Assembly: GCF_006345805.1 (NCBI RefSeq)
Contig: NW_021833714.1
Span: 5,381-69,380, forward strand
Source of the DNA: Octopus sinensis
Lineage: Eukaryota
Direction of reading: 5' to 3'
DNA: 64,000 nucleotides
The notes beneath the pieces are model-generated. The model ran no database searches, was not told the origin of the DNA, and saw only the letters and a program-made list of their open reading frames with translations. The position numbers and the translations under genes were made by a program. Positions 1 through 64,000 of the stretch are shown here, piece after piece (within the stretch, counting starts at the first letter, position 1; every line of letters starts with the position of its first letter).

Positions 1-36
1 TATCTACCTATCTATCTATCTATCTATCTATCATCC

Positions 37-69
<33 letters not shown>

Positions 70-128
70 CCTATGTATCTGTCACCCTATCTATCTATCT
101 ATCTATCTATGTGTGTGTGTGTGTCTGA

Positions 129-191
<63 letters not shown>

Positions 192-245
192 CTGTCTGTC
201 TGTCTGTCAGTCTGTCTATCTATCTATCAATCTATATTATCTAAT

Positions 246-329
<84 letters not shown>

Positions 330-330
330 C
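1..330. repeat. (TATC)n followed by (GATA)n microsatellite in inverted orientation
   Basis: TATC/TGTC arrays at 1-240 switch to GATA arrays at 247-330; the centre TATCTAATTAGATA (238-251) is a perfect palindrome. Confidence 0.9.
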
Positions 331-1003
331 TGATGGCAGTTTTCAATCTTGATTAAAAATACTCGTCGAAAGGAGAAGGGTTCGGTTTGGTGGGATCAAT
401 CTTCAGGGGAAGAAGGTCAAAATAACTCCAATGCAAATAGAAGTTAGAAATAGTTTAATAATCTAAATATAGGTGACAGCGTCCGTTCATGGACGATGAA
501 AACGAACGAGTAATTTAAATTCCAGTTGTCTTAACTCTCTCTCTCTCTCCCTCGTTTTCTCTCTGATGCACATACTATCTCTCACTCTCTCTCTCTCTCA
601 CTATTCCTCTTTCACACTTTCTCTCGCATTTTGCCTTTTATGCATGCCTCTGAATTATTCCAATTTGGACTTTAAAAGAAAGCTATTTTAGTCAACATCC
701 TGCATGTAGTGTATAAAATTTGCATACATTATGCAAATCTTAAATCTTTTGGGAAATCAATAATATAGAGACGGAAATTTTCTCTTGGTTTTGATATTCA
801 TTATATCTTTCTATCGGTGCAATTGGACAGTTTCCGGTTATTTATGCAGTGTTGCAGTTATGCAATCGCCATTGCATTGTGCTGTACTGCTTGAGTAACT
901 GTAAAGTGCAAAGCTTCATCCTCGCCACAAGCAGCAACAAACCTTTACCAATTCCCTATCCAAACAACCATTATACTTCCTCTTTTATAAATACACATTA
1001 TAT

Positions 1004-1047
<44 letters not shown>

Positions 1048-1301
1048 GCGAGTATATGTACATGTAGAGGTAGGTACGTACATATATGTTTATATATATG
1101 CATATGTTTTATTTCATTTATTAATATATATATATATATATACACATACATACATACATGCATATATATGTGTGTATATATATATATATATAGTTCTTCT
1201 GTCATGGAGAACGGCATGACGCTAAAGAAATATTTTCGTTTTTGCTAAAGGACTTGCCCAAGATACACTCATTATTGGTATATGTATATAATGTATGTAT
1301 G

Positions 1302-1348
<47 letters not shown>

Positions 1349-1441
1349 ATATATATATAATATATATATATATGATAATATATTATATATATATCATACC
1401 TACATACATACACATATATCTATATACATATATAGTAATTC

Positions 1442-1472
<31 letters not shown>

Positions 1473-2193
1473 TATACGTATATACACATATGTGCATTCA
1501 TACGTATATACATTTATGTATATATATATATATGTGTGTGTATGTATACACGCACATATATAATATACATAAATAGTTTAGCGTTATGGAAATACACTAA
1601 TGTAATATTGCGGCATTTGCTAAAAGGCCTGCCAAGAATGTTTGTGTGTGTGTGTGTGTGCGTGTGTGTGTGCGTGTGCGTGTGTGCAGGTATGCGTATA
1701 TGTATATACAATAAGCTATAGTGTAAATATTGATTACATCTCAATTCCGGCATTGTTGTTGCTTTTATGGTTCTTCTTCTTCTTCTTCTTCTTCTTCTTC
1801 TTCTTCTTCTTCTTCTTCTTCTTCTTCTTCTTCCTCCTCCTCCTCCTCCTCCTCCGCAATACTACTGACATCGCCATGGACGTCGTAGATAATGCGCATC
1901 CCGGATCTGCTTTCATCTAATAGATCAATGGCGGGTTTTAACCATAGAGTCGGCCGAATGTTAGGGGTTCCTGCTTAGCGGTTAGGGTATTCCGGCTCAT
2001 GACCGCAAGTTGCGTGAGTTCAATTCCATGAGCAAGACACTTAATTTCACGTTGCTCCAATCCACCCAGCAACAAACAATGAGCAGTGGCACAAACACTC
2101 ACGCTCACACACACTCTCTGGGCGGGCCTGTTTCTCTTTGCGTTTGAGGGGAGAGAATATATTTATGCCAATCGTGTGCAATTAATATGGTGT

Positions 2194-2227
<34 letters not shown>

Positions 2228-2853
2228 TCTATCTACCTGTATACTTCTGCGCGTGCGCAATGGTATGAGTTTGCCTGCAGCCCCGAAATTACCGTCGTCA
2301 AAACAGACTAAATGTCCAGTCAGCCAGTCAGATCTTCCAATGGATGTTATAGTTGACCCCTTTTTTCTTTTAAGGACCATATATTTATTCCATCGATCTC
2401 TTTTGCTGAGGTCGTAAACAAACTAACAGCTGTGGTCAAACTGTGGACGAGGGGTAGCAAACAGAGACACAATGGCATACTATAAACATATATATTTATG
2501 TATATGTAAAAAGGGATTCCTTACAGTTTCCGTCTACTCACAATGCATTAGTTCGTAAGCTATGGTAAAAGACTATAGTCAGTTAGTCTAGTTAGTTAGA
2601 CTATCGTAGAAGAGTATAGTCAGTTCGGAAGCTATAGTAGAAGACACTTGTCCCCGGTGCGCGCGCAGTGGTTGGAGCTGAACCCGAGACGTAGTGGTTG
2701 CAAAGCTATTTTCTTAACCACACAGAGAGACATGCCTTTAAAATGAAAAAAATAAAAAGCAATAACGGGCCGGTCACATCTTGAATCTAGTTACTATTAG
2801 AATTTTGATCGTAAAGAATGAACCTGTATTTAAACAGACAATCGACAACTTCA

Positions 2854-2888
<35 letters not shown>

Positions 2889-3316
2889 CACTGTTGTAAC
2901 AGCTTGTCCCCTTGACATGGTCGGAATGTATGCAGAAATCTTGATGTTTGTATGGCAACAGCTGTTCATATTGGATTCATATGACGTCCTGCCGTGTTTC
3001 AGTGTATATCAGAAATGAACAAAGATTTTTTTTTTATTGCTGCCTTTCTTTCTCTCTCTTTCTCACTCTCTTTCTTCCTGTATATACATATTTGTCAGGT
3101 GGTGCATGGGTGATGGTGTACGTGTGTCTGTGTGTTTGTGTGTGTGAGTGTGCTTACAGATACACACGCGTATACACATACATAACACACACACACAGAC
3201 AGACGTAGAATGTATCAATCGAAAACGAAGTCTTTTAAGCGGTGACAAAAGAAAACCTGGATTTCATATAAAGAGCCAAACTCAACTTCGCGTGTACGCT
3301 GTATATTCATTGCTTT

Positions 3317-3550
3317 CAAGGCGGCGAGCTGGCAGAAACGTTAGCACGTCGAGCGAAATGCTTAGCGGTATTTCGTCTGCGTTACGTCGTGAGTTCAAAT
3401 TCCGCCAAGGTCGACTTTGCCTTTCATCCTTTCGGGGGTCGATAAATAAAGTACCAGTTTCGCACTGGGGTCAATGTAATTGACTTACTCCCTTTGTCTG
3501 TCCTTGTTTGTCCCCTCTATGTTTAGCCCCTTGTGAGCAGCAAAGATATA
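3317..3550 (+). mobile_element. tRNA-derived SINE, family A, full length with 15-bp TSD
   Basis: Head GGCGGCGAGCTGGCAGAAACGTTAGCAC, B-box-like GAGTTCAAATTCC, core GTCGACTTTGCCTTTCATCCTTTCGGGG; TATATTCATTGCTTT at 3302-3316 and 3551-3565. Confidence 0.9.
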
Positions 3551-3827
3551 TATATTCATTGCTTTATCCGATTTAGAATTTGAAACCAAATACATACAAA
3601 CACGGTCGTAGCCTAAAGGGCGGAAGTATGAAGCAATAAAAACTGAGAGTTCTGTAATTTCTTGCTAAACCACCACACGAATGCTTTGTTTATAGTGATC
3701 AAATGCTTGTGTTTGCATACGTTCACTCCCCCTCCATCAAACCGACACACATACACACACTCACTCACACACACACAAACACACACACACCACACACACA
3801 CATGTATATATATATATATATATATAT

Positions 3828-4144
3828 AAAGGAAATGAAGAAAATGCTGACAAAATAATTTAAGTAAGGGAGAGTGTATTTAATTAGGTGAAAGTTCTTT
3901 TTACCGGTTGCGCATTTGTTATGCTTATCAAAAGATATTTTTTAAAGAGAGATAGAGTTACTTTCTGATAGATTTTTTTCTCTCGGATAAGAAAAAAAAT
4001 CTATCAGAAAGGAACTCTATCTCTCTTTAAAAAATATCTTTTGATAAGCATAACAAATGCGCAACCGGTAAAAAGAACTTTCACCTAATTAAATACACTC
4101 TCCCTTACTTAAATTATTTTGTCAGCATTTTCTTCATTTCCTTT
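3828..4144. mobile_element. Near-perfect ~315-bp palindromic (fold-back) element next to (TA)n
   Basis: 3828-3981 is the reverse complement of 3990-4144 with about one substitution and one homopolymer indel; 8-nt loop 3982-3989. Confidence 0.9.
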
Positions 4145-4184
4145 TTTATATATCACAACTCGTGTTCCACATCTTTTTTAAATA

Positions 4185-4254
<70 letters not shown>

Positions 4255-4736
4255 TATATAATATACATTTACATCTAATATAGGATAAGATTTTTCGAAA
4301 AAACTTTTATCAATGGCCAGCATATTAAAACATACCTTTAAAGGTTAAATTTATAAACTACTTATAAACAAGGGCAAAAGAAAAAATTTCTAATGCCAAA
4401 TATGCCGAAAATTGGACATATTGTCCATAACCATATAATTTATCACAATAAGCACGTTACTCGAAGAAAGCCGACAGAAATTTCTAAAAAATTTCGTTAT
4501 TACCATATCAGACCCGATTTCAGAGTTTTGAAAAAAATTTTATAAATAGCCAGCATATTAAAAAATACCTTTAAAGGTTAAATTTATAAACTACTTATAA
4601 ACAAGGGCAAAAAAAAAAAAATTTCTAATGCCAAATATGCCGAAAATTGGACATATTGTCCATAACCATATAATTTATCACAATAAGCACGTTACTCGAA
4701 GAAAGCCGACAGAAATTTCTAAAAAATTCCGTTATT

Positions 4737-4802
4737 ACCATATCAGACCCGATTTCAGAGTTAGTTCATAAGAACCTTCCCTTCGTCAGTGATAAATGTG
4801 GC
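4737..4802 (-). ncRNA. Type I minimal hammerhead ribozyme motif
   Basis: Minus strand: stem I tatca / CTGACGA (4789-4783) / stem II aggg-aa-ggttc-ttat-gaact-aa-ctct / GAAA (4756-4753) / t-cgg-g / TC (GUC site 4748-4746) / tgata; all core positions canonical. Confidence 0.85.
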
Positions 4803-5211
4803 AAAGAAATAAATGAAATACTTACTTATACCCATGGAAGAAGCAAACACTAAGTCCTGAGCACCAATAAGTACCCCAAAAATATCCAAAATAGAAATTC
4901 ACCAGCCCATTCGAGCACGTGCGATTCGAACTGAAAGTCTCACAGAGTGAGAGAGTCCGGAAGTGAATACTATTAAATTTACATCTAATGTAGGATAAAA
5001 TTTTTTGAAAAAAATTTTATCAATGGCCAGCATATTAAAAAATACCTTTAAAGGTTAAATTTATAAACAACTTATAGACAAGGGCAAAAGAAACAATTTC
5101 TAATGCCAAATATGCTGAAACTAGACACATTGTCCAGAAACATATAATTTATCACAATAAACACGTTACTCGAAGAAAGCCGACAGAAATTTCTAAAAAA
5201 ATTCTGTTATT

Positions 5212-5277
5212 ACCATATCAGACCCGATTTCAGAGTTAGTTCATAAGAACCTTCCCTTCGTCAGTGATAAATGCGGC
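5212..5277 (-). ncRNA. Type I minimal hammerhead ribozyme motif (second copy)
   Basis: Identical core to the 4737-4802 copy: CTGACGA 5264-5258, GAAA 5231-5228, GUC 5223-5221. Confidence 0.85.
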
Positions 5278-5344
5278 AAAGAAATAAATGAAATACTTAC
5301 TTATACCCATGGAAGAAGCAAACACTAAGTCATGAGCACAATTC

Positions 5345-5387
5345 TTATGATAATAATAATGATAGCAATAACAATAATGAGAATAAC

Positions 5388-5436
<49 letters not shown>

Positions 5437-5493
5437 GGAGAGGGAGGAGCAGGAGCAAGAGAGGGAGGTTACTTAATATGATGATGGTGATGG

Positions 5494-5529
<36 letters not shown>

Positions 5530-5650
5530 GGAGGAGGAGGAGGAGGAGGAGGAGTATGACGATGCTCATGACAAAGACGACAATGGCAATAGTAATAATG
5601 TTCATCAGCGTCATCAGCGTCGTCGTCGTCGTCATCGTTGTCGTCGTCTT
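5345..5650. repeat. Compound trinucleotide microsatellites (AAT)n, (GAT)n, (GAG)n, (GTC)n
   Basis: Direct reading of the sequence. Confidence 0.9.
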
Positions 5651-5839
5651 CGTAAATGTAGCAAGATCGATAGTCGAAGCATTATTTGCAGTAATTCATT
5701 AAAAGTCAATGGTGCCACTCATCAGTGCAGTGTAGTGGTGGCGGTGGGGAGACCATTTGACAGGTTACAGAAAGCAATTAATGACAGAAGGTAATAGGAA
5801 CAGTGAAGGAATGAGAGAGTGTGGGGAGGGGGTGTGAAT

Positions 5840-6650
5840 GAGTGAGAGAGTGAGTGTGAGCTCATTGAGGGAGGAGAGAAGGGTAAGGAGTTAGTGAGTG
5901 CATGAGTGTGTGAGTGAGTGAGTGAGTGAGTGAGTAGGTGAGTGAGCGACAGAGTGAGTTCATTGAGGGAGGTGGGAGGGGTTGGGAGTGAGTGAGTGAG
6001 TGAGTGAGTTAGTGAGTGAGTGATGAGTGAGTTAATGAGTGAGGGAGTGAGTGAGTTAATGAGTGAGTGACAGAGTGACAGAGTGAGTTCATTGAGGGAT
6101 GAAGGAGGGGTTGGGAGTGAGTGAGTGAATAAGTAAGTGATTGAGTGAGTGAGTTAGTGAGTGCGTGAGTGAATGAGTGAGTGAGTGAGTGAGTGAGTGA
6201 GTGAGTGAGTGAGTGAGTTAATGAGTGTGTGAGTGAGAGAGTGACAGAGTGAATTCATTGAGGGAGGAGGGAGGGGTTGGAAGTGAGTGAGTGTGTGAAT
6301 AAGTGAGTGATTGAGGGAATGATTGAGTGAGTGAGTGAGTGAGTGAGTGAGTTCATTGAGGGAGGAGGGAGGGGTAGCGAGTGAGTGAGAGAGAGAGTGA
6401 TATTGTGAATTCATTGAGGGAGGAGGGAGGGGTAGCGAGTGAGTGAGTGTGTGAATAAGTGAGTGAATGAGTGAGTGAGTGACAGAGTGACAGAGTGAGT
6501 TCATTGAGGAAGGAGGGAGAGGTTGGGAATGAGTGAGTGTGTGAATAAGTGAGTGAATGCATGAGTGAGTGAGTGAGTGAGTGAGTGATAGTGTGAGTTC
6601 ATTGAGGGAGGAGGGATGGGGAGGGAGGGAGGGAGGGAGTGTATGTTGAA
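5840..6650. repeat. (GAGT)n-based composite minisatellite with recurring GAGTTCATTGAGGGAGGAGGGAGGGG cores
   Basis: About 8 cores separated by variable (TGAG)n tracts, spacing roughly 60-165 bp. Confidence 0.85.
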
Positions 6651-8968
6651 AGGGAGAGTGAATGAATGATAATTATTGGGAGAGAGATAGGGGCAGAAAG
6701 AGACAGGGATAAATTGAGACAGGTAGCGAGAAAGATTGAAAGAGAATGAATGGCTAACAGAGAAGATGTTCATGAAATGAAAGGAGAGAAAGAAAAATGA
6801 ATACATAATACATAAACGAAGAAAACTGGAAAACTGAAGAGAGATGAGGAGTAATTAAACATTTCAATTATCAATAATCAATGAATAATTAATTAAGAGT
6901 CAGCGTACGGTGGCGGAAATACTGTGTCGCAGAAGACGGATAGGTTTCAGTAATATTTTAAAGACGCCATCATTGCTTAAACTACTTTCAAGAATGAACG
7001 GTTATTGTAAGGCAATAATATTGTAATTTCCGTTTGTTGTTGTCTGCTTATCTTCCAATCTATCTATCTATCTGTCTGTCTGTCTGTCTGCCTGCCTGCC
7101 TGTTTGTCTATTTGTGTGTGTGTGTATACACTCACAAACATACATGCATACATACATATATACATATACGTATATGTATGTATGATGTATTAGAGTGGAA
7201 TCTATAATACTTACTCACACTAGAAATCCCAACATGCTTTTACGTGTCGTTCCAGTCGCCCTCTAAGACAAGACCTTTTTCTGGACGCTGAGAAGTTCTA
7301 GCGTTCTGGCTCTGATTACAACGACACTTAATCTGATAGCACAAGTCATACTGCTTGGTCACTACAAGGAATAGGGGTCCAATAAGATCTAGTAAACTGG
7401 TTAGAAAATGCGATTTAAGAATGCATCATGTTCAACGTACTAGCATTGAAAACAGAACTTAATAATTTCGTAGACGTGAAACATGAAGATTGCATTGTTG
7501 CAGCTAAGTCACATGCACTTATTCAAAAATAGCAAAGGCCGTTGGATGGGTCCACTGGTTGGGGTGCAACATGGCAACTGAGCAACATTTGGGTCGTTGA
7601 TTGACCCTGATAAGTGCTTGTGATATTTGATTTCAGGCGACGCTTGCTGTTTTCTAGCAGTTCAATTTCCGGCTGTGTCTGGGAAGTAGGGGACCGTAGA
7701 CAGTACATTTCAATGTCTATCTGCATCAAAGTCTTATCCCGACTCTCGCCAGGAAAGGTAAAGCGAAAATGACGGCTGAGAACTGAGGTACTGAATGGTT
7801 GTGTGAGAAGTAAATTCCTTGATTTAGATGTCGTCTACGAGCTTTATATATACAAACCTGATTTGTTCACTTCAATATTAGCAGACGTCAATCGCAACTA
7901 GCAGTAGTCTAGAAGCACCCCACCCACCCCAGCTGCTTTAGCCAGAAAATAATAACGCTGCTGCGTAACAGTACGAAAGAGATAAAGAGACAGTATCCTC
8001 GATAATTTCTGATCAATATCTGACCCTAATGAAGGAAAATTTTGAAGCCAATCTTGTGATTTGGACTCAGACTTAGCGATTCCCATTTGGTCTCTTCTCG
8101 ACAACCTCAATCTCAATCAATATATTGTATTGAGGATCGCTTATAAACCTGATTTCGAGGTGACTCTGATAAATATAGATAAATATAAAGTGTCAGTTTC
8201 GAATGCAGCTGGATCCAGTCTCGTTTTTAGAAACGGTATCGCTTCCATGTACGGCAGCATTTTATAGAATGGGAGGGAATAACCTATGACTTTCATAGGC
8301 TCTCCGAAATTGGTGTAATCGATCTGAATGGTGTAATTTTTAACAATTTTTAAGTCGACGCCTTCAGAGAAAAAAAATCAAGGTTAGGGACCGGCATGAA
8401 AGGGAAATTATTTGTGTTATTTCGCTATTTTATTTTTACGTTATGATTACTTCCCTTTATATTCAGGTTGATTTTGTCTTCTCCCTTTCAGAAATCGATA
8501 ACACAATCTATCAGATAAAGTATTGGGCTGATAACCTGATTAAAAAAGCCCTCAAGGTCAGTACTCCAGCACGGCTGCAATTTGATGACTAAATGAAATG
8601 ACAAAAATCATTAAACGGCTTTCCGTTGGTTACGACGATGAGTATTCTGCTGTCCCTTAACTTGAACCGTCTTGGCGCAGCCCTTTTGGTGTCGATGATT
8701 CGACGCTGGCTTATTTGATATCACAGGTTTTTAATATTTCTCTCATTCTCTCCCTCCCTCTCACTTTCACAGTTTCTCTCTCTTTCTCTTCCATCTCTCC
8801 CTCTCTCGCTTTCTCTTGTGGATTCGAAACAGAAGGATTCGAACCAGAGATCTCGTGATTGCGAAGGCAAATTCTTAAACATTCGGTTAGAGAGCACTCA
8901 CTCAATAACTAAAACTATTATAAGAAGACAAGAATTAAAGAATTTAAACTGTCACAACAGATCAGAAA

Positions 8969-9022
<54 letters not shown>

Positions 9023-9088
9023 GATAGATAGATAGATAGATATAGATAGATAGATTAGATAGAACGTGTAGATAGAGCTATATATATA

Positions 9089-9126
<38 letters not shown>

Positions 9127-9143
9127 TATATCATAATATATAT

Positions 9144-9174
<31 letters not shown>

Positions 9175-9357
9175 TATATTTATATATATAATATATATAA
9201 TATATACATATATATACATATATATATACACATATACATATATATGCATGCGTATAATAGTATGTATGTATATAATGTACCTATATAGATGTTGTACATA
9301 TATATATTATAATATATGCATATGTATATATATATATGTACCTATATATACGTATAC

Positions 9358-9390
<33 letters not shown>

Positions 9391-10078
9391 TATTATATAT
9401 TATATATTATATATATGTATATATGCATGTGTATGTATGATAAACATATAATTGTGAATGATATCTATATATACATATATATACGTATACATTATGGTTA
9501 TATGTATATACATATATATGGGTGTGTGTGTGTGTATATGCGTATATATAGATGAGTATATGTGTATTATGTGTGGGTATATGCGAGTGTGTTTCTCTGT
9601 GTGTGTGCGTGTGTGTGTGTGTACGTGTGTGTGTGTGTGTGTGTACGTGTGTGTATGACAAAAAAATCACAGAATTCAATAGATAACGCACATCTCTCTT
9701 CTTGTAACTCACGTGTTTAGTGAATCGAAAAACATAATGAGAAGAAAACGAAATCATTTAAAAAACAAATCTGTTAAAAACTTTACTTTGAACATTAAAA
9801 CTTGCAAAGAAATAATTATGGAAAATAGATTTTGAAACAGTCGTCTGTAGATGGCAACAAACTAGATTCCATATGATAAGGCATTTCAAAAGACAAAAGC
9901 AAAGGAAAGGTTTTTTAATAGGGAGTTGAAGCAGAGAATGAGGAGAGTTTTAAAGTAAGAAGAAAAGATAGAGTTTGCATTTGTACGTATATGTGTACTT
10001 ATGCATGTATGTATGAACGTGTATGTAATATATATAATATATTATATATATATATAATATTATTCTATAAATACATAC

Positions 10079-10124
<46 letters not shown>

Positions 10125-10428
10125 TATATAAATACATACAGATATATATATATATTATATATATATATATATAAATACATACAGACATAATATTATATAT
10201 ATATATATCTATATATATATATATAATATGTATACATCATATATGTATGTATGTATACATATGTACTCACACACCTACATGCGTACAGATACATATTTAA
10301 TACTGTGGAAACTGCATGTTACGGTGACTTTAGTCTGATGTTTTCTTGATAACAATAGCCGGTTGAACAGTGGAGAAGCGCCCGGTCTAGAGAGAGAATC
10401 ATACTGGATTATCAATTTGTTATATTAC

Positions 10429-10466
<38 letters not shown>

Positions 10467-10486
10467 ACACTTATATACATATACAT

Positions 10487-10523
<37 letters not shown>

Positions 10524-10626
10524 CATCGATACATATATATTTTCATACCCTCAATCACATATACATATAATGTATAATTCATTGTTTTGTTACTAGGAAG
10601 ACCAAAACAAATTACTCCAATCAGTG

Positions 10627-10667
<41 letters not shown>

Positions 10668-11481
10668 TGTGTGTCTGTGTGTCTGTGTGTCTGTGTCTGT
10701 GTTATTGTGTGTGTGTTTGTGTTTGTGCGTGTTTGCTTTTGTGTATGTGTGTGTGTTTGTGTGTGTGTGTGCGTGCGTGTGTGTGTGTGTATGTATGTGT
10801 GTATTTATACGTGTGTGTTTTGCGTGTGTGTGTGTGTGTGCATTCATTTCTGAATAGAGCCTGGGGTAGTAAAAAACGTTATTTTTTCTGGGTTTTTTCT
10901 ATCATTTTCTCGTCCATATGCTTTTCCTCTTCTTTCAAATAAAATACACTTTTATTTATTTGTATCACCTACTTTTATCCTAAGGTCTTTATTCAACTGT
11001 CTGTATGTGTTTATTGTTTCTCATTGGAAACAATACTCAAATACCATCTCCCTCTCTCTGCCTGTTTATTACGCTATCGCATCCTGTTTTATAAGATGTA
11101 TATATGTTTACATACGGTTATACATATACTTATGGCTTGTTCATTAGAAAGATTAACAAAAGTTGTTTGCAATCTTATTGCTGATTACATATAACTCTTA
11201 TATCTTCTATCTCTGAATATGTATTTGTTCTTACTCCCCAAATAATATTCTTTGTTTTTTCTCTGAAGTTGCTAAATATGTTTATTATATATTGTTCTCC
11301 TTTATTGTTCGTGTCTCCCATATTGTTTCCATAACCACGGCCATGGCTGTGTAGTTAAGAAGCACGAACTGGAATCACGTAGTTTCGCGTTCAGTTCTGC
11401 TGCGGAACACATTGGGCCAAACGTCTTCTACTATAGCCTCGAGCTGAAAATGCAAGACGGTAATTGTGTGGAAATTCGGTG

Positions 11482-11527
<46 letters not shown>

Positions 11528-12253
11528 TGAGTGTATTTCCTTCTCCATTCTCCTCGCTCCTTTTGTTTCATTCCCTCATCCTCTCTCTTGTTCCTCTTCT
11601 CCTCTGCCTGTTGCTCACCCGTGACTACACGTCTCTCTGTCTTTTCTGGATTCGACATCCAGCCAGATAGACGTCAATTCTTTACCTCTCGATACTTTTT
11701 CTCTTCTACTATTTCATATTCTTTCAAAATTTCTCCCAGGCGTTACCCATTACAATTGGTTTTGGCCTACCGGACCATAATGCCTGTCTTCGTTCAATGT
11801 TTTCTTCCGTATGTCCACTCTGTTGTCGTTTGCTCGCTCGAAGCCCAAAACCTCTACAAATTTTCTATTTTAAAAATTTCTGGAGGCTGCTGTCTTATGA
11901 GGTTTTCCTGTTTTGTCGTTTCAAGCATGAAACGGGGAGTAATATCACAGTCGACAACAGAGGAGGGTTTAGACTTTTTTTTGTATTTTGGTCCGTACTT
12001 ATCTCTTGTTGAAAAGTTTGCAAAACGCAACGAAGATTTTAGGAAAATAAAAATAAAAATTAAGTGGAAATTTTACCGGGGAGTGTGCTAAATAATAAGG
12101 CACAAAAAGAAAATGATTCTCCCTAGACACAACAGAATATGCTTCAGCACACGAACTCACATAAAGAATCTTGCAAACCAATCCACGAACGAAATATATA
12201 TATATATATATTTCTAATTTCATTTATATATATATATATTTCTAATTTTATTA

Positions 12254-12295
<42 letters not shown>

Positions 12296-12435
12296 ATATA
12301 TATTATATTGTGAGAAATTGATTTAATATTTCTAAATTAAATTTTTTTCGCAGTAAGTTTGGATCTATATTCCCTCAAATAATATATATATACATATATA
12401 TATATATATAATAATATATATATATATATAGAGAG

Positions 12436-12475
<40 letters not shown>

Positions 12476-12624
12476 CACATATGCATGTATTTGTATGTGT
12501 GTGTGTATGTGTGTATATATATATATATATATGCGTGTGTGTCTGTCTGTCTGCATAGACCGAGAAATATATATTTAGATAGAAACAGACAGATAAACAG
12601 ACAGACAGACAGACAGACAGAGAC

Positions 12625-12659
<35 letters not shown>

Positions 12660-13038
12660 GACTGACTGACAGAGTCGGGTAGAAACGTAGAACACGGCAC
12701 ATACATACACATTTACCAATAAAGAAACATTTCAACGAATACTTTTGTTTGTGAGTATTGAAAAGAGATGGAATAGTCGGATGTTGTCTTTGAAACACCT
12801 TAGGCTACACATTCTCTATGTTGTAATTTCATTCTATTATTATTAACATCTGAATATGTGCAAGTCGTCGTTTTATTTTTGTTCTCTTCTGTGTTCATAT
12901 TTGATGAACGCAGACGGAGCTCTTTATTTATACATACGTGTATTTTGAAAATTTGAAAATGAAGACGTGGGCATGGCTATATGGATGCCAATCTATCTCT
13001 CAATGTGAGTGTGTATCTATCCATATATACATATACAT

Positions 13039-13089
<51 letters not shown>

Positions 13090-13290
13090 CATCATATGCA
13101 TATATTCATACATTAATATATGTATGTATATATGTTGTGTGTGTATGCTTTTATACATATATATGTTATGTATGTATATCTATATATATATATGTTTATG
13201 TAATATATTATATATATCTAATATATATATATTTATGATATTAATATATATATATACAAAACCGACAGACAGATATATATGTGTATAGAC

Positions 13291-13321
<31 letters not shown>

Positions 13322-13324
13322 AGT

Positions 13325-13400
<76 letters not shown>

Positions 13401-13724
13401 CATATACATATGTGAATTTTATAATATATGCGTTTGTGTATGTGTGTGTGTATATATGTGAGTGAGAGGGAGAGACCATGTGATTAATAACAGTACAACA
13501 TAAAAATTAAGGACAATGGCTATGATGCACTCAATAATAGATAGAAGATGAAAATAATTTAGAAATGTAAGTATAACACCGAATTAATTGAAGAATTTAA
13601 ACATAGTTTCATCTCTCTAATTCTCTGATGTGGTGCTTTACAACATGTCTGTTTTTTCAAGCGGGTTGCCAAAAACCTAATCTTTCACTCCAAAACTCCT
13701 CTTTCCAAAAACTACTCTGTCCGA

Positions 13725-14575
13725 AAACTACTCTTTCACTCCAAACGTTTCTGTATCCGATGACATTTTGAGGCCTTCTGTTAGTGACTCGACATCACTT
13801 GAGAGCTGATCAATGTATGCTATTTGGCGTCGTCCAACATGAGAATTCGCTGAAAGACCTCACCCACATGAGAGTTCCCAGAGAAAGAGCTCACCCATAA
13901 ATTCCCTTTTGCTTCGATAGCAGTGTCCAGCAAACCTTGTCCTCCGCCCCATCGAATGATTGATAAATATGTTGGGGATATTTCCAAAAGACTCTTCTTT
14001 CTTTTGATGTTGTTTCCATGATTTGACAAGAACAAGTGAAAACGTACATGTATTTGTACCATCAAGCTTGCTTTATATCCTTTTTTACCAGAACCCATAC
14101 TGATAAAAGCGTGGAGGCGCAATGGCCCAGTGGTTAGGGCAGCGGACTCGCGGTCATAGGATCGCGGTTTCGATTCCCAGACCGGGCGTTGTGAGTGTTT
14201 ATTGAGCGAAAACACCTAAAGCTTCACGCGGCTCCGGCAGGGGATGGTGGTGATCCCTGCTGTACTCTTTCACCACAACTTTCTCTCACTCTTACTTCCT
14301 GTTTCTGTTGTACCTGTATTTCAAAGGGCCGGCCTTGTCACTCTCTGTGTCACGCTGAATCACCCCGAGAACTACGTTGAGGGTACACGTGTCTGTGGAG
14401 TGCTCAGCCACTTACACGTTAATTTCACGAGCAGGCTGCTCCGTTGATTCGGATCAACCGGAACCCTCGTCGTCGTAACCGACGGAGTGCTTCCACGCTG
14501 ATAAAAGTGTAAAAAAAGAACTGATTCTACAATGGCTCTGTAGAGTTCCCGTTTGTCTCTCAATCCCTTTCGGTC
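13725..14575 (-). mobile_element. Degenerate RTE-clade LINE 3' fragment, split by a SINE
   Basis: Minus-strand translation gives YRAIVESVL, KLDGT, KSWKQH..FGNIPNI, RRTRFAGHCYRSK, LFLWE and YIDQL, the typical RTE C-terminal region; stops and frameshifts present. Confidence 0.8.
14110..14497 (+). mobile_element. tRNA-derived SINE, family C, full length with 10-bp TSD
   Basis: tRNA-like head GGAGGCGCAATGGCCCAGTGGTTAGGGCAGCGG...GGTTTCGATTCCC; CTGATAAAAG at 14100-14109 and 14498-14507; close match to 41319-41704. Confidence 0.9.
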
Positions 14576-14910
14576 CCGACGAAAAACTGTCTTGATTTCA
14601 GATTCGATTTAATTACACAACATCGTACTGTGTATTTTAGCAAAATATACTCGTGCAAAATGCGCGGCGCTTAATGCTTATCATGATCTATATTCGCAAA
14701 GACGCATTATACTCGAGCGCAATCCAAGAGCACAGGCGTTGAATGAATTAATGAGTTTTATTGCAAAATCAAGTGCGATGAGCTTTATATTTGAGAATAC
14801 ATTGTACTCGAGAAGGAAAAGGCAACACGTATGTGTGTGTGTGTGTGTGTCTATATGTGCGCCAGTATGTGAGTTTGCGTGCATATAATATATGTGTGTG
14901 TGTGTGCGTG

Positions 14911-14943
<33 letters not shown>

Positions 14944-15089
14944 CTGCGCACGCATATATGGGTCTTTGTGCGTGTGTGCATTTATCTGTATTTATATTTG
15001 CCACGCTATATGTGTCTATATATATATATAATATACATATACGTGTATGTATGTGTATATACACATATATATATGCATATATATGTATA

Positions 15090-15124
<35 letters not shown>

Positions 15125-15562
15125 ATATAATATATATATATATATACAGATGTATATATATATATATAGATGTATATATATATATATAGATAGATAGATG
15201 TATATATATATATACACAAATATATAATTTATATACATATACATATATGTGTGTATGGATGTATACTTGAGAATAATCATTTCAGATATGAACAAAAGAT
15301 TGTTATACTTCTGTGTGTGTGTGTGTTTGTATGAAAATATATATATATTTATATGTGATATATGTCATATGTGTATGAACAAATATTATATACATACACA
15401 CATGCACAATCTTACACACGGACAAGGCGGATATACATATCAATACAGCTGTCCAAACATACACATTCCATATATACATATATATGTATGTATGTGTGTT
15501 TATACATATATATATAAGAATATGTATATATACGTTATATATGGAATATATATATATATATC

Positions 15563-15608
<46 letters not shown>

Positions 15609-16198
15609 CATATATATGTACATGTATGTACGTATGTATGTATGTATGTATGTATATTCATATATTCATTTCGAATATGAACAAAAGATTATTATAATAT
15701 CTGTATATTATTTGTAACGTAAACTTGGGATAATGGCCGGGGCAAATATAGGAAGACTTAAACGATATTGGATGAATAACAGCTTTATAATCTAACACTT
15801 TGAATGATATGCTTTCGACATACTATAGCACGAAATATCCACTAAATATATCAAGTTAGGAGAAAGAAAATATAAAGGAATTGGTTGGTGATGCTTATGG
15901 AAATAAACGAAGCTATGGTGATGGTATGGACATTGTTTATGTTGAATTGTAGTACGATATGGTATGCGTCATAAGTCGCTAGCTTCTCATAAAAGATATT
16001 AGTATGCGAAGATTTTGTCAAGAGACAATGTTTTATGGGAATACGCATACATTCGTATACACCCCTGCTTGTTTGTGTGTGTGTTTGTGACGACGCGTAT
16101 CTTAGTGCTTAGGGCATTCGGATTACAATCGTAAGGTCGTGAGTTCGATACTCGATATAGCGATTTCAGATTACTTCTCATTGAGATTATCCCCCAGG

Positions 16199-18359
16199 TA
16201 ACCTGAAATCGTTTTCAAGTTACCCACTGCAATTTCAGATTCCACCACTCCAAATGTTCGTCATCGTGAGAGCAAATAGGGAGGTAATGGGTGAACCCAT
16301 TAAATATATGTGTTCATGTTTATTATGTGTATCAATGCGTAATGAGAATTTGTAAATGAAGGAGGAAAAGTCAGAGCTTACATTTAATTGGAGATTTCAC
16401 ATAGTTACTTTAAGCTGAAGAAATTTCAAAGAAGCATTTCTAGTAAGGCTATTTTTAGTACACAAGACAAAGCCGACAGCATTGATTTGATATTTGATTA
16501 TGTTGTTAACAACAAATATGGACCTCATATGTCCAAAAACAAAAAGGCAAACTTACGTAGGCTCTCTAAGAATTATATTGCACAGAGTGTTCAAGTCTGC
16601 TATCGTGACAGAGCAGAGGGAATAAGAAATTCTGAAAATGAATACCGAGAAGTCTTGGTCATTCGCAAACAGAAGAGTATTATTGCAAGTATTCACATGG
16701 GCTGTGAAGATAGTGATACTGCCCGCTGGTTGGGAAGTCGTCTTGGTGTCGACAGAACAAGGGCTAAAATTTTAGAGAAGTTTTATTAGGAAAATGTGGG
16801 CAAAGACACGAAAGAGTTCGTTCTATCTTGTGATCGGTGTCAAAAAGTGAACCCTGTTCACAAAATTAATGTTGGAGAGCTTCATCCTGTCCTGGTGCCA
16901 AGTGAAGTGATAGTGCGAATTGGTGTCGATATCACCAATTTGCCGAAAACAGATGATGGTTATTGTTGCATTGTTGTTGCAACGGATTACTTTTCCGAAT
17001 GGCCTGAGACTCGACCTTTTGAAAAAATCGCACAGCGGAAAATGTGGGAATGTTTCTCTTTGATGATATTATTTGTTGGCATGGCTATATAAAAATTCAG
17101 ATAAATGACCAAGGAAGCGAATTCGTAAACAGAGTGTCTGAAGAACCACGTAAACTGACAGGACCACAGCAGCACTTAACAAGTGTTTATCACCCTCAAG
17201 CAAATGGCCTCGGGAAGCGACAGAATTGCCCTATAACAGATGCTTTTATCAAAATCCCTTGAGGACCGTGGTAACTAGGTTGAATGCTTATCAGCAGTTC
17301 TGTTTGCGTATCGAACAGCCAAACATTCTTCAACATATTTTATCCCATTTCAAATTCTATACAACAGGCAAACTACACTTCCAGTTCAACTACAGCACAA
17401 CTCAAATGCCAAAGATCGGGACACTTTGGGGAATGATTAATTTATATCCAGAAAAAATTGATGTTATGATAGCTATTCGGGAAAGTTTGATTTCTCGAGT
17501 TGCTTCCAATATTAGAATAGATCAGTCCGTTCAAAAAGAACAATGTGATAGAAAACACGAGCAACAGTATTGGGAATAATGTTCTGCTTAAAAACCTAAT
17601 CCGAGAGGACAGAGAAGAGGGACATTTTACGGTACGCCGTACAAGTCCTTACATTGTTGCAGAAGTTTGTGGCAAAAATACCTATCGACTTTCAAATAAC
17701 AATAAGGTACTAGGAAAGAAAGTAAACGTTACCAACCTTATTTGATATATAGTGCAACCACCAGCAAGTAAAAAACAAACGAAGAACCAATTACGAAAAT
17801 CAAGACACCCAAGCTCCAAAAAACAAGACAAAACTGCAGTGATATTTTAATTTATTTAAATACATTTCGCTACCAGTTTAAAGTGTATAGCTAAATGTCG
17901 GTTTGTATATAAAACACATGTCGTTCTTCAAATCAATATTATATCAATCGTTACATTCTGTCAACTCAACTCAGTCTACTATAAACAACACCTGTCTGCT
18001 ACATATCTATAGAAGAAAAGTACTTTCCAAATCACTTTCTCATAAACAAAAAAAATGTTTTTATTTTTTAAAACATACAAACAGAGAATCTCTGATATGC
18101 GACATGTGTTTTTTCAGTACATCATAAAAGGGTTTTTTTAAAAATCTAATATATTTATCTTATTTTTATATCTTATATATTTTACAATCTTGAATGTAAA
18201 TATAAATATAAATATTATATTTTATAATCTTGAATGTAATCCGTGTTTAATGTTATAAAAACATTAGGAGTTGTAAGTCTTATAATTTATTATTTTAGCA
18301 AAACCATTGTGGTTGTAAGGTGACCAGCGCAGGAGTAATTTGAAATCGGTTTCAGGTTA
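16199..18359 (+). mobile_element. Ginger-type (Gypsy-integrase-like) DNA transposon, decayed
   Basis: Imperfect 25-bp inverted repeats (16199-16223 vs 18335-18359, 22/25) bracket an integrase-only coding region; no gag, RT or LTR; no TSD recognised. Confidence 0.7.
16480..17745 (+). pseudogene. Integrase/transposase pseudogene (Zn-binding, DDE core, GPY/F-like module)
   Basis: LGVDRTRAKILEKFY*..CDRCQK, IGVDITNLPKTDDGYCCIVVATDYFS, INDQGSEFVN, YHPQANGL, AVLFAYRTAKHSST and SPYIVAEVCGKNTYRL lie across several frames with stops. Confidence 0.85.
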
Positions 18360-18638
18360 AGTCCCACACCGCCCCGGTAATCACTACACTTTCTGCAACT
18401 TTTCGTAGGCCTCTGAACAGATATTGCCATGACAATGAGACGATCACACGCTAGACACGTTCCTTCCAAGCACTACTGTCAACAGCAGAAGTGAGCTGCA
18501 ACGTTAAAACTTAGTTTGCATGCACAGCTGAGTTCAAGGTCAATCTGTACCCAAGCATCTATATTCTGCATGCTTTAGCTTCTTTACTATGGCTACAGTC
18601 CGGATACTTATTGATCAAACCTCGTATATATATATGTA

Positions 18639-18704
<66 letters not shown>

Positions 18705-19756
18705 TCAGTTAAAGTAGCACAGACGCACACACAAATGCGCTCACATATATGCATACATCGACATATGCATAGCCACACGCTTTCTCTCTATCAAATTTAC
18801 TCATATAGCACTGGTCTGCTCAGGGCTATTAATAGAAGACACTTGCCCAAGGTGCCGTGCAATGGAACTGAACCAGAAACCACGTGGTTACAAAACGAGC
18901 TTCTTTATCACAGAGTCATTTATGCATGTATATGTACACACACATACACACACACAGACATGCATGCATACATACATTAATATCTACATGTGTATGTATA
19001 TATTTCTCTTTATGATTCAATTTAATTAGAGCATTAAACTAATTACTGTTATAATTAAGGTCAAAGAAAATCCTCCATATTTCGCTTTCTTCTACAACTG
19101 CTAATTTACATAATTTATGGAAATTAGTTACACTGTATGCATGATGTCGTCGGCAAATCACGTTCTCTTACATTCAGATTAAATATTATTTAAATATTCA
19201 CACACAAGCTTAATATAATTTTAAATCACTCAGACCTGCGATTCAAATATTGATCAATCATTTAGTCACTCATATTTGATTTGGTAAACATTATTCTCTA
19301 ACTGGTGGCATTCTAAGCACACTGACCGTTCAACAGAACTTTGTTTGTGCATTCAATTTATTCTGTGTTAAAGGCTGAGATACCAGACCTGACGACACAC
19401 TTCTAGTTTTGACCTTTAACCAAAACGAGATTTTAACTTAAATGAATAAATAAACGCTGCTTCCGGTGTTGTTTACGTCATGAAACTTTCGTGAGATATG
19501 AAGTAAATTGTTTTTAACGGCGAATCTCTCGAAGATTCTAGTTATTATGGCATAAACAGCATACAGATCTCGCTGGTAAGAACAAAGCTTCTAAGATGGA
19601 TGGAAAATAATTTGAATTGTTTCTTTGGTATACTGGTAGCACATCTGTCACGTCCACAGAAGATGTGGGTTCGAGACTTCCATACAGCCTTCGACTTACC
19701 CTCACCATCTAATGAGATTTTAACCCAATCTTCTGCATGACATTATTTATAGCTTC

Positions 19757-21595
19757 AAAGGTCGACTTTGCCTTCCATCCTTTCCGGATCGATAAATTAA
19801 GTACATGTTGCGTACTGGGATCGATCTAATCGATTTCCCTTCCCCAAAATTTCAGGCCTTGTGCCTCTAGTAGAAAAGATTATTTGTGGCTTCAAAGGTG
19901 GCGAGCTGGCAGAATCGTTAGCACACTGGGGAAAATGCTTAGCGGCATTTCGTCCGTCTTCACGTTCTGAGTTCAAATTCCACCGAGGATCGCTTTGCCT
20001 TTCATCCTTTGGGGTCGGTAAAATAAGTACCAGTGAAACACTGGGGTCGACTTATACCCTTCCTCGAAATTACTGGCCTTGTGCCAAAATTTGAAAACGC
20101 TATTTATAGCTTTAACTAAGACGGCGAGCTGGCAGAATCGTTACCGCACTGAAAAAAAAGTGCTTAGCAGCATTTCTTCCGACTCGGCGTCCTGAGTTCA
20201 AATACGACCGGAGTCGATTTTGCCTTTCAGCCTTTCTGGGTCAATAAAATGAGTAACACTGGAGCACTGGAATCGATGTAATCGACTTACGCCATCCCCT
20301 GAAATTGCTGGCCTTGTGCCAAAATTCGAAGTCATTATTTGTAGCTTCATCTACTTCGAGTCCTTCGACCAATCTATATATTGAAAGAATGTTTGATTCG
20401 TTTCTTCACCCACAATGGTTATGCGCCTCAGTCGTGCGATGGATTGAATTACATCTCATTTTCATAATAGGCAAGTAGTTGAATATTCTTAGCATAGATG
20501 TACCAATGACGTAATTCTCAAATTCAATCAGCGGGATGCTGTGTGCGACAGGGCTGGAAATATGAACTACGATATGAATCTACTCGATGAGCTTCTACAC
20601 GGTTTCAAATCCCACCGAGGCTAACTTTTTGTGATTGGAAAAAGAAAGCGCATCGAACCAAGACGAGGGAAAGACAGAACTGTTAGAATGTCAAGGTGAG
20701 TGCCCTGCGGTATTTGTCCGGCTTTTGGTTATCTGGGAGTAACGCCTGCGGTGACCTTGGTACTAAGCTGTATTAGTCCTTGATTTGTCTTACTTTGGTG
20801 CTTCGTTTGCTTTATTTTGCCTATGACAATACCAGTGATATCAGAGGGGTGATTCAAATTGATGGGAAGCTGCTGAATTTCCGCAATAATAAACTTTATT
20901 TTAATCACGTGCATGCACGTACAGATATATTGTCAACCAGGAGTGACGAAGATCTTTGATGAAGCTAGTAATATTTTCTTGAAACCTGTGTACGAGCCAA
21001 TGAGGGAGTCTCTACGTGTGTACCAATAATATTTACATGAAATCAAGGCAGCAAGCTGGCAGAAACGTTACCGCGCCGCGAGAATTGCTTAGCGGCATTT
21101 CTTCCAAATATATGTTCTGAATTCAAATTCCGTCAAGATCGACTTTGCCTTTCATCCTTTCGGGTTCGATAAGATACGTATCGGCGGCGAGCTGGCAGAA
21201 TCGTTAGCACGCCGGACGAAATGCTTAGCGGTATTTCGTCTGCCGCTACGTTCTGAGTTCAAATTCCGCCGAGGTCGACTTTGCCTTTCATCCTTTCGGG
21301 GTCGATAAATTAAGTACCAGTTACGCACTGAGGTCGATATAATCGACTTAATTCCTTTGTCTGTCCTTGTTTGTCCTCTCTGTGTTTAGCCCCTTGTGGT
21401 AATAAAGAAATAGGCATTTCGTCTGCTGCTACGTTCTAAGTTCTAATTCCGCCGAGGTCGACTTTGCTTTTCATCCTTTTGGGGTCGATAAATTAAATAC
21501 CAGTTACGCACTGGAGTCGATGTAATCGACTTAATCCCTTCGTCTGTCCTTGTTTCTTCTCTCTATGTTTAGCCCCTTGTGGGCAATAAAGAAAT
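19757..21595 (+). mobile_element. Cluster of about six SINE-A copies/fragments, all + strand
   Basis: Core GTCGACTTTGCCTTTCATCCTTT or close variants recur near 19760, 19990, 20215, 21140, 21275 and 21455; best copy 21183-21412. Confidence 0.85.
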
Positions 21596-22602
21596 ATGAT
21601 AAGTATCAGTTGATTATTTGGGTCGATGTAATCGGATTATCTCTTTCTCCGAGATTGCTGGCCTAGTGCCAAAATTTGAAACCAGTATTTACATGAAACC
21701 TAGTCCCGATCCAATGAAGAAGCTTTTACACAGTTACCAGAAACATTAACGTGAAACCAAGATTGATCCAGTATGGAGGGGTCCAGTAATATTCACATGA
21801 AAGCCCGGTAAGAACCAGTAACGAAGTTTTAACGTGGTTACTCAAACAGCTTCAGAAATAACAGCCAAATCTCCCCAAAAATCACAGCGTATCAATTTTA
21901 GAAAATAAGAAAGCATTGGTGAGGTCCACCGACGCTAAACTTTGAAAACGATAGGGTGGTCGCAGTTGGAAATCCTTTGATCAAGAGTCTGGTTGATTAC
22001 AACTGAAAGGAACTAAATAACATGAAACCGTTACAGGGTTTAAACCCCAGATACAATTCGAAATACTTTTAAATATCTGGGGTGACGATGTTGGCGGCGT
22101 TTATGCCAGTTCCAAAGTTAATATGCTCTGGATATCCTATAATTGTTAGCCTCCATTCTTGGTAAAAAAAAATATTAATTAATAACTAATCGCCATTGCT
22201 TAATTAATCATCTTTATTTTTTAATTTCTTCCAATTATACTTAAAATCGATTATCAAAATCCATTGATCTCGAAGCAGAATAATTTGAACGATTTGATTA
22301 ATTCATGAATTAAATTACAACTAATTAAAAATATAATGTTAATGTTCTCTTTTACATTCTGATTGCATTAATAAGAACATTATATTCCAAGAAAAACTGC
22401 GTTAATAATTTTAGTTTTATTCTATTGATTGGTTCCTAGTTTGGTATCTTGTTTTTTATTTTACGTCAAATCGAGAAAAGTATTCTAGAAATCCTCACTA
22501 CATTCGTATATTTCACACAAACATAAGAGATGATGAGGTAAGATCAATGCTGTTGGTTTCCATACTAGACATAGCAAAAACATCTCCCTCAATTGGCTCA
22601 CC

Positions 22603-23689
22603 AAGAGAATCTTTTCTGCTCTAGGCCCGAAATTTTGGGGCTGAAATTTGGGGGTGATGGAAATTTGGGGTGATTTGACCGACCCCAGCACGCAACTGGT
22701 ACTTCATTTATCGACCCCGAAAGGGTGAAAAGCAAAGTCAACCTCGGAGGAATTTGAACGTAAAGGCAAACGAAATACCTATTTCTTTACTGTCCATAAG
22801 GGGCTACACGCAGAGTGGACAAACAAAGACAGACAAACGGATTAAGTCGATTATATCGACCCCAGTGCGTAACTGGTACTTATTTAATCGACCTCGAAAG
22901 GATGAAAGGCAACATCGACCTCGCCGGAATTTTAACTCAGAACGTAGCGGCAGACGAAATACAGCTAAGCATTTCGCCCGGCGTGCTAACGTTTCTTATT
23001 TCTTTATTGCCCCCAAGGGGCTAAACAAAGAGGGGACAAACAAGGTCAGACAAACGAATAAAGACGATTATATCGACCCCAGTCCGAAACTGGTACTTAT
23101 TTAATCAACCCCGAAAGGATGAAAGGCAAAGTCGACCTCGGTGGAATTTGAACTCAGAACGTAGCGGCAGACGAAATACCACTAAGCATTTCGCCTGGCG
23201 TGCTAATGTTTCTGCCAGCTCGCCACCTTTGCTCACCAAGCGAATAAAAAGAGAATGTAATGTTGAACAGACAATGCAATTCTAGATATTCGAAAGAGGG
23301 GATGGTCATGAGTCAAGTGTCTTTATACATAACTATGCTTCATCAAAAATTATGCGCACATATATGTATAAATATATGTACATGTGTGTGTGTGTGTGCG
23401 CGCGCGCGCATACAGATACATGCGAATATCTGTTTCTTTATTGCCCACAAGGGGCTAAACATAGAGGGGACAAACAAGGACAGACAAACGGATTAAGTCG
23501 ATATCATCGACCCCAGTGCGTAACTAGTACTTAATTTATCGACCCCGAAAGGATGAAAGGCAAAGTCGACCTCGGCGGAATTTGAACTCAGAACGCAACG
23601 ACAGACGCAATACCGCTAAGCATTTCGCCCGGTGTGCTAACGCTTCTGCCAGCTCGCCGCCTTTCTGCCAGCTCGCCGCCTTACTTACT
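22603..23689 (-). mobile_element. Cluster of four SINE-A copies, all - strand; the last has an 11-bp TSD
   Basis: Copies at about 22603-22758, 22782-22990, 22997-23228 and 23431-23689; ATGCGAATATC at 23420-23430 and 23690-23700. Confidence 0.85.
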
Positions 23690-24284
23690 ATGCGAATATC
23701 GTTTACGATCTAGTGAGCCGGGATGTGCTAAAATTAAATGCATACATCATTATTTTCATCCTCACTACTTCGTGATCTTAATGTATAATGTATGTGTGTG
23801 TGTGTGTCTACGAGGTGGGGGTAATTGTCAGTGAGTATACATCTGCTCAAAACTATATGTGTGTGTGTGTATGCAGTGGGTTTCACACAGTTTCGATCTA
23901 CCAAATGCTTCCACAAAACGTTGGTTGGCCCAAAACTAAACTGGATGACATTTGACCAAGATCCCGCAGAGTGGGACCGAAGCCGAAACTACATGTTTGT
24001 AAGGTGAGTGTCGTAAGCACACAGCCGTACATGCACCTGTATCCCAACACTTTAATAACAGTTTTTTATTGAAAACGTGGTTAATGTAACGAATCGATAT
24101 TTAATAAAACGATGTATTGATTGCCTAATTTATTCAGAGATAAAAATTTTATAATATCAACTATCAATACTTCAAGTGCTTTCCATGGTAACATCAAGGG
24201 AACTCTTAGTAACGTAAGGGCTGTGGTGGGGTTGGTCCATTTCGAGCAGCACTTTATGCATTTAGTACGTTAGGGTCAGATGTA

Positions 24285-24498
24285 CGACGGGGTGATGAAA
24301 AGTTCCTGGTTTTGAGTTAAAGAAAATACAGGATGATCAGTTAATTGTGATTTTATTCAAGATATCCTCCTCTCAGATTCACACACAATGTAGCAGTCCT
24401 TCAGTTTTTTTAAGCCCTATAAAATAATTCGGAATGTTGGGCCTCCAGCCAGCCCTTTCTCGATACCCGTAAAGCCAGGAACTTTTCAGCACCCCTCG
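24285..24498. mobile_element. Tc1/mariner-type MITE with TA TSD
   Basis: TA|CGACGGGGTGATGAAAAGTTCCTGGTTT ... AAAGCCAGGAACTTTTCAGCACCCCTCG|TA; ~28-bp TIRs; no ORF. Confidence 0.85.
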
Positions 24499-24524
24499 TA
24501 TAACCCTTATGAGGTAATGAGGCC

Positions 24525-24789
24525 ATAATTGACACTCTATCGGTTATGGCAATGAGTGTTGCAGTTGTTCCAATCAAGGGAACAGCCTGCTCCTGAAATT
24601 AACGTGTAAGTAACAGAGCACATCACAGACACGTGTACCCTTAACATAGTTCTCAAGGAGATTCAGCGTGACACAAAATATGACTAAGCTGGACCTTTGA
24701 ATTACATGTACAACGCGCCGACAGGAATCGAACTCACGACATTAAGATAGTGAACCGAATACCTTAACCACTTAACCACACGCCTTCAC
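24525..24789 (-). mobile_element. tRNA-derived SINE with family-D-like head and family-C-like body/tail
   Basis: Minus-strand head GTGAAGGCGTGTGGTTAAGTGGTTAAGG; body GTTAAGGGTACACGTGTCTGTG...CACGTTAATTTC resembles SINE C. Confidence 0.6.
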
Positions 24790-24809
24790 CGGGAAGCATC
24801 TTGGAGGAA

Positions 24810-24970
24810 ACTTGGGTGGAGTGGCCTTGGTAGACCATGTAGGGAACATAGGGGCCTCGGTAGGCCTTGAGGGACCATGGTGGGGTATTAGTGGCCTCTT
24901 GGTTGGGTCTTGGTAGGCCTTCAGGGTCCATGGTGGGAAATTGGTGGCCCCTTGATGGGGCCTTGGGGGA
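24810..24970. repeat. G-rich ~53-bp imperfect tandem repeat
   Basis: GGTAGGCCTT(G/C)AGGG(A/T)CCATGGTGGG at 24859 and 24912, plus a degenerate partial unit upstream. Confidence 0.7.
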
Positions 24971-25738
24971 AAACCTCAAAGGTTGTTTCGGCTGGTGCAC
25001 ATTCTAGCTCCGCAAGATAATGACTTTGCAACGTCTACCTTGACGGTAACTCGAACTCGTATATATCTCGTAACTGACACCGACTCCAACTGAGAACTCG
25101 TACAACGACTCTACTACTACTCACCTCCTACAACAACTCTCTGTCTAACTTTATAGTGGCCTCTCGTACTTTGTCACGTGGGAAGGAGGACTACCATTTT
25201 CACTACAACAGAAATTTATTCCTCACATATCAACCATACGAATTACAGAAGCATGTAGAGAAATTAATCCAATAAATAATATTAGCACCAAGCATTTTGC
25301 ATAAATTTAGCCAGTTTGTTAGCATAAAATTTTATTATTCGATAACTAAATCTTTGCTCCAAAAAGGATTAGTTGCCACCAAGAATTATATTTCAATTTG
25401 ATTTATATTCCGGTAGTTCTTTGCTTTCTTTCGATAATAATTTGTAACTCACGAAAAATAATGCTAATTAGTTTGATGTACAGAAAAGAATTAAAGAAAT
25501 TTCTAAGCTTAACCATCTTGAATATTTTACGCTTATTGCATAATGAGTTGAACAAATTACAGTTTCGTTTGTTTCGAAATGGCGCCCTTATGGCAAGACG
25601 AAATATAGATGTCTACCCAACAGTTACATGTATTCATGAAATTTATCTCAGAGATATTTCAAGATTCACGTCTAACGATTACAGTTGACACAATTTTACA
25701 ATTTTATTTATTTTTCTGAATAATTGAGAATATTAGGC

Positions 25739-26131
25739 ACTAGCAGTATCGCCCGGCGTTGCTCGGGTTTGTTTCGACCCTTTAGAATTGGAATTTTTGA
25801 AAAGTAAAACTTTTGCATTATGTAGCTTGTTATTCTCTTTAAGTGGACATTTTTCTGGTTGAAATACACCGAAAAATGGTGGCACAGCAGTCAAAAAGTC
25901 GTAAAAAATAGGGATTTTCATAGAAAAAAAGTACCTTTTTAATGTAAATACTTATTGGTGCTAACATGGTCCGATTTGAATGTTATCTTCTACGGAATGA
26001 AGAGCAACCCTTCTTCTATCATAACTCTCAATGTTGGTCAACTTGCGCCGCAGGATCTCGGAGGAGATAGTGTTAGTTGAAGGCTACCAAACCTGCCGTA
26101 CACAGACAACTTCAGCTTTATATGTATATAT
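25739..26131 (+). mobile_element. Non-autonomous Helitron/Helentron-associated (HINE-like) element
   Basis: 5' ACTAGCAGTATCGCCCGGCGTTGCTCGGG with a subterminal hairpin; 3' ACAGACAACTTCAGCTTTATATGTATA; termini resemble this class (recognised from memory). Confidence 0.55.
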
Positions 26132-27469
26132 AAAACTTGAAGAATAAGTACTCTCTACTACTTTCATAAGAAACTACAGAGTAGAATATTTAGTTCCAAT
26201 GATACCATGCATTGCAATTAAAGATCACGAAGTTAATTGCCATAGTAATCCTGAATGCTAACTAATTAACCCCGTCAAAAATGGTTAAGTACCATAAACG
26301 AAATAAAAATACCGCAAGTGTTCATTATTTTATATTATTGAATTTTGTTTTACTATAACTAAACGTCTTCTGAAATCCCTAACTTTTGCCAAAAGCATCG
26401 AGCTAATTATTGATTCATATTTCAAGATTGAGCTAAAAACATGCAAAGAAATACCTCTCGTTTTTCCATATTTCAGTTAAAAAACAGATGGATTCTTTGA
26501 TGTTTCCATGGAATCATTGGATTATTTTCTAATCTATGAAATTGTTGAAATTTCTGTTTTGAAATTTTTTCATAAATGATTTCCTATTTCGTGAGAAGAT
26601 TTATGCCGTAACGATCGACTTATATAGTCTCACCGAATATGAACTTACATGAACAAGATATATTTAGAATATTCTTCATAAAATTATTTAGTGAAATAGA
26701 TCAAGAATTATAGTTGATATTAACTAAAGTGCAGCTGATTTTCTGGAGGAATTTACAAGAAATTCACTACAGATTAAAAATATATATGTGTGCCCGTTTC
26801 ATGTCCTCTTCGTATTTATTGATTTAAAATTTTAAATTCCTAACCCTGTCTCACACTGTGAGGAGACAGTAATTTCTATTTGTATTAATGACCACCCTGA
26901 GGACACTACATGTGACATTGAATTTAGATACGAATAAATCTTACCTTCCCCGAAAAGCTAATGAAAGATTATTTTTTATAAAAAAAAGAACACAGATCAC
27001 TCTCCCCCACTATTCTACGATATTTTATCCTATATATTCATAAACGTATATACTCATCGTCAGCTGTGTCCACGTACATTTATAGTTGTCCTTTTTTATA
27101 TTGATGTTTGCTATCACAGTGATTTCGCAGATAAAACACATTAACTCGCTCTAATGTAAAGTAAAGAATACCTACTTATAAATGTTAAAATTGAATGTGT
27201 AATGAAATATCTTATGGTATAATCTAGTCTTCATTCTAAACGTAAGCATACACATTGCCATAAATTTCATACGTTTAATCTCTTTTCTTTTCTCATCAAA
27301 TCAGATTTATCACGTGTTCTTAATGGAAATTCGATTATGTTAAGCTATTCATATTGCAAATATGTTGCCGGTTCATATAACCATTTTAATTTCCAAACTT
27401 AATTATATGGTATCTTCCCGTATTTGTAGATATATACATTATAGGCCCAAAACATTTGCTCATTCCCCG

Positions 27470-27516
<47 letters not shown>

Positions 27517-27904
27517 TGTTAATGTCTACCGAATACAAAAGTTAATCCAAAAATTATAATCGATTACCTGATTTTTGCTTTCGAGTTTGTTTATATCAAC
27601 ATACACATAAATTCGAAATCCCCGAAGAAAATAATTTCTACAAGTAATTTTAAAAGAAACAAGTTCGGTAATGTTTAATATTAAATGGCTATTCTTGTAT
27701 TCGTATATGTGGGCTGCAAATTTTGATTAAACCAGACGTTATTCGTACCATTTCTAGACATCATATGAATCGAAGAACAAGATATTAAACCATTGTAAAC
27801 GCACTCCAAAAAGAATGACTCGTTATTGTGAACCCGCAAACGGCAGACCCGCGGAGAAATATGTGTTACATGTGGTAGAATACTCAGAACATTATATAAT
27901 TCTT

Positions 27905-28287
27905 TAAATTTTGGTTCGAGGCTAGCAATTTTAGCGGAAGGAGCTAGTAGATTTCATGCTTTTCGTATGCAAGCCGGCGGGGCTCGCTCTGAGCACTCTA
28001 ATTTTTTCACAGTAAACGTACTGGCCGTCTCGGGCACTCGGTGAAGAGCACCCTCGGAGGAACCGTGCGGGCCGAAACGACTGGGAGGTGGACGCGCTAC
28101 CGCAACGCGAACGGCGACGCCCCACGGCGCCTGCCTCGTGGCTCCCGCACCGATCCAGTAATTGATTGGTAGTTTGTTTTGATCGCAAAAGAATGAAAGG
28201 TAAATTTGACAGCCGAACGCAAAAAGCCTGATGAAACGCTACTAAGCAACTTTTCCGACACGCTAACGATTGTGCCCTTTTGCCTCC

Positions 28288-28288
<1 letters not shown>
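27905..28288 (-). mobile_element. Old, heavily decayed SINE-A copy interrupted by an rRNA fragment
   Basis: 27905-27957 and 28151-28288 join into the SINE-A minus-strand pattern (..GTAGATTTCAT|CGATCCAGT..GAATGAAAGG..ACTAAGCA..GCTAACGATT..GCCTCCT). Confidence 0.6.
27955..28157 (-). rRNA. Orphan 18S rRNA fragment (V4 region, ~200 bp); not a functional gene
   Basis: Minus strand contains GGTGCTCTTCACCGAGTGCCCGAGACGGCCAGTACGTTTACTGTGAAAAAATTAGAGTGCTCAGAGC, matching the conserved 18S segment ACGTTTACTTTGAAAAAATTAGAGTGTTCAAAGC; begins at TGGATC; GC/CpG-rich; no flanking rDNA. Confidence 0.85.
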
Positions 28289-28346
<58 letters not shown>

Positions 28347-28347
28347 T

Positions 28348-28382
<35 letters not shown>

Positions 28383-28458
28383 GAAAATGATAATAATAAT
28401 AATAATAATTTTAATAATAGTAATAATGATAATAATAATAGTAATAATAATAATAATG

Positions 28459-28493
<35 letters not shown>

Positions 28494-28512
28494 GATAATG
28501 ATAATGAAAATG

Positions 28513-28586
<74 letters not shown>

Positions 28587-28614
28587 AATAATGATAACAA
28601 TAATAATAATAATA

Positions 28615-28648
<34 letters not shown>

Positions 28649-28670
28649 GATAATGATAATGATAATGATG

Positions 28671-28716
<46 letters not shown>

Positions 28717-28746
28717 TATAATAATAATAATAAAATAATAATAATA

Positions 28747-28790
<44 letters not shown>

Positions 28791-28802
28791 AATGATGATG
28801 AT
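28289..28802. repeat. (AAT)n/(GAT)n microsatellite upstream of the Dong-like LINE
   Basis: Direct reading of the sequence. Confidence 0.95.
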
Positions 28803-31800
28803 TTTCCATCGGTCGGGACGTCGGCGACCAAATAAGCAACCTCGCAGAGCTTGCTCTGTGAGGAGGGTGTAAGGTTTTTGCTATTTTGACACCCTACAGG
28901 AAGAAGAATAAGACCTGTATAAAGGCTAACGAACTCTTACGATGCAACGGCCACGAAATAGCATATACCTAAGAGGCAGAAACAATCGTAACGCTTAAAC
29001 ACCCCTTCTAGGAGACGGAAACTCCAAAATTAAACCAGGATTACAGGAATCCTGTATCCTAGGGTGGAGATCCTGTCAGTGATGGTGTCATGGGGTAAAA
29101 ATACTAGTGGTTGTGCAACCTAAAAGTCACTAACCCTCATCATGAGTGCTGAAATGTCAAGTAAAAATAGAAATGAGAACTGTGTGAATGAGGCAGGAAT
29201 ACCTTATGAAGGTAAATCGCCCGGTGGGTGCACCACGGGCGAGCAGTGTGGGCCCAGTCGTCATCAAGCAACTGGTAAAAGAAGGTGGACGAAAGAAATT
29301 AATGTGGTTGTAATGGAGTGCTACTTTCTGGGTAAACTGAGAAACGACAATAAAGTACCCACTAAGGGATATAGGAAAAGAATGCACAGGGCATGGAGCG
29401 ACAGAGGTCTATTTGAATTAAAGACCCCCTTCGGTCATGAATGACCATGGGATTGCACCTAGAAAGTTACCCTCCTAGACACAAGTCCGGGCAAGGTTGT
29501 TTTTTTTATGGAAGACCAGCAGTCGCCCATGCATACCAGCCTCTCCTCTCCACGCCACCAGTGTTATCCAAGGGAAAGACAAAGGTAGATACAGCTTGGC
29601 ACCAGTGACGTCGCAACTCATTTCTACAGCTGAGTGAACTATTTGAATTAAGTGAACAAAATTTGTGTGACAAAGCTAAAGCCATCAGAAAGAATGAATG
29701 GTTATCTCTAGTTGAACTAGAAAGCATTAAGAGGTGAGTGCTTAGGAATAGTAACACCAGCGGTGAACGGAAGGATGAGAAAAAGAATGCAGGTAGAGAA
29801 ATTATGACAGTAGAGTTACAGGAAGAAAATGAGCATAAGGCTGAGATTATCGATCAGGAAAGCGATGAGAGAACTGAGGAACAGATATGCATTTTAAATT
29901 AAATTATTGATATTTGGACATCTGGTGAACAGAGCTTTCATACGGGGTTTTAAAAAGTAGACAGAAAGAAATTCAATGAATGGATCAGGAAGATATATGA
30001 TATCATTGGTGATATGAAGACTGACAACATCACAGACACCAATAATCTGATAAATGCAATCTCGATCTTTATAGCCCGGAAGTTAGGTTTGAATGTCAAA
30101 GGTAAATGTCAACATAACCTGAAGGAACCATGGTGGAAAAGGAAAATAACGCAGTCTATTAATGAAATCAGAAATATTAATATTGATATTCTGGAACGGA
30201 AAAAAAGAAATGAAGTTCAGCGAGGGAAATATGTTGAGCTAGAGAGGAGGTATAGGGTGATTGAGGAATTAAAACAGAGGTTGAAAGCTAAAGCACATAA
30301 GCTAAAGAGATATGAACACAGAATTGAGCAATACAGATTAAACAGACTTTTCGAACAAAATCAGAAACGTGTCTATCAGGAACTAGATGGGATAGAAAAA
30401 GGTGAAAAAGCCGTGCAGGATGCTGAAGAAAGAAAAAAATTCTGGTCAAATATATGGTCTTAAGAGAAACGACACGAAAATGAAGCAGAGTGGTTAAAGA
30501 CACTCAAAGAGGAGAATGGAGAGTATCATCAGGAGGATTTACGAATAACCGAGGAGATGGTTAGAGATCAGTACAGGAAAATTCCTAACTGGACAAAAGG
30601 AAGAACGGTACTATTCCAGAAGGACCTAAGTAAACCGAATGCGGTTGGAAATTTTCTACTAATATCTTGCTTGCCACTGTGGAAACTGATGACAGGCATC
30701 ATATCAAACTGCATCTATAAGTACCTAGATGAGAACAACTTGCTACCAGTGGAACAAAAAAGACTTAGGCGTAAGAGAATGGGAATGAAGGATCAATTAC
30801 TAATCGTTATTGGAGCTTGTGCTCCAATCGAAGCTAAATGGTTGCTATAAGATTAGAGCAATTAACACGTGGGCGGTTGCTTTCACGAGTTATGGAGCAG
30901 GAATAGTATCTTGGAAGAAGCATGAATTACAAGAGATAGACCAGAGAACACGTAAATTAATGACAATGAACAAGGAACTACACCCTAAGAATGATGTGTT
31001 GTGAAGGTTGTGTAAATGAAGAAGAGAATAGCCTGGCTTGGTATGTGAAGGGGAGTAAAGAAGAAATGATTGAAGCAGTGAAAATGCAAGGAACCTTAAA
31101 AGTGAACGAAGCCGTGGATCCAACACAATTTAAGAACGAGCAGATGAGGAAAATTTGGCAGGACAAGAAAAATACAGTCAGTTCTTGAAGAATAAAGATG
31201 AGATTGATTGTAATAGAACCTAGCAATGGCTGCAGAAAAAAGATTCATGCAGCACTCAAGAACGAGCTCTCAGAACAAACTACTCCAAATATCACATTGA
31301 TAAAAGCAATGACTCGCTACACTCAGAAGGGAGAAAGTATAATCTATATTGTGAGTGATGTAGGCTCGCACAACGTGAATACAAAAGGAGACACGACAAT
31401 GTGGCCAGATATATCCACTGGCCGTTGTGCGGTAAAGTAAGTCTAGAGAGAGCCGAACAATGGTATGAACACAAACCATAGGGAGTAAACATCACAAAAT
31501 ACTCTGGAATTTTAACATGCAGTGCCTCCAAGTCATAATGGGCGAGACGACCAGATATCGTGCTCATCCATAAAGAGGAAAAAAGAGTAAATATAATAGA
31601 TGTTGCAATAACAGGTGATTGGGGGGTTAAATGTAAGGAAACAGAAAAAATTGAAAATTGAAAAATACCAGCCACTACAAGACGAGATAGGAAAATATTG
31701 GGGGATGAGGAACGTAATGGTTGTAATTGGAGCATTAGGAGCAGTTCTTGAGGGCTTTGAAAAACATATTAGGAATATTGGAGCTGCTGTCAGGCTCGAG

Positions 31801-31962
31801 GTGATCCAGAAGACAGCAATGTTGGGTACAGTTCGCATTCTAAGAAGAGTATTGTCTCTTTGAGTCACAGGAGAAGGCACTACTTGAAACCCTTGGTGAT
31901 TTGTTTTTGCTTGCTTTCAAGTAAAGAATAACCGGTAATTAAGAACTACCCGTAAGTGTTTT
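28803..31962 (+). mobile_element. R4/Dong-clade non-LTR retrotransposon (RLE type), internally deleted and decayed
   Basis: RRWTKEINVVVMECYF N-terminus; KEPWWKRKI; QKRVYQEL; KDQLLI; SKLNG..KIRAINTWAV; RRHDNVARYIHW; PDIVLIHKE; VIGALGAV..IQKTAMLGTVRILRRVL; RT core deleted; (TAA)-type repeats on both sides. Confidence 0.9.
29422..29640 (-). mobile_element. 5'-truncated SINE-D inserted antisense in the Dong ORF, 11-bp TSD
   Basis: ATTTGAATTAA at 29411-29421 and 29641-29651; removing the insert restores DRGLFELSEQNLCDKAKAIRKNEWL. Confidence 0.9.
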
Positions 31963-31985
31963 ATAATAATAATAATAATAATATA

Positions 31986-32051
<66 letters not shown>

Positions 32052-32086
32052 TAATAGTAGTAGTAGTAGTAATAATAATAATAATG

Positions 32087-32118
<32 letters not shown>

Positions 32119-32119
<1 letters not shown>

Positions 32120-32454
32120 GGGGGAGCATCATAGCCATGTGTTGAGAGGGATTCTTTGGGGTTTGAATAATTCACCTCTGGAAACATGGATGGTTCTTTC
32201 AACATCCTTAAACAACCCTTATTCAGGGACCTTTTGAGCGGGATGGGCTACTCAACCTGAAGAAAATTCTAACTGGGCCCCATCTGCAAGGTCATGCGCT
32301 GTTTATCTTGATATGAGATCACCATGTCGCGCACATATGGTTGTGATGCATGTGCCTGGTGTGCCCTTATCAAACGAGTAGTCATGATGGGTATATTGGG
32401 CTTCGTATATTTTACCCCAATGTCACTTTGATGGCATGAACTGCTCTCTCACTC
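32119..32454 (+). mobile_element. Non-coding (TAA)n-embedded retroposon ('passenger'), 5'-truncated copy
   Basis: (TAA)n on both sides; 3' end ...GATGGCATGAACTGCTCTCTCACTC|AATAAT; homologous to 49616-50140. Confidence 0.8.
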
Positions 32455-32526
<72 letters not shown>

Positions 32527-32769
32527 CTTTCACAAGGCCTGAAATTTGGTAGGAGAGTTATAGTCGATTACATCGACCTCAGTTCACAACTGGTACTATT
32601 TCATCGACCCCGAATTATGAAAAGCAAAGTAGACCTCAACGAATTTGAACTCAGATGGTAAAGACGGACGAAATGCAGCTAAGCATTTTGTCCGGCGCGC
32701 TAACCATTCTGCCAGCTTAGAATAATACAATAATAATAATAATAATAATAATATATAATAATAATAATA

Positions 32770-32905
32770 AGAAGAAGAAGACGAAGAAGAAGAAGAAGAA
32801 GAAGAAGATAAGAAGAAGAAGAAGAAGAAGAAGAAAGAATATGAAGAGAAGAAGAAGAAGAAGAAGAAGAAGAAGAAGAAGAAGAAGAAGAAGAAGAAGA
32901 AGAAG

Positions 32906-32935
<30 letters not shown>
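32770..32935. repeat. (AAG)n microsatellite
   Basis: Direct reading of the sequence. Confidence 0.95.
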
Positions 32936-32937
<2 letters not shown>

Positions 32938-33696
32938 TCGTTACTATAGTCACCATGCGGGACTAGTTGACTACATCAACCCCAAAATTTGACTTATTTT
33001 ATCGACCCCGAAAGCATGAAAGAAATTTGAAATCAGAGCCTGAAGACGGAAAAAATGTCGCTAAGCCTATTATCCGTCGTGTAACAATTCTTTCAGTTCG
33101 CCACATCACAAGATTCTCAGATAATATAGAATTTATCGTCTTCGAATTTTATCAAACCAAACTACACCAAGTTCTTTCACATTTTCTGTTACACTATTTT
33201 ATTCTCACCCAATAACCAATCTGTTAATACATTTTGCATGAATAAGCGGATGTGCTGCAGCTGAAAAAATTTACCATTGCACGTCCGCCTATTCTTAAAG
33301 ACATGCAGCTGCAGATTTTGCAGGGATATCTGTGGAGCTGACACATGTGTCAAAAACGGTGAAAATGTCTTCTTGGGCTGGCCGAAATGTATTAATGTAA
33401 GAAATGAAAATCTTACGTTGCATTCCTGTGAAAGTGTTGAACACTGGTACTCTTTAATACAGCATCTGTTTGGCTCTGATGAGGATTCACTGTACAAGGC
33501 AAAAATTTGTGCCACTTTGCTTATGTGAATTACTCTCATAAATAGACACATAGTAATATTTATAGTTACCTGGCCTCAGCGCATTTAAAACCCACAAAAT
33601 ACAGGAAACAATTGAGAACAAAGTCTTGCTCGGCGAAGCAGGGTGTGTTCTTAGATACAGTGAGTCGACTTAGGCAGTAATTAGGGGCTGATGCTG

Positions 33697-34031
33697 AGAT
33701 CCCCTTCTGTCATGGCTGAACATGTGATTGCACCTAGAAAGTTACCCTCCCAGGCACAAGTCCGGGCAAGGTTGTTTATGGAAGACCAGCCGTCGCCCAT
33801 GCATACAGGCCTCCCCTTTCCACGCCACCAGTGTTATCCAAGGGAAGAGCAAGGGCCGATACAGCTTGGCACCTGTGACGTTGCAACTCATTTCTACAGC
33901 TGAGTGAACTGGAGCAACGTGAAATAAAGTGTCTTGCTCAAGAACACAACACGCAGCCCGGTCCGGGATTCGAACTCACAACCTCACGATCGTAAGCTCT
34001 ATGCTCTAACCACTGATCCATGCGCCTTCAC
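33697..34031 (-). mobile_element. tRNA-derived SINE, family D, full length
   Basis: Minus-strand head GTGAAGGCGCATGGATCAGTGGTTAGAGC...GAGTTCGAATCCC; core CTTGAGCAAGACACTTTATTTCACGTTGCTCC; homologous to 29422-29640. Confidence 0.85.
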
Positions 34032-34105
34032 TAGAGGCTTATAACACGCTGCAATGGAGATTAATCTTAAAGAATGATTTCATTTTGATCTTCTACATTT
34101 TATGC

Positions 34106-34515
34106 TTTTCTTGTTCCAGTCATTTCACTGCGGCCTTGCTGGGGCACCGCCTTGAAGAATTTTTTGTAGAATGAATCGACCCCCACCTCAGTGTCCATTT
34201 TTTTAAAGCCTGGTACTTATTCTGTCGGACTCTTCTGTCGAACCATTACGTTAAAGGTAGGTAAACGCACTAATACCGGTTGATTGTCAAGCGGTGATGA
34301 AGGACAAACAGACACACACTCACACACACACATACACAACATATATCTATATACACACGACGGGTTTCTTTCAGTTTCCGTCTACCAAATCCACTCACAA
34401 GGATTTGGTCGGCCCGATTCTATAGTAAAAGACACTTGCCCAAGGTGCCATTCAATAAGACTGTACTCGGATTCACGTGGTTGGGAGGCAAACTTCCTAC
34501 CACAGAGCCACGCCC
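34106..34515 (-). mobile_element. tRNA-derived SINE, family B
   Basis: Reverse-complement match to 38580-38990 including the GGCGGTGC-CCAGCA tail. Confidence 0.8.
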
Positions 34516-36196
34516 AAAAGTTTAAAACGTCCCACGATGAAGAGAACGAGTTTTAATTTTTCATAGCATGGACGGTGACATAAGTGTGTGTTAGTAAAGC
34601 AGATACATGAACTAATATCAGTTTAGTAAAGCAGATGAAAAGAATACAGTGAACTGGGAAATCCAACGTTTTGGATGAAGTATTTTTTTCAGGGAAGTGT
34701 TGACAAGACTGAAACTAAATGTATTCAAGCAGAGTTTACCAACCTCTATGTTAGAAAAAAATTGGTTGAAATTAGTAAAGGAGGCAAGACCACATGATCT
34801 TCGTATGTGGATAGTAAGCAGTAGGAGGGAGAAAGAATCTTGGCGAGAGAGGTAGAAGGGTAAAGGAATCGAATGTGGAGAAGAAGCGGGTTAAAGGTTA
34901 GGTGAAGAGAGGGAAAAAACTGTGGTGAGAGGTGATTTGAAGGATAAGGAAGAGATTGCTGAATTACAAGGAGGTGTAAGTGTAGAAGGAAAAAATGCTT
35001 ATTGAAAACTAGTTAGTGAGGTACGAAATTCGGATATGGAACTTTGCTCTCTCCGTTTGCGAAAAACTGCCACTTACTTATAAGTGAGTAATGGAATTGC
35101 TTGTAGTGTTGATGTGAAGAGGAGAGGTTGGCTTGGCACGTGCGGTGGTGTGCTTCGAAAGCAATGCTAAGTTTGCTGCGGTTGCCGAGCATCAGTTCTG
35201 TGGGGCAATTACATGTAAAGAGAATAGAATAGTCGAGATAGTTATGCTTGTTGATTTGGCGGGAATGGTAAAAGGCGATTGAGTACGATTTAATTGTGAC
35301 GAAATTATCGACAGTGATGAAAAATGACGCGGACAGATGTGTTCGTATACGGTTCACACGCGCGCATGTCATCGTTTTCAATTGTTTCACCTTTACATGT
35401 GACTTTTACAATTAGTGCAGCAAGGATGCCATGGGCACTAATTGGGCACCAACGCAGGCAAATTTCTCAGAACAAGATATTAATGTATTGTTTTTCCTCA
35501 ATTAATTGAACCCATTCCAGAGTTATATGGCTGCTTCTTCACTACTGCATCGGCTCGACATCAACAACAACAGATAGCAGTACAATACTCTCACCACATT
35601 GTCTCTTACATTTGCTTGCTTCACATTGACCTAGCTGGTGACCTTTATAATAGACTAAAGGAAAAAATGAACAGGAAAATATTTATAAACAAATCTATTG
35701 TACTAATGATTTCCGTCGTAGTAAATAACTGTTAATGATTGTTATTGCAGTGTTCCAGTTTGTCATACGGACTGTTTGCGTTATTCCGTGGTATTTTCAA
35801 CGGACACACATAGTCACACACGGGCACACATATACTCACTCACACATACTCATAACACACAAAACACACACACAACACACATATATCTATATACACATAT
35901 AAATGTGTATGTGTGTATATATATATCTATATAGATATATCGGGTATACATATGTGTATATACATAAATATACATATACAAGTATATATAAACGCATGTG
36001 TAAAGATTGATATAAACACACAAACACACAAACGCACATACACACACACACACATAGATATACATGTACATATATATGACGTCATATGTGTGTGCTTCAC
36101 ACAAAATAATCTCAAAAAAATAAGAATGAATAAAGAAATATATATATATATACATACACATATATTTTTATATACACACACATATATATATATATG

Positions 36197-36278
<82 letters not shown>

Positions 36279-36917
36279 GTACTGACATCTACACATCTGC
36301 ATGAATACGTTTATATACGCATGTATGTATGTATGTACGCGAATGTACATATCTACATTATATATATATAATAGATACATCCACACATACATATATATAT
36401 ACATACACACATATACATACATATATACAGACATACACATACATGCATACATTCAAACATGCATACACTCACATACGTACATCTGCATGAATACGATTAC
36501 ATATGCATATACATATGTATGTATGCATGTATGCATGTATGATTGTATGTATGTATGTATGTATGTATGTATGTATGTACGTACGTATGTATGTATGTAT
36601 GTATGTATGTATGTATGTATCTATGTATGTATGTATGTATTTATGCATATATGTAAGTATGTATTTATGTATGTATGTATGTAGTTATGTATGTATGTAT
36701 GTATGTATGTATGTATGTATGTGCCTGTATGTGAGTGTGAACGCATCTATATATTTGTGTGAATTCGGAAACCTCACCATGTTTATAATACAACTTAATT
36801 TCGGCTATTTTCTCTACCATTGTAAGTGTTATTCTGTCATGCTATTCAATGGAACCACGTGTACTTCTATCACTTAACTTTATTTTTCTATACTGTATTC
36901 ATGTCCACTTCCTCCCC

Positions 36918-37008
<91 letters not shown>

Positions 37009-37094
37009 ATTGTTTATCTTTCTGTATGGCTATCTGTCCATCGGGCTATTCATCTGGCTCTATCCGGTCGTCTACATGCAACCATTGTCTGCCA

Positions 37095-37141
<47 letters not shown>

Positions 37142-37196
37142 CTTCTATATATATTGTATCGTCTATTTGGATGTTTTGCGTTCTTATCCCATTTTG

Positions 37197-37246
<50 letters not shown>

Positions 37247-37273
37247 GCACACACACATATATAGAAAGATAGT

Positions 37274-37343
<70 letters not shown>

Positions 37344-37554
37344 CTGTCTCTGTTTCTCTATCTACGTATCTGTCTGTCAACTTATTTCTTTATCCATTTA
37401 GCTATCAAATCATCTATTTATCCTTCTCTCTCTCGCTCTTTTTCTCTCTTTCCCACTCTCTCCCTTTCTCTCTCTTTCCCACTATCTCTCGCTCTTTCTC
37501 TCTCTCCCACCCTCTCTCTCACTCTTTCTCACTTTCTCTCACTCTCGCTCTCTC

Positions 37555-37601
<47 letters not shown>

Positions 37602-38034
37602 CACCGAACATATCTATCGATTTTTCCACGTACCCACATGCTTAAATATCTACGTATACTTTTCTCTTTTTACCTATCTATTTATTTATCTGTCTGTCTG
37701 TCTGTCTATCTCTCTGCCTATATATTGATTTATCTATCTGGCCGCCTATTTATTTGTTAATTCAATTATCAATTATCTTCTAGTCATCTACCTATCTACC
37801 TCTCTGTGTTTACTTATCAGCATATCTATCGATTATCTATCTGCTTGTCTATTTTTAGATCTATCTATTTATCTGTCTGTATGTATGTTCATCAGATTAC
37901 CTATCTATCCATCAATCTCTTTATCTATCTATCTACTTGTCTATCTATTTGTCTGTGTGCTTCTCCGCCTCTCTACCGCTATTTCTATTTCTCTCTCTCT
38001 CTCCTCTCTCTCTCTCCTCTCTCTCCTTCCCCCC

Positions 38035-38070
<36 letters not shown>

Positions 38071-38121
38071 TTATCTAATTGCCTGCCCACCTGCTAGCCG
38101 TTTCTGTCTCCCTATGTATCC

Positions 38122-38188
<67 letters not shown>

Positions 38189-38452
38189 AATGACTGTTAC
38201 ATGGATTTTACCTATTTCATCAGTTCATACGGTTAAGCATTATATCCAAAGCCAGACAACCAAGCATCATATTCTGTTATATAATTCTGATAGTATTTTC
38301 ATATGTCATCATTCTGTTGCATCACATGTTGGTATTGCTATGAATCACATTCAACTTCTGACTTCAGAGCAGTTGATAAACAAACAATTTGACATGCAGT
38401 TACAATGGCAGATAGCAATGAGAATCTATCGTGCATATTCTATGATCATAAA

Positions 38453-38499
<47 letters not shown>

Positions 38500-38579
38500 T
38501 ACACAAGTAGGTGTGTATAAATATGCATATGTGTATATGTATTCCTGCTGACATCAATTTTAAAATTTATCCACAGATA

Positions 38580-38990
38580 GGCGCAGAAGTGGCTGTGTGG
38601 TAAGTAGCTTGTTTACCAACCACGTGGTTCCGGGTTCAGTCCCACTGCGTGGCATTTTGGGCAAGTGTCATCTGCTATAGCCCCGGGCCGACCAATGCCT
38701 TGTGAGTGGATTTGGTAGGCGGAAACTGAAAGAAGCCTGTCGTATATATGTATATATATATATGTGTGTGTGTGTGTGTTTGTGTGTCTGTGTTTGTTCC
38801 CCCAGCATCGCTTGACAACCGATGCTGGTGTGTTTACGTCCCCGTCACCTAGCGGTTCGGCAAAAGAGATCGATAGAATAAGTACTGGGCTTACAAAGAA
38901 TAAGTCCCGGAGTCGATTTGCTCGACTAAAGGCGGTGCTCCAGCATGGCCGCAGTCAAATGACTGAAACAAGTAAAAGAGTAAAAAAGAT
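38580..38990 (+). mobile_element. tRNA-derived SINE, family B, full length
   Basis: Head GGCGCAGAAGTGGCTGTGTGGTAAG..GGTTCAGTCCC; internal (TA)/(TG) tract; tail GGCGGTGCTCCAGCATGGCCGCAGTCAAATGACTGAAAC. Confidence 0.9.
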
Positions 38991-39151
38991 AGAGATAATA
39001 TGCGCAGTAGTGACATCTGATTTTAAATCTCAGTGTTTGAATGTTTTGCTTATAAAATTTTATGCACCATGAATCTCTGTTTTTGGCGCCAAACAAAACC
39101 ACTCGCACAGTCAGAGTTTAACGTGACAGTTATGGATTATTACCCGGTAGG

Positions 39152-39206
39152 CCACACTGACGAGGCTCAGGGTTTAAATACCCAAAAGCCGAAACTTGGT
39201 TTGTGG
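39152..39206 (+). ncRNA. Type I minimal hammerhead ribozyme motif (distinct family)
   Basis: ccaca / CTGACGA (39157-39163) / ggct-ca-gggt-ttaaat-accc-aaa-agcc / GAAA (39191-39194) / c-ttg-g / TT (GUU site) / tgtgg; stems I and II pair perfectly. Confidence 0.8.
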
Positions 39207-39534
39207 ATATCCCTAACGGCATAATATTTATATTTGTGCTGTTAAATGTTTTAATCCTTTCTGTTTTCCTCGCAACTGTTTTTTCTCTGTTATCTTGGTG
39301 TGGTACGGTGGATAAATTTAAGACTTTAGCTCTTATTTCTAGCAGGTGGATGCTTGTTAAGCATCCTTACGCTTCGTGCAAATTTATAATTCATAGCTAT
39401 TTAATGCTATTGAGCCTACGATCCACCTATGTCAGTGCTGGTTATATTATCAAATTTTAAAATTTATATATGTGTGTGTGTGTATATATATATGTGTGTA
39501 TATAATATATATATGTAATATGTAATATATATAT

Positions 39535-39577
<43 letters not shown>

Positions 39578-39593
39578 TGTGTAGGTATGTCTT

Positions 39594-39682
39594 GGGGCAT
39601 ATGGCGCAGTGCTTAAGAGCACGGCCTTCTAACCCAAAGATTCCGAATTCGATTCCAAGCAGTGACCTGAATAATAATAATA
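39594..39682 (+). mobile_element. Short tRNA-like SINE ending in (TAA)n
   Basis: GGGGCATATGGCGCAGTGCTTAAGAGC...GAATTCGATTCCAAGCAGTGACCTG-AATAATAAT; no complete acceptor stem. Confidence 0.55.
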
Positions 39683-39710
39683 ATTATTATTATTATTATC
39701 ATTATTTATT

Positions 39711-40145
39711 ATTATATAATCTGGAAAATCCTAGAAGGACTTGTCCCAAACTTTGGCATGGAGAGTTACACAAATACTAGAACTGAGCGCCACTGCGTAG
39801 TGCCAAGGACTCAAAATTTGCCATCAGGATGTAGGACAAGATACTGCAATAGCCTAGTCTTCAGAGGTCCATAACCCTTCAATATCCTCCCGAAGGACCT
39901 GAGAGACCTGCATGGGTTGGATGTAGGTCTCTTCAAACTGAAGCTGGACCTCTTCCTGTCTGGTGTCCCAAATAAACCAACTTCGCGGCAAGAAGTGCAG
40001 ATGAAGGCAGCTGCATCAAACTCTCTCATGCACCAAATGTCAATAGCTAAAAAGCATTCGTGAAGTAAAATTATGTAGCAACACCAAATGGCGGTGCCCC
40101 AGCATGGCCACAGTTCGTGAGCTGAAACTAGATGAAATTAAAAAT
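39711..40145 (+). mobile_element. CR1/L2-group LINE 3' fragment with 3' UTR
   Basis: WKILEGLVPNFG..RYCNSLVFRGP*PFNILPKDLRDL..FKLKLDLFLSGVPNKP..AAASNSL, the typical post-RT C-terminus. Confidence 0.8.
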
Positions 40146-40219
40146 ATTAAATAATATATATATATATATAGTAGAAATATGTTATAAAAAGAAAATATAA
40201 AATACACGTGGAAATGTAA

Positions 40220-40479
40220 GGGTAAAAGATGAAAAATCAACGAAAGTGCACATTGTAAATAAGAAAAGGCTTTTTATGAAAGGTAACGCCAAATATATAC
40301 ATTTAGATGTACTGAGGTAGTAAAAGAAGTCATAAAAGTCATTATTATGAGATGACTTTTATGACTTTTATTACTACCTCAGCCCGTCTAAATGTATATA
40401 TTTGGCGTTACCTTTCATAAAAGCCTTTTTTTTTTTTATTTACAATGTGCATTTTCGTTGATTTTTCATATTTTACCCC
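40220..40479. mobile_element. Palindromic MITE-like element (~120-bp arms) abutting (TA)n
   Basis: 40220-40342 is the reverse complement of 40352-40479 with a few mismatches; loop 40343-40351. Confidence 0.8.
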
Positions 40480-40491
40480 TATATATATATA

Positions 40492-40543
<52 letters not shown>

Positions 40544-40689
40544 CATACACATATATATACATATATATATATATATACATATATAATATATATATATAAT
40601 ATATATTAAACATATATATATATATATATGTATATATATGTGTATGTATCTATATATTATATCCTATATATATACACTACATATATATA

Positions 40690-40740
<51 letters not shown>

Positions 40741-41093
40741 ACATGTATATATATATACCATACAGATCTTTTAAGATCTCCTGTAATGGCCTATCTCGAG
40801 GCCATACTCCCACAGACTGACCATTTGGTTCCTCGCTAGCATTACGATTTTCACCTCATCCTCCATTCTGTGCATTATGGCTGCCACCAGCCATGCTTCC
40901 TTAATTTCGGGGGGCACTCGGGCAATACGTTTGCCACAGTACGTCGGCAGAAGTACCCATTCCGGTGTCCTTATAGGCACAGTGGAGTGGCTTATAGCGT
41001 CTTCTTCGTTGCCAAACCTTACTTCCACTGTTCCGTACTTCCTTCCACATGTATAAAAGTTGGTCAACCACTTCACGTTCTCGAGGCACTAAT

Positions 41094-41241
41094 CTTATTT
41101 CTTTATTGCCCACAAGGGGCTAAACATGGAAGGGACAAACAAGGACAGACAAAGGGATTTAGTCGATTACATCGACCCCAGTGCGAAACTGGTATTTAAT
41201 TTATCGACCCCGAAATGATGAAAGGCAAAGTCGACCTCGGC
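41094..41241 (-). mobile_element. 5'-truncated SINE-A with 15-bp TSD
   Basis: TCTCGAGGCACTAAT at 41079-41093 and 41242-41256. Confidence 0.9.
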
Positions 41242-41318
41242 TCTCGAGGCACTAATTTATTGCCTCTATTGGGGCAACCTTTATCTTGTTGGAGAACGTG
41301 GACAACGTTCAGTACACC

Positions 41319-41704
41319 TCTCTCTCTTAGCACTCCGTCGGTTACGACGATGAGGGTTCCGGTTGATCCGATCAACGGAACAGCCTGCTCGTGAAATTAA
41401 CGTGTAAGTGGCTGAGCACTCCACAGACACGTGTACCCTTAACGTAGTTCTCGGGGATATTCAGTTGACACAGAGAGTGACAAGGCCGGCCCTTTGAAAT
41501 ACAGGTACAACAGAAACAGGAAGTAAGAGTGAGAGAAAGTTGTGGTGAAATAGTACAGTAGGGATCACCACCATCCCTGCCGGAGCCTCGTGGAGCTTTA
41601 GGTGTTTTCGCTCAATAAACACTCACAGCGCCCGGTCTGGGAATCGAAACCGCGATCCTACGACCGCGAGTCCGCTGCCCTAACCACTGGGCCATTGCGC
41701 CTCC
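41319..41704 (-). mobile_element. SINE-C, full length with ~14-bp TSD
   Basis: ACGTTCAGTACACC at 41305-41318 and 41705-41718; close match to 14110-14497. Confidence 0.9.
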
Positions 41705-41961
41705 ACGTTCAGTACACCACCGTCCTCTTTGCCACATTGCTTATCAACTCTTCCGGAGGAGTCAGCCTTAGACTGGCTCATTCCCTTTCCGACAATTTGT
41801 TCCTTCCTTCCGTTTCTTTCGCTCAATATTTATCGCGCGTAATTCAAGGGTGTTGGTATTTATACCTTGTGTTGTTGCAGATGCATAACTTGCAACAAGC
41901 TCCATCTCTCCTCTTTTCTCCACTTCTCCTATAAATGAAGAAAAAATAATTTCAAAAAAAG

Positions 41962-42405
41962 CAGGCAAAAACAGCGACGAAAATTCAACGATTTAACAAG
42001 TTAACAAATCCTGGTTCACCCACACGTGGAGACCTTCAACAAATACATAATTAACAATGTGTAACAATTCAACTCACGTTTAAAAAACCACTACCAACAC
42101 CAGAAAAATAAAACGGTTCTCTCTGCCTGTTTCTTTATTAGCCACAAGGACCCAACATAGAGGGGGACAAACAAGGACAGACAGGCAAAAACAGCGACGA
42201 AAATTCAACGATTTAACAAGTTAACAAATCCTGGTTCACCCACACGGGGAGACCTTCAACAAATACATAATTAACAATGTGTAACAATTCAACTCACGTT
42301 TAAAAAACCACTACCAACACCAGAAAAATAAAACGGCTCTCTCTGCCTGTTTCTTTATTAGCCACAAGGACCCAACATAGAAGGGGACAAACAAGGACAG
42401 ACAGG
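41962..42405. repeat. 220-bp direct tandem duplication
   Basis: 41962-42181 repeated at 42182-42401 with about 3 substitutions; CAGG at all three junctions. Confidence 0.9.
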
Positions 42406-42573
42406 ACACCACAGAAGGGACAATACATAAAACGAATATGAATGAGATGGTTATATAACAATGAGGTTATGAATGGCTGCATGCGCCCCTCATCACATGC
42501 AGTACCATTAATCCTTTTTTTTACAGTCCATTATTACCATGTATTTATGTAACAATTAATTATGTTACATACC

Positions 42574-42809
42574 TATTTCTTTACTACCCACAAGGGGCTA
42601 AACACAGAAGGGACAAACAAGGACAGACAAACGGATTAAGTCGATTATATCGACCCCAGTGAATAAAAGGTACTTATTTAATCGACCTCGAAAGGATGAA
42701 AGGCAAAGTCGACCTCGGCGGAATTTGAACTCAGAACATAACGGCAGACGAAATACGGCTACGCATTTCGCCCGGCGTGCTAACGTTTCTGCCAGCTCGT
42801 CGCCTTATC
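42574..42809 (-). mobile_element. SINE-A with 12-bp TSD
   Basis: ATGTTACATACC at 42562-42573 and 42810-42821. Confidence 0.9.
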
Positions 42810-43045
42810 ATGTTACATACCGTTGCAAGTATTTGAACCTTTATATACATTATCTACAATTGTTCTTCTATTTTTCAATATTTTTTTTAAACATAACATA
42901 AAACACTTTACTCTTTTTTTTCTTTAAACGACTCTGTCTGCCGTCTCTCACCCAGACCGTTATTATTTACAGTCGTCGGTCAAGTCTATTCTCGCAGGGG
43001 TGTCGTGACAACATATATGTACTATCATTAGCGGTATTTCGTCTG

Positions 43046-43452
43046 TCGGCGAGCTGGTAGAATCGTTAACACGCTGGACGGAATGCCTAGCGGTATTTCG
43101 TCTGCCGCTACGTTCTGAGTTCAAAATCCGCCGACGTCGACTGTGCCTTTCATCCTTTCGGGGTCGATTAAATAAGTACCAGTTACGCACTGGAGTCGAT
43201 GTAATCGACTTAATCCGTTTGTCTGTCCTTGTTTGTCCTCTCTGTGTTTAACCCCTTGTGGGTAGTAAAGAAATAGGTATTTCGTCTGTCGTTACGTTCT
43301 GAGTTCGAATTCCGCCGAGGTTGACTTTGCCTTTCATCCTCTCGGGGTCGATAAATAAAGTACCAGTTTCGCACTGGGTCGATGTAATCGACTTAATCTC
43401 TTTGTCTGTCCTTGTTTGTCCCCTCTATGTTTAGCCCCTTGTAGGCAATAAA
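43046..43452 (+). mobile_element. Two tandem SINE-A copies
   Basis: Core and tail repeated at about 43046-43275 and 43276-43452. Confidence 0.85.
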
Positions 43453-43965
43453 GAAATATATATGTACCATCAATGGGTGTAGACCAGCGGAAAAGGTACA
43501 ATGCCGAAGCATATTCCTGGTGGCATTTTTTCGACCCAATGCGTTGTGAGTTCAATCACGCTTCCTATTATTCCAGCAAAGGTTTTGTGGGGAACCGGTT
43601 GTAAATGGTGATAGGAATGAAACATCCTTAAGCAAGAGCCGAAATTTTTCATAATTTATCTGATCACGCTGAATGCCATTACACCTGCTGACAGGAGAGA
43701 AGACAAATGAACTTGAAGGATTGCGTTTTCAAGGAAGGAATGAGGTATATAGATATTCATACGTTCACACACACACACACACACGCACATACACACGCAC
43801 ACACACACACGCACACACACACACACACACACCACACACCCACAAATAAATGTGTGACAGTAAAGAAAGAAAGAAAGATAGAAAGAAAGAACGAAAGAAA
43901 GAAAGAAAGAAAGAAAAGGACAGACAAGTAGATAGATTGATTGATTGATTGATTGATAGACAGAC

Positions 43966-44027
<62 letters not shown>

Positions 44028-44043
44028 GACAGACAGACAGACG

Positions 44044-44161
<118 letters not shown>

Positions 44162-44732
44162 TAGATAGATAGATTCGTAAAGCAAAAATGCTATAGACAA
44201 ATACTTAGGTACACAATATTAGTATGTATGTGCGTATGTGTGTATGTGCGTCTGTGCGTGTGAGTGTGTGAGCAAGAATAAAAGAGAAAGAAAGAAACAA
44301 ACAAACAAACAAACAAAGAGAGAAAGGAAAAAAGAAAGACGGAAAGAATGAAGAAAAGAAAGCGTATGCGATATGAGCATGCATTTGATGATGATGATGA
44401 TGATGAAGCGACCAGAACTAAGCAGAACTGTAACGAAGTGGAAGAATATGGTAGAATCATAAAAATGGAGATTCTGTGGACTCTTTGCGCTCAGTTCAAC
44501 TGGAATAGTAAAGCTGACATTTATAGGTTCCAATGGAACTCTTGTTTCTATAAATTACTTTGTTGCTAGGCGTTGCTAACAGCCGAACTTTTTCTCACCG
44601 CACCCGCCCGCCCGCCAGCCCGCCCCTACCACTAAGCGAAAATTTTTAAATATCTCTAATAATTAATTGAATTGCTTTTTGTTCTTTTTTGCTCTTTCTT
44701 CTTCTTCTTCTTCTTATTATTATTATTATTAA

Positions 44733-44813
<81 letters not shown>

Positions 44814-45197
44814 CAGGTTTCTAGTTTTATGGATGTTGTTGTGGATCTTATTGTTACTGTTGTGGTGGTGATGTTGTAGGTGATGGTGGTGATGGTGATG
44901 TCTGCGGTAGTGGTGTTGGTAACTAATGTGGTGTGTACATGTGTTTGGGTGATGTTTGTGTATGTACGTGTGTGTGCACGCATGTGCGCTTCTTCCATTT
45001 GTATGTGCGTACGTATAAAAACTTATACGTGTGTATGTGTACATCAGTGTGTATGTATATATCGAAAATACATATATATATATAGAGAGAGAGAGAATAT
45101 TATAACATATATAATATGTGTGTATATATATTATATATATATGGATTATATATATATATATACAATACTATACATATATAGATATATATATAGATAT

Positions 45198-45228
<31 letters not shown>

Positions 45229-45715
45229 GCATATATATATACGATATTATATATATAATCATATATGTGTGTATATATATACATATATATATATATATTA
45301 TATATATACACACATATAATATTCTATATCTATATACAGAGAGGAGAAGGAGAGAGAGAGAAGAATGATGCAAATAAACATATAAATCTCCTTGGGATTG
45401 ATATCCAGAATATATACACCTATTTACATGTAGATAAAGAAAAGGCAAAGACTAAAAGATTTTGAGTTGATTAACATTCAAGTGGTGTGTGTGTGTGTGT
45501 GCATGTATATATTAATGCATGTTTATTTGTCTCATTGTCTCCGTATCTGCTCACTTGGATTCCCATTTTAGTCACTCTTCATCCCGTTGCCTTGATCAAC
45601 GGTAAATATTTCGGTGTGTAAGCTCAAATTATCAAACATTACCAAATGCTTTCTATATAGAGATTCTTTCCATCTCATTAATTAACTATGTGTGCGTACA
45701 GATATATATATATAT

Positions 45716-45796
45716 AAATTCAAAATGGCTGACGACTAGCATGAGGCTTGAAACTCAAGAGTACAAACGAATTGAATCGAAATGTTTTGATTCATA
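45716..45796 (+). other. Decayed hammerhead-like mini-insert between (TA)n tracts
   Basis: CTGACGA 45729-45735, GAAA 45750-45753, stem III ctc-aa-gag, GUA 45761-45763; stems I and II imperfect. Confidence 0.4.
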
Positions 45797-46191
45797 TATT
45801 ATATATATATATAATATAAATATATATATATATATTATATATATATATAGTATATATATATATATGTATGTGTATGTATACAAATTTAGAGAATGGAGTA
45901 GAAAAATCCAAGTTACATATTTTCCTAACAAGCAGAACCTCGTAAGTAGTAATTATACAACGAGGTGGATACTTTGGAAGTTTCAATCAAATCACCTGTC
46001 AGTTAACATGGAGGTTCTCTGACGACAAAGTAACCTTCATTTGACTAAGGTATCTTCGGCCGGATGAGTAGCTAGCGGGCTACCCCTCGTTGAGTAATTA
46101 TTACTTCCAAGATTCTGCCAGCTAGGAAACATATGTAACATGGATTTTACCTATTTCGTTCTCTAAATATGAATTTTTATTCGCATACATA

Positions 46192-46353
46192 GGGTAGGAG
46201 TGAATGTGTGGTAAGTAGCTTGCTTACGAACCGCATGGTTCCGGGTTCAGTCCCTCTGCGTGGCACCTTGGGCAAGTGTCTTCTACTATAGCCTCGGGCT
46301 GACCAAAGCCTTGTGAGTGGATTTGGTTGACAGAAACTGAAAGAAGACCGCCG

Positions 46354-46438
<85 letters not shown>

Positions 46439-46638
46439 TTGTGTCTGTATTTGTCCCCCCAACATCGCTTGACAACCGATGGTGGTGTGTTTACGTCCCC
46501 GTAACTTAGCGGTTCGGCAAAATAGACCGATAGAATAAGTACTAGGCTTACAAAGATTAAGTCCAGCGGTCGATTTGCTCGACTAAAGGCGGTGCTCCAG
46601 CATGGCCACAGTCAAATTGACTGAAACAAGTAAAAGAG
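46192..46638 (+). mobile_element. SINE-B, full length
   Basis: Same head, core and tail as 38580-38990. Confidence 0.9.
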
Positions 46639-47068
46639 ATATATACACAGCAACCCTTGTTGTTAACGGTGAACTATAAAGGAACCTTTTTCAGCTTATC
46701 GAACTTCGATATGGGAAAAATTCCTACCTTCTACGTCAATAAACCATTATTGTTCTTGAAAGGTGTTTTTTTATACCTCTACAGGCTGATCGAAGTTTAC
46801 TAACTTCTTACCTGCATCCTTGGATCTTACCTTTACACACACACTCACACTAATACACACACACACACACACGTGGAAATACGTGGCTTAGTGGTTAGGG
46901 TGTTGCACTCATGATTATAAGGTTGTGGTTTCAATTCTTGGAACAGAAACAGCGATGCGTTGAGATCTTCAGCATTCTGCTCCAGTTCAATCAGCTCCAG
47001 AATACGGGAGACGTATGACTTGAGAATGACCTTGAATCCTTTTTGATATATATATTATATATACATAT

Positions 47069-47425
47069 ATGGTCCGGGTTCAGTCCCACTGCGTGGCATC
47101 TTGGGCAAGTGTCTTCTGCCATAGCCCCGGGCCGTCCAAAGCCTTGTAAGTGGATTTGGTAGACGGAATCTGAAAGAAGCCCGTCATATATATGTATATA
47201 TATATGCGTTTGTGTGTCTGTGTTTGTCCCCCTAGCATTGCTTTACAACCGATGCTGGTGTGTTTATGTCCCCGTTACTTAGCGGTTCAGCAAAAGAGAC
47301 CGATAGCATAAGTACTGGGCTTACAAAAGAATAAGTCCCAGGGTCGAGTTGCTCGATTAAAGGCGGTGCTCCAGCATGGCCGCAGTCAATGACTGAAACG
47401 AGTAAAAAAGTGGTAAAAGAGTAAA
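47069..47425 (+). mobile_element. SINE-B, 5'-truncated
   Basis: Starts at GGTCCGGGTTCAGTCCC; full tail present. Confidence 0.85.
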
Positions 47426-47687
47426 GATATATAATATATATATACATACAATATATATATAATATATATATAATATATATTATATATATTATATATATAC
47501 ATACTGTTGTGTCTGAGGAGAGTCATTTTCTTTTTGTGCGTTAGAATATGTTTCAACACACGAACTCACATAAAGAATGTATCAAACCAAATCCCAAAAC
47601 GAAACATATATAGATATATATATATAAAATTAACAGAATGAGATAAAAATCTAAGGCTGTGGAAGATTTCAGAACATTTATAAAGAG

Positions 47688-47735
47688 GTCTTACAGCTGT
47701 TTCTGGGATATTTTATATATCCCTTCATTGGAGAC
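47688..47735 (-). other. Decayed type I hammerhead-like motif
   Basis: Minus strand: gtct / CCAATGA (2 core substitutions) / a-gggatat-ataaa-atatccc-a / GAAA / c-agct-g / TA / agac. Confidence 0.55.
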
Positions 47736-47957
47736 GGTGTGAGAAAATGGTTAAGCAATAATTATTCTAGGGAAGATATGAAATAGAGAGTGAAGTGAAG
47801 GAATAAAGAAAACAGACGTGAGCCCCGAATAAGTGCTGCTTAAGGATGCTGAACGAAACACCCATTTCCACAGGTGAATTATCCAAACACCAAAGAATTC
47901 TTTTCAACCTTTGGGTCTTCTTGACACCATTACTTCTCATGACCTCAATTTATATAA

Positions 47958-47990
<33 letters not shown>

Positions 47991-48231
47991 AATGTATGTA
48001 TGTATATATATGAACATACATACATACGTACTGACGCATGCATATTTAAGAATGCATCCACATTCTATATATTTGTATGTTTGTGTGTTGCACATATATT
48101 GTTCATATTTATATATGTTTAGAGATATATAAATGCATCTATGTAAGTCTGGGAATCGAAATCATTACCTCAAGACAGTGAGACCGATGCTCTAACCACT
48201 GAGCCGTGTGTCTTCCCATCTCTTCCCCCTT

Positions 48232-48251
48232 TATGTATGTATATATGTATG

Positions 48252-48283
<32 letters not shown>

Positions 48284-48690
48284 CATGCATGTATGTATGT
48301 ATGTATGTATGTATGTATGTATGTATGTATGTATGCATGTATGTATGCATGTATGTATGTATATATGTATGTATGTATGTATATATGTATGTATGTATGT
48401 ATGTATTATGTATGCATGTATGTATGTATGCATGTATGTATGTATGTATGTATAATTGTATGTATGTATGTATGTATGTATGTAATATGTATGTATGTCA
48501 TGTATGTATGTATGTATAATTGTATGTAGTATGTATGTATGTTGTATGTTATCATGTATGTATGCATGTATGTATGCAGTATGTATGTATGTATGCTGCA
48601 TGTATGCATGCATGTATGTATGTATGTATGTATGTATGTATGTATGTATGTATGCATGCATGTATGTATGTTTGTATGTATGTTTGTATT
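48232..48690. repeat. (ATGT)n microsatellite
   Basis: Direct reading of the sequence. Confidence 0.95.
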
Positions 48691-49298
48691 CTTTTAGTTT
48701 GTTTTGGGCAAATGCCTCTGAGTACAAAATGGTCCCATGCGTTTTGTTGTCGACTGCCACCTGTTATTCCCATTTCCCAGAGTAATTCTATGGAATGGTT
48801 ATACCTGCGGAACTCCTTACAACTTAAGATTATTATTAGTAATAACGAATATCATTTCTGAATAGGAAATGTTTATATTATATTAATGCATTGCAACATA
48901 CGTTTATGCATACCACATATCCGTTTGTGAATACATTCTCACATCTAGAGAATATTATTAAATATCATTTATAATATCTATGAATCTCTCGAACATGTGA
49001 TTGTCTACACGTATCTTTCATAGGGCATGTATCTATGTATGTATGTATGTAATGTATGTATGTATGTATGCATGTATGCATGTATGTATGTATGTATGTA
49101 TGTATGTATGTATGTATGTATGCAAGTCTACATATATTTCTGATTGTATAAATACATATATATATATATGTGTGTGTGTGCGTGTGTGGATGTACGTATT
49201 AAGGAAAGATATATGAATATTACAACTCTCATCTTTCAAAGAATAACAAGTCAATTGTTTTGAAAGGAAAATAGGGGTGGGGGAGAAAATTCACAGCA

Positions 49299-49400
49299 AC
49301 AATGCTCTTCTCAATACGTGTGATGTAGCAGTTAAAACAGTCTTTTGTATTTCTTGCATGGATGGTAAGCCAGGGATCATCCTCAAATAATTATCAGTTC
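49299..49400 (-). mobile_element. Short Dong-like LINE 3' coding fragment
   Basis: Diverged match to about 50473-50575 (QKIVLTGTSHVLRRAL region); abuts (TAA)n/(TTA)n. Confidence 0.8.
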
Positions 49401-49468
49401 TTTATAATAATAATAATAATAATATTATTAATTATTATTATTATTATTATTTATTATTATTATTATTA

Positions 49469-49505
<37 letters not shown>

Positions 49506-49615
49506 GTTGTTGTGTTGTTGTTATTTTTATTATCATCATCATTATTTTTTCTTATTATATTATTATTATTATCATCATCATTATTTTTATTATTATTATT
49601 ATCATTATAATTACT

Positions 49616-50140
49616 GAGTGAGAGAGCAGTACATGCCATCAAAGTGACACTAGTTTACTCATCATGACTACCCGTCTGATAAGGGTACGCCAGGCACATG
49701 CATCATAACAATATGTGCGCGACATGGGAATCTCATATCAGGATTAACAGTGCATGACCTTGCAGGTGGGGCCCAGTTAGAATTTTCTTCAGGTCGAGGA
49801 GCCTATCTCGCTCAAAAAGGCTCTGAATAAGAGTTATTGAACGAAACACCCATTTTTCCAGGATTAAATTATCCAGACCCCAAAAGAACTCCTTTCAACA
49901 CATTGCTATGATGCTCCCCCACTACTTCTGCTCGTGGTCAGAGATGCACATATCGTCAGCCACTAAGGGACATGCTCAACTGGTTATGGTCAAACAACTG
50001 ACAAGCAAATCTGTGGCATTAAGCAGAATATTTGCTGTAGCCCATCTTTTATACCAAGACAAAACAATGTACATGATAACACTTCCAATCAGTTAAGATC
50101 AGAAGCCACGAGAGCCACTGCCTGACACGGCATCAGTGCA
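49616..50140 (-). mobile_element. (TAA)n-embedded passenger retroposon, longest copy (~525 bp)
   Basis: (TTA)n on both sides on the + strand; shares the 3' end with 32119-32454 and extends ~220 bp further 5'; no ORF. Confidence 0.8.
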
Positions 50141-50157
50141 CTTGGTATTATTATTAT

Positions 50158-50216
<59 letters not shown>

Positions 50217-50227
50217 ATATTATTATT

Positions 50228-50270
50228 GAGTGAGAGACCAGTGCATGCCATCAAAGTAACACTGGGGTAA
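50228..50270 (-). mobile_element. 43-bp extreme 3' fragment of the passenger retroposon
   Basis: GAGTGAGAGACCAGTGCATGCCATCAAAGTAACACTGGGGTAA between (TTA)n tracts. Confidence 0.8.
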
Positions 50271-50291
50271 TTATTATTATTATTATTATTA

Positions 50292-53200
50292 CTTTTTTTT
50301 TTCTTCTTTCAAATTTGCTTCCATTTCTTGCCGAGTGTCTTCCCGACTCCTAGGGCAAAGAAACTTATAGCATACATTGGTAGGCCATTAAACCAAACTC
50401 AGTATTTCGTTCATTTTTTTTTTTTTTTTAAGTTAAATTAAAATACATGAGCAGCAACAGTTCTCACATCGACAATGCTCTTCTCAATACGTGTGATGTA
50501 CCAGTTAAGACAATCTTTTGCACTTCTTGCAGGGATGGTAAGCCAGGGATCATTCTCATATAATTTTCGGTTCCCTTCTTGATCATTCCTAGTGCTCCTA
50601 CGATCACTGGTATTGTAACCGCCTTGAGATGCCACATTTTCTCAATTTCAATGAGTAGGTCTTTATATTTTCTGAGCTTGTCAAACTCTTTCGCTGAGAT
50701 ATTATGATCACAGGGGATGCTCATGTCGATCAATAAGCAAACTTTATTGTTTTGGTCTTTCACAACAATATCTGGTTTATTGGCCTTGATGGTTCGGTCT
50801 GTATGTACTGGAAAGTCCCACAGAATGGTTACATTTTCTCCTTCAGTTACAGCCTCAGGGTGGTGATTATACCACTTGTCGGCAGTTTTGATATTGTAAT
50901 GCCGACTTATTAGCCAGTGGAGATATTGGCCAACTCTGTCATGTCTTAATTTATACTCCACTGGTGCTAAGACTTTACATCCAGAGATTAGGTGGTCCAC
51001 TGTTTCAATCATGTCGTTGCAGAATCGGCATTTTGGGTCTGCTCCATTTTTCATCACATTGGCCTGGTAGTTCCGGGTTAATAGGCTTTGATCTTGAGCA
51101 GCCAGGATGAAACCTTCGCTCTCTGCTTTTAGCCCTGAGCTCCGTAGCCACTGATGGGTTTGCTTCTGGTCAACATCAGCTTGTTTGCTGCGGGTCACAT
51201 ATTTGCCGTGCAGAGGTTTCTCCTCCCACCTATCAGCCAATTGCTCGTGCGCTTTTTTCATTGCCATCATTTTCACCTTCTTTGCAACAATAGTTGCCGT
51301 ACTTCCCTCGGGTTGTTCAGTTTGGGTATCCTGCACGAGATCAATAGCAAATTTTTGCTTTCCTTATGATAGAATGAAGCTTCTTTCGTCTCTCGTGATT
51401 TTCCACGAGCTTTAGCATCCAGTCATTCGATATTTCGAGATATTTGGCCAGTCCAATTGTGGTTGTTTTGTAAGCTAGTTCAAATTGGATCAGGCCTCGA
51501 CCTCTTGGGCTCTGGGAAGGTAAAGGCGATCTACGTCTGCCTTTGGGTGGTGCATCCTATTACAACTCAGCAGCTTGCGTATTTTCTATCTATATTCTTT
51601 ACTTCACTCATATTCCAGTTCAACACATTGTAGCTATAAGTAACAACTGGAACTGCTAAGGAATTTATAGCTAACACCTTGTTACGTGCATTTAGTTCAG
51701 ATTTCAGGACTGCACGAACTCTCCTATAACATTCCTTCCTGATTTCTCTTTCATGCTTGCATGCTGAATACCAGAGCCTTCATTTATCCCTAAATATTTG
51801 TATGTTTGTTCTTGCTCAAGCTCTCTTATGACTGTGTCAACATCTAACACGACTGAATTTGTGGTCTTCACTTTCCCTTTCTGGAAAGTGGCCTTGGCAC
51901 ACTTCTCAAGTCCAAACTCCATCCCGATGTCATCGCTGAATGCTTTCACGGTGCGCAATAGGCCTTCAAGTTCATTATTGTCTTTACCATAAAGTTTTAA
52001 GTCATCCATATAAAATAGATGGCTTATTTTTTTATTGGCAATTTTATACCCATACCCTGTTCTGTTTAATTCACTTGTAAGGGGTATTAGGGCTATGCAG
52101 AATATTAAGGTGAAAGTGAGTCACCTTGAAAAATTCCACAGTTGATGTTTATATTTTCTGAGGCAAGTACTCCATTAGAGTGGTATAATTGGAGATTCGT
52201 ATTCCACAACGACATATTGTGCTTCAGGAAGTTTGAAATCACAGGGGAAATTTTGAAGATGTCCAGCGATCTCAAGATCCATGGATGCGGTATACTGTCG
52301 AAGGCCTTTTTGTAGTCAATCCATGCGGTGCTGAGATTTCTGCGCTTGTTGTGACAGTTCTCAAGGATCATACGATTGATTAGCAGTTGATCTTTGCATC
52401 CGTAAGAGCCTCGGCGGCACCCTTTTTGTTCAATGGGGAAAATATCGTTCTTCTCCATGAATGCATATGTTTTCTCCGCCAGGATAGATGTTAGGATTTT
52501 ATACGTGGTGGATAGACAGGTTATAGGCCGATAGTTTTTTGGAAGGTTGGTTTCGTTATTCTTTGGGAGTAGGTAAGTAATGCCACTTGCTAACCATTCA
52601 GGTGTTTTCTTTGGTCTCTCATAATTCCATTGAGCAGCTGAACTAGCTTACCGTGTGCGCATGGGAGCGATGCGAGCCAGAAATTCGGCACCCTATCTTT
52701 ACCGGGGGATTTCCAATTATGGGCCTTCGTGAGTGCCTTTCTTAGGTCTGCTATTGTGATGTCTTCCCATGCTTGTTGTTGTAAATTTTGGTAGGATCCT
52801 TCAGTTTGTATAATCCAGTCTGCATTTATGTTGTACGTCTTCTTGTCACTCCAAATCCTTTTCCAAAAGTTTTGAACTTCTTCCATGGGAGGGGGGTCTT
52901 TAACGGTTACTTTCTCCTTCCCTATTTCTCTGTAGAATTTTTTGGCATTGGATGTGAACAGCTTATTTTGCTTGTAAAACTTGTTTCTCTTCTCAAATCT
53001 TCGTATTCTTTGGGCTTTTGCTTGGACTTTTTGTTTCAGCGTTTCTTTTATTGATATCAGTTCTTCTCTTGGTGAGGATCCAAATTTTCTCTTCATCTTT
53101 CTTCCTGTTCTGGATCTTACATCATTTCCACATATTAGTTCATTTAATATTGATATTTCCCCTCTCATAAATTCAATCTCTTTTTCAATTTTACTTCTCC

Positions 53201-54254
53201 AGGTTTGATTTCTTCCCAGGTTTTGTTTTCTTTGTTTTTTCGGGGGCATACAGCTGGTTTCAATTGCCCTAGCAGAAGCGTAAATAATTTCATTTAACTC
53301 AGTAAAATCAGGTTTTAATTCTCGTATTATTTCATTTGTTACATAGTTGCCAATTTGGATTTGTTTTTTATTTTGGTTTGTATTTGAGAGTTTATGAAGT
53401 GGTTCTCTATCATTCATACTTGTATGTCTTACAACTTCAAGCGTATTCAGGATTTTCTGCCTCATTTCTGCCATAGACTCTCTGTGTTCTTCAGCAAATG
53501 CGAGATCTTCAGTTACTGTTGTTTTTTCGTTTTCCTGGCTATCTTTAACAGGTACAATAGAATTTCTTGTATCTTCAGGCCTTGCGTACTTTGGTCAGAT
53601 GGCAGTCTTTCAATTAAGCCTCGTGGCGGGCTATACTGTTCATCTGATTCTTCATTTCCTTTGTGTCTTATATTTATGTCATTTTCCGTTGCGTGCTTGA
53701 TCGCGCTTATTTCACTGTCTGTGAGTCTGTTATTTCTAAGGATATCCCTCCTCACATTTGCTAATTTGTTCTCGTCCAAATAGGGCCTACTGTCTTGATT
53801 CCGTGTTCTCCATATACTGTAAGAGTTTGCGGTGTGTCTCTCTTGAGATGGCCTACCTAATGCATAGTAATAAGCGTATATTACTTCTTTATACTCTTCT
53901 CGGGTCCATTTGTTCCGCTTACATTTTTCTTTCTGTGGTGGTTGTGGTGTGAACTTGGAGGGCTCGAGTTGGGGGATTTCCCGTTCAAGTGACCATCCAT
54001 GTCCGTATTCGGAGAAGAGTTTGTGCCAGTTGATGACTTTTCGATCCCAGGCTGGCTCTTCCCTGGGGGACGCGCTTCCAGATTAACCATAGGACAAGCG
54101 ATTTGGTATACTGATTTAGTTTTCCTTTTAGTTTCCAAAAACATTTTGGTGCTACGATAATGTTATCATTTTTTAGCTTTGATTGGCTCGTGGGGAGACG
54201 GCCATCATTGCCGTTACAATTATAATCGTACCATTATAGCAGCCGTAGTCGGCT
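50292..54254 (-). mobile_element. Near full-length R4/Dong-clade RLE non-LTR retrotransposon in (TAA)n
   Basis: 3' UTR ends in an A-run plus (TAA)n; 5' end abuts a TAA-like repeat; all protein domains in order. Confidence 0.95.
50464..54090 (-). pseudogene. Single LINE ORF (N-terminal domain, RT, CCHC knuckle, restriction-like endonuclease), broken by several frameshifts
   Basis: KWTREEY; NWKSPGKD; EQKGCRRGSYGCKDQLLIN; AWIDYKKAFDSIPH; GIFQGDSLSP; MDDLKLY; KYLG; CRFCNDMIETVDHLISGC; KPDIVVKD..LIDMSIP; ORF pieces 53513-53779, 52590-53474, 52105-52458, 51704-52009, 50464-51336. Confidence 0.95.
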
Positions 54255-54613
54255 TATTATTGTTATTATCATCACCATTACCATCACTATCATCATTATC
54301 ACCACCATTACCATCATCATTATCATCATCACCATCACCATCACCATCACCACCATCATCATCAATGATATTGTTTTATGTGTAGTCACAGCAGTATCTT
54401 ATTATTGTTATTTTTGTTTTTTATCCTTATCACCATCACAGTGGTGTCTGTCTGTCTCGTTGGCTGGCTTGATGGTTGGCTGGCTGACTGTCTTCAACAC
54501 CAGAGTTCTTGCCTGTCAAATAATACTTTCTTTGTGTTTGTTGAACTCTTTGAGTGTGTGTGTGTGTGTGTAGATAGATAGATAGATTATCAGCACTATT
54601 ACTATCATTATTA

Positions 54614-54665
<52 letters not shown>

Positions 54666-54714
54666 GACGATGATGGTGAAGATGATGATGATGATCATCA
54701 TCATTATTATTTCC

Positions 54715-55140
54715 ATTTCATTTCTCAGAAATCTCGATTTCACTTGCTCTGGTTAATTCTGTAAGAGCGGACAACAACCTGGATCTCACGGGCTCTCTAC
54801 CCACAGTACTTGACGTCCAAGCTCTGATTTCAGAATCCTCGATGACTCCAATAGAACAATTTTCTGAGCACGTTTCGCTACCATGTCAACCCTAATTTCC
54901 CCAACAAATTTCTCAAATCCGGTTGTTAATGTTCCCAATGCTCCACCAAACTACCGGGATCACAGTTATTTTCTTCATTGCCCTCATTCGTGCAATGTTA
55001 TTTTTTAGTGGCTTGCACTTTCAAAATGAATTGTAAAATCCCACGAGAATTTTTTTAACTCATTATCCTCGGTGACGCTTTTTGGATTGCCCTCTTATCA
55101 TTTCAATGTCCTTTCAAGACCGTTCTTCTCACACAATCGC
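54715..55140 (-). mobile_element. Old Dong-like LINE 3' fragment (third subfamily)
   Basis: Minus strand ARMRAMKKITVIPVV..GALGTLTTGFEKFVGEI..AQKIVLLESSRIL; 3' side runs into (TAA)/(CAT) repeats. Confidence 0.75.
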
Positions 55141-55967
55141 CAATGGATATACTTAGCTATGTTCCCATGACTCCTCCACCTTCTCCTCCTCCACCTCCTC
55201 CTCCAACTCCTCCTCCTCCTCCTCCACCTCTCCTCGTTATTATTATTGCTGTTTTGGTTCTTCTTATTATTATTGTTATTGTCATCTATGTATTAATACA
55301 CTGCGGGCGAATTGCCTTTCGCTGTCACAGGTGAAGGAAGAGGCAAAGAACGAGAGAGAAGTGTTAACGACGTGAGGTTGGGGGGAAGTAATAGTTATCA
55401 TGCTAAGAAGCTGTCATGTGATTAATTCAAGGGGAAAATGAACCGACAGAGAGGGGGAGGGAGAGAGTGAGTGAGTGTGAGAAAGAGAGAGAGAGAGAGA
55501 GATAGATAGAATGTTAGCACTGAGAGACAAGAGAAATGGTATTGCTCTTGCGTTAGTGTGGTTAGTTGAGGAAAGCGATAAAAAGCAGAGAGAGATATTA
55601 GCATGTTAAGTTCTGAAGGCATGTGGTTTAGTTAAAACGAGATGCAAAGAGAAAGAGAGGGAGAAAGCGAGTGAGTGTTGCTTGAATGAATGTGGGAGTG
55701 AAAAGTAGTTTCATGATTTTAAACGTCGTAATAGAATATTGTGACAGACACTAAAAATAAAACTATAATTGTTACAGGTTTTAATGTTCAATCGTTTCTA
55801 TGTCTTCAATTTGTCGATGTATCTATGTGGATTCGTAGATTTAGTGACGGAGAGAAGACAGGAAGAAGGATGGCTAGATATATCGATACAGTTCAATCGA
55901 AGTGAAGTAACCTTAGCAAATACCTGTGGATGTTATTTTTACCCTTATTACCTTCTTATGTCCGCAG

Positions 55968-56018
55968 CCAGAAAGCTGAGGCTATACTGGAGCACTGCAG
56001 TTATTTCGGTTCTTTTGG
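55968..56018 (+). CDS. Candidate 51-nt internal exon of an unidentified host gene
   Basis: Acceptor ccttattaccttcttatgtccgcag| and donor GG|gtgagt; length is a multiple of 3; open as QKAEAILEHCSYFGSF (or RKLRLYWSTAVISVLL); lies in non-repeat sequence; protein not recognised. Confidence 0.45.
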
Positions 56019-56049
56019 GTGAGTGGATTTTTTTTGTTTAAATGTGTAA

Positions 56050-56109
<60 letters not shown>

Positions 56110-56144
56110 GGAGGAGGGAGGGAGGGAGGGGGAGGGGAGAGGGA

Positions 56145-56182
<38 letters not shown>

Positions 56183-56195
56183 CTGACTGACTGAC

Positions 56196-56230
<35 letters not shown>

Positions 56231-56816
56231 CTGACTGATTGATTGATTGATTGATTGATTGATGATTGATTGATTGATTGATTGCTCCTTGTGTGGATTT
56301 TTTACATCTCAGAATCAAGTGCTTAACAAAGACTGTACAATTTCATCGTACAATTTTCTAAATAACTGCAGAATTTCCGTGGTGATATGATGTCCTTACG
56401 TTCTGAGTTCAAATTTTACCAAGGTCGATTTTGCCTTTCATCCTTTCAGGGTCGATAAATTAAGTACCATTGGAGTACTGGGATTGATGTAATCGACTTA
56501 CCCATTCCCATAACATTTCTGGCATTGTGCCTTTAGTAGAAAGGATTATTATCATCATCATCAACATCATTATTATTACTATTATTATTATCATCATCAT
56601 CATCATCATCATCATCATTATTATGATTATTATTATTATTATGATTATTATTATTATTGTTATTATTATTTTTATTATCATCATCATCATCATCATCATC
56701 ATCATTATTATTATTATTATGATTATTATTATTTTTATTATTATCATCATCATCATTATTATTATTATTATTATTATATTATTATTATTATTATTATTAT
56801 TATATTATTATTATTA

Positions 56817-56853
<37 letters not shown>

Positions 56854-56870
56854 CATTATTATTATTATTA

Positions 56871-56916
<46 letters not shown>

Positions 56917-57627
56917 GACAGCGAGCTGGCAGAATCCTTAGCACGTTGGGCGAAATGCTTAGTGGTATTTCTGAATTCAAATCCTACCGAGGCTGACTTT
57001 GCCTTTCATCTTTTCAGGGCCGATTAATTAAATACCAGTTGAACACTGGGGTCGATGTGATCGACACATCTCCTCCCACAAAATGGCTGCCTTTGTGGCA
57101 AGATTTAAAACCATTATTATTGTTGTTGTTGTTGTTGTTAAGACGGTAAGCGGGCGGAATCGTTGGCATGCCGGACAAGATGCAGTTTCACATTGTGAAT
57201 CAGGTGACATCTGTAGATTCTCAATGTGCCTGAAGCAGAAACAGATGTTAGACATGTGTTAGCATATGTGCGTGGATGTGTATTGTGTGTTGTGTGCATG
57301 TGTGTGTATATTTGTGTGTGTGTGTGTGTGCGCGCGCGCATGTGTGTGTGTTTGTGTGTGTGTGTGCGTGTGTGCGTGTGTGTGTGTTTGTGTGTGTTTG
57401 TGTATGTGCGTGTTTTTATGTGTGTGCGTGTTTGTGTGTATGTGTGTGTGTGTGTGTTGGATGGGTACGTGCCTATGTGTATGCGTGCACGCATGGGTGT
57501 GTTTGTGTGTGTGTTTGTTTGTGTGTTTGTATGCGTGTGTGTGTGTTTGTATGTGCGCGCGCGTGTGTGTGTGTTTGTGTGTGTATATGTGCGTGTGTGT
57601 GTGCTTTGTGTGCGTGCGTGTTTGTGC

Positions 57628-57858
57628 GTGCTTGCGTGTGTGTGTGTTTGCCCGCCATTAACACCACTGCTTGACCACTGGTGTTGTTTTTATACTTTTT
57701 ACATCTTAGTATTTCAGCAAAACGAAATCAAATAGAATAAGAACCAATTTTTTAAAAAATCAATCCTGGGATCGATTTCTTCGACGGAACCCTTTAAGGC
57801 ACAGCCCCAGCATGGCCACTCTCCAGTGACTGAAACAAGTGGAAAGATAAAAGGATAT
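57628..57858 (+). repeat. Diverged SINE-B 3' half, locally duplicated at 59693-59923
   Basis: The two copies share private changes versus other SINE-B copies and differ at only a few positions. Confidence 0.85.
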
Positions 57859-58150
57859 TTATGAGATGTAGGTGTTTATTTCGCTGTTCTATAAATTATT
57901 TTGTAATCACCTGATATGAAGAGACACAGAGTAGTGACTCTTTTATTTCACATATAAGATTACAAGTGTTTAATTACAATGAATGTCAGGTATGATGTTT
58001 TAAAGAGAGTAATCATACCTCTTGGGAAGTGTGTACCGCAGTTAAATTATTGAATAGTGTCATTTATTACTTCATTAGATTCATTTCTATTATAAGCACA
58101 AGGGGGAGGGGTAGTCGATCAGATCGACCCCAGTGCCAAACTGTTACTTA

Positions 58151-58795
58151 ATTTATTGACAGATTGAAAGGCAGGATGAAAGGCAATTTATCGACAGGAT
58201 AAAAGGCAATTTATCGACAGGTTGAAAGGCAATTTATTAGCAGGATAAAAGGCAATTTACCGTCAGGATGAAAGGCAATTTATCGACAGGATGAAAGCCT
58301 ATTTATGGACAGGATTAAAGGCAATTTATCGACAAGATGAAAGGTAATTTATCGACAGGATAAAAGGCAATTTATCGACAGGATGAAAGGCAATTTATCG
58401 ACAAGATGAAAGGCAATTTATTATCAGGATAAAAGGCAATTTATCGACAAGATGAAAGGCAATTTATCGACAGGACGAAAGGCAATTTATCATCAGGATA
58501 AAAGGCAATTTATCGACAAGATGAAAGGGAATTTATCGACAGGATTAAAGGGAATTTATCGACAGGATTAAAGGCAATTTATCGACACGATGAAAGGTAA
58601 TTTATCGACAGGATAAAAGGCAATTTATCGACAGGATAAAAGGCAATTTATCGACTGGATGAAAGGCAATTTATCGACAGGATGAAAGCCTATTTATGGA
58701 CAGGATAAAAGGCAATTTATCGACTGGATGAAAGGCAATTTATCGACTGGATGAAAGCCTATTTATGGACAGGATAAAAGGCAATTTATCGACAG
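58151..58795. repeat. 23-bp minisatellite (~27 units) derived from the SINE-A core
   Basis: Unit AGGAT(G/A)AAAGGCAATTTATCGAC; grows directly out of a minus-strand SINE-A at ~58100-58170. Confidence 0.9.
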
Positions 58796-59060
58796 AAAGC
58801 CTTGTGAGTGGATTTGGTAGACGGAGACTGAGGGAGGCCTGTCGTATATATGTATATATATGTGTGTGTGTGCGTTTGTGTGTCTGTCTTTGTCCCCCTA
58901 ACATCGCTTGACAACCGATGCTGGTGTGTTTACGTCCCCGTAATTTAGCGATTCGGCATAAGAGACTGATAGAATAAGTACCAGGTTTAGAAAGAATAAG
59001 TCCTGTGGTCGATTTGCTCGACTAAAGGCGGTGCTCCTGCATGGTCGCACTCAAATGACT
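58796..59060 (+). mobile_element. SINE-B lacking its head
   Basis: Starts at AAAGCCTTGTGAGTGGATTTGGTAGACGG; tail GGCGGTGCTCCTGCATGG. Confidence 0.85.
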
Positions 59061-59970
59061 TTTGGTTCTGTTATTGCTTGGGAGGAACTTCTAGATATGC
59101 TGATGTTCGAAGGTGGGTTGAACCAAATTCAATTTATTTTCGCTTTTGTTCTGTCGTTGTGTAAGAGGCGTTTCTTCTACCCTAGTTCCTCGATAAAGAA
59201 ATTTTTGTTCTTGCGCACATATAATAGATGCCAGCCAGGTTTAAATGAAACATTGGAAACCCCATTACAGACACCACCTATGGGAGTCTTGATTGTGGTT
59301 TAGGCATTTAATAAGATCTATAATCAGGTTTTGCTAAATGCCTAAAACGTTAACTAATTTAAGCTGACAGTAATAGTGCGGGTTTTAATAATATAGCAAC
59401 CAGCCGTCAATTGGTACGACGAAAATGTTGACACCAAATAATAAGTGTTTAAGTTAAATCAACAGACTTCATGTGTCTTTTTCTCTTTTGTCTTGTGAGC
59501 GGCTAGTATGTACCTTCTCTGCTGTAATTATTTAAATTTCAACATATCGTCTCAGATCAAATCACTTGCCTGACAAGTATTTCTCCGACATATATGTGTG
59601 TGGGGGGGAGGGTGTATGTATGTATGTATGTACATATGTGTATGTATGTATGTATGTACGTGTGTGTGTGTGGAAAGTTTCTGGCTTTGTGTGTGCTTGC
59701 GTGTGTGTGTGTGTTTGCCCGTATTAATACCACTGCTTGACCACTGGTGTTGTTTTTATACTTTTTACGTCTTAGTATTTCAGCAAAACGAAATCAAATA
59801 GAATAAGAACCAATTTTTTAAAAATCAATCCTGGGATCGATTTCTTCGACGGAACCCTTCAAGGCGAAGCCCCAGCATGGCCGCTCTCCAGTGACTGAAA
59901 CAAGTGGAAAGATAAAAGGATATGTGTGTGTAGTATGTATGTATGTATGTATGTATGTACGTGTGTGTGT

Positions 59971-60170
59971 GTGTGGAAAGTTTCTGGTTTGGGTAAAAGA
60001 AAATGCAGGATCGGTTGATTATGATTTTATTTAACGTATTTATCTGTCAGATCCATACACTCATTGCAGCGGTCCTTCAGTTTTTCTAAGCCCTGTAAAA
60101 GAACTCGGAAGGTTCGGCCTCCAACCAGACATTTCGCGACACCCTTAAAGCCAGGAATTTTTGAGCACCC
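59971..60170. mobile_element. Second, eroded copy of the mariner-type MITE
   Basis: Internal sequence and right TIR AAAGCCAGGAATTTTTGAGCACCC match 24285-24498. Confidence 0.75.
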
Positions 60171-61225
60171 AAGAGGTTCTCTCATTTTTTCTTGCATAGG
60201 TTTCACGACTGTGCATTATAACTTTGCATTAAATGACCCAATTGCAACAGAATGATCTGTAATAGTTAAGCATCGAAATACTCTTAGAACATTCAATGCA
60301 CAGTTCCAGACAACCACAATGGTGGAACGTACGTAGGAACAGATGATGTAAACTCGTGTTTTTCTTAACTTCTCTTTCATTTGCTCAATGTATCATAACT
60401 AATAATATTATTAAGTATATGTAACTATAGTAACACCGATAAGGAGGTGCTTTATTCCGTTCACCAAAGTGAATGGTGCATAAGCCAGGAGGAACTGGTG
60501 CCATCAAACATTTTCCAACGTTCAGTAGATGCTTCGTCCCGCTGGTGGGTCAACAGAGGTGACCAATTCACTGTTCCTCACTCCCTCCTGGCTTCCAGCT
60601 TAACTCCTCTCTCTTTGCTCCAAAGCCAACAAGAGGATCTTTCAGATGTCTCTCCCAGCCTGCGCACAGTCACCCTTCGCTCCATTTCCTCTCAATCCAA
60701 TGGTTGTAAGCGACCTCCATGCCGACTGAGCAGGATATCTTCGACTGAGAAAAAGCCATACCTGCCATCCCTTCTATATTGGAAGCAGACTGGATAATGG
60801 TAATATATGTGGAACTCTAAACCCAGCAGGTGCGGCACTATACCTATTTCTACTCACAAGATACACTACCTGCGCGCGTGCGTGTATGAGTGTGTGCGCG
60901 TGTCTGTGCAAGAGAGGGAGAGAGTGGGGGGCAAAAAACGTAGAGATAGCAATTTCTATAATTTGCAATCATTTATTGTTTTTTTTTTTTTTTTTTCATT
61001 TCCAGTTTTGTATCGGTCGACGAGGAAAAGGGTGAGTGATTGAAAACTCGATGCAGAAATGTAATTTCTGCTAGACTAAACACTCTGAGAATCTATACAC
61101 TCCAGACAAAATGAAGATGATAATAATATCAAGCACTTTTGTCTTTCACTAAAACAAAAAAAAACAACAGAATATGGACATACATACATACTAACACTTG
61201 TATATATATATATATATATCTGTGC

Positions 61226-61276
<51 letters not shown>

Positions 61277-61465
61277 ATATATATATACACACACATAAAA
61301 ATATATATTATATACTATAGAAATACATATATATGTATACGTATATACAAATATATATATATATATGCACACATATATACATATATATACAAATATATAT
61401 ATGCACACATATATACATATATGCATATTATGTATGTGCGTACATACATATGTATATAATATATA

Positions 61466-61496
<31 letters not shown>

Positions 61497-61683
61497 AACA
61501 TATATATAATTATATATATAGGTAGGTAGGTAGTAGGTATAGATAGATAGATAGATAGATAATAGGTAGTAGGTAGGTAGGTAGGCAGGTAGGTAAGTAG
61601 GTGGTAGGTAGGTAGGTAGGTGAGTAGGTAGATAGACAGATAGATAGATATAGATAGAGAGATAGATAGATAGATAGATAGAT

Positions 61684-61752
<69 letters not shown>

Positions 61753-61988
61753 CAGATAGACACGTATATATCTATACGTACATATAGATATATACACCCA
61801 CATATATATATACATATATTATATCGGTATAATATAAGTATTTTTTAGGCGTCTTTATTATACAATATGACTGTGTATGTATGCGTGTAATACGTGCTAG
61901 TTCGATTGTGTGTGTGTTCGTATGTGTCTGCGCGGGTGTCCAGCCGTCCAGGCATGTAGTTTTTCTCTGTGTATGTGTGTTTATTCGT

Positions 61989-62052
<64 letters not shown>

Positions 62053-62360
62053 TTAAACTTTACTCCAAAAAGAGAGCTACTTTGGATGACATTTAATAAA
62101 TCTTTCAGTTAGAGTTTATTAAATGTCAGCGAATTAGGAGAGACAGACGGAAGAACCGTTTGTGACACAAAACACAGAAATTAAACTTTTAACGGTGGCC
62201 ATTTTGCTTAAATGCATATACATATATAAATTTATATATATACATATATACATATCCATATATATACACATATATATATACATATACATATATATACATA
62301 TATATATATACATATATATATACATATATATACATGATATACATATATACATATATATAC

Positions 62361-62410
<50 letters not shown>

Positions 62411-62941
62411 ATATATATATATACGTTATATATATATATTATACATATATATATACATCTATTATATATACATATATATATATATATATACATATATATA
62501 TGTATGTATTAATAATATACGTATATATATATATATATATATACTATATATATATACTATATATTTATACATATATATATATTACATATATATATATACT
62601 ATTATATATATATCTATATATATATATATCAATATATACATATATATATATTATACATAATATATGCATATTATGTATATGTATATGCGTATGCATATGT
62701 GCAGACACAAATAAACAAACACGAATGTGTGTGTATGTATTTTATTAAGTTACGTTGGTGTATATATGATAGTCTGGTCGGTACAGTGATGCAGTGACAG
62801 TGATATATCCTCTATCGTTCTCTCTCTTTCTCTCTCTCTCTATATATATATATATTTGTGTGTGTGTGTGTGTATTCTTTTACTATTTTACTCTTTTATT
62901 TGTTTGTCATTTGAATGCGGCCATACTGGAGCAAATATATA

Positions 62942-62976
<35 letters not shown>

Positions 62977-63261
62977 ATATATACACACACACATACACAC
63001 ACACACACTCATATATATATATACACACACGCACACACATGTATAAAGCGGCCAGCTGCCGGATTCATCAGCACATTTGACAAAATGCTTAGCGGCATTT
63101 CGTTTGCGCTTACTTTCTTAGTTCAAATTCCGCCGCGGTCGACCCCTCTTGGGGTCAATGAGCACTGATGATGACATAATCAACCGGAAACTGATGGCCT
63201 TGCGTCAGCATCTGAAACCTATATATATATGTATATAAATATATATATATATATAATAAAA

Positions 63262-63715
63262 TATTAGGGAATAAATCCAAACTTACAGGGAAAAATCAGA
63301 TTTAGGATTAAATTCAATTTTATAGTAAAATATTATATTATATTAAATTAGAGATAAAACCACTATTAGGCAAATCAAACTATGAAAAACATAAGCCAAT
63401 ACATAAGATTAATTTATATTATTTAAATATATAACAAAATTATTAAAAAAATATAATTAATTTCACACTACGATAGTTCATTGTTTAAACATCGCCAATA
63501 TAAATATTTAAACCACCTGATGAATGACTGCGACTCAAAAATTTGAAGAAGTTAGCAGGCATGAAACGATCGTAGTGTGAAATTAATTATATTTTTTTAA
63601 TAATTTTGTTATATATTTAAATAATATAAATTAATCTTATGTATTGGCTTAAGTTTTTCATTGTTTGATTTGCTAATAGTGGTTTTTCTCTCTAATTTAA
63701 TATAATATAATATAA
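63262..63715. mobile_element. Inverted-repeat element (~150-bp arms) between (TA)n tracts, Penelope-pLTR-like
   Basis: 63330-63481 is the reverse complement of 63561-63714; ~80-nt spacer. Confidence 0.8.
63514..63577 (+). ncRNA. Type I minimal hammerhead ribozyme motif with palindromic stem III
   Basis: cac / CTGATGA (63517-63523) / atgactgc...gcaggcat (7 of 8 bp) / GAAA (63563-63566) / c-gatc-g / TA (GUA 63572-63574) / gtg; proximal stem I only 3 bp. Confidence 0.7.
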
Positions 63716-64000
63716 TATATATATATATATTATATATATTATATATATATATATATATATTACACATATATACATATATATATTAAGGTTTAGAAACTAA
63801 GCGCAAAACGCAGTATCCAAACCTTGTTTCAGAGTAAGTCCCAAGTAGTGTGTCTGCAGAGCACGTTCTCCACTTATTGCAACCGGGCATCATGAACGAT
63901 ATTTCGCATTCATCATTGGATCGACGTCGCCGGCTTCATGTTGCCCTGCACCCTAGAACACGTGTATCCGAACTGCTAGAATTTCTCAGTACCACCATTT

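What the first reader, a model, noticed from the sequence alone, without database searches (positions are those of the whole stretch)
49616..50270. Non-coding passenger retroposon that co-targets (TAA)n and trails Dong LINEs
Seen: three copies (32119-32454 +, 49616-50140 -, 50228-50270 -) end at the same base (...CTCTCTCACTC) and are 5'-truncated to 336, ~525 and 43 bp. Each is embedded in TAA repeats on its sense strand. Each lies 20-700 bp 3' of a Dong LINE in the same orientation. There is no ORF, no recognisable tRNA head and no obvious shared 3' tail with either Dong here. Established: a fixed 3' end with variable 5' truncation is the signature of target-primed reverse transcription. Inference: a sequence-specific non-autonomous partner mobilised in trans by a TAA-targeting RLE LINE. 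An eroded internal fragment at ~47826-47910 is not in TAA.
Basis: partly seen in the sequence, partly recalled or inferred. Interest (0 to 1): 0.7.

Follow-up and report, generated by a model that had tools for sequence, protein, structure and literature searches.

The report
Non-coding retroposon inserted in TAA repeats
A short non-coding repeat has been copied at least three times into TAA microsatellites, beside Dong-type jumping genes that use the same target; it is probably a parasite of such an element, but without the host genome it could still be the long tail of an unseen fourth one.

Summary
BLASTN and nhmmer find four pieces of one family, here called X. They are 32119-32454 (+, 336 bp), 49616-50145 (-, 530 bp), 50228-50270 (-, 43 bp) and an internal scrap at about 47821-47930 (-). 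The first three end at the same base (…CTCTCACTC), have different 5' ends, and sit inside (TAA)n on their sense strand.

X has no sense-strand ORF over 38 aa, no Rfam or tRNA match, and no trace of an RLE-LINE C-terminus.

The neighbouring LINEs have an RT, a CCHC motif and an R2-like restriction-like endonuclease, and they end in (TAA)n. Three such families lie in the window; none shares X's tail. Nine 3' UTRs of this clade measure 78-192 bp, against at least 530 non-coding bp for X.

"Trailing" is best explained by shared target use. Both loci are same-orientation nests of TAA-specific insertions, and at the plus-strand locus the array adjoins a SINE's (ATT)n tail.

Non-autonomy is plausible (about 0.5) but unproven. 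No eukaryotic genome could be searched, so a fourth Dong lineage with a long 3' UTR remains a live rival (about 0.3). The two long copies share a sense-strand RNA fold with weak covariation support.

This is modest interest: a likely new member of a known kind.

The parts
49616..50145 (-). X copy B, the longest copy (530 bp). The 5' 225 bp are found nowhere else in the window.
50228..50270 (-). X copy C, the 43-bp 3' end only, 21 bp downstream of the LINE R 3' end.
32119..32454 (+). X copy A, 336 bp, starting at GGGGGAGC. It carries 10-bp and 21-bp segments absent from B.
47821..47930 (-). Eroded internal X fragment, not in TAA. It shares the 10-bp segment with A and aligns about 20 nt 5' of A's start with B.
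50271..50291 (-). (TAA)7 between the LINE R 3' end and copy C.
50146..50227 (-). Spacer between C and B: (AAT)3, a perfect (TAC)20, then (TAA)4.
49423..49615 (-). Degenerate (TAA)n 3' of copy B, with GAT and AAC variants.
31963..32118 (+). (TAA)53 between the LINE L 3' end and copy A.
32455..32526 (+). Perfect (AAT)24 3' of copy A. On the other strand it is the (ATT)n tail of the adjacent SINE.
32527..32722 (-). SINE copy whose (ATT)n tail adjoins the array holding LINE L and copy A and probably seeded it.
50292..54590 (-). LINE R, a Dong-like RLE LINE of about 4.3 kb, frameshifted. It has an RT with YMDD, a CCHC motif, an RLE, a 172-bp 3' UTR and a (TAA)n tail. The 5' limit is approximate.
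28803..31962 (+). LINE L, a second, decayed Dong-like family. Its 3' UTR is about 99 bp and it ends in (TAA)n.
54722..55170 (-). LINE T, a 5'-truncated 3' end of a third Dong-like family, followed by (TAA)n at 54617-54664.
49291..49400 (-). R' fragment, a 5'-truncated LINE R-like piece (89% nt identity) at the 3' side of the nest.
32126..32144 (+). 5' arm of the 19-bp long-range stem in copy A. It pairs with 32330-32349. In copy B the arms are 49914-49896 and 49719-49700.

Best explanation
X is a family of non-coding retroposed sequences specific for (TAA)n microsatellites.

Shown: each dated copy was made from the 3' end of an X RNA and stopped at a different 5' point. Each was inserted into a TAA array in the polarity used by the Dong/R4-type RLE LINEs that fill the same arrays.

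Inferred: a Dong-type protein (RT plus restriction-like endonuclease) nicks (TAA)n and binds the structured 3' domain of X RNA. It then primes reverse transcription from the nick, as R2 does for its own 3' UTR and for its SIDE parasites. On this reading X is a non-autonomous passenger served in trans.

The partner is not LINE R, L or T of this window, because none shares X's tail.

The closeness to Dong LINEs is a by-product of shared target use. TAA arrays, at least some of which start as (ATT)n tails of a SINE on the opposite strand, accumulate head-to-tail nests of every TAA-specific element. Each insertion adds new TAA repeats.
For: - The common 3' end, the variable 5' ends, and TAA on both flanks in one polarity are all seen directly.
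- Copies A and B differ by 21% and have unrelated flanks, so they are independent events.
- There is no coding capacity. tblastn of 120 RLE-LINE C-termini against X gives a best E of 0.03, whereas the same clade's last 110 aa detect LINE L at 37% identity and the L002 lineages at 34-36%.
- Nine 3' UTRs of this LINE clade, from the window and from L001-L003, are 78-192 bp, against at least 530 non-coding bp in X.
- X has more pieces in the window (4) than any single LINE family (at most 2).
- All X pieces are 530 bp or shorter, whereas the Dong-like LINEs here and in L002 are mostly 3-5 kb.
- The RNAalifold consensus of A plus B is -76.9 kcal/mol, against -47.2 +/- 5.1 for 300 column shuffles (0 as low) and -50.2 for the reverse complement. 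It has 5 compensatory pairs against 1.5 +/- 1.1 (2 of 300). Copy A alone has z = -3.1.
- Nest architecture is seen in this window and in L002, where 6-7 Dong-like LINEs lie head-to-tail between short (TAA)n runs.
- SIDE parasites of R2 are documented (PMC3414825). Dong targets (TAA)n in insects and in a mollusc (PMC3812793).
Against: - No partner LINE with the same 3' tail was found. X's true full length and 5' end are unknown, because only one copy reaches 530 bp.
- There are only three datable copies from two loci, and no genome-wide census. The six-frame protein searches and the exact-pattern DNA scans of the available collections all returned nothing.
- No small-RNA head, ribozyme or promoter was recognised. 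T4-5 runs inside X argue against pol III transcription.
- The covariation evidence rests on two sequences. The tool's own control is weak (17 of 500 shuffles reach the observed value). The paired versus unpaired substitution difference is not significant (10.4% vs 17.2%, p = 0.12). Copy B alone folds only marginally better than shuffles (z = -1.9 for the 3' part and -1.4 for the whole).
Confidence: 0.5

Rival explanations
1. X is simply the 3' end of a fourth, autonomous Dong-like LINE family whose 3' UTR is unusually long (over 530 nt). The three copies are ordinary, severely 5'-truncated LINE insertions.
For: - 5'-truncated LINE copies are the commonest source of this pattern.
- Two of the four Dong-like LINE pieces in the window (T, about 450 bp, and R', about 110 bp) are as short as the X copies.
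- Several divergent Dong lineages, each with its own 3' UTR, coexist here.
- O. vulgaris is reported to have five recently active Dong-R4 families (PMC13282606).
- From memory, not checked here: 3' UTRs of several hundred nt occur in the R2 clade.
Against: - All nine measured 3' UTRs of this clade are 78-192 bp.
- Copy B holds no remnant of the well conserved C-terminal 110 aa.
- None of the four X pieces exceeds 530 bp.
Confidence: 0.3
2. X is a SINE-like or non-autonomous element, or a repeatedly retroposed host transcript, with a (TAA)n tail, moved by a LINE that is not of the RLE type (for example an APE-type LINE with a TAA tail). It lands in TAA arrays because its (UAA)n tail anneals to nicked TTA/TAA DNA.
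For: - Microsatellite-specific APE-type LINEs exist: Waldo, Mino, Kibi and Koshi (PMC3812793).
- RTE is the dominant LINE of octopus genomes (PMC8967140, PMC9115989).
- The partner is unidentified, so its clade is not established.
Against: - The only TAA-tailed autonomous elements seen in this window and in the related loci are RLE LINEs.
- There is no poly(A) between X's end and the TAA repeats, which argues against an mRNA origin.
Confidence: 0.12
3. The X pieces were co-inserted with the neighbouring LINE in a single event. This could happen by a template jump of the RT from a short X cDNA onto a LINE RNA, or through read-through (3'-transduction-like) transcripts. On this reading 'trailing' is mechanistic.
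For: - Copy C is only 43 bp long and lies 21 bp 3' of a near full-length LINE R.
- R2 RT makes template jumps in vivo (PMC3414825).
Against: - Another LINE R copy (L001, 97% identical) has at least 54 bp of (TAA)n and no X after its 3' end.
- X follows two unrelated LINE families (L and R) at different distances.
- LINE R looks young (97% identical to L001), while X copies differ by 9-21%.
- Copy B is preceded by copy C, not by a LINE.
Confidence: 0.06

Closest known systems
R2 SIDEs (short internally deleted elements; Eickbush & Eickbush 2012, PMC3414825)
   Same: Both are non-coding and site-specific, and both are inserted by TPRT with variable 5' junctions. Both depend on an RLE LINE that recognises a structured 3' RNA, and both live in the same target array as the autonomous element.
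   Different: SIDEs carry the 5' ribozyme and the 3' UTR of their parent R2. X shares neither end with any LINE in the window, and no ribozyme was detected. The target is a microsatellite, not 28S rDNA.
Dong / R4-clade LINEs targeting (TAA)n (Xiong & Eickbush 1993; Kojima & Fujiwara 2004, as cited in PMC3812793)
   Same: Same target and same polarity relative to TAA, with (TAA)n directly after the 3' end, 5' truncation and nesting in arrays.
   Different: X has no ORF and no RT/RLE remnant. Its non-coding length is about 3-7 times the 3' UTRs measured for Dong-like LINEs here.
Classical SINEs paired with stringent LINEs (3' tail shared with the partner; PMC5786205)
   Same: Short, non-coding, and probably more numerous than any one LINE family. 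Presumed to be mobilised in trans through 3' end recognition.
   Different: X has no tRNA, 5S, 7SL or snRNA head, and internal T runs make pol III transcription unlikely. The shared-tail criterion is not met for the LINEs at hand.

Membership tests
SINE (LINE-dependent, pol III) | Head derived from tRNA, 7SL, 5S or snRNA, with an internal pol III promoter | tested here: not met
   ARAGORN finds 0 genes. Rfam finds nothing at gathering score and nothing credible at E<=10 over both long copies. T4-5 runs lie inside X. Caveat: copy B may be 5'-truncated.
SINE / non-autonomous LINE derivative | 3' tail shared with an autonomous partner LINE | tested here: not met
   No similarity to the 3' UTRs of LINE R, L, T or R', or to L001-L004. 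A partner elsewhere in the genome could not be searched for.
SINE / non-autonomous LINE derivative | Discrete full length below about 1 kb with no coding capacity | tested here: inconclusive
   All four pieces are 530 bp or shorter and non-coding. With one long copy, the full length is undefined.
SIDE (internally deleted RLE LINE) | 5' end (ribozyme or 5' UTR) and 3' UTR both derived from the parent LINE | tested here: not met
   B's 5' 225 bp and X's 3' domain match nothing in LINE R, L or T. No HDV-like or other ribozyme was found by Rfam. Not testable against LINEs outside the window.
5'-truncated Dong/R4-clade LINE | Longer copies continue into an RT-CCHC-RLE ORF | not testable with these tools
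   No eukaryotic genome collection was available. The metagenome, GTDB and IMG/VR pattern scans gave 0 hits.
5'-truncated Dong/R4-clade LINE | 3' UTR of the length usual for the clade, preceded by the conserved C-terminal coding region | tested here: not met
   The clade's UTRs are 78-192 bp (n = 9). Copy B is 530 bp without any C-terminal remnant.
TAA-specific TPRT retroposon (functional class) | Fixed 3' end, variable 5' end, and (TAA)n on both flanks in one polarity | tested here: met
Dong/R4-type RLE LINE (for the neighbours R, L and T) | RT, then a CCHC motif, then a C-terminal PD-(D/E)xK endonuclease, with the element ending in (TAA)n | tested here: met
   RVT_1 scores E 6e-31. A profile of the C-terminus hits the CCHC and RLE regions of R2 proteins 9nl3, 9dou and 9nl2 at E 2e-5 to 4e-4. 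TAA tails are seen in the window and in L001-L003. Placement within R4/Dong rather than another RLE clade was not tested by phylogeny.

The most novel reading that the evidence does not exclude
X is a true non-autonomous, structured-RNA parasite of microsatellite-specific Dong/R4-clade LINEs. It would be the first such partner described for this clade; a 2018 survey lists bipartite non-autonomous derivatives only for the RTE, Ingi and R2 clades (PMC5786205). It may use a 3' domain that mimics the LINE 3' UTR in fold rather than in sequence.
Probability: 0.35. Interest if true: 0.5.

Novelty: new member of a known kind. Interest (0 to 1): 0.3.

Why it matters
If X is non-autonomous, site-specific parasitism of RLE LINEs is not confined to rDNA, where R2 SIDEs are the known case. 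It would extend to microsatellite targets in a mollusc-type genome where Dong-R4 elements are abundant and reported as recently active.

A short RNA that a TAA-specific RLE protein accepts would also be a handy natural template for studying how R2-like enzymes recognise RNA. That question is of current interest for targeted gene insertion.

If X is only a long LINE 3' UTR, the finding is ordinary repeat annotation.

Tried and rejected
1. I searched the 5.8-billion-protein collection twice with a six-frame translation of copies A and B, hoping to find spurious ORFs in other copies and then fetch their contigs. There were no hits even at E<=10. That used two of the three searches.
2. Exact-pattern scans for the 3' end and for the most conserved internal 20-mer gave 0 hits in JGI metagenomes, GTDB genomes and IMG/VR.
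3. An exact look-up of the window's 290-aa LINE ORF found nothing on record, so the source genome seems to be absent from the collection.
4. Rfam found nothing usable: gathering threshold on the whole window, and E<=10 on both long copies and on the LINE R 5' region. This gives no snRNA, rRNA, tRNA or ribozyme origin.
5. A SIDE of LINE R, L or T is rejected, because neither end of X matches them.
6. A fixed composite of LINE R plus copy C is rejected, because L001 lacks X after the same LINE.
7. Penelope-like or retrozyme origins were considered. No hammerhead or other ribozyme match was found, and the target and polarity fit Dong instead.
8. The supplement of the O. vulgaris repeat paper holds no consensus library.

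Full report
**Observation**

The three copies exist as described.
- BLASTN and an exhaustive nhmmer profile search find four related pieces in the window and nothing else.
  - Copy B is 49616-50145 (-, 530 bp).
  - Copy A is 32119-32454 (+, 336 bp) and is 78.6% identical to the 3' 305 bp of B.
  - Copy C is 50228-50270 (-, 43 bp) and is about 91% identical to both.
  - An internal fragment lies at about 47821-47930 (-, 82% identical, E 2e-16).
- A, B and C end at the same base...CT(C/G)TCTCACTC, followed directly by AAT repeats.
- Their 5' junctions differ, and each abuts TAA repeats.
- TAA-type arrays make up about 2.3% of the window. TAA on both flanks of three insertions, always in the same polarity, is therefore far beyond chance.
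- The fragment at 47.8 kb is not in TAA. It shares a 10-bp segment with A that B lacks, and it aligns for about 20 nt upstream of A's start with B. B's 5' extension therefore belongs to the family, at least in part.

**What X lacks**

- The longest sense ORF is 38 aa, and the longest on either strand is 62 aa.
- ARAGORN finds no tRNA anywhere in the window.
- Rfam finds nothing at gathering score in the window, and nothing credible at E<=10 in either long copy. There is therefore no tRNA, 5S, 7SL or snRNA head and no recognisable ribozyme.
- Runs of four or five T inside X make pol III transcription of the whole unit unlikely (read from the sequence).
- tblastn of 120 C-termini of the neighbouring LINE clade against X gives only noise, with a best E of 0.03.

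**The neighbours**

- LINE R, at about 54590-50292 (-), has an RT domain (RVT_1, E 6e-31, YMDD).
- A profile of its C-terminal 290 aa and 24 relatives matches only R2 retrotransposon proteins in the PDB: 9nl3, 9dou and 9nl2, at E 2e-5 to 4e-4. The alignment covers the CCHC motif and the PD...D...K endonuclease.
- LINE R is frameshifted.
- A 1983-bp contig from an ENA metagenome (L001) is 97% identical to it and ends in the same 3' UTR followed by (TAA)n. Its record name (MG_IT_BO) suggests a Bologna sewage sample. This fixes LINE R's 3' end at about 50292 and shows that X is not part of it.
- LINE L (28803-31962, +) and a fragment of a third family, LINE T (55170-54722, -), have the same C-terminal architecture and also end in (TAA)n.
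- A short R-like piece, R', lies at 49400-49291.
- Relatives in two other loci, L002 and L003 from another species, also end in (TAA)n.
- Calling these LINEs Dong/R4-like is reasonable. Dong is the known (TAA)n-specific RLE LINE, including in a mollusc (PMC3812793). I did not run a clade phylogeny.

**Architecture**

Both X loci are nests.
- On the minus strand the order 5' to 3' is: T fragment, (TAA)n, LINE R, (TAA)7, copy C, (AAT)3-(TAC)20-(TAA)4, copy B, degenerate (TAA)n, R' fragment.
- On the plus strand the order is: (TAA)154, LINE L, (TAA)53, copy A, (AAT)24, then a SINE on the opposite strand whose own tail is that (ATT)n array.
- Several other copies of this SINE subfamily in the window also carry ATT tails. 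This suggests how TAA targets arise.
- L002 shows the same thing in another genome: six or seven Dong-like LINEs lie head-to-tail on one strand, separated by short (TAA)n.

"Trailing a Dong LINE" is therefore what one expects of any two element families that use the same target in the same polarity. Three further points weigh against co-insertion.
- L001 carries no X after LINE R.
- X follows two different LINE families at 157, 21 and 146 bp.
- LINE R looks young (97% to L001), while X copies differ by 9-21%.

**Non-autonomous element or LINE tail?**

This is the crux, and it could not be settled. No eukaryotic genome collection was reachable. Exact-pattern scans of the metagenome, GTDB and IMG/VR collections and two six-frame protein searches found nothing.

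Indirect evidence favours a non-coding unit.
- The nine 3' UTRs I could measure in this LINE clade are 78-192 bp. X is non-coding for at least 530 bp.
- The clade's last 110 aa are conserved enough to be detected at 34-37% identity, yet nothing of them is seen in B.
- All four X pieces are 530 bp or shorter, whereas most Dong-like LINE copies here and in L002 are 3-5 kb.
- X has more pieces in the window than any single LINE family.

None of this excludes a fourth Dong lineage with a long 3' UTR. I put that at about 0.3 and true non-autonomy at about 0.5.

**RNA structure**

- A and B share a consensus fold on the sense strand. RNAalifold gives -76.9 kcal/mol, against -47.2 +/- 5.1 for 300 column shuffles (none as low) and -50.2 for the reverse complement.
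- There are 5 compensatory pairs, against 1.5 +/- 1.1 in shuffles (2 of 300 reach 5).
- The core is a 19-bp stem. GCAUCAUAGC(C/A)AUGUGUUG pairs with CGCACAUAU(G/U)GUU(G/A)UGAUGC across about 185 nt. It holds one C-G to A-U exchange and several G-U pairs that work only on the sense strand.
- Copy A alone folds with z = -3.1, B's 3' part with z = -1.9, and whole B with z = -1.4.
- The first six bases of A (GGGGGA) pair with UCUCUC near the 3' end, so A corresponds to one closed domain.
- With only two sequences this is suggestive, not proof. The tool's own shuffle control reaches the observed values in 17 of 500 shuffles. Substitutions are not significantly rarer in paired columns (10.4% vs 17.2%, p = 0.12), although all 33 indel columns are unpaired.
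- A conserved sense-strand fold fits an RNA that an R2-like protein must recognise. It does not distinguish a parasite from a LINE's own 3' UTR.

**Mechanism**

Shown: repeated copying from a fixed 3' end into (TAA)n, in Dong polarity.

Inferred from R2 biology (PMC3414825): a Dong-type protein nicks the TAA array, binds X's structured 3' domain, primes reverse transcription from the nick, and often stops early.

Not shown: which LINE supplies the protein, how X is transcribed, and X's full length.

**Comparison with what is known, and novelty**

- The closest analogues are R2 SIDEs and SINE/LINE pairs of the stringent type.
- X fails the defining tests of both against the LINEs at hand. It has no shared tail, no parental 5' end and no small-RNA head.
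- A 2018 survey lists bipartite non-autonomous derivatives for the RTE, Ingi and R2 clades only (PMC5786205). A Dong/R4 partner would be a modest novelty.
- O. vulgaris is reported to have five recently active Dong-R4 families and hundreds of unclassified SINE families (PMC13282606). X may therefore already sit unnamed in a repeat library.
- The window's organism was not identified. The SINE and Dong content and the metagenome match suggest an edible mollusc such as an octopus, but that is inference only.

**Verdict**

X is most likely a new member of a known kind, of modest interest (0.3). A single genome-wide BLAST would settle the question.

Noticed in passing
window 32527-32722 (-), 56392-56529 (+), 56924-57097 (+), 19759-20318 (+), and about 15 further hits: An abundant SINE family has about 19 hits in 64 kb. 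One subfamily ends ...CCTTGTGAAAG followed by (ATT)n, so its tails are a likely source of the (TAA)n arrays colonised by Dong-like LINEs and X. Other subfamilies end differently (…TAGCCCCTTGTGG…AAAGAAATA).
   Followed up: partly
L002 1-20858 (ENA ERZ25067903 ctg31943, another species): Six or seven Dong-like LINEs of at least two lineages (34-68% aa identity to LINE R) lie head-to-tail on one strand, separated by short (TAA)n. This TAA nest has no short non-coding passenger.
   Followed up: partly
window 50464-51336 (-) and protein hits P0001-P0120: The LINE R C-terminus has 50-72% aa relatives in very distant animals (Clytia, Penaeus, Oculina, Holothuria) and in many metagenome contigs. That is unusually high conservation for a LINE across phyla and might reflect horizontal transfer.
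   Followed up: no
L001 (ENA ERZ22666216): A metagenome contig carries a 97% identical copy of LINE R, so eukaryotic DNA is present in that metagenome. Its record name (MG_IT_BO) suggests a Bologna sewage sample, in which case the DNA is probably from food. This is the only near-identical relative found anywhere.
   Followed up: partly
window 50158-50216: A perfect (TAC)20, read on the minus strand, sits inside the TAA array between copies C and B. It is a derived microsatellite variant that expanded after, or during, the insertions.
   Followed up: no
window 58172-58795: A 23-bp unit (CAGGATGAAAGGCAATTTATCGA) is repeated 27 times. It resembles an internal SINE segment (…GGATGAAAGGCAAAATCGACC…), suggesting a minisatellite born from the SINE body.
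   Followed up: no
window 48140-48230 (-): A tRNA-like stretch (…GGCTCAGTGGTTAGAGCATCGGTCTCAC…TTCGATTCCC…) adjoins a long (TACA)n array. It is probably the head of another SINE family and is not called by ARAGORN.
   Followed up: no
window 44714-44810, 56569-56915, 5350-5434: These TAA arrays of up to 347 bp carry no Dong-like or X insertion, so occupancy of the target is far from saturated.
   Followed up: no
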